From a virus (Duplodnaviria; Caudoviricetes): a stretch of 32,154 nucleotides of DNA. A model generated the notes under the pieces. The model saw only the letters and a list, made by a program, of their open reading frames with translations. It had not been told where the DNA came from and searched no databases. Below are positions 1-32,154 of this stretch, piece after piece; within the stretch, counting starts at the first letter, position 1; each line of letters opens with the position of its first letter. The position numbers and the translations under genes were made by a program. Where the stretch lies: IMG/VR virus record IMGVR_UViG_3300017766_002486, positions 1-32,154 of that record. One strand, written 5' to 3'.

Positions 1-59
1 ACGCGATAAGCGGGGGGGGTGGTAAAAGATTCCTTTGAGCCCCTTTTCCCCTGTTTTCC

Positions 60-524
60 TCATGTGCCGCGGACACGGCGCAAACCGCTCTCCATGCGTG
101 TGCGAAAGCAGGCTACTTGCTGCACCACCGATACACGGGAGCAGCCGAGTAGTTTTGATATTTGTTTGTGCGTCAGCTTGGAGCCGATTCCTAGGCCGAT
201 ACGGACCACCTCTGCCTGCCCACGTAGCACCGGGCAGCGCTTGCCTCCGATCGTGTCGAGCACGACAGCCAGGACGGTGAGCACCTCGTCCCTGGTATAG
301 GTCGACGGCCTCACTGTCGCGTCGGCTCCTTCGGTCTGTCTGATACGGAAGCAGGCGCGTGCCTCATCCAGCTCCATGACTGTATCACCTGAACGGGGTA
401 GCTCGCGGTAAGGGCGGAAGCCGTTGGCCCTAGCCCGGGCCTGAGCCTTGGGGGATAGGGAGTCGAAGTGAGCATCGACGGCGCGTTGATGCTCTAGCGG
501 GATGTTGTCCTGAGTCTCGGCCAC
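60..524 (-). CDS. putative DNA-binding regulator with C-terminal sigma70 region 4-like HTH
   Basis: 154 aa ORF, GTG start. The C-terminal segment VVRIGLGIGSKLTHKQISKLLGCSRVSVVQQV resembles a sigma-r4/HTH. It would lie just upstream of terS if the genome is circularised. Confidence 0.5.
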   Translation of the reverse strand: MAETQDNIPLEHQRAVDAHFDSLSPKAQARARANGFRPYRELPRSGDTVMELDEARACFRIRQTEGADATVRPSTYTRDEVLTVLAVVLDTIGGKRCPVLRGQAEVVRIGLGIGSKLTHKQISKLLGCSRVSVVQQVACFRTRMESGLRRVRGT

Positions 525-580
525 TTGCCTAGGTTGTAGGGCTCAAGGTGGCTTGAAGTGAAACTATAACCCGACAAGGT

Positions 581-852
581 GCGTTTGCATCTGTTTGCAG
601 GCGTTTGCAGGACTTGCAAACACCTTAACCCCTTGACTAGCAACTGACTTGCAGACGACTACTACTACTACCTACAACTATATAGATAGATATATATAGA
701 GAGAGAGAGAAGAAGGGGAGAGGGGAGGGGGTATCCTATAAAGGGGGCTATAGCGTGGGAAAGTTGCAAACACGGACTTGCATACGTAAAGCCTTACCAC
801 TGCAGACGTTTAGCACGTTTGCAGAGTAGGCCGAAACTGTTGCAACAGACCG
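581..852. repeat. putative replication origin: TTGCA iterons flanking a low-complexity AT/purine tract
   Basis: Non-coding region directly downstream of the primase-helicase. Four (G/C)TTGCA-type units lie at 10-bp period (581-620), with more TTGCA copies at ~649, 764, 778, 819 and 840. The centre (657-731) is (ACT)n, (TA)n, (GA)n and G-rich. Confidence 0.6.
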
Positions 853-3486
853 TTAGTCGAGGAAAGCCGACCTCGGAATCCTGACCGCTCGGTGTATCGA
901 CGCGCCAAAACGGACGCCCGCCACGTGGGCCGCACCCGGGACTCTTGCAAACTGATCCTTCCACTTGTCAGCCCAGGACGTGTCCATGAACAGGGTCCGC
1001 AGGGCCGGGTGGTGGTTGGAGATGGCCACGGTATCGTCCTCGAGACGGATGCCTGAGCGCATGAGGTTCTGCCGCAGGTTGTCGGCCTCGTCCACGGTGA
1101 CCTCAGTCGAGTAGTAAGCCTGCACCAGTTCGCCGATGGAGCGGGTGTAGGTGTGGTCGCCCTGCTCGAAGCGGATGGACTTATCGAGCATCCAAGCGAG
1201 GGCTCGGACTTCGTCCTGGTCAGCCTCGTCGGGCATGAAGCCGTGCCAGTTCTGCTTCTCGACCCAAGCGGTGGCGTCCTCAAGTGTGAGCACCCGCGTC
1301 GAGGTAAGCGAGAAGGCGCCGGATAGGAGAGCGCCGAGCTGGTCGCCGATACGCTGGTCCCCTAGCTTGATGGCCACGGCCTTGGCGAATGTGCGGGCGT
1401 TGGCGGTGATGCTCATGGCGTTAGCCAGGGCACGGGAGCGGATGCCCTCGGCATACTCCGGGCGGGCCACGGTCTCGGCCCACAGGGTCTTCAGCTGCTC
1501 GAAGCGTTCTCGACCTCCGTCGGTGTTGTCCTTCCGCAGTTCGAGGGAGGTGATACGGCTGGTATCGGCGCGCTGGTTAGCGGCCACGCCGATGGAGGCG
1601 AAGGCGAAGCAGGAACGGATCTGATACTCGTGGGCCTTGCCTGACGCGGAGCCCTTACCGATGCCTGCGCCGGTCTCAGCTGAGGCGGCGCGGGCGAGTT
1701 CGAGGATGGACTGCATCCGCATCTGGCCGCGCTTATCTTCGGACTCGGCCTCGTCGAACACGACAGGCAGGGCGTCGGACTTGAGGCGCTGACGGATGTA
1801 AGCCTCGGTGGTAGCGGACTGGACGGACAGGGCGAGACGGCCTACGAGCGGGTCGAGGATGTTGTTGAGCAGCCAAGTCTTGCCGGAGCCCGAGGGGCCG
1901 TTGACCCAGATATGGGGACGCCATCCGAGCACGCCGCAGATCGGGGCGATGACGCACCAGCCGGCGAAGAACTTGGAGAAGATAGGCTCCTTCCAGTTCA
2001 TCATGTCGGTCAGCTGCATGAGGCGGGCGGCCTCGGCGTTGGAGATGGGTTCAGCCTGGTCGGCCTCGAGGCGCTGTCCTTGGGTGTAAATCCACTTGGA
2101 CTGCCAAGACGGGATGGTGCGTTCCTCGTTACCGATCAGGAGACGGTCGCCTGCATGGAACAGGACCTGCTCGCCATCGACCCAACAGCCACGGCCACGG
2201 ACGCGGCGAGGGGCGAAGATGCCTTCGCGGTGGCTGGCTTGGATGAGCGCGTTGGCTGCGGCCTTCCAGTCAGCGCCTTCACGCCCGGGGAAGTGAGTCT
2301 CCCACCAGTTGGCTCCCGCGAGACGCAGGAACGGGAGGTGCTTGTGGTCGCTGGCGGTGAGCGCGACGATCTGCTGGCTGGAGTCGGGTAGGTAGAAGTA
2401 AACGCCCTCATCATGGCCAAGGACGCGGAAGGGCCACGGCTCGGCCTCGACAGGGTCGGGCTCATGCAGGGGCTGGGCGTCGAGGTTGGCGTAGTCGATG
2501 GCTTCAAGGACTTCGGGAGGGGGCGGCGGCTCGGCAGCAGGCGGTGGGGTTGGCTCGCCCTTGATGTGAGCGCGCACGCGGTCGGTGTCCCAGCCTTCAG
2601 CCTCGGCGTCGGCTAGGTCCCAGCCTTCGGCCACGCCGGTGGGCGGGGTGACGATGCGGACGTTGGGGAGTTGCTTGCGGATGAGCTCGATGCACTTACG
2701 CCCGGGCTCGTCGGCATCAGGCCAGAACAGGACCTTGCGCTCGGCGAGTGGGGACCAGTCGGCAAGGCTGACGGCTTTGGAGCCACCTGACCAGGTCGTG
2801 ACGGCCAGATGAGGCATGAGGCGCTGCGCGGCGTCGGCGGTCTTCTCGCCCTCGACGATGAGCACCCAGCCGGTGCTGGCTACGACGCGAGGCAGGGAGT
2901 AGAGGGGGCGGGGCTTGGCGAAGGACTTCCAGCGCCATGCTTCACGGCCAGAGACGTGGCGGCACCACGTGATGGGGAGGACTTCCTTGGAGCCGTCGGG
3001 CAGGTCGAACCTGCAGATCAGTCCGACGCGGTGACCTTCGGCGGTGAGATAGGGCCAAGTGGCAACGGGCTGGCCGTGCTTGTAGTGGTTGAGGTCGGGC
3101 TCATGGCAGCCCTCGGGAGCGTGGGCGAGAGGCTCCCACTCAGACGCGGCGCTAGGCTTGGACTCATACTCGGCCTTCGGCGCGGAGCCGGAGAGGTTGC
3201 CCAGGGAGAGACGCTCGGTCAGTTCCTTGGCGGCCTCGCCCTGCTTGCATCCACGGATCGCGGCGAGCAGGGAGATGGGGTCGGAGCCCTTGAGGTCGCC
3301 GGCGAAGTCGGCCCACTTGCCGTTGGTCAGGTTGATGGAGAGGGATGAGCCGGGTTCTCCGTTGATGGAGCCGACGCGGAACTCGTGGCCGTCCTTCTTG
3401 CCTGCTGGGAACCATTCCATGCAGAGGGATTCAAGGGAGCCGAGCGCGGCGTTGTTGATGGAAGCGAAATCAAGACGAGGTGCCAT
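853..3486 (-). CDS. DNA primase-helicase (TOPRIM primase plus C-terminal P-loop helicase)
   Basis: 877 aa. TOPRIM motifs VLIVEGEKTADA and WPDADEPG, Walker A GPSGSGKT, Walker B VVFDEAE, and a Pro-rich linker between the domains. Confidence 0.85.
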   Translation of the reverse strand: MAPRLDFASINNAALGSLESLCMEWFPAGKKDGHEFRVGSINGEPGSSLSINLTNGKWADFAGDLKGSDPISLLAAIRGCKQGEAAKELTERLSLGNLSGSAPKAEYESKPSAASEWEPLAHAPEGCHEPDLNHYKHGQPVATWPYLTAEGHRVGLICRFDLPDGSKEVLPITWCRHVSGREAWRWKSFAKPRPLYSLPRVVASTGWVLIVEGEKTADAAQRLMPHLAVTTWSGGSKAVSLADWSPLAERKVLFWPDADEPGRKCIELIRKQLPNVRIVTPPTGVAEGWDLADAEAEGWDTDRVRAHIKGEPTPPPAAEPPPPPEVLEAIDYANLDAQPLHEPDPVEAEPWPFRVLGHDEGVYFYLPDSSQQIVALTASDHKHLPFLRLAGANWWETHFPGREGADWKAAANALIQASHREGIFAPRRVRGRGCWVDGEQVLFHAGDRLLIGNEERTIPSWQSKWIYTQGQRLEADQAEPISNAEAARLMQLTDMMNWKEPIFSKFFAGWCVIAPICGVLGWRPHIWVNGPSGSGKTWLLNNILDPLVGRLALSVQSATTEAYIRQRLKSDALPVVFDEAESEDKRGQMRMQSILELARAASAETGAGIGKGSASGKAHEYQIRSCFAFASIGVAANQRADTSRITSLELRKDNTDGGRERFEQLKTLWAETVARPEYAEGIRSRALANAMSITANARTFAKAVAIKLGDQRIGDQLGALLSGAFSLTSTRVLTLEDATAWVEKQNWHGFMPDEADQDEVRALAWMLDKSIRFEQGDHTYTRSIGELVQAYYSTEVTVDEADNLRQNLMRSGIRLEDDTVAISNHHPALRTLFMDTSWADKWKDQFARVPGAAHVAGVRFGASIHRAVRIPRSAFLD

Positions 3487-3489
3487 AGG

Positions 3490-3498
3490 GTGCGGGAT
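3490..3498 (-). promoter_or_regulatory. ATCCCGCAC box before primase start
   Basis: Minus strand reads GCCATCCCGCACCCT-ATG. Confidence 0.6.
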
Positions 3499-3524
3499 GG
3501 CCCAAGGTGGCCTGCACCGAGGGG

Positions 3525-3869
3525 TCAGGCAACCAGAAAAGATATGTCATCCACCGACCTAGCCACGACCGCGATGCCTCCGGCCTTGAGGACAGCCGCC
3601 CGCCATGTCTCCTGCTCGGGGGATAGGCGGCCTGTAGGGGTCTTTACCTCGACCGATAGGAAGCGGGCAAAGCGTTGGCCGACCATGGCTTCGGTGATGA
3701 CCACGGACTGCCAGCCGATCAGGTCAGCCGAGCCGGTGGCTAGGCCGTAGCGGACAAGGCGTCCAGAGCGTGGGTCTTTGTATGCGCCGCAATTATTCCG
3801 AAACATCTTGATGCCCGGGCATTGTCCCAGGGTTAGTCGGATGTCCTGCTGGATGGCGGCCTCGCTCAT
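3525..3869 (-). CDS. VRR-NUC domain nuclease (PD-(D/E)XK, Holliday-junction resolvase-like)
   Basis: MSEAAIQQDI start, FRNN, GSADLIG, SVEVKTPTGRLSPEQ and GGIAVVARS are all typical of VRR-NUC. Adjacent to the helicase. Confidence 0.85.
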   Translation of the reverse strand: MSEAAIQQDIRLTLGQCPGIKMFRNNCGAYKDPRSGRLVRYGLATGSADLIGWQSVVITEAMVGQRFARFLSVEVKTPTGRLSPEQETWRAAVLKAGGIAVVARSVDDISFLVA

Positions 3870-5239
3870 TTCTTCTGGCGTGCCTTGAACACGTTGTGAG
3901 CCCAGCCGTAAGGGTTCTTCATGCCGCGAGCCTTGCCGACTCTGATCAGGTCCTCCAGGGATTGCGCCGTGCCTTGCTCCCGCTTGCGCTGCCGAACGGC
4001 CTCGCGGGCCTTCAGCTCTTCGAGCTCGCCATCGACCACGTCAGGGATGCGGTCCTTGATTTCGTAGACGTGCAAGCACTGCGGACAGGTCGGGCTTGGG
4101 GTATGGACGGCGAAGCACTCCGGGCATTGGCGGGTGTCGGCCACGTCGTCCTGCGGTCCGCGCTTGGCTCGGCGCTTGATGCCGTCGAGCGACCAGTCGC
4201 GAACCTCTTCGGCGAGGCCGTGCCGCCTGCAGTTGCCCACGTGGTCTAGGATGACGGCGCGGGGCTTGTTCGGTGCTGGCCTGAGCACTCGACCGATCTG
4301 CTGGAGGTGCAGGGACAGTGACGCGGTAGGGCGTAGCAGGATGGCCACGGCCACGCAGGGCAGGTCGAAGCCCTCTGACACGATGTCCACTGAGACGAGG
4401 CCGTGCAGCTGACCCGAGCCCAGGGCGGCTACGCGGGCGGCGCGTTCCTCCTTGGCGAGCGTGCCGTCGATGACCTTGAAGCGATAGCCTGATGCGTTGA
4501 ACGCGGCGGCCACGTTCTCGGCGTGCTTTATTCCTGTGCAGAATACGATGCAGGGCTGGCCCTCGGCATACTTGCGGTAATGGGTGACAGCGTCGCCGGT
4601 GATGGTCGGCTTGTCCATACGCTCGGCGACCTCGGCGCGGTTGAAGTCTCCGGCCACCTTATGCACGCCCTCCATGCTTACGGTCTTGGGCGCGTAATAC
4701 ACTGGTTTACATAAGTAGCCATCCTCTATGAGTTTTGTAACCTCGGGCCCACGGATCAGGTCGTCGAACACTTGGCCGAGGCCCTTGCCGTCGAGCCGTG
4801 CCGGTGTCGCGGTGACGCCGAGCACGCGGGCTTGCGGCCACTGAGCCAGCACCGAAGCCCATGCGCCTGCCGTGGCGTGGTGAGCCTCGTCGATTACGAT
4901 CAGGTCGGGCGGCACGACGCGGTCGAACCTGCGGACGAGCGTCTGCACGCTGGCGACCTGCGTCAGTTGGTTGCGGTCAGGCGTGAGGCCGGCGGCGATG
5001 AGGCCGTGCGGCACGTCCATGGACGCGAGCGAGCGGTGGCACTGCTCCAGGAGTTCGGCGCGGTGGACGAGGATGAGCGTGCGGTTGCCCTTGGCCGCAG
5101 CTGAGGCCGTCACGTAGGAGAACATGACGGTCTTACCCGAGCCGGTGGGGGCGACGAGCAGGGGCTTGCGGCGGCCTGCTCGGAAGGCTTCGCGGACTTG
5201 GTCAACGGCGGACTGCTGGTATGGACGGAGAGGGAACAC
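3866..5239 (-). CDS. SF2 DEAD/DEAH-box helicase with C-terminal Zn ribbon
   Basis: LRPYQ, APTGSGKT, IDEAHH, TATP, SEGFDLP and QQIGRVLR motifs, plus CPEC...CPQC. Confidence 0.92.
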   Translation of the reverse strand: MFPLRPYQQSAVDQVREAFRAGRRKPLLVAPTGSGKTVMFSYVTASAAAKGNRTLILVHRAELLEQCHRSLASMDVPHGLIAAGLTPDRNQLTQVASVQTLVRRFDRVVPPDLIVIDEAHHATAGAWASVLAQWPQARVLGVTATPARLDGKGLGQVFDDLIRGPEVTKLIEDGYLCKPVYYAPKTVSMEGVHKVAGDFNRAEVAERMDKPTITGDAVTHYRKYAEGQPCIVFCTGIKHAENVAAAFNASGYRFKVIDGTLAKEERAARVAALGSGQLHGLVSVDIVSEGFDLPCVAVAILLRPTASLSLHLQQIGRVLRPAPNKPRAVILDHVGNCRRHGLAEEVRDWSLDGIKRRAKRGPQDDVADTRQCPECFAVHTPSPTCPQCLHVYEIKDRIPDVVDGELEELKAREAVRQRKREQGTAQSLEDLIRVGKARGMKNPYGWAHNVFKARQKK

Positions 5240-5349
5240 GTGCGGGAATAGGGGGACAATGGGTCGTTATAACTGGGGGTAAAGATTTATAACGCTTTGT
5301 GGTTTACAGCGGAAGACGGCCCGCCAGTGTGACCGAGCAATCCCGCACC
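5240..5349. promoter_or_regulatory. divergent promoter/control region
   Basis: AT-richer intergenic region between divergent operons. TTTACA-N16-CAGTGT points right (5303-5330) and TTTACC-N16-CATTGT points left. Inverted repeat CGTTATAA/TTATAACG at 5265-5272/5287-5294. TCCCGCAC boxes sit at both ends (5240-5247 minus, 5341-5348 plus). Confidence 0.6.
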
Positions 5350-5463
5350 ATGAAACTAATCGCCTACCTCCTAATCGCGCTGGCCATCGGCTATGCGCTC
5401 GCCGTGTTCCTCGACCCGTCCTTCCCGGACCTGCTCGAGATCATCGACAACCCCAAGTTCTAA
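5350..5463 (+). CDS. small single-pass membrane protein (37 aa, not in ORF track)
   Basis: Translated by hand: MKLIAYLLIALAIGYALAVFLDPSFPDLLEIIDNPKF*. It is preceded by ATCCCGCACC and is the first gene of the rightward operon. Confidence 0.65.
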   Translation: MKLIAYLLIALAIGYALAVFLDPSFPDLLEIIDNPKF

Positions 5464-5467
5464 TCCC

Positions 5468-5770
5468 ATGAGCAAGAAACCCACCATCCCCCAGCCGCGT
5501 CACCGCGACGACATCGGACGCAACGCCCTGGTCAACCTGCTGGAGAACATCGACGGTGCCCAGATTATGAAGGACGCCGGCAAGCCGCAGGAGGAAGTCA
5601 TCGGCTACGTCGAGACCGCCATCGCGGACTTCAAGGCCACGCCGGGCATCTCCTGCGACGGCGGTGCTATCTTCTTCGGCATCACGCTCGGGCGCATCAC
5701 GCTCGACGTGACCTTCAGCGACGCCTCGGGCGAGGTGTCCATCACCTACATGGCCAAGCGCCGCGACTAA
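5468..5770 (+). CDS. hypothetical protein (100 aa)
   Basis: Start MSKKPTIPQ lies 4 nt after the previous stop, with C-rich third positions like its neighbours. Confidence 0.7.
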   Translation: MSKKPTIPQPRHRDDIGRNALVNLLENIDGAQIMKDAGKPQEEVIGYVETAIADFKATPGISCDGGAIFFGITLGRITLDVTFSDASGEVSITYMAKRRD

Positions 5771-5780
5771 TCTCCCGCAC

Positions 5781-6077
5781 ATGAAACCCAAGAACATCGA
5801 CGACGCAGGCCGTCTTGAAGCCTGCAAAGAACTGATCATCGAACACCGCAAGAAGGCCGGAGCCCGGGCAACCTACGAGCTCTACGGCATCCTGTTCGGA
5901 AAGAAGGTCGAACTCGACCGCGTGGACCACGCGCCGACCTCGGCTGACTTCGCCGGCATGATCGGCAAGAAGCGCATCGCCTCGCTGTTCACGGCCTACG
6001 ACATGGTCGTGGAGTTCCGTGGCAACTGGAAGACCGACGCCGAGGCTAAGGTTGTCGCGTGGGAGGCTGCTCAGTAA
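5781..6077 (+). CDS. hypothetical protein (98 aa)
   Basis: ORF preceded by TCCCGCAC and tightly packed in the operon. Confidence 0.7.
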   Translation: MKPKNIDDAGRLEACKELIIEHRKKAGARATYELYGILFGKKVELDRVDHAPTSADFAGMIGKKRIASLFTAYDMVVEFRGNWKTDAEAKVVAWEAAQ

Positions 6078-6081
6078 GACC

Positions 6082-6384
6082 ATGCGTCCTGTCACGTCCA
6101 ACGAGGTGGCCGCCATCAAGATGCGCCACTACTACGCGGCCAACAAGGAGAAGCTGAAGGCCCGGGCTTATGCCTGGCGTGCCGCCAACCGCGAGAAGTA
6201 TATCTCCTACCAGAAGGCTTACGCAAAGGCTCACGCGGATCGGCACAAGGCCGCCTTGGCCGCTTACTACCAGCGCAACAAGGAAGTCCTGAAGGCCAAG
6301 GCCAAGGCTTGGCAGAAGGCCAACCCCGACAAGGTCCGAGGCTACTACCTCGCCCGCAAGGCCCGCCTCTCCACCCATGCCTGA
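6082..6384 (+). CDS. basic helical repeat protein resembling the N-terminal arm of phage HNH endonucleases, no nuclease domain
   Basis: Repeats YYAANKEKLKA, WRAANREKY, YYQRNKEVLKA and WQKANPDKV. ATG at 6082 follows the stop at 6077. Confidence 0.6.
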   Translation: MRPVTSNEVAAIKMRHYYAANKEKLKARAYAWRAANREKYISYQKAYAKAHADRHKAALAAYYQRNKEVLKAKAKAWQKANPDKVRGYYLARKARLSTHA

Positions 6385-6706
6385 CCCCCTAGCCCATCAT
6401 CCCTCCATGCTCATCATCCGACCCGACTCACTCCCCCGCCTCTGGTGGCTGTTCCCCTGGAGCATGGCCCGTCAGCTGCACAAGAACGCCGTCGCCATCC
6501 GCGAGATGGCCGACAACCAGTCCACGACCATCACCAATCAGGCCAAAATCCTTGGCCGATACATGGATGAGAACCGCGAACTGAAGGCCGAGGTCACCCG
6601 CCTCGCCCACTCCCGCGAGCATTGGATCGCCAAGCACGACCGGGCCTACGCCGTCGCCATGCACAACGAGCGAGTCATCCTTGAGATGGAGAACCGCAGC
6701 CGATGA
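6377..6706 (+). CDS. hypothetical coiled-coil protein
   Basis: 109 aa ORF with overlapping start/stop junctions to its neighbours. Confidence 0.6.
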   Translation: MPDPLAHHPSMLIIRPDSLPRLWWLFPWSMARQLHKNAVAIREMADNQSTTITNQAKILGRYMDENRELKAEVTRLAHSREHWIAKHDRAYAVAMHNERVILEMENRSR

Positions 6707-6909
6707 ACCTCACCCACCACCAGATGGCCACGCGGCACATGGCCACCGAGGTCGAGCACATCAACCGCCTGATCTATACGAAGGACCTTTCCGTGGCCAA
6801 GGCCAAGGTGATGCTGGCCGACGCGGCCCATGCCGCCCGTCAGCACTGCCCGGACTGCACCATCAAGTTCGGCATCAACGCGGGGAGGGCTTGGTTCAAC
6901 GTGCTATGA
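6703..6909 (+). CDS. hypothetical protein (68 aa)
   Basis: ATGA overlaps on both sides. Confidence 0.6.
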   Translation: MNLTHHQMATRHMATEVEHINRLIYTKDLSVAKAKVMLADAAHAARQHCPDCTIKFGINAGRAWFNVL

Positions 6910-7142
6910 GTGACATAGACCGCACGCGGATGATACCCCTGCACATCGCCGACCAGGCTGTGGCGGCCTGCGACGCGGAGATCGCGAAGCTGAGGGAGGA
7001 AGTCCATCGGCTCCGCACCGCCGGGGACGGCCTATACAAGTCCATGCTGGAAATCGGATGCAACGAGATGGCCGACAACTTTCAGTATGACGCATGGCGG
7101 GATTCGATGAAGGCATGGAAGGAGACCAACCCCCATGCCTAA
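6906..7142 (+). CDS. hypothetical protein (78 aa)
   Basis: Start MSDIDRTRM at an ATGA overlap. It is the 3' part of track ORF 6681..7142. Confidence 0.6.
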   Translation: MSDIDRTRMIPLHIADQAVAACDAEIAKLREEVHRLRTAGDGLYKSMLEIGCNEMADNFQYDAWRDSMKAWKETNPHA

Positions 7143-7287
7143 GCAGAAGCGCCGCCCCGAGCGTAGCCGTCCCGGCCTCAAGCAACTCACCCCCGCCGAG
7201 CGTCGCATCGTCGAGGAGCGTATCGCCGATCATAAGAAGCGCTGGGAATACCTGTTCAGCATCAACCTCTGGAAGCCCAGCAAATGA
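7135..7287 (+). CDS. small basic hypothetical protein (50 aa, not in ORF track)
   Basis: MPKQKRRPERSRPGLKQLTPAERRIVEERIADHKKRWEYLFSINLWKPSK* fills the gap exactly, with overlaps at both ends. Confidence 0.6.
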   Translation: MPKQKRRPERSRPGLKQLTPAERRIVEERIADHKKRWEYLFSINLWKPSK

Positions 7288-7637
7288 CCACGCCATACAA
7301 CCCGCGCTCAGGCATCGGCGAACTGCACGACCTCATCGACAAGTTCGTGCCGGTCCGTGAGGCCGCGCTCCAGGAGCACTACATGAAGGCCGCCGAGACG
7401 CGCGCGCTCCTGAAGTCTCTCGGGTGCTGGCCGACCGACAAGCGCAAGCCAGTCGAGCCTAGGGGCAAGAAGCCGAAGGCCGGCAAACTTGCCAGCGAGC
7501 TAGGCCGCGAGGCTTACCACTGGGCGCACGCCAATAACGCCACCTACACCGAGGCCGCCGAACGCTTCCGCATCGACGCGAACTCAATCCACTCCTACCG
7601 CCAATACCGCAAACTCCCTAAACTCCGCACCAAATGA
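7284..7637 (+). CDS. hypothetical protein with probable C-terminal HTH
   Basis: ATYTEAAERFRIDANSIHSY resembles an HTH; ATGA overlaps. Confidence 0.55.
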   Translation: MTTPYNPRSGIGELHDLIDKFVPVREAALQEHYMKAAETRALLKSLGCWPTDKRKPVEPRGKKPKAGKLASELGREAYHWAHANNATYTEAAERFRIDANSIHSYRQYRKLPKLRTK

Positions 7638-7861
7638 ACAACCTCCCAGACTACGACGAAATCACCCGGCTACGGCTCCGCCTTGCCGAGGTCGAACTCC
7701 AGCGCGACGCCTTCAAGGCCATGGCCGACAAGGCCGTGACTGACCTGATCCGTCAGGTCATGGACCGCGAACGCTGGCAGGTCGGACTCCCCGGCGTATC
7801 GACCTACACCTACGCCCCGACCGAGCAGCCGAAACCCGCCAAGCGTAAGCGCCGTGGCTGA
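7634..7861 (+). CDS. hypothetical protein (75 aa)
   Basis: Coupled ORF with a coiled-coil-like N-terminus, preceded by CTCCGCACCAA. Confidence 0.6.
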   Translation: MNNLPDYDEITRLRLRLAEVELQRDAFKAMADKAVTDLIRQVMDRERWQVGLPGVSTYTYAPTEQPKPAKRKRRG

Positions 7862-8111
7862 GCACGAACTGACGGTCACCCACAAGGGTTCCGAGTATCA
7901 GGTCATCCTGGACGGCTCGGCCATGTATGTGGACGACTCTTTCGACCATGAGTTCGGGACCGAGCAGCGCGGCCACTGGGAACTCGACTGGGACGAGACC
8001 GAAATCGTGGCGGTCCTTAACGACATCGGCGAAGAGATTGACCCCGACGACGTGCCCGGGCTGGTCCTTGCCATCAGAGACGCATCTAATGACATCGAAA
8101 TCGAGGGCTAA
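7854..8111 (+). CDS. highly acidic small protein
   Basis: 85 aa, about 24 D/E versus 3 K/R by hand count. The GTG start overlaps the previous gene. Confidence 0.65.
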   Translation: MAEHELTVTHKGSEYQVILDGSAMYVDDSFDHEFGTEQRGHWELDWDETEIVAVLNDIGEEIDPDDVPGLVLAIRDASNDIEIEG

Positions 8112-8421
8112 CTACGGACTAGTCAAGGCCGCCGTGATCGCCACGGCCTCCCCGCAGCTGACGGTCGAACAGGTGGCCACCCTTACCGGGCATAACCTGC
8201 GCTCGGTCCGTTGCGCCATCAAGCACCTCGGCCTGCCTGCCTTACGTGAGCGCCGCCCCAAGGGGTCCATCAAGGACCTCGTCCTAGCCGGCCATAACCA
8301 GGGGATGACCGTCCCGCAACTGGCCGAGACCAGCGGGGTTTCCCGTTATACCCTTTACGCTACCTACAGGCGTCTCGGCCTGACCCCCTGCGTGGCTCGC
8401 CAAGGCCGTTCGACCCCATGA
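8089..8421 (+). CDS. tandem HTH DNA-binding protein (110 aa)
   Basis: Two similar units, LTVEQVATLTGHNLRSVRCAIKHLGL and MTVPQLAETSGVSRYTLYATYRRLGL. Likely start MTSKSRAN at 8089. Confidence 0.6.
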   Translation: MTSKSRANYGLVKAAVIATASPQLTVEQVATLTGHNLRSVRCAIKHLGLPALRERRPKGSIKDLVLAGHNQGMTVPQLAETSGVSRYTLYATYRRLGLTPCVARQGRSTP

Positions 8422-8891
8422 CCCTAGTCCTAGCCCTCTCCGCCGCCCTGCTGACCTCTGAGGCCATCCCAGAGCAGACCCTACAGGCTGTCGAACAGGT
8501 CGAGTCCTCGGGCCGTGGGGCGTCCACCCCTCGGGGCGATGGCGGCAAGGCCCTCGGCTGCCTTCAGTGGCACGCCGTAGCGTGGAAGGACTGCTCGGCC
8601 ATCAGGCGCAAGGTTGGGCTGGCGGTCTATCCCTATGCCGACGCGGCTGTGCCGGCCAAGGCCCGCGACTACGCTCGCACCTGGCTGACGGTCCTGAAGG
8701 TCAGGCTCGCCGGCGAGATCGGGCGGCAGCCTTACCCCGGGGAAATCTGGCTGGCTTGGAACCTAGGCTGGTCGGGCTACGCTCGCTACGGTTTCAGCTG
8801 GGCGTATGTCCCCCGCGTCAAGTTCGACAAGGCGCGGCAGGTGAACACGCTGGCTTGGGGCTTGCCAAAACGCCCTGCCGTCGCAAGGTAA
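8418..8891 (+). CDS. lysozyme-like / lytic transglycosylase with N-terminal signal peptide (candidate endolysin)
   Basis: Catalytic Glu motif AVEQVESSG, then GDGGKALGCLQW and LAWNLG (SLT/lysozyme-fold motifs). Hydrophobic N-terminus MTLVLALSAALLTSEA. Confidence 0.7.
   Translation: MTLVLALSAALLTSEAIPEQTLQAVEQVESSGRGASTPRGDGGKALGCLQWHAVAWKDCSAIRRKVGLAVYPYADAAVPAKARDYARTWLTVLKVRLAGEIGRQPYPGEIWLAWNLGWSGYARYGFSWAYVPRVKFDKARQVNTLAWGLPKRPAVAR
8862..8889 (+). promoter_or_regulatory. putative promoter for the small RNA
   Basis: TTGCCA-N16-CAAGGT, the same geometry as the two promoter-like elements in 5240-5349. The predicted start at ~8896 coincides with the 5' end of the stem. Confidence 0.45.
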
Positions 8892-8895
8892 CAGG

Positions 8896-8977
8896 CGAGG
8901 CCCGGACAAAATCAATTGTGCGGGATCGCAACTGAGGGCAGTTCGGGCCTCGGGCCATCCGCAAGGGTGGCCCTTAT
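8896..8977 (+). ncRNA. candidate structured antisense small RNA (~80 nt)
   Basis: Outer stem CGAGGCCCGGAC/GTTCGGGCCTCG (8896-8907/8941-8952). Inner hairpin TCAATTGTG-CGGGAT-CGCAACTGA (8912-8935). 3' hairpin GGGCCATCC-GCAA-GGGTGGCCC. It contains the reverse complement of the ATCCCGCAC start-codon box. Confidence 0.6.
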
Positions 8978-8983
8978 GCTTTA
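8952..8983. terminator. GC-rich hairpin between convergent operons (likely terminator)
   Basis: 9-bp stem with GCAA tetraloop followed by TTATGCTTTA on the plus strand. It abuts the stop codon of the convergent gene; the U-tract is weak. Confidence 0.55.
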
Positions 8984-9468
8984 TACAAGCGGTCGAGGTC
9001 GGCCTTCAGGTAGTAAGCGTTCAGGTGCAGGCCGATGATACCGCGAGGGGTCTTCCAATACTTCGGCTTAAGCCCTGCCCGGGCGACCCGGCCACGCACG
9101 GCCACGTCCGAGACGTTCTTGCTGACCGCGTAATCGACCAGGCGCACCCAGCCCTTGGGGACTTTGTCGGATCGGTGGGCGAACATCTGAGCGGCGGCCT
9201 CCTTGATGGACTTATACGGAGGGACCGGGCGGTAGACGTAGGCCATGTGGCACTGGCCTGTGCCTGACTTGAACTGATGGGGCTGGCGTTCGAGCAGGCC
9301 ACGGCGCTGCAGGTCGAGCGCACGGGAGGATGCGTTGCGCGTGTGCGCCATATCGAGCTCGACGCGGATCTGCTCGACAGTGAACCAGCCCTTGGGGCAG
9401 GGGTAGTCCTTGGGCTCGTTGCTCAGTTCCTTGAGCAGGCGCTGCACGATTGAGTTTGAGTCGGTCAT
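8974..9468 (-). CDS. hypothetical basic protein, possible winged-helix DNA-binding
   Basis: Start MTDSNSIVQ at an ATGA overlap. Internal repeat PKGWFTVEQI / PKGWVRLVDY, each followed by HTH-like segments. Confidence 0.55.
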   Translation of the reverse strand: MTDSNSIVQRLLKELSNEPKDYPCPKGWFTVEQIRVELDMAHTRNASSRALDLQRRGLLERQPHQFKSGTGQCHMAYVYRPVPPYKSIKEAAAQMFAHRSDKVPKGWVRLVDYAVSKNVSDVAVRGRVARAGLKPKYWKTPRGIIGLHLNAYYLKADLDRLYKA

Positions 9469-10211
9469 ACGGATAAGCGCCAAGGCTGGCCGGACATCTC
9501 CAGCGGGTGGATGTAGAGACTAGGCTGGATGCCCGTGTCGCAATACTCGCCATACGCGATGGCCTGCCCCCAGGACAGGGTCTTGCGTCGGCCCTTGGCG
9601 TAGTCGCTTGAGCCCCGCAGCTTGAGCGTGCCGACGTTGATGCCGATCGTGCGGCGGGAGTTACGGGCTAGGGCTATGCCAGGGGAATGGGTATGGCCGA
9701 AGAAGACCGCGTCCGCTTCGACATACATTTCCGCCATGTCCCGAGGCGCTGACTCGTTGTAAATCGTGCCGTGAGTGAACAGCCCCGTGCCGAGCATATA
9801 CTTCTGGAAGACCCCGGTGTAGGGGACGTGGTCGGCCTTCAGCTTCTGGACGGTCTGCTCGATGTCGTGCTTCAGGTATTGGCTCAGCTCGGCCACGACC
9901 TCGTTCTTGGAATGGGTCAGCCGCCAGATGCGGTCCTCGTGGTTTCCGTTGATGACCACATTGAACTCTCCGTCCTCAAGGAAGCGGACGCCACCGGCGA
10001 TGTCAGGGGCGAGGGGTTCGCCATGGCCGGCGCCGCCACCCATCAGGGCCTCGACATCTACGAAGTCCCCGAGGTGGATGCGCTTCGCTCCTGGGCCTTT
10101 GCAGAAGTCGCCCATGAACTTGAGCACGGACTCCCGCGCCACCGGGTCGATGTGATGCCCATGAGAGCAGGACACCGCCGCGAACCGCTTCCACTTCCGG
10201 GTGATGTTCAT
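9465..10211 (-). CDS. calcineurin-like metallophosphoesterase
   Basis: Motifs SCSHG, HLGDFVD, GNHEDR, THG and GHTH. Start MNITRKW at an ATGA overlap. Confidence 0.85.
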   Translation of the reverse strand: MNITRKWKRFAAVSCSHGHHIDPVARESVLKFMGDFCKGPGAKRIHLGDFVDVEALMGGGAGHGEPLAPDIAGGVRFLEDGEFNVVINGNHEDRIWRLTHSKNEVVAELSQYLKHDIEQTVQKLKADHVPYTGVFQKYMLGTGLFTHGTIYNESAPRDMAEMYVEADAVFFGHTHSPGIALARNSRRTIGINVGTLKLRGSSDYAKGRRKTLSWGQAIAYGEYCDTGIQPSLYIHPLEMSGQPWRLSV

Positions 10212-10828
10212 CGGTATAGGCTCATCGACTGGGTGAACTTGCGGGCCCACTGACGGATGGCCTCGACGGAGTTGTCCGGGAAGCAGACCTGCAGGGCGTT
10301 GCCCCTGCGGAAGCAGTCGTGCGCCGCCATCAGCCCGATGGACTCGGCCTCGGCGTTGTTGGCGGGCAGGTTGCCCTGGCGTTCGATGTAGATCGGGACG
10401 AAGGCCCAGCCGCGTTTGACGCAGAGGGCCTCGAGTTTCAGATACTCGTTCTCGTAGCGCATATCCGGCACGAGGATGACCGAGTGTTCGGAGCCTGAGT
10501 CCTTGCAGGTGATGTCGGCCCAGTTGTTGATGTGCTCGATGACCTTGTCCACCCAGACGTTCGGGTTCTGCGTGCGGCAGTATTCCCCGTAGGCAACCAG
10601 CAGCGGACGGAGCGCGGCCTTCTTGGCGGTGTCCTCGGTGAAGGCGTCGATGTTCACGCCCGCCTCGTCGAGGGAAATCTGGAGGGACTCCTTCAGCGCG
10701 TCGGCGAACTTCAGGACGATGCAGGAATACTCCGGCTCGTCTTGTTCGAGCAGCTCGAAGATGGAGTCGGCGAGGGTGTCTTTGCCAGAGCGAGCGAACC
10801 CACTCACAGGTATGAGGACGTGTTTCAT
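10208..10828 (-). CDS. deoxynucleoside monophosphate kinase-like P-loop protein
   Basis: SGFARSGKDT, FADALK, RPLLVAYGEYCR, WVDKV and PDMRYENE match the phage dNMP kinase pattern. Confidence 0.8.
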   Translation of the reverse strand: MKHVLIPVSGFARSGKDTLADSIFELLEQDEPEYSCIVLKFADALKESLQISLDEAGVNIDAFTEDTAKKAALRPLLVAYGEYCRTQNPNVWVDKVIEHINNWADITCKDSGSEHSVILVPDMRYENEYLKLEALCVKRGWAFVPIYIERQGNLPANNAEAESIGLMAAHDCFRRGNALQVCFPDNSVEAIRQWARKFTQSMSLYR

Positions 10829-11328
10829 AGTTTGTAGGAAAGGATGGTTTTGCAGAGTTCTAGCAGTTCATCGTTTGTCATGTTCAATTTGTATCTGTTA
10901 ACCTTCCGGCAAAGCCACTGAAGGTTTGAGCGTTCATTCGTCCCGCCTCTTGATACAGGGATGATGTGATCTAGCTCTGCGGTGCGGTCGAGTCGCTGGC
11001 CAGTGAGAGCGCATCGACCACGCTGTTTATGCCACAGCCAGAAGATGTCATTGGCTACCTGTTTCTTGTCTCCGTTTTCGTTTCTTTTTACACAGGCAAT
11101 TGCCCTGGACATGAAGAACTGACGCGCGGTTCTTTTCTTCTGAACACTTAGCACGCGCTCCTTATTTCTCTTCCTCCAGTTTTTCTCGCATATTCTTAGC
11201 TTCTCTTTGTTGGCGTCGCGCCACGCCTTTATCTTGTCCTTATTATTCTTCTGCCAGTTTTTAACCGACTGCTTAAACCTGTCAGGGTTCTTCTTAATCC
11301 ATTCATTTAATTTAGTCGTTTTGCTCAT
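10825..11328 (-). CDS. HNH endonuclease (probable homing endonuclease, AT-rich insertion)
   Basis: QRGRCALTG...ELDHIIPVSRGGTNERSNLQWLCRKVNRYK with a Lys-rich N-terminal arm. Visibly more AT-rich than its flanks. Start MSKTTKL at an ATGA overlap. Confidence 0.85.
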   Translation of the reverse strand: MSKTTKLNEWIKKNPDRFKQSVKNWQKNNKDKIKAWRDANKEKLRICEKNWRKRNKERVLSVQKKRTARQFFMSRAIACVKRNENGDKKQVANDIFWLWHKQRGRCALTGQRLDRTAELDHIIPVSRGGTNERSNLQWLCRKVNRYKLNMTNDELLELCKTILSYKL

Positions 11329-11585
11329 TTGCGGGAAAGCCTGTAGCCTTGTGCCCATAATACCCGGGCAATGTAGCGCGCGCGGATGGTGACCTTGCGC
11401 TCGCTGTCAGACCATGCGGCTAGGTGCAGCGCTTCGTGGATCGTAGTCTCAAGCAAAAGGAATGGAGGCAACCTGCGATCCAGCAGGATTGTGTTGGTCT
11501 TCTTGTCTGCAAGGCCGTCGAGGTCGCTGGACAACGGAAGACGAAGCACCTTCGGCAGTGGCTTCAGCTTGGCCTTGCGTCCCAT
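11325..11585 (-). CDS. small protein with HExxH (zincin-like) motif
   Basis: DGLAD...ILLD...LETTIHEALH pattern of minimal phage zincin-like proteins. Confidence 0.55.
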   Translation of the reverse strand: MGRKAKLKPLPKVLRLPLSSDLDGLADKKTNTILLDRRLPPFLLLETTIHEALHLAAWSDSERKVTIRARYIARVLWAQGYRLSRK

Positions 11586-11619
11586 GTAAGGAAGTAATGG
11601 GACGCATCTGCAGTTTCAC

Positions 11620-11654
11620 AAACAATAAGCCCCGCCCCCTTTCGAGGGCAGGGC
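11620..11654 (-). terminator. intrinsic terminator after recT
   Basis: Minus strand reads GCCCTGCCCTC-GAAA-GGGGGCGGGGC-TTATTGTTT. Confidence 0.75.
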
Positions 11655-11680
11655 CGGCTACACGGCACTCCTGCGTCAGC

Positions 11681-12466
11681 CTAAATGTCGATGGGTTCGT
11701 CGCCGGCGGGGGCGGCCTCGGGTTCGGTGGCCTTGGCCTTCTTGACCAGGTCCTTCACGGCTTCGGCAGCGGGCTGGACCGGCTGGCCTTCGACCGTGCG
11801 CTGGCCATACTCGGCCTCGTTGTCCTTGCGGATGGCTTCCTGCACGTCACGCGGCAGGCGGGGGAGCCACTTGGCAAGGCGCTTAAAGGCGGTCTTCTTC
11901 CACATCTCCATCGGGTAGGTGGCCCAAGGGCCGGACGAGCCGGAGCGGCTGGCCTTACGGATGGCCTCGACCTCGGCCTTGCTCATCTGGATCGCGGCGG
12001 TTTCCCCGTCCTTGAAGCGGACCATGGCGTAGACCGCGTAGGCTTCGCCCCGGTCCTTGGACAGGTCCACGACGTGCTCTTCGACCTTGCCCAGGTTGAA
12101 CCGATACTTGTCATTCTGGCAGACGATGTCGGCGTGGATGTGGGCGACTTCGCCCGATCGCATGACGAGCGCGAGGATGCCCTTGTAGTCGAACTGCAGG
12201 GTGGCGTCGTTGCCGTAGGGGATGAGGTGGGCGTGGTGGCCGTCAGGCATCAGACCCCACTGTGCGGCCTGCAGGATGACCGAGGCGACGGACTCCTTGG
12301 TGCAGTCCCAGAGCTTGGGGTTCTTGTTGCACGCGGTGATCACGCAGCGCATGAAGCGGCTGGCGTCGTCGGCGTTCGGCAGGGCCTTGGCGACCTGCTC
12401 CTGGAGTCCGGCGGAGCGGACGAGTTCGATGGTGTTCTTCGGGGGGAGTGCGGGTGTGTTGCTCAT
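11681..12466 (-). CDS. recT: RecT-family single-strand annealing recombinase
   Basis: NPKLWDCTKESV, AAQWGLMPD, AHLIPYG, QFDYKGILALVMRSG, GPWATYPMEMWKKTAFKRLAKWLP. Confidence 0.93.
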   Translation of the reverse strand: MSNTPALPPKNTIELVRSAGLQEQVAKALPNADDASRFMRCVITACNKNPKLWDCTKESVASVILQAAQWGLMPDGHHAHLIPYGNDATLQFDYKGILALVMRSGEVAHIHADIVCQNDKYRFNLGKVEEHVVDLSKDRGEAYAVYAMVRFKDGETAAIQMSKAEVEAIRKASRSGSSGPWATYPMEMWKKTAFKRLAKWLPRLPRDVQEAIRKDNEAEYGQRTVEGQPVQPAAEAVKDLVKKAKATEPEAAPAGDEPIDI

Positions 12467-12473
12467 GGGAGAA

Positions 12474-13262
12474 TCAGACGTTGAACTTGGACAGGTCCAC
12501 CTCGATGACGCCCGGGCCGGTCTTCTTGGGCCATGCGATGGGGTCGGCGCCGTGGGTCTTGATGTAGCGATCCATCAGGTCGAGGGCAGCGCGGTAACGC
12601 TTGCGACCGATTTCGATGTCGGCCTCGGTCATCACGAACACCTGGACAAAGATTTCGGGGGCGTCCTTGCCCTCGATGGCGATGAAGGCGAAGCCACGGG
12701 GGCGGCGGCTGGTCACGGCCTCGATGCCGTCGATATAAATGGCGGATTGCCTGTCGTAGCCATACTCCCAGACTGCTCGGCGGTAGGCATAATGCTCTAT
12801 GGAGGTTGTCGTTTTCACGTCCACGAGCAGGCCGTCGTCGCGGTAGCGGTCAGGTCGGCAGCGCATCGGGATGCCGGTGATGGAGTCCTTCCAGAAATAG
12901 GAAGACTCGTTGACCCCTTCGCCGGAGAGTAGGGCGGCGGCTTCATCGTCCTGCTGGACGGCTTCGGCGATGGCGCTCAGCTGCGTGAACTCATCGTGGC
13001 TCACGATCTCCTTGCCCTCGTTAGCCAGGAGGAACTCTTCCTCGCGGGCCTTGGCGCCTTTGCCCTTGTCGAGGCCCTCGGGCATCACGGCCCATTCTTC
13101 GCCGATGAGCTGAGGCTCGAGGATGATAGTGTGGACAAGCGAACCCCAGCGGAGGGAGGGGGTCTTCTTGCGGGGCGTGTTCATCAGACGCGGGGACTCG
13201 AGGAAGCGGGAGAGCTTCGAGTTCGAGACCGCCGGGCTGGCGTGGTAGTCTTTGTTATTCAT
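12474..13262 (-). CDS. RecE/exonuclease VIII-like PD-(D/E)XK nuclease (DUF3799-type)
   Basis: Start MNNKDYHASPAVSNSKL, then GSLVHTIILEP, RCRPD, VDVKTT and YGYDRQSAIY. Directly upstream of recT. Confidence 0.88.
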   Translation of the reverse strand: MNNKDYHASPAVSNSKLSRFLESPRLMNTPRKKTPSLRWGSLVHTIILEPQLIGEEWAVMPEGLDKGKGAKAREEEFLLANEGKEIVSHDEFTQLSAIAEAVQQDDEAAALLSGEGVNESSYFWKDSITGIPMRCRPDRYRDDGLLVDVKTTTSIEHYAYRRAVWEYGYDRQSAIYIDGIEAVTSRRPRGFAFIAIEGKDAPEIFVQVFVMTEADIEIGRKRYRAALDLMDRYIKTHGADPIAWPKKTGPGVIEVDLSKFNV

Positions 13263-13290
13263 GTGCGGGGGGAATTGGTAATACGTTGTT

Positions 13291-14178
13291 TTACTTGTCG
13301 CCACGGATGCGGGGGTGACGGAGGGAGCCATCGGGCGTCTTGCTCTGGAAGGTGACCTCAAGGTAGGAACCGATGACGGTGTCGCGGTTCGCCCAGATAG
13401 TGGCGCGCTGCTCGTCGGTGAAACCGCCGCCGACGCGGACGAGGCGACCGTTGTTCTCGACGACGACGTGGCCCATCGTGCCAGCCAGTCGGCCTTCGCC
13501 TTCATGGACGGAGACCACCGGGCAGTCTTCGGCGTCCACCGCCTTGACCTTCAACCAGGCGTTGGAGCGTTTGCCCTGCGAGTAGGGAGCGTCGAGGTCC
13601 TTGACCATGGCGCCCTCGAAGCCCTGCGAGACGAAGCGACGGAAGGCGTCGTTAGGATTGAGACCGACGAAGGACTCGACCAGCGACACTCGCTTGTCGT
13701 AGTTGAACTTGGCCATCAGCGCACGGCGCTCGCGGTAAGTGCCGATGTCGTCGGGCAGGTCGAGCAGCCAGAGGAAAGCGTCCTTGGCGGGCTCGCTGGA
13801 GCGGATGTCGCCGACCGCGTCGTAGAAGTCAGCGCCGGAGACGGCCTCGCAGTCGAAGGTAAACACGCCCTGCTTGCTGGCAGTGTCAGCGAACCACGCG
13901 CCGAGGTGTTCGATGGACGGGAGCGGGTTGCCGTTGCGGGTCTTGAACGCCACGGCCAGAGTCTGGCGGCAGACTTCCACGATCACGCGGACGCCGTCAA
14001 TCTTCGGCTCGACTGCGTAGGACTCGGGGAGGATGCCCTTGTAGGGCTTGGCCAGCATCGCCGGGGAGAGCGGCGCGGTGGCAGGCTTGCGGGCGCCGGC
14101 ACGGAAGTGCGGCTGGCTTTCAATCATGTTGAAGATGAAAGCATAGAGGTCGGCGTTAGGGTCGGAGGATGAGCTCAT
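13291..14178 (-). CDS. ATP-dependent DNA ligase
   Basis: Motif I EPKIDGVR, FKTRNG, FDCEAV, GFEGAMVKD and WLKVK, with an OB domain (VGGGFTDEQR...LRHPR). Likely start MSSSSDP at 14178, after ATCCCGCACAAC. Confidence 0.9.
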   Translation of the reverse strand: MSSSSDPNADLYAFIFNMIESQPHFRAGARKPATAPLSPAMLAKPYKGILPESYAVEPKIDGVRVIVEVCRQTLAVAFKTRNGNPLPSIEHLGAWFADTASKQGVFTFDCEAVSGADFYDAVGDIRSSEPAKDAFLWLLDLPDDIGTYRERRALMAKFNYDKRVSLVESFVGLNPNDAFRRFVSQGFEGAMVKDLDAPYSQGKRSNAWLKVKAVDAEDCPVVSVHEGEGRLAGTMGHVVVENNGRLVRVGGGFTDEQRATIWANRDTVIGSYLEVTFQSKTPDGSLRHPRIRGDK

Positions 14179-14179
14179 G

Positions 14180-14225
14180 TTGTGCGGGATAGGCAAGGTA
14201 TGCCCGCCCTAGGGGTAGCCGTCAA
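14180..14225 (-). promoter_or_regulatory. putative promoter and ATCCCGCACAA box upstream of the ligase-recombination operon
   Basis: TTGACG on the minus strand at 14225-14220. The -10 is ambiguous (CATACC at 17 nt or TACCTT at 19 nt). The box is at 14180-14190. Confidence 0.5.
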
Positions 14226-14273
14226 GCCCCAAGGGTCAGGTGTCTAGGATGCCCTAGGAAGGGGGCTTAGGGG

Positions 14274-14606
14274 TCAACCCTGCCGTCTACCCCGCCAGAG
14301 CCTGATACCCACCGCCACGGCCACGGCAAGGCATCCAAACGACAGCGCCAGCCCTAGGTCACGGACGGACTGCAGGGCTAGGGTGGCCGAGGACATATTC
14401 TTTTCGAGGTCGGCAGAGTCTGACCGCAGCTTCCCCCCATCGACGACCAGCATCACAAGCGCGTCAGTTGACTGCACCTGGTCAATCACGTAGCCCGCCG
14501 TGTAAGCGGTGGTCACCGAGGCCAGACCGGCAAAGCCTACCAGCAGGCAGACGGCCAGCAGGAGGTTGCCCTCACTTGCGCTTGGCTGATCGCTTGGCTT
14601 TGGCAT
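14274..14606 (-). CDS. two-TM membrane protein (lysis cassette)
   Basis: Hydrophobic segments LLLAVCLLVGFAGLASV and LGLALSFGCLAVAVAVGI, with a basic C-terminus. Start uncertain. Confidence 0.55.
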   Translation of the reverse strand: MPKPSDQPSASEGNLLLAVCLLVGFAGLASVTTAYTAGYVIDQVQSTDALVMLVVDGGKLRSDSADLEKNMSSATLALQSVRDLGLALSFGCLAVAVAVGIRLWRGRRQG

Positions 14607-14958
14607 TGGGCTTGGCAGGCTTGGGGTTGCCAGCGATGCGGTCGGCCTCGCGGTTCGCCCGGGCTTTGACTGCCCTTAGCAGCGCGTCGAGGACTTCTGG
14701 ACTTGCGTAAGAAAGCGCACCGATCGCACCCATCCGCAGGCCCGGGCTGGAGATATACTCGACCAGCACGTAGCCACTGAGGCAGGCCACGCCAGAGGCG
14801 ACCATCACGCGGCGAGCCACCCAGCCCCAGGTATGCTTCTCGTCTGAGAGCATGAGCCTCGATGCCATACTGAACGCCCCGATCGTGGCGGCGACGACGC
14901 CGTCCTTCAGTTCCTTCGGGATGGACTCGGGGTCGATGGGGGGAGGGGGCGGGCTCAT
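14572..14958 (-). CDS. putative holin (LydA-like, ~3 TM)
   Basis: Start MSPPPPPID at an ATGA overlap. Three hydrophobic segments, GALSYASPEVLD and a highly basic tail. Confidence 0.6.
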   Translation of the reverse strand: MSPPPPPIDPESIPKELKDGVVAATIGAFSMASRLMLSDEKHTWGWVARRVMVASGVACLSGYVLVEYISSPGLRMGAIGALSYASPEVLDALLRAVKARANREADRIAGNPKPAKPNAKAKRSAKRK

Positions 14959-15692
14959 TCGTCTTTGGTGATTTCGGCTTCGTCCTTCTTGTCCTGCACG
15001 GCATCGGAGACTTTGTCGGCGAGCCACCAGAGCGACAGGCCCGAGGCGATGGCAGCCGTGCCGATGGCGACCCACATGAAGGCGGGGGAGTCGTAGATGA
15101 ACGGGACCGAGCCCGCCAGCGCAGCGCAAGCCAGGAGCGGGACGCCTAGGCGAGGACCGAGGAAGGTCGTGGTCAAGGCCCCGACCGCGAAGAGACCGGC
15201 ACCGAGGAGGGTCCAGATGTTCTTGGAGGCTTCGGCCTTCACGCGCTCGACCTCGGCCACCAGCTCGACGATGCGGGCGTCACGGGCGGCGAGGGCGGCC
15301 TTGTTCGCGGCGACCTGTTTCTCGAGGTCGGCCCAAGCGGCCTCGGCGGCCTTCTGCTTCTCGGCGGCCTTGGCTCGCTGACGTTCGTAGTCGGCAGGGC
15401 TGGCCTTCTCCGATCGTTGGCGGGCGTAGGCGAGGTCGCCTTCGGTAGCCTTGGGCAGGAAGGAGCCAGCCACGGACAGTTCGGACTCCACGACCGCAGG
15501 CTTCCCGGCGGTGTTTGCTTCCCGGGCTACGGCCACGGCGGCGGCCACGCGGGAGTCGATGACGTCGAGGGTCGAGCCGACGGAAGTCAGGGCGACCTCC
15601 TTGGGCGTGGCGACGGCGGGAGGCAGTTCGGCCTTGGGCGTGGACTTGCACCCAGCCAGGGCCACGAGGGCGATGACTAGGAGCAAGCGCAT
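14955..15692 (-). CDS. lipoprotein with coiled coil and C-terminal TM helices (spanin-like candidate)
   Basis: Lipobox MRLLLVIALVALAG-C, Ala-rich coiled coil and about three C-terminal hydrophobic helices. Confidence 0.55.
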   Translation of the reverse strand: MRLLLVIALVALAGCKSTPKAELPPAVATPKEVALTSVGSTLDVIDSRVAAAVAVAREANTAGKPAVVESELSVAGSFLPKATEGDLAYARQRSEKASPADYERQRAKAAEKQKAAEAAWADLEKQVAANKAALAARDARIVELVAEVERVKAEASKNIWTLLGAGLFAVGALTTTFLGPRLGVPLLACAALAGSVPFIYDSPAFMWVAIGTAAIASGLSLWWLADKVSDAVQDKKDEAEITKDE

Positions 15693-15696
15693 GAGG

Positions 15697-15831
15697 TCAG
15701 TCGCGACCCTTGAGGGCGTCGAGGGCGGCCTTGCCCTTGGCTTCCAGTTCGGACGCCTTGGCGGCGTGCTTGCGGAAGACGAGGGCACCGGCGACGAAGC
15801 CGACGAGGAGGGCGATGAGGTGGGTGATCAT
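15697..15831 (-). CDS. small single-TM protein (44 aa)
   Basis: MITHLIALLVGFVAGALVFRKHAAKASELEAKGKAALDALKGRD, starting 4 nt after the previous stop. Confidence 0.65.
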   Translation of the reverse strand: MITHLIALLVGFVAGALVFRKHAAKASELEAKGKAALDALKGRD

Positions 15832-15835
15832 GGTG

Positions 15836-16030
15836 TTATTCGGAGATAAGTTCGACTTTGACGAGGGGGCCGAGGTCGGCGGGGGTCTGCGGGGTGTCGA
15901 AGGTAAACGTGCCGACCTGACCTCCATAGGTTTCCTCGACAGGCTGGGCGTCAGAGAAGACAAGGCCACGCAGGTCTTGCCAGCTGTTTACGGCCACTCC
16001 GATGACGGTGACTTGATAGGTGTAGTTCAT
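15836..16030 (-). CDS. small hypothetical protein coupled to the tail fibre
   Basis: 64 aa, ATGA overlap with the fibre stop. Confidence 0.6.
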   Translation of the reverse strand: MNYTYQVTVIGVAVNSWQDLRGLVFSDAQPVEETYGGQVGTFTFDTPQTPADLGPLVKVELISE

Positions 16031-18753
16031 GGGCTAATCACGATGTATCGACCACGGCTATGGGCAGTATCGTTAAAGGGAGAAGCAAGGGCGGCGGCGG
16101 CCTGCATTTCTTCCTGCCAGATTGTCGGAATAATACTCACCAATCCAGTAGGGCCGGCGCTAGAAGTAGCAACAGATGTACCGTTGACGTATAGGGTCAC
16201 ATTGCCAGAGCCGTCAGACTCAACATCCCAGTCAAAGGAGATGTTTGCCGTAACGGCGTAAGAGGAAGTCACGCTGGTCAGGGTAGTTCCGTTGTGCACT
16301 TGAAGAAGCAGGAAACGTGACCCAGCACCTCCAATCATTTTCCAGCCGAATCCACGTCGTACAAGATCGCCGACGCCGTCGGCTTCAGCCTTGCCGTGAT
16401 ACCACGCCCATGTGAAGTTAGCGTCAGTGATGATTTCGCAGCGAGAACGGCCGGAAAAAATCTTTCGCAACGAATAGTTGCTGTGTTGTTTTGGGTTTGT
16501 TTTTACTTCCTGATTGTCTGTCTGGTCGACTTGGCTAAAGCCAAAAATTCGTCCTCGAGATGAGCAAGCACCGGCATTACCTGGACGCGTCGTCGTTCCA
16601 ATGCTTCCACTATTAATATAAGTAATCGTTCCGACATTGGTAAATGTGAACTCTTGTCGGTTGACGTAGACCACATCCTGCGACAGCATCGCCCAGATAA
16701 GTTGACGCGGATTGATTGCCGTCGTCGTGCTGGTGAATCCACGAGCCTGAGCAGGGGTAGCAAACGCCGGAACCGCAGCCGTGACGAAGGCCGTCGTCGC
16801 CAGCGCCGTGGTGTTGTTGCCCGGAGACTGCGTGACGGCGGTCGTGCCCGTCGGCAGGGAAGGCGTGCCGGTGAATGCGGGGCTTGCGAGGTTGGCCTTG
16901 AGGTTGTCAGCCGTGGTGACGAAGGCGGTCGTGGCCAGTTTAAGGGACGAGTCTCCAGCGGTCTGGGTGACGCCGTTGGTCGTGCCCTGGAGCGTGGTCG
17001 TCGAAGTGCCGGTGGTCGAACCGATGGCGATGTTCGTGGTCGAGCCAGCGACGCCATTCGTGCCGATGTTGACCGCCTTGGTCGTCGCCGTGAGGGTCGC
17101 ACCCGTGGCGAGGTTAAGGGTAGACGCGGCGGTCGTGCCACCAATCGAGGTAGTCGAAGCACCCAGCACAGGGCCGACAGTGATGTTGGTGGTCGAGCCG
17201 ACGACGCCGCCCGTGGCAATGTTGACCGTCTTGGTCGAGGCGCTGATGGTCGCACCCGAGGCCACGTTGATTGTGCCAGTGGCCGTCGAGCTGCCGTAGG
17301 TGCTGGAGGCGTTCGAGAAAGTGTTGTTAGACCCGAGCGGGGCGTATTGCTGGGTTCCCGCGTTGATGCGCGCGAACAGGCCAGAGGTCGTCGTCCAGAC
17401 GTCTCCGTTGACCGGGGTGGTGGGAGCCACGCCGTGGGCGATGTTAAACCCAGCGCCTACAGTAGCATCCGAAGCGATGGTGCTGACCTTGCCGTTCTGG
17501 TCGATGGTGACGAAGTTCGTGTCCGTAGCCTGGTCATGCAGGGTGAGGATGTTGCCGGTGCCCGCCTGCTCGATGAAGAGCGCCGCGCCCGAGGAGTTCG
17601 ACGTGATCGAGACGTTTCCAGTCAGGGCCGGGCTCGCCTTGGGGGCGTAGGACGACATGCCAGACAGGGTCTGGTAGGTGGAGGCCGCGTCCGAGGTGGT
17701 CAGGTAGCCCGAGATAGACGCACCCGCAGGGATAGTCACAACGCCCGTAAATGTCGGGCTAGCGATGGGGGCGTACGTCGTGGCCGCGTCAGCCGAAGCC
17801 AGTTTGGCGTTAAGCGCCGTGGCTAGGTCGGTCTGATTGCCGAGCGTGCCGGTGATAGAGCCCCATGTAACTGAGGTCGCAGGGACAACGCCCGCCACAT
17901 TGACCGTCCAAGACGTATAGGTTCCCGACCCGGTGTGGTGATTGATGTCCACCGAGAGCGCACCCGTGCCGGAGTTGTACGTCAGTACCTCGCCGTGCAT
18001 ATGGTTGCTCGCGTCGTAGGCCACCGTGATGCTCTGGGTCGGCGTGTACGAGAGGCCCGTGCCAATGGTAAAGGACTTGGTGCCGTTGCCGATCGTGTTG
18101 CTCGTAGTCGAGGTCGTCAGGTAACGGTCGCCCGGGATGAGTGTCTGCCAGGACGAGTCGTAGTTCGTGCCCGAGTTCTTGGTCAGGACTTGGCCGACAG
18201 TGCCCGAGGTGGGCTGGCCCTGGGCGATGGTCGCGTAGGTCGAGGCCGCAGCCGAGGTCGTCAGGTAGGACGACATCCCCGAGAGGGTCTGATACGTCGA
18301 TGCGGCCGTCGAGCTGAGGAGGTAGGGCGAGAGGGCTGCGGAGGTGATGTAGCCAGCCGGGTTGGTCTGGAGGTAGTAGGTTGACGCGGCGGTTGAGGTC
18401 GTCAGGTACGAGGACATTCCCGCCAGAGTCTGGTAGGTCGAGGCCGCCGTGGCCGAGGTCAGGTAGGGCGAGAGGGCCGCGCTGGTGATGTAGCCAGCCG
18501 GGTTGGTCGTGCTGTATTTTCCATCCAGCGCCGTCTGAAGGTCGGTCTGGGATGAGAGCGTTCCCGTAATGCTACCCCACGTGCCGCCAACTCCGGGCGG
18601 TCCTTGAATCCCTTGGGGCCCTTGAATCCCTTGGGGCCCGACAGGCCCGGGGACTCCGACGCTGCCCGTCAGGGTTCCCGCGACAGTGCCGGACAACGCG
18701 CCGTTGACCGTGCCGAAGGTGTTCTCCGTAGAGGTGATGGTTCCGTTGGGCAT
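16027..18753 (-). CDS. tail fibre / receptor-binding protein
   Basis: 908 aa, Thr/Gly/Ser-rich. Short collagen repeat GPQGIQGPQGIQGPPG, repeated TWGSITGTL..QTDL, and fibre motifs ASPAFTGTP and ATTAFV. Confidence 0.85.
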   Translation of the reverse strand: MPNGTITSTENTFGTVNGALSGTVAGTLTGSVGVPGPVGPQGIQGPQGIQGPPGVGGTWGSITGTLSSQTDLQTALDGKYSTTNPAGYITSAALSPYLTSATAASTYQTLAGMSSYLTTSTAASTYYLQTNPAGYITSAALSPYLLSSTAASTYQTLSGMSSYLTTSAAASTYATIAQGQPTSGTVGQVLTKNSGTNYDSSWQTLIPGDRYLTTSTTSNTIGNGTKSFTIGTGLSYTPTQSITVAYDASNHMHGEVLTYNSGTGALSVDINHHTGSGTYTSWTVNVAGVVPATSVTWGSITGTLGNQTDLATALNAKLASADAATTYAPIASPTFTGVVTIPAGASISGYLTTSDAASTYQTLSGMSSYAPKASPALTGNVSITSNSSGAALFIEQAGTGNILTLHDQATDTNFVTIDQNGKVSTIASDATVGAGFNIAHGVAPTTPVNGDVWTTTSGLFARINAGTQQYAPLGSNNTFSNASSTYGSSTATGTINVASGATISASTKTVNIATGGVVGSTTNITVGPVLGASTTSIGGTTAASTLNLATGATLTATTKAVNIGTNGVAGSTTNIAIGSTTGTSTTTLQGTTNGVTQTAGDSSLKLATTAFVTTADNLKANLASPAFTGTPSLPTGTTAVTQSPGNNTTALATTAFVTAAVPAFATPAQARGFTSTTTAINPRQLIWAMLSQDVVYVNRQEFTFTNVGTITYINSGSIGTTTRPGNAGACSSRGRIFGFSQVDQTDNQEVKTNPKQHSNYSLRKIFSGRSRCEIITDANFTWAWYHGKAEADGVGDLVRRGFGWKMIGGAGSRFLLLQVHNGTTLTSVTSSYAVTANISFDWDVESDGSGNVTLYVNGTSVATSSAGPTGLVSIIPTIWQEEMQAAAALASPFNDTAHSRGRYIVISP
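18226..18508. repeat. two imperfect 141-bp (47-aa) tandem units inside the tail fibre
   Basis: TNPAGYITSAALSPYL..S.AASTYQTL.GMSSYLTTS.AASTY occurs twice. GTGATGTAGCCAGCCGGGTTGGTC ends at 18367 and at 18508. Confidence 0.8.
18602..18637. repeat. perfect 18-bp tandem repeat encoding collagen-like GPQGIQ
   Basis: CCTTGAATCCCTTGGGGC x2. Confidence 0.9.
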
Positions 18754-18757
18754 GAAA

Positions 18758-19078
18758 TCAGACGGTCACGGAGTCGATGACCTGGATACGGAAGACCTCG
18801 GTCCGCGAGATGGGACCGGGCGAGCCAGGGAATACGAACTTGATATCCCATCGGCCTAGGCCAAGCGCCCAGTCGGCGGTCGAGCCCGGGTAGGTGCAGG
18901 TGAAGGACAGGCCGTCTCCGGCCTTGGTGATCGTCAGCTCGTAGGAGTTGCCGCACTTGTCCTCCACCGTCGAGGTCAGGGTCGTGGCCAGCAGGTTGGC
19001 AGGGCCAGTCGTGCCAGGGGTCCAGACGAAGGTGCAGGCGAACGTGTTGCCCTGCGATAGCGTGACGGTGTCAGACAT
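18758..19078 (-). CDS. putative fibre-attachment/baseplate adaptor (BppU-N-like)
   Basis: 106 aa beta-rich (LSQGNTF...WDIKF...SRTEVFRIQVIDSVT), immediately before the fibre. Confidence 0.5.
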   Translation of the reverse strand: MSDTVTLSQGNTFACTFVWTPGTTGPANLLATTLTSTVEDKCGNSYELTITKAGDGLSFTCTYPGSTADWALGLGRWDIKFVFPGSPGPISRTEVFRIQVIDSVTV

Positions 19079-19106
19079 GGCTACTTATTGTGCAAATGGT
19101 AGGGTT
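19079..19106 (-). promoter_or_regulatory. late-gene bipartite motif copy 4
   Basis: AACCCTACC-ATTTGC-ACAATAAGTAGCC-ATG. Confidence 0.65.
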
Positions 19107-19110
19107 TAGG

Positions 19111-19575
19111 TCAGAAAGCCGTCAGGTTGCCGATGGAGACGATGGGCTGGGCGGGCGAACCGCCCCCGATGAACTGAACGTCTGTAGTGAAGAAGGTCGC
19201 GTTAAGGGTGGCGCTTAGGCCAGTCAGGGTAACCGTCTGGCCTTCGAGCTGAGTCCTGACTTCGGTCGGCATTAGAAAGCCGTTGGTAGGGTTGCCAGGG
19301 ATGCCAATCAATCGGTTGCTCGGTGAGGGGAATGTGCTGTAAGCACTGTATACGCTCGGCTGCTGGGCGAAGTTGACTGAAACGGTAAAGCGCGGATAGC
19401 GGATGAGTCCGCTGCCGGAGGCTGATGCCTTCTGGCCGTCTACTCCTGTCAGATATTCGATGCTGTAGTCGTAGGCGTCGAAACCTGCTGAGCCTGTGCT
19501 GTCGTTCAGGATCATGGCACAACGGAACTTGCCCCACGTGGAGACCGAGGCCGATGCTCCCAAGGCGGTGGCCAT
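19111..19575 (-). CDS. putative tail structural protein
   Basis: 154 aa, TGATG overlap, located in the tail module. Confidence 0.55.
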   Translation of the reverse strand: MATALGASASVSTWGKFRCAMILNDSTGSAGFDAYDYSIEYLTGVDGQKASASGSGLIRYPRFTVSVNFAQQPSVYSAYSTFPSPSNRLIGIPGNPTNGFLMPTEVRTQLEGQTVTLTGLSATLNATFFTTDVQFIGGGSPAQPIVSIGNLTAF

Positions 19576-21332
19576 CAGACTCGGGCGTAGTAGTAGGTCG
19601 CCGTGGCCGAGCCGAGCTTGATGCGGTCAGCCCAGAGCGAGCCGGTGACGTATTGGGTGACGGTGGCGCCGTTGACCGTGGCGATACGGATATAGCCTTC
19701 CGTGTCCGTGTCCGCAGGCAGGGGGGTTCCGAGGTTCCACTCGAAGCCGGTCGGGTTCGGGAACAGGCCCGACGCGAACGGAGCCTTGACCCACACCTCG
19801 TAGGTGCTGGTCGAGACCGTGATCGTGCTGGCGATGTTGCCAGGGGTGACGTTGTTGACCGTGCCAGAGACGATGCGGTAGGTGGAGTTCGCGCCGACGG
19901 TCGAGACGTGGATGACCTTGAAGGGGTGCATGGATGTGTCTGGCTCGTCGGTGCATCCGCCTTCTTCGGCGTAGTTCAGGACGTTAGTCGTGAACGCACG
20001 GGGGACGGTTCCGTTGATGACCGGGGTTGCCCAAGCAGGGATGAACCCAAGGGCGTTAGCCGCAAGTGCGTCCTCGTTATTGACCACGTTGCCCCATGCG
20101 TCTGGGGTCGTTGCCTCGTTGATGTAGTAGGGGTCCTCGGCCTCGGTTACGTCTGCCTTGTTCATCAGGAACGTGGCGTTTAGCTCACAGGGAATGACGA
20201 TGTCCTGAGACCCGACGTGCATCTGGCTGACCTTATACCAGGTCGTGAAGGAGGTCAGGCTGGAGTTGGCCGTAAGCGCGGCCACGGAACTGTTCCGCAG
20301 GATGTTCGTATACTCGACTTGATACACTCCGGCGGAAACCTGCTGGACGAACACGTTGCCGTCCAAGGCCGGGATGGTGTTGAGACATTCCTGCAGATCG
20401 TAGGCCGATTGCGTCGAAGGGTTGAATGTGGTCGTGGTAGTGGCGCCGGCGTGGGTGAACGTAGCACCGCCGGACTTGTAGTCGCCAGCGAAGACAATCT
20501 GCTGGATGCTATTGCCTACCGATGAGCTGCCGTCCCTTACCACGTTGACCGCCACGGTGGACGGAGTAGCCGCGACAGAGTCGATGATGGCCAGCACCCG
20601 GACATGGTGACCGAAGAAGCGGGGGTTGAAATAGGTCGTGTGACAGTGGCCCCAGTCCAGCAGAGTTTCGCCCTCGGCTACGACCTCTTCGTATCCTTCC
20701 ATCTTCTGGACGTTGGTCGTGTTCTGGTAGAGCGAAGGGCCCGCGTCAACGAACAGGGCGTTGAACTCAGCCGAGCCGTCCTTGACGAAAGACACCCAGG
20801 GGAGGTTCTGATCTAGAAGCCCGCCATCGAAGGCGCCGTTGCCAGCGTCCCACTTCGACAGGGTGACGAACCAGCGACCCGTGCCGGTGAGCGCGTAGCC
20901 GCCGCCGCCGAGCATCCAAGGAGACAGGGCGTCAGCCAAAGGGGCTGGCGTGACCGTAGAGGACTTGACCGCGACAAAGTTGATGTATGCCTGCCTATGG
21001 TCCGTAAACGCCCCAGTCTTGATGTAGGGCATCAAAGAGTGGGTATAGGTCACCGAGCCCATGGCCACCTGCACGACAGGCGTCGGCGTGCCACCGACAG
21101 GCATGGCCAGCACGTTGCACTGAAACTGCTGGGGCTTGTTGACGTAGGCCGGAGTCAGCAGGGCCGGAAGGACAGGCGGCTCGGGGGGCTGAGGCGGGTC
21201 GGGGAACTTCGGCAGCGCGATTCCGAAAGCGATACCATCGTCACTCGGGGGCGTCCACGGCTGTTGGATGTCCAGGGAGAACCCGCTAGACGAAGCCTTG
21301 AAGGTGTATCCGTCGCCGGGTTGGAGGCTCAT
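19575..21332 (-). CDS. putative tail tip protein
   Basis: 585 aa beta-rich, located after the tape-measure-like and hub genes. Confidence 0.6.
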   Translation of the reverse strand: MSLQPGDGYTFKASSSGFSLDIQQPWTPPSDDGIAFGIALPKFPDPPQPPEPPVLPALLTPAYVNKPQQFQCNVLAMPVGGTPTPVVQVAMGSVTYTHSLMPYIKTGAFTDHRQAYINFVAVKSSTVTPAPLADALSPWMLGGGGYALTGTGRWFVTLSKWDAGNGAFDGGLLDQNLPWVSFVKDGSAEFNALFVDAGPSLYQNTTNVQKMEGYEEVVAEGETLLDWGHCHTTYFNPRFFGHHVRVLAIIDSVAATPSTVAVNVVRDGSSSVGNSIQQIVFAGDYKSGGATFTHAGATTTTTFNPSTQSAYDLQECLNTIPALDGNVFVQQVSAGVYQVEYTNILRNSSVAALTANSSLTSFTTWYKVSQMHVGSQDIVIPCELNATFLMNKADVTEAEDPYYINEATTPDAWGNVVNNEDALAANALGFIPAWATPVINGTVPRAFTTNVLNYAEEGGCTDEPDTSMHPFKVIHVSTVGANSTYRIVSGTVNNVTPGNIASTITVSTSTYEVWVKAPFASGLFPNPTGFEWNLGTPLPADTDTEGYIRIATVNGATVTQYVTGSLWADRIKLGSATATYYYARV

Positions 21333-21334
21333 GT

Positions 21335-22258
21335 TCAGATCAGTCGGTTGTCTCGGTAGACCTTATCGTGCCAGCCGACAACACTATAGCGGACCTCGTA
21401 GTTGACCTTGTAGAGCAGGCCGTAGTCCTGAGCGTTCACCTGAGAAAGCAGCAGCTGATTGAAAGAACCGTTGGCGACACTGGAAACCCAAGAGGTTCCG
21501 GCGTAGTCAGGGATGATATTGGGAAGGACGCCGGACCAATCGTTATCGCGGGAGGTCGTGCCGAGGTAGTCCATCATGTTATGAACCTCAGAGGCTTCGG
21601 TCGTGTAGAAGTGGCCGGAGAAGGATGAGGTCGGGGCGAGGTAGTTCGTCTTGCCGTAGAAGTGCTTATCAGCCGCCTTGACGAAACCGATGAACCGACC
21701 GCCCTGCGGGTCCTCGAAGCAAGCGCCGTTCTGGCCGAGATAGGACTGCTTCTTACCGATCTTACCGAACTGAGGGGTCCCGTCAGAGTTGTATCCTAGC
21801 AAAACCTGAATCCAGTCGGCGGTGTTCTTGATTTCAACCAGCGGACCGATCGGGGACTGGGTGTAGGTTCCAGCTGCGCCGGCGATGACGCCATCATATC
21901 CGTCACCGCCAGGTTCAAAGAAGTTCGGGTTGGTCGTGATGTTCTCGGACGTCAGGCCGTTGGACGCGCCGACCTCGGGGTTGGTGTAAACTCCCTCGTT
22001 CACGTCAGGGTCGATGCCGATGTAGTCCACCGTGATGATGGCCATCCCGAGGGCATCGTAGGACACGGAGAACTTGTGCGCCGCCAGCGCCGCGTTGATG
22101 GGACAGGTCGAGCCTCGGTTTCCGACCGATAGATCGTTGTTTGTGTTGGCCTTCCAGACGCAGGTGGCCGTGAGCAGGCCGTAGCCGTCGTTGCTCAGTT
22201 TGCCTCCAGGCTGGAGAACCGGGGCGTTTAGGTTGTTGCCGTAGTCTTGACGTGCCAT
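21335..22258 (-). CDS. putative distal tail/hub protein
   Basis: 307 aa directly after the tape-measure-like gene; synteny only. Confidence 0.5.
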   Translation of the reverse strand: MARQDYGNNLNAPVLQPGGKLSNDGYGLLTATCVWKANTNNDLSVGNRGSTCPINAALAAHKFSVSYDALGMAIITVDYIGIDPDVNEGVYTNPEVGASNGLTSENITTNPNFFEPGGDGYDGVIAGAAGTYTQSPIGPLVEIKNTADWIQVLLGYNSDGTPQFGKIGKKQSYLGQNGACFEDPQGGRFIGFVKAADKHFYGKTNYLAPTSSFSGHFYTTEASEVHNMMDYLGTTSRDNDWSGVLPNIIPDYAGTSWVSSVANGSFNQLLLSQVNAQDYGLLYKVNYEVRYSVVGWHDKVYRDNRLI

Positions 22259-22266
22259 AAAGGTGA

Positions 22267-23160
22267 TTACATTTGGTCTCCGTAGCCGTCAACGTGGGGG
22301 TTGCCAGTAGGAGCGTCTAGCCAGCTAGAGGTGCGGCCTCCGCCAGAGGTGACGAGCTGAGCCAGGAGCTCGTTGGTCTTCTTGGCCTCTTCGAGCTGGG
22401 AAGCCATGGCTTCAAGCACCGGGTTGGCTCCAACGCCGACGACGTTGGAAAAACCTTCAGGTCCCTTGAAGGTGGTCGGCATCTTATCCACTTCCTTCTG
22501 CGCTTGGATCTGAGCGTCGGCGGCTTCCTTCTGTTTGACGGCGGCTTCTTCGGCCTTCTTCTTGGCAATCATCTCAGGGTCTGATGCGACGCGAGCCTGA
22601 GAACGACGCTCAAGGACTTTCTGGATGTCTTCGTCTTGTCGGTAGTCGTTGATGCCTGTCATCATTCCAGCAACGTTGAAGAAACGGCCAGCCGTATTCC
22701 AGAATCCTTTCCCTTCAGAGATATAATCCCCCATGGCTGACTCGGCCTCGGAGATGCTGAACGTTCCGGCGTTCTGTTGTCCCTGCTCGTCGGCTAGGGC
22801 TTCGGCTGCCAGCTTGGCGTTCTTGCGATCTAGGGCGTCCTGCCGGCGACGAGCCGCTTCTTGTGCGGAGGTGACCGTGCCTTCGCGCATATACTTGTTG
22901 CCGCCACCTTCGGCCACGGCCTTGGCGTCCTGGACTGCTTGGCGGTTCTTTTCGATGGAGGCCGAGATGGCGCTCATGGCCGCATTGAGCAGGACCATCG
23001 GGGCCGCGAAGGAAAGGAACAGGTCCTTGCCGAAGGACTTGAAGCGGTTCTCGATTCCCTCGATGTTCTTCTCCAGGGCGCTGACGGACTTCTTGACCTT
23101 CTCGGTCACCTGCTCGGCGTTGGTATCGCCGTTGATGCTGAACTTGATGACGTTGCTCAT
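22267..23160 (-). CDS. short tape-measure-like protein (297 aa)
   Basis: Start MSNVIKFSINGDT at an ATGA overlap. Helical and Ala/Lys/Glu-rich with a hydrophobic stretch, in the canonical position after tube and chaperone. Confidence 0.6.
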   Translation of the reverse strand: MSNVIKFSINGDTNAEQVTEKVKKSVSALEKNIEGIENRFKSFGKDLFLSFAAPMVLLNAAMSAISASIEKNRQAVQDAKAVAEGGGNKYMREGTVTSAQEAARRRQDALDRKNAKLAAEALADEQGQQNAGTFSISEAESAMGDYISEGKGFWNTAGRFFNVAGMMTGINDYRQDEDIQKVLERRSQARVASDPEMIAKKKAEEAAVKQKEAADAQIQAQKEVDKMPTTFKGPEGFSNVVGVGANPVLEAMASQLEEAKKTNELLAQLVTSGGGRTSSWLDAPTGNPHVDGYGDQM

Positions 23161-23699
23161 GCTTGGATTTTTTCGAGTGAGTCGATTAGTTCCTCGTCCT
23201 CGGAGGTGAGGACTTTGAGTTCGGCTCCCTTGCTGATCGCAAAGGTGGAGTTCAGCCAGATGGCCTGGCACTCCGGCATCGTCCACGCGCGCTCTTCTGG
23301 GATACCGTTGGAAATCAGCGAGGCCACCACGGTTAAGACCCAAGGGGTCCCGCTGGTCTCGGAGTGCTTGGCCTTCTTCTCCCAGAACTTCGGCCAAGCC
23401 TCTACCATCACGAACTTGGAAAACAGGTCAATCTGCTCGGCGAAGTAATCACCGTTTGCGGTCATCTTGCCGAGATACCAGGAGTCCTTCCAGGTCAGCT
23501 TGTCGAGGCGTTCACCCGAGCAAATCTTTACGGCCACTATCAGATCGAGCGGACGGATGCCGACGCCAGAACGAAGGAGGGGGCTTTCGGCTGCTTCCAG
23601 CTGCACGCGGTGAAGCAGGCAGAACGGGGAAACAAAACGACCCAGAATCTTAATCTGTCCAGAGGGGTCCGTGAAAGCGGATGTGAACCGCTTGTCCAT
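23157..23699 (-). CDS. putative tail assembly chaperone
   Basis: Start MDKRFTSAF, between the tail tube and TMP. The C-terminal GIPEERAWTMP motif resembles chaperone extensions. Confidence 0.5.
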   Translation of the reverse strand: MDKRFTSAFTDPSGQIKILGRFVSPFCLLHRVQLEAAESPLLRSGVGIRPLDLIVAVKICSGERLDKLTWKDSWYLGKMTANGDYFAEQIDLFSKFVMVEAWPKFWEKKAKHSETSGTPWVLTVVASLISNGIPEERAWTMPECQAIWLNSTFAISKGAELKVLTSEDEELIDSLEKIQA

Positions 23700-23703
23700 G
23701 CGG

Positions 23704-24087
23704 TTAGGCGCCGGCGACGCCTTCGTAGCCGACGGCACTGACGGTTACGGCAGTGTATCCGCGATTAGATCCCTTGTCTGAAACCTTTGTCACCCAGCCC
23801 GAAAAAGCGGTCGAAGCCGTGCCGCCAGAGTAGGAAGAGGCGGTGTTGACCGTTAGGGTAAAGGATGCGCCGAGGACAGGAATCGCCGAGGTTTTCGCGA
23901 TGATTTCCACGCTCACCTGGCAGCGTCTGTCGTCGCCGCGCCATGCGACGGTCTTGCCCGTCTCGTCGATGATGGTCGCTTCGTTGGCAAACTCGCCGTC
24001 GTTGGTGTAGGACTGGACAACGGCATTGGCCACGGTAGCGCCGGGAAGGCCATAGATTGCGGTTACCCCTTTGACGATAGCAGCCAT
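23704..24087 (-). CDS. putative tail tube (major tail) protein
   Basis: 127 aa beta-rich, after the tail terminator and preceded by the late motif. Confidence 0.55.
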   Translation of the reverse strand: MAAIVKGVTAIYGLPGATVANAVVQSYTNDGEFANEATIIDETGKTVAWRGDDRRCQVSVEIIAKTSAIPVLGASFTLTVNTASSYSGGTASTAFSGWVTKVSDKGSNRGYTAVTVSAVGYEGVAGA

Positions 24088-24112
24088 ATACTATTGCGGA
24101 TAAGGTAAGGTT
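24088..24112 (-). promoter_or_regulatory. late-gene bipartite motif copy 3
   Basis: AACCTTACC-TTATCC-GCAATAGTAT-ATG. Confidence 0.7.
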
Positions 24113-24548
24113 AGCCCTCGGGGTTCACGACCACCAGAATGTCATAGACTAGGACCGATGCCCAGGAGCGCTCGTTGACCCCTTCATCCTCGGACAGAGG
24201 GGTGATGTCGTAGCAGTGGGCGTCGCCTTGGGCGGTGAACACGTCCTGCAGCTCTTCGAGGTCCTGCATGGCGCCGGCAATGGCGGCCATCCGGGCACGG
24301 TGATCGGCTAGGGTCACGTCATCGGCAGAGTCCAGCAGGGTGACGCGGACCGAGCACGAGTAGTTGCCGAGGCCGTCCGGGAAGTCGTTAGGCAGGCGGG
24401 CGGAGTCGCAGAGCACGATGGCCTTGGGAAGCACGTTCGTGTCGGCGCTGTCGCCCGTGTAGATGTTGACCCCGGTCAGTTCGACCTGGGCGGTGAGGTA
24501 GGTAGCCACTGCGGCTTCCACGATATGGCGGGCGGATTTGGTTCCCAT
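24111..24548 (-). CDS. putative tail terminator/completion protein
   Basis: Start MGTKSARHIVEAAVATYL, acidic 145 aa; synteny. Confidence 0.55.
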   Translation of the reverse strand: MGTKSARHIVEAAVATYLTAQVELTGVNIYTGDSADTNVLPKAIVLCDSARLPNDFPDGLGNYSCSVRVTLLDSADDVTLADHRARMAAIAGAMQDLEELQDVFTAQGDAHCYDITPLSEDEGVNERSWASVLVYDILVVVNPEG

Positions 24549-24552
24549 AGAG

Positions 24553-25515
24553 TTATTTGGTCTTACGAGCGTTAGCCTGAGCCAACGTCTTTTCAAACCT
24601 TGCGAGCACGGCGGCACGCATTTGTTTGACGCGGTTGCCGTAGACTAGGTTTTCGGTCCCAGCCTCTCCGGCCACGTTGTTGATGTTACCGATCAGATTC
24701 ATCACGGTCATGGATACGAAGCCCGGGCTACGGCTGGAGCTGAACACGCCCTGGGCTGAGCGCTTGTTTGCGTCCACCCAAGGGGCGTCATAGGCGCCGA
24801 AGTTACGCTCGACGCCCTTCTTGGTCACGGGCTTGGGGACCTGCGCTAGGACCGCAGCCCAGCCGGACTTGACCCGTCCGACCTTGGCCTGACGTTCAGC
24901 TATGTAGGCTTGGAGTTGTTGGACTGAGCCGACCATATACTGCGGTCCGCCAACGGGCTGGTTGCGCTTCCATCGTCCGTTCACGGCGTTCTTGTATTTG
25001 TCGTGGATGCCTCGCAGGTCGTTGGTCTGCCCTTCGATTGCCCTGATCTGCCCGTAGATGTTCGCCTTATTCAGGTAGTTCTTAGCCTTCTTGAATGAGC
25101 GTTCCCAGCTCACGTCTTCCAGAATCTTACGCATGACCGGGGAGATGCCGCGTGCCTTGCCTGAATCGAAGTTGCCGTAGATTTCCATGAACGCCTGTCG
25201 GTCGTCGCCCCTGACGGAGTTGATGACGCGGCGCAGCAGGACGGGCATCCCCTTCTTGGGGCTGTCCGCAGGAATGAAGATGCGTTTGATGTCCTTGGCC
25301 GTCTTACCCATGCCGGCCTTGTGGGCGGCTGAGCTCAGGCCACGGCCCCCGCCGGCAGGCATCGGAGGGGTGAAGGTCATGGCGTCGCGGCACATCAGCC
25401 TGATCTGCTCGCGGGTGACCATCTCCATGTCGCCCTTCACCTCTTCGGCAAAGTGCCGCATAGCCGCGTTGAAGTCCGCGAGGCTGGCTGGGTCGATGGC
25501 TCCCTTGCTGGCCAT
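24553..25515 (-). CDS. putative neck/tail-completion protein (basic, HK97 gp10-like position)
   Basis: 320 aa, Arg/Lys-rich, between head closure and tail terminator. Confidence 0.5.
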   Translation of the reverse strand: MASKGAIDPASLADFNAAMRHFAEEVKGDMEMVTREQIRLMCRDAMTFTPPMPAGGGRGLSSAAHKAGMGKTAKDIKRIFIPADSPKKGMPVLLRRVINSVRGDDRQAFMEIYGNFDSGKARGISPVMRKILEDVSWERSFKKAKNYLNKANIYGQIRAIEGQTNDLRGIHDKYKNAVNGRWKRNQPVGGPQYMVGSVQQLQAYIAERQAKVGRVKSGWAAVLAQVPKPVTKKGVERNFGAYDAPWVDANKRSAQGVFSSSRSPGFVSMTVMNLIGNINNVAGEAGTENLVYGNRVKQMRAAVLARFEKTLAQANARKTK

Positions 25516-25889
25516 TACTGGTTGTCGTCGATGCAGGTGAGCTCGATGACGGCGCTGGCCTGCTTGTAGGACTGGCCCTTGACCCGGAGGACCTGCCCGT
25601 TGACCGTCAGTTTCTTGCCAGGGGCTAGGGAGGCCACAGGGACGCCCGAGGCGATTGTGGCTACCTGACCTCCAACCCGGCCATCAGAAGCCGTCCAAGG
25701 GGCCGTAGCGGCGGCGAAACGCACCGTCCACATCTTTTCCTCAGTGAAGCCCCCCGCGTCGAACTTGGGGGTGTTCATGGGTTGGGATAGGCCGACAAGG
25801 AACAGGTTGGCCCCGACCGTAGCCGGAACCCCGATGTCTGCCAGGATGGATTGGAAGTCTGAGTTGAAGGTGGAACCGTAGAGGGACAT
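25515..25889 (-). CDS. putative head closure (gpFII-like) protein
   Basis: 124 aa after the capsid gene; PGKKLTVNGQVLRV beta-strand pattern. Confidence 0.55.
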   Translation of the reverse strand: MSLYGSTFNSDFQSILADIGVPATVGANLFLVGLSQPMNTPKFDAGGFTEEKMWTVRFAAATAPWTASDGRVGGQVATIASGVPVASLAPGKKLTVNGQVLRVKGQSYKQASAVIELTCIDDNQ

Positions 25890-25915
25890 GAGGGTGGGTA
25901 GGGATTTAGGGATAC

Positions 25916-25940
25916 AAAAAAGCCCCCATCGCTGGGGGCT
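25916..25940 (-). terminator. intrinsic terminator after major capsid gene
   Basis: Minus strand reads AGCCCCCA-GCGA-TGGGGGCT-TTTTT. Confidence 0.85.
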
Positions 25941-25960
25941 GTTTCAGGACTCAGCCCCGA

Positions 25961-26815
25961 TTAGGGGTTGTAGACCGAGGCGAGAGTGCCCGTGGTGATC
26001 GCCTTGTTCGCACCGAACATCAGTTCCATGGAACCGACGAGGTTACGGGTGCTCTTGTCAGCCCAGACGTTGTAGTAGACCGAGATGCCGAGACCTTCGA
26101 TCGGAACCACTTCGCGAACGAGGAAGTCGTTGCCGACAGCGTCGAGGTCCGGGGCGGCGGCGGCCATCGCCAGCGCTTCGCTGGAAACCGCGAAGCCGGC
26201 GAGTTTCGCTTCGGACGGGAAGAGGGAAGCGTAGAACACGCCGCCATCGAAACCGTAAGCGCCAGCGGAGAGCGGGAGGGAGGTCGTGCTGGTCGGGATG
26301 AGCTGGGAGTAGATGCCCGGGTTCACGATCAGGGTCTTGCGACCAGCCTTGGAGACGCCGGCCCAGAGAGCCTTCAGCTGAGCGGAGCCAGGGGTGACAG
26401 CCGAATCAGCGGCGGTGACCGTGGCGGCGCCGAAGTTGGCGACGGTGATAGGAGCGGTAGCGGCGGCCCAGATGGAGTCGGCCAGCTTGTCCATGTTGAT
26501 TTTCAGAATCTTCTCGAGCTTGATGCCGTTCTGGATGTCGGCGTAGGAGAGACCGAAGGGCTGATACAGGTGATTAAGCGACACGGCGGTGGCGCCAAGC
26601 GTGCTGTCACCGATGACATTAAACGCGGTCGGGTTGGTCAGCGTGGTGCTGCCAGCGGTGGAGAGAGCCACCTGGACGACGTCCTTCGGGCGCTTCACGT
26701 CAGCCGAGAAGTCGGAGGCGAAGTTGCCGAGGGCCGCGAGGCGGTTCGAGAGGGAGGTGAGGCTGAGCTCGGCGACGGTATCGACGATCAGAGCGCTGTT
26801 GATGGTGTTAGGCAT
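25961..26815 (-). CDS. major capsid protein
   Basis: 284 aa after protease and scaffold, strongly biased codons, followed by a terminator. N-terminus MPNTINSALI...FASDFS. Confidence 0.75.
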   Translation of the reverse strand: MPNTINSALIVDTVAELSLTSLSNRLAALGNFASDFSADVKRPKDVVQVALSTAGSTTLTNPTAFNVIGDSTLGATAVSLNHLYQPFGLSYADIQNGIKLEKILKINMDKLADSIWAAATAPITVANFGAATVTAADSAVTPGSAQLKALWAGVSKAGRKTLIVNPGIYSQLIPTSTTSLPLSAGAYGFDGGVFYASLFPSEAKLAGFAVSSEALAMAAAAPDLDAVGNDFLVREVVPIEGLGISVYYNVWADKSTRNLVGSMELMFGANKAITTGTLASVYNP

Positions 26816-26845
26816 GGGTAGCTAGTGGAGGGTTAGAGGGGGAGA

Positions 26846-27244
26846 TTATTTGGAGAAGAGGACGGCCTTGTGCTTCTTGAGGAAGGCGCGGCGCTCAGGG
26901 CCGGCAGGCATCGAGGCATACTGCTCGTGGATGGAACCGACGGCAGCGGCGACGACCGGGGCGGCGACAGGGGCCACGCCAGAAGAGGCGAGGATGTTCG
27001 CGGCTTCGACAGAGGCGGTGGCCTTGGAGGCTTCGAGCTCGACGATCTTGGCGTTGGCCTCGGCGAGAGCGGCTTCCAGTTCCTGAACCTTCTGGTCCTT
27101 AGCGGCGGCATCGACCTTAGCCTGGTCGAGTTCGGCGGAGACGTTGACCACGGAGGCTTCGACCGTCTTGCGGAGATCGTCGCGTTCAGCGGTGAGGGAG
27201 ACGACAGCGGCCTCGGCGGCCTTGAAGCGTTCTTCGATGGTCAT
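26846..27244 (-). CDS. capsid scaffolding protein
   Basis: 132 aa Ala/Glu coiled coil between protease and capsid, ending ERRAFLKKH. Confidence 0.65.
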   Translation of the reverse strand: MTIEERFKAAEAAVVSLTAERDDLRKTVEASVVNVSAELDQAKVDAAAKDQKVQELEAALAEANAKIVELEASKATASVEAANILASSGVAPVAAPVVAAAVGSIHEQYASMPAGPERRAFLKKHKAVLFSK

Positions 27245-27269
27245 ATACTATTGCGTAGGGGGTAAGGTT
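27245..27269 (-). promoter_or_regulatory. late-gene bipartite motif copy 2
   Basis: AACCTTACC-CCCTAC-GCAATAGTAT-ATG. Confidence 0.7.
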
Positions 27270-28071
27270 AAGCGGCCTGCTCGAAAGCGGCGAGGGCCTC
27301 GGCGAAGGAGGTGGCCAGACCCGTGACGAGGTTCTTGGCGGCGGCTTCCCGGCCAGAGAACACTTGGCCTTCCATGTCTTCGCGGCTGGCGAGCGAGCGC
27401 TTGCGGAGGACGGTCTGCTTGAACTCTTCATGCATGGCCTCGATGGACTTCTGCTCGAGCTCGCGCATCTCGTCGGTGTAGCCTTCGCCGGCGATGTTCG
27501 GGGCCTTGTATTTGCCCGCACGGAACACCTCGACCTTGAGGCCCATGTTCTTGAACGCTTCGTCGTAGGACTCGTCCACGGCGATCACACCTATGGAACC
27601 CACGACCGCCGACGGGCTTGCAATCACGTAGTCGCTCTGACTCCCGGTATAATATGCCCCGGAGGCCATGAGCTTCTTGGCGTAGGACATGGTCGGCAGC
27701 GGGATGCTGGCAATCTTGTCGGCGAGTTCGGGCGTGCCGACGACCGTGCCGCCAGGGGAATCAATCTCGAAGGCGATGCGCTGGACCGCAGGGTTGGCGA
27801 GGGCTTCGTCGATGTGCTCGCTAACTTCAGCCATGTCCATGGCCCCGGTCATCTTCTCGAACTTGGTCAGGCCGACGCCCAGGAAACCCTGGAGTGGGAT
27901 GACCGCCGTTCCGCCCTGCGTGACGTAGGGCTTCGCGACAGGGTTGAAGAACATATCCAGCACGCTGTCCACGACGCCGTATTTCTCGGCATACTTCATG
28001 TGGTTCGCGGCCTTGATAGGGTCGCAGAGAAGTGGCTCTCTTCCAGAGAGTCCGTTGATTAAGCATTTCAC
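27268..28071 (-). CDS. S49-family (SppA-like) prohead protease
   Basis: IDSPGG, MASGAYY, VGSIGV, AGKYK and GQVFSGREA motifs. Confidence 0.9.
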   Translation of the reverse strand: MKCLINGLSGREPLLCDPIKAANHMKYAEKYGVVDSVLDMFFNPVAKPYVTQGGTAVIPLQGFLGVGLTKFEKMTGAMDMAEVSEHIDEALANPAVQRIAFEIDSPGGTVVGTPELADKIASIPLPTMSYAKKLMASGAYYTGSQSDYVIASPSAVVGSIGVIAVDESYDEAFKNMGLKVEVFRAGKYKAPNIAGEGYTDEMRELEQKSIEAMHEEFKQTVLRKRSLASREDMEGQVFSGREAAAKNLVTGLATSFAEALAAFEQAA

Positions 28072-29540
28072 GGGTTAGAGGGTTCGGGAGGGGGAGGGAG
28101 GTCGAGGTTGTCGGCGACCGCGTCAGGCGTCTGGCTCGAAGCCTGACCCTGTTGCAGCCAGTTGAAGGCCGACTGGTAAAGCATCCACAGCGGGAGGTTT
28201 CGCTCCTTGGACTTCTGGACGAGCTTCTCCATCTCGACGGCGCGCTGCTCGAGCACCTCGTCGTAGGTCATGCCCTTCTTGCCGAGGATGGCCTGCGCCG
28301 TGGTCAGACCCATCTGCAGGTCGGCACGGTCTTGCGAGGCTTCGCGGCCAGCGTCCACGGTGATGTCGCGGGGCGTGATCCAAGACTTGCGGTTGAAGTC
28401 CGGGTCGTCGGGCAACTTGCCCTTGGCGATGGCGTCGGCGATGACGTAGTCGTAGATACGGTCGAGGCTGTCGATGATGATGCTCTGCCACTTGCCTGCC
28501 CATCGTGACACGCGGCCAGCGACTAGGCGGACCGAGGAACCGCCGAGGGCTCCCGGCGTGACCTGGTATTCGTAGGGGAGCAGGCGGACGATGTCGCGCT
28601 CGATGGCGGTCATCATCCCGATCCACGCTTGAGAGGGGCGGGTCTGGGTCAGCTGAGAAAGGTCCTCGTTGGTATCGACCACCAGCATCTTGCCGCCCAT
28701 CTGGCTGGCCATCTTCTCGCAGGAATTGTAGTCGCCGGAGAACTTGGAGGCCGGGTCATCTTGAAGCACCCCGCCTTGCTTCTTCAGGATTAAAGTATGA
28801 TCCGCGCTGTCGCGGGCTGCTCGGACCTCCAAGGAGAACACCTCGAGGTGATCACGGACCGAGTTGAGCGATGACTGAAGCACAGGGTATCCGCGCACCG
28901 CAGACGGGCGCTCGAACTCCATGACCTGGAGCATGGACTGCGCCGGCACGTATCGGTCCTTCTTGTCGCCGTCAGTGTAGACATTCCAGCCGGTGATTTC
29001 GCCATACGTGCCGAGGTAAGCCCCGTCCACGTTGCTGGTGTCGAACTTGTCGGAGGGAGTCCCCACTCGATGACTCTCGAGGATTTGCACTTTCGGGACG
29101 CCGGTCTTCGGGTCGTTGGTCAGTATGCCGAAACTATCGCCATCGACCAAAGCCCCGGACATCCACATGGCCTGCAATTGCCCCAGGTTGTAGCGTCCGG
29201 TCAGGTCGCATCGGGTGGACCAGTCGCGGAAATAGTTCTGGTGGGCAACGGCCACAGCGGGGTCGCGGGCGTTGGACTGAGCCACAAGGCCGTCACCGAT
29301 GGAGACCAGCACGGCCTCGTCGATGCACTGCTTGTAGATCGGGCTGTTGCGGACGGCCCAGCGGGACGTGCCGACCATCGTCAGGCGCGTGCCGGACGTG
29401 ACCTCCTTACGCTGGTCGGTGACCGCACCGATGAACAGCATACGCCGAGCACCCGAGTCGGTCGTGCTGGCGAACTGAGAATACGAGGCGGACGGCCCCT
29501 TCTTCTCGGTCTTGGTCTTGGGCGTGGTCTTCTTTCGCAT
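28068..29540 (-). CDS. portal protein, lambda family
   Basis: 490 aa with VDGDSF, ILESHRV, ERPSAVRGYP and WITPRDITVDAGRE, located after terL and the gpW-like gene. Confidence 0.85.
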   Translation of the reverse strand: MRKKTTPKTKTEKKGPSASYSQFASTTDSGARRMLFIGAVTDQRKEVTSGTRLTMVGTSRWAVRNSPIYKQCIDEAVLVSIGDGLVAQSNARDPAVAVAHQNYFRDWSTRCDLTGRYNLGQLQAMWMSGALVDGDSFGILTNDPKTGVPKVQILESHRVGTPSDKFDTSNVDGAYLGTYGEITGWNVYTDGDKKDRYVPAQSMLQVMEFERPSAVRGYPVLQSSLNSVRDHLEVFSLEVRAARDSADHTLILKKQGGVLQDDPASKFSGDYNSCEKMASQMGGKMLVVDTNEDLSQLTQTRPSQAWIGMMTAIERDIVRLLPYEYQVTPGALGGSSVRLVAGRVSRWAGKWQSIIIDSLDRIYDYVIADAIAKGKLPDDPDFNRKSWITPRDITVDAGREASQDRADLQMGLTTAQAILGKKGMTYDEVLEQRAVEMEKLVQKSKERNLPLWMLYQSAFNWLQQGQASSQTPDAVADNLDLPPPPEPSNP

Positions 29541-29788
29541 CAGAGGTCAACCCGCATATCCCAGTTCTTCTGCACGGAGGTATGAGCACCGCCATACTTC
29601 TTAGGGTCGATACGGGACAAAGCGTAGTTAATCTCGAGCAGGCGCTGCTGGGGGGGCATCCCGAACTGCTTGTTCACGGAAGTGCCGGAGTCCGAGTAGG
29701 ACGTCACGGCTTTGCCGAGGTCCCCCAGTGCTTCCTGCTTGTATTGCAGCAGCACGTCCTCTGATACGCCTACGTAGATGCCGAGCAT
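29540..29788 (-). CDS. head completion protein (gpW-like position)
   Basis: 82 aa between terL and portal, with a helix-beta hairpin-helix pattern (VTSYSDSGTSVNK). Confidence 0.6.
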   Translation of the reverse strand: MLGIYVGVSEDVLLQYKQEALGDLGKAVTSYSDSGTSVNKQFGMPPQQRLLEINYALSRIDPKKYGGAHTSVQKNWDMRVDL

Positions 29789-29814
29789 ATACTTATTGCG
29801 GGGCGGGTAAGGTT
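29789..29814 (-). promoter_or_regulatory. late-gene bipartite motif copy 1
   Basis: AACCTTACC-CGCCCC-GCAATAAGTAT-ATG, overlapping the terL 3' end. Confidence 0.7.
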
Positions 29815-31625
29815 TGCGGCTCGTCCCGACCGAGCAGGCCCCAGCGCGCCGCGATCAGCATCCCGAGAAGCTCGCAGTCGAAAGCATGGTTGTCGCGGAC
29901 TCCCTTCCGTAGTCGCCACATGGCCTTGCCCGCTTCCTTTATGCGGACCTCCGAGTTCAGCTGCTCGACATACCCGGGGTCGGCATCCCGGGCGAACGTG
30001 AACACCTTACGCGAGCGCATCCCGTGGAACAGGTCCTTGCCTGACAGATTGGACCAGACCACCAGCGCCGTCGGCGTGCGGATGCCAGGGACGTGGATGG
30101 CGGTCGGGGTGTTATAGAACCGCCGAACGGTGTCCCCGGCCTTCGTCTTGACATTGAAGTATTCCTGACCCGAACCCTTCGAGCAATACCAGCCACGGGT
30201 GGCGCACTGCTTGTAGACCGTCTGGGTCGTCGTGTCGGCGCCGCCAGAGTCCACCATGACGAGCTGAGGGTGGACGCCGTGCTTGACCGCCAGGGCGTCG
30301 AGGCCGGACCAATCGCCTAGGCCGTCCGTGCTCAGGACCTTGCCAAAGTAGACCAGCCGGCTGTGGCCCGTTCGTGCCCACTGCCTGACTACCACCCAGA
30401 AGTGGTCCATCTGACAGTCGATAGTCAGGCTGATGAACTTCACCGAGCCTTCGGGTGCGTCGTCCTTGTCCACGATCTGACCGCGCGGCGTGATGTAGCA
30501 GACCGCTTCCCATGGGTCGGCCATGGCGTAGTCCGAGGACTCGGTCGAGACGACCATGCTCCCCGTGCCGTCATCACTCCAGGGCAGAGCCAGATACTGG
30601 TTCTTGAAGAGCATACGCGGGGTCTGGTCTCCGACCAAGTCTGCGACCTGCTTGGCTTTTATCATGTCCACGGCCAAGGACCCCCAGCTCGTCGATGCCA
30701 ATGCGTTGACGTGTAGCCCGACGTAGCCGGCCTTCTCCGCCTTGGTCGTAGCCTCGAACCCGGCTCCACGCTCAACCTCGTTGCAAATCGTCCGCACCTC
30801 GTCGTTGTCCTCCATGCGGTGACGGCACTTCGAGCACTCGTAGGTCGTGCCCTGTTGCACCGCCTCAAGGTCCCAGCCGTCTACCATCTTGGCGCCTTCG
30901 GGGAAACGGATGTAGTCCCACAGCCAGGGCTGGCGGTGGTTGCACGAGGGACAGACGAACATCCATTCCCTCTGGTCGGTCATCAGGTAGAACTTCCAGA
31001 ACTCAGCGCCTTGCCCTTCGATGTCACCGGGCTGGCTCTCGTAGATCGCCTTGCTCGCGAACGCCGCAGCCTTCATGCGGCTCATGCTCATCGCCAATGC
31101 GCCGTTCGGCCACTGCCAGATTTCCGAGCCGAACACGTAGCGCACGTGCAACGACTGCAGGTGCTTCTCCGTCGAGGCCGAGCGGTTGTGAATCAGAGAG
31201 CCGTCCGCGAACCGCAACGTGCCCGACTTGTCGTTATCGTCCCCGGACATCTGAGAGCGGATGTCGGACACCTGGTCGAACAGCGGCCGCAGCTCGTTCA
31301 ACGTGAACGCCTTCGCCTTGTCCTGAGAGTCCAGGAAGATGGCCATCGACGCACGGCGGTTAGCCATCAGGTAAGTCGCGCAGAGTTTCAGCGTCAGCGT
31401 CTTCCCGCAGCCGATGGCCCAGGGCATGAACAGACGCGAGGTCGTCGGCGCGTTGAAGATACGGACGGCCTCACCGATCCACGGCCAGCGCTTCGGGTTG
31501 TAGCCTCCGTCAAACACGCCCGCCGGAATCTTCTTAACGTTCTCCTTCAGGTAAGCGACAGGGTCGCTCAAGGCCGACGGCCTGACCACGGCCAGCCCTT
31601 CCTCGAAGAGCTCGTCGGCGTTCAC
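29793..31625 (-). CDS. terL: terminase large subunit (lambda gpA family)
   Basis: Walker A-like AIGCGKT, TDQREW..CPSCNHRQ, YECSKC, TIDCQMDHFWVVVRQW, VMVDSG and DNHAFDC. Confidence 0.9.
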   Translation of the reverse strand: MNADELFEEGLAVVRPSALSDPVAYLKENVKKIPAGVFDGGYNPKRWPWIGEAVRIFNAPTTSRLFMPWAIGCGKTLTLKLCATYLMANRRASMAIFLDSQDKAKAFTLNELRPLFDQVSDIRSQMSGDDNDKSGTLRFADGSLIHNRSASTEKHLQSLHVRYVFGSEIWQWPNGALAMSMSRMKAAAFASKAIYESQPGDIEGQGAEFWKFYLMTDQREWMFVCPSCNHRQPWLWDYIRFPEGAKMVDGWDLEAVQQGTTYECSKCRHRMEDNDEVRTICNEVERGAGFEATTKAEKAGYVGLHVNALASTSWGSLAVDMIKAKQVADLVGDQTPRMLFKNQYLALPWSDDGTGSMVVSTESSDYAMADPWEAVCYITPRGQIVDKDDAPEGSVKFISLTIDCQMDHFWVVVRQWARTGHSRLVYFGKVLSTDGLGDWSGLDALAVKHGVHPQLVMVDSGGADTTTQTVYKQCATRGWYCSKGSGQEYFNVKTKAGDTVRRFYNTPTAIHVPGIRTPTALVVWSNLSGKDLFHGMRSRKVFTFARDADPGYVEQLNSEVRIKEAGKAMWRLRKGVRDNHAFDCELLGMLIAARWGLLGRDEPQTLPAPQ

Positions 31626-32128
31626 GGCTTCGGTTCCTCCAGCACTCCGGCAACCCGGGCAATCTTCTCGCGGGCCTCACGCGCCCACTCCGTCAAGACA
31701 CCGATGGCTTTCACCGGGTCCTTGGGGTTGCAGTTCTCACCGCACTCAGAGCCTAGCGCGTCCAGCCGTTCGACGATCAGGCCAGCCAGACGGAGCATCG
31801 CCTCGCGCGCTTCGGTCGCGTCGATGTGCTGGCGGGCGAACACCGAGCGCCGTTCCTGCTCTTCACGCAAAGCCACCGCTTGCTTCAGGCTCTGGTTATA
31901 GGTCACCTGATAGCGGCCAGCCTCGGCATCGCCGGCACGCAGCATCCGCTCATACTTCTCGCGGGCGAGCACGACCAGGCGCTCGTGCTTCTCGATCGTC
32001 TGCTCGAAGCTCGCGTCGGGGATTCCCTCCACGTCGAGCGGCGGCCTTTCCTTTTTCGGTCGCCCCGGCTTTCGAGCTGAACCGGCTGGTTCGGAATCCC
32101 CCGATTTTGGCTGGTTTTGAAAATCCAT
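31622..32128 (-). CDS. terS: probable terminase small subunit
   Basis: 168 aa helical protein with KPGRPKK, overlapping the terL start. Confidence 0.65.
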   Translation of the reverse strand: MDFQNQPKSGDSEPAGSARKPGRPKKERPPLDVEGIPDASFEQTIEKHERLVVLAREKYERMLRAGDAEAGRYQVTYNQSLKQAVALREEQERRSVFARQHIDATEAREAMLRLAGLIVERLDALGSECGENCNPKDPVKAIGVLTEWAREAREKIARVAGVLEEPKP

Positions 32129-32154
32129 GTTAAAAAAAACGGCGGGCTTCCTTC

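Follow-up and report, generated by a model that had tools for sequence, protein, structure and literature searches.

The conserved structured feature that fills the gap between two convergent operons of this phage is real; it is a candidate small RNA (sRNA) of a family absent from Rfam, from GenBank phages and from the literature searched, and a variant of phage antisense regulation. Judging from sequence and its conservation in relatives, this sRNA probably acts in trans, pairing through a short seed with a phage-private box at the start codons of early genes, where it would block initiation and exert delayed feedback on replication. In the papers cited below, phage antisense RNAs (P4 CI, C4, sar, OOP) each control one gene or operon of their own phage; here, at least six unlinked replication and early-gene starts appear to be standardised on one tag and one RNA, in what appears to be a phage-built post-transcriptional regulon in a host group that seldom uses Shine-Dalgarno (SD) signals. 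The window (the whole stretch of DNA that was analysed) is a phage genome of 32,154 bp and 62% GC, estimated by CheckV as 92% complete; one relative's contig spans both of its ends, so little sequence is missing. Its genes include a primase, an SF2 helicase, a VRR-NUC protein, RecT, a DUF3799 exonuclease, an ATP-dependent ligase, a lambda-type portal and a GpA terminase.

A conserved structured RNA in the gap between convergent operons

The gap, correctly delimited in the first-pass annotation, lies between convergent stop codons (8892-8973, 82 nt). Its elements, and the predicted promoter that precedes them, are listed below with counts over homologues gathered via neighbouring proteins and DNA patterns, excluding one locus (L319) that is a possible duplicate of the window.

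8418..8891, plus strand: upstream ORF of 157 aa, whose 3′ end holds the promoter; its weakest homologue carries an SLT domain
8862..8867, plus strand: predicted -35 hexamer, in the last codons of the upstream ORF (TTGCCA 30, TTGCTA 3, TTGCGT 1; n = 34)
8884..8889, plus strand: predicted -10 hexamer CAnnnT (CAAGGT 21, CACGTT 9, CAAAGT 3, CTAACT 1; n = 34)
8897..8979, plus strand: candidate sRNA gene, ~80-88 nt with a U-rich tail, from folding and homologue comparison
8897..8951, plus strand: domain 1, an 11-bp closing stem (8897-8907 with 8941-8951), an internal loop and an inner hairpin
8916..8926, plus strand: seed UUGUGCGGGAU, the 5′ strand of the inner stem plus the hexaloop, identical in 33/33 distinct copies
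8933..8940, plus strand: purine-rich internal-loop strand (GAGGG 27, GAGGUG 3, GGGGG 2, GCAGG 1; n = 33)
8952..8984, plus strand: 9-bp GNRA hairpin (GCAA, 8952-8973) with a weak U tail, a predicted terminator

The fold proposed at first pass stands for the inner hairpin with its CGGGAU loop (8921-8926 in the plus-strand fold) and for the GCAA hairpin, and needs correction at the closing stem, which has 11 bp rather than 12 because a twelfth pair would compete with the next hairpin. For 8897-8979, the plus strand folds with a z-score of -6.6 and the minus strand with -4.4; 8862-8977 scores -4.9. Of 43 metagenome loci that contain the upstream gene, 42 yield the RNA with a covariance model, and the 43rd is truncated within the RNA by its contig end. 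Across 33 distinct copies, pairing is seen in 99.3% of 869 cells and both partners have changed in 6 of 28 pairs, in an alignment that was fitted to the structure and whose sequences are kin; controls with slid partners gave 30-52% pairing. By element, helix 1 is paired in 99.1% of cells (4 pairs changed on both sides, 4 on one) and the terminator hairpin in 100% (2 pairs changed on both sides). A gap-free tally, independent of the model, recovered stems of 9-12 bp and 9 bp in 15/15, each with 2-3 G-U pairs; RNAalifold on a plain MAFFT alignment, in which short variants were misaligned, missed the closing stem. Because G-U, G-C and A-U pairs replace one another and the loops are GNRA (30/30 complete loops), the plus strand is indicated. 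The single change within the inner hairpin falls on the seed's partner strand (CGCAA to CACAA), turning a U-G pair into U-A. A minus-strand TTG ORF at 8915, held out at first pass as an alternative user of this sequence, fails in that role, being 31-161 aa long or absent in relatives.

The TTGCCA-N16-CAAGGT element, from which a start at the first stem base had been predicted, is present as described, with a 16-nt spacing and the -10 hexamer 7 nt before that base (G8897). CAnnnT is kept in 33/34 variants and the spacing is fixed while spacer sequence and amino acids vary, in counts that are inflated by shared ancestry and for a hexamer whose last T is also the first base of the stop codon. Codons at the promoter are rare in this phage (TTG, 4.4% of Leu; CCA, 6.3% of Pro; GCA, 6.8% of Ala). 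A conserved promoter pattern of its own argues for the sRNA being a primary transcript, and since the ligase, primase, helicase and first rightward early gene have promoters of the same form, early synthesis by the host polymerase is predicted. The sRNA and ligase promoters also have in common a TTGGGGCTTG run that leads into the -35 (8855-8865 and 14223-14231). At the distal end, the hairpin at 8952..8984 is predicted to terminate both the sRNA and the rightward early operon. In four sequencing runs, 5-7% of the words from 5200-9600 were present, in every case on contigs of relatives. A 1133-nt metatranscriptome contig, from one study and without strand or start information, ends at 8982, that is, at the predicted terminator; a run that is probably DNA continues past it to 9046. 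We do not treat this single case as evidence of expression.

The first-pass annotation had not recognised a named family, and Rfam 15, which includes C4 and isrK, bears this out, with no family over threshold in the window (0 matches) and best scores for 8800-9050 of 15 and 11 bits, against gathering thresholds of 50 and 40. Among GenBank phages (50,697 records), no similar DNA was found beyond short terminator-like matches. By prediction and comparison, the element combines its own promoter and terminator, a conserved structure and a conserved accessible seed, the features of a trans-encoded sRNA. Protein sponges of the CsrB/RsmZ type carry multiple GGA hairpin loops; here there is a single GGA-containing loop and no Rfam match. 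The literature search returned no description of the RNA, which is also absent from the supplements searched of a survey of candidate structured RNAs of viruses (PMC10690425), whose other files may hold it.

A box complementary to the seed adjoins early-gene starts

The complement of the seed, CCCGCAC, stands 0-5 nt before early-gene starts and is the top start-associated 7-mer in the window (6/10 copies) and in most long loci of the clade. Exact copies of TCCCGCAC number six: five in sense orientation before starts and one in the RNA, which is indeed, as first noticed, the lone full copy placed otherwise. Copy number is only marginally above expectation (6 versus 2.0, a count that 3 of 100 shuffles reached), and allowing one mismatch gives 37 copies against 48 expected; what lies above chance is the position of the box and its conservation in relatives, rather than copy number. 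In the list below, box counts refer to distinct start regions with the box within 12 nt upstream.

3490..3497, minus strand: primase box (ATG 3486); 14/15; promoter TTGCCT-N17-CACCTT, pattern in 19/19
5240..5247, minus strand: SF2 helicase box, directly before the start (GTG 5239); 18/18; promoter TTTACC-N16-CATTGT, -10 pattern in 19/19
5341..5348, plus strand: box of the first rightward early gene (ATG 5350); 5/6; promoter TTTACA-N16-CAGTGT
5773..5780, plus strand: box of the 5781 gene, operon-internal, between the upstream stop and ATG 5781; 15/16; full promoter pattern in 0/15
11329..11336, minus strand: HNH box, imperfect (7 bp), a doubtful target at -4.0 kcal/mol
12448..12454, minus strand: RecT box inside codons 4-6, a possible weak site; 14/27 variants
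13263..13269, minus strand: RecE-like exonuclease (DUF3799) box, operon-internal (ATG 13262); 30/30; full promoter pattern in 0/30
14182..14189, minus strand: DNA ligase box (ATG 14178); 19/19; promoter TTGACG-N17-CATACC, pattern in 27/28

The initial claim of many targets thus holds for conserved boxes at many early starts; it does not extend to the HNH gene, which is not a core target, and RecT has the internal match listed and no box upstream. The sole primase exception reads CCCGCAT, which is G-U compatible. In relatives, the slot of the 5350 gene holds unrelated genes, and the box is present in 20/21 slot variants. Box-bearing genes form 15 ATG-starting protein clusters plus the GTG-starting helicase, many of them accessory genes swapped into one slot; since such genes may inherit the box by cassette exchange, the 16 clusters do not represent 16 independent gains. 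No box was found upstream of 15 other gene groups (0/15), and late genes are without it. As a separate observation, unrelated small early genes swap behind an identical promoter-plus-box or stop-plus-box cassette (5248-5780 in the window; L182, L188, L192 and L179), and the box may double as a recombination joint.

In the ligase, primase, helicase and 5350 genes, the -10 pattern lies 7-9 nt upstream and the box begins 1-3 nt after the predicted start site, so that the predicted 5′ UTR of these four genes is little more than the box; the promoter patterns were written after viewing the alignments, and their background rate of 0.2% is not an unbiased test. Because the boxes of the exonuclease and 5781 genes are operon-internal and have no promoter, we take the box to be tied to translation and not to transcription. 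A TAATCT before the 5781 box was considered as a leaderless -10 and rejected, the accompanying -35 occurring in 0/15.

Crude leaders of two putative host MAGs contained no box (0/62 and 0/69), and of 59 pattern matches in the host, none of the 29 inspected looks like a true start (0/29). A general host signal was accordingly rejected as an explanation of the box (0/131 putative host leaders). Complementarity of the box to helix 45 of the host 16S rRNA was likewise set aside: at that site the putative host genus has CCUGCGG in five genomes and GGUGCGG in one extra copy, in a comparison of genus relatives, the two putative host MAGs themselves being without 16S. In related phages lacking the RNA, the box occurs in 3/364 leaders. 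In one sister phage that lacks the RNA, CCCGCAC precedes a single early gene (L248:9615-9630, minus strand), a possible cross-target. The homologues are close kin, with helicases 82-97% identical.

Predicted pairing between the seed and the start boxes

The leader pairings proposed at first pass were all recovered. The ligase leader pairs over 11 + 4 bp and is the best predicted target (-10.6 kcal/mol), followed by the primase (9 + 2 bp, -8.5 kcal/mol), the 5781 gene (9 bp including the A of AUG, -7.9 kcal/mol), the 5350 gene (9 + 2 bp by inspection, -7.8 kcal/mol), the exonuclease (8 bp, -7.0 kcal/mol) and the helicase (8 bp plus one G-U, -6.9 kcal/mol), with the HNH gene at 7 bp. When all 46 start regions were ranked with opening costs included, a check suggested at first pass, box genes took six of the top seven places (the remaining one goes to a 7-bp site at the coding start of ORF 60-524), in a ranking that is partly circular and whose net energies are modest. 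Opening is calculated to cost 7.1 kcal/mol for the whole seed and 0.5 kcal/mol for the loop, and leader structure amounts to 0 to -1.2 kcal/mol in five of the six box genes; cofolding of the whole RNA was uninformative, as it cannot model pairing that begins in a loop. Two small hints are independent of this ranking, namely the G-U-compatible primase variant and the base facing the next A of the seed. That base is T in 86% of 37 boxes at starts and in 29% of 48 copies elsewhere, although the pyrimidine richness of leaders in this host group favours T at -1 as well.

Seed and box are both invariant in every homologue found, apart from the one G-U-compatible target variant. No clade with a changed seed emerged from 197 more distant loci scanned with the covariance model: 72 loci gave 0 hits, 61 gave 6 weak hits only (E ≥1.8), and 64 gave 5 weak hits (E 0.04-2.7), of which the four inspected were rejected as the reverse strand of an exonuclease ORF. 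Nor was a new seed seen with a seed-free hairpin pattern (19 viral loci). Two further candidates were discarded, namely a start box from a de-novo scan of distant loci (L059), which is a protein repeat, and CCCCAAC/CAACACC in sister phages, which look like general C/A-rich leaders and form no convincing second system.

Proposed mechanism and alternative explanations

We propose that host RNA polymerase would transcribe the sRNA from its early-type promoter, an alternative or additional source being the rightward early mRNA, whose 3′ end may release it. Pairing would nucleate between the CGGGAU loop and (A)UCCCG, and the weak inner stem would then open to give a duplex of 7-11 bp whose end lies 0-5 nt ahead of the start codon or on it. 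Once such a duplex had formed, leaders with little structure and no SD signal would no longer support initiation. A stable RNA co-expressed with its targets would accumulate, and the resulting delayed negative feedback would turn down the primase, helicase, ligase, exonuclease/RecT and first early genes toward the late phase; co-infecting kin with the same box would be damped as well. Repression as the direction of the effect, and its timing, are what we infer.

The same pairing could instead serve mainly immunity or a carrier state, in which a constitutive RNA from a resident, non-integrated genome would exclude kin by the logic of P4 CI. A host-type promoter, the presence of the first gene of four early transcripts among the targets and the lack of any CI-like family in 47 ORFs would all suit such a role, which we nevertheless consider unlikely: a six-frame search for tyrosine integrases, limited to that family, found none in 5 records (0/3 among those ≥90% complete), no partition gene appears among the Pfam matches, no host flank was identified on four MAG contigs, and the seed is identical across the clade, although immunity specificities usually diversify. 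The first-pass view of a phage with neither CI nor integrase agrees with the tyrosine-integrase search within those 5 records and must be amended for regulators, an HTH regulator gene being present at 8089-8421; with that gene and with no host-flanked prophage seen, the suggested repressor-free immunity is unsupported. Control by RNA only, also suggested, is likewise unsupported, given that regulator gene two genes upstream of the sRNA and the TTATAA-type repeats across the divergent early promoters.

Premature termination or nuclease cleavage, triggered by binding to nascent 5′ ends and replacing a block of initiation, is quite unlikely. Duplexes of 7-11 bp are short for RNase III, box spacing is tied to the AUG (0-5 nt), and the two operon-internal boxes still touch the start codon. 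The prediction that four boxes begin 1-3 nt after the start site does agree with this mode of action, as does the precedent of P4 CI, which, in the part of PMC4825925 that treats it, acts through termination.

Decidedly improbable is a reading in which a protein, such as the HTH protein encoded at 8089, binds the box as DNA or RNA, and the reverse copy is an extra operator within a terminator-like structure. Such a regulator gene is present and four boxes overlap predicted start sites, but the box is a single asymmetric 7-mer, always in sense orientation and adjoining a start, even at the exonuclease and 5781 genes, where no promoter pattern is found (0/30 and 0/15); an orientation-independent DNA operator, raised at first pass as a possible objection, fails on the same observation. 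Moreover, the structure that contains the reverse copy shows wobble changes on the plus strand and its 11-nt seed is invariant, and a decoy RNA would carry the sense sequence, not its complement.

The internal-loop strand is SD-like in 32/33 copies, and relatives of the putative host keep a CCUCC anti-SD yet seldom use SD signals. An RNA that docks on the box as a ribosome adaptor, offering its GAGG-type internal loop as a Shine-Dalgarno sequence in trans and so activating translation, is all the same very improbable, as in the exonuclease and 5781 leaders the duplex would take in the A of AUG, the polarity is reversed for an antiparallel adaptor, and the leaders have almost no structure to unmask. 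If it were true, the loop would engage the idle anti-SD of an SD-scarce Opitutia host and so give the phage's replication genes priority. Finally, a purely cis-acting 3′-UTR stabiliser and terminator of the rightward operon, with the loop match arising by chance, agrees with the position at the operon end and the terminator-like hairpin and is scarcely probable, since the stems drift while the seed is invariant, and box and RNA occur in the same clade with neither found enriched or detected outside it.

Comparison with known regulatory systems

As a start-box-pairing sRNA, which we regard as the probable function, the element has its closest layout match in the start-associated sequences (SAS) of Cluster K mycobacteriophages, which is an analogue and not a homologue. 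In the portion of Pope et al. (2011; PMC3203893) that concerns it, SAS is a private asymmetric start box with one reverse copy, and in the relevant sections of 2024-2025 papers (PMC11373665, PMC12699233) it is still ill-defined. Both boxes are asymmetric, phage-private and absent from the host, lie a few nt before non-structural starts in one orientation, and have a lone reverse copy; spacing here is 0-5 nt, before early genes only and with 0/131 putative host leaders carrying the box, compared with 3-7 nt for SAS. However, SAS is 13 bp long with an SD core, whereas the box here is 7-9 nt and SD-free (CCCGCAC), with no sequence homology between them, and Cluster K phages have a repressor and an integrase.

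Adephagia has 16 sense copies of SAS and one reverse copy; the latter makes up the apical loop of a long intergenic hairpin between genes 92 and 93 (L401:30660-30715; z -6.3). In Cluster K1, this hairpin sits within a conserved multi-hairpin intergenic segment of ~230-250 nt, after a terminator and a TTGAC-N-TAGACT promoter-like element; the Adephagia hairpin region is matched by 193 phage records, and no Rfam family passed threshold in the 12 loci of the segment scanned. Of 15 phages examined, 5 have the exact reverse loop, 4 have a pyrimidine-rich variant of it and 6 lack it. Pixie has 18 SAS copies and no reverse copy in the stretch examined. In Hammy the SAS consensus is retained but the loop is mismatched; loop and box are not strictly coupled in Cluster K. 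With its lone reverse copy in a hairpin loop, Adephagia nonetheless provides a concrete hypothesis for SAS that is testable in M. smegmatis.

P4 CI RNA, as described in the parts cited of PMC4825925 and PMC10111431, arises by processing of the transcript that it targets, pairs with seqA and seqC close by and causes termination. The candidate resembles it in being a small structured phage RNA with short pairings to phage transcripts and in turning down replication genes (here a prediction), and differs in its predicted targets, which comprise at least six start sites far from the RNA and on both strands. While the targets of P4 CI and P1 C4 flank the RNA in its own operon, the boxes here lie 3.1-5.4 kb away in separate transcription units. 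RNAs of the P4 CI and P1 C4 kind are cut from a precursor, work by termination or on an antirepressor, and belong to temperate elements that have an integrase or a plasmid prophage. Within the sections cited, P1/P7 C4 (PMC8201110), P22 sar and lambda OOP (PMC12197685) regulate the phage's own genes, with sar blocking translation initiation (PMC12197685); each acts on a single locus (gene or operon), upstream of a protein repressor circuit, and none is described there with a start box common to many unlinked genes. The prophage RNA DicF, which the same part of PMC12197685 describes as having host mRNA targets and using Hfq, is similar in applying one short seed to several mRNAs and in ending with a terminator hairpin. 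Unlike DicF, the predicted targets here are the phage's own and carry one exact box, and 0/29 inspected host sites look like true starts.

Host, regulators and late genes

The host is probably a member of the Opitutia, an assignment that follows from MAG binning and leader style, no host flank having been found. The predicted capsid gene occurs on four MAG contigs, two labelled Verrucomicrobiota and one of these Opitutia; on all four, matches to the window are phage genes. SD-poor, pyrimidine-rich leaders are common to the phage and the Opitutia MAG, SD sequences occurring in 1.6% and 8.7% of leaders of two putative host MAGs. The part cited of PMC10783764 lists some Verrucomicrobia among SD-scarce taxa.

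8089..8421, plus strand: HTH DNA-binding protein, candidate regulator (Pfam HTH_23; PHROG 323, D5-like regulator)

Two (G/T)TTATAAC near-palindromes (5266-5273 and 5286-5293) overlap the divergent early promoters, are partly conserved in relatives and are candidate protein operators. Four structural genes are preceded by the motif AACCTTACC-N7-CGCAATA(A)GTAT-ATG (27245-27275, 24088-24115, 29789-29820 and 19079-19110, minus strand), a candidate phage late promoter. The first codons of ORF 60-524 (minus strand) contain a 7-bp seed match that is kept in 10/11 variants but codes for conserved residues. The product of this ORF has a C-terminal HTH-like stretch, for which sigma-region-4 look-alikes score only 0.78, and as a lead we note it as a candidate late activator.
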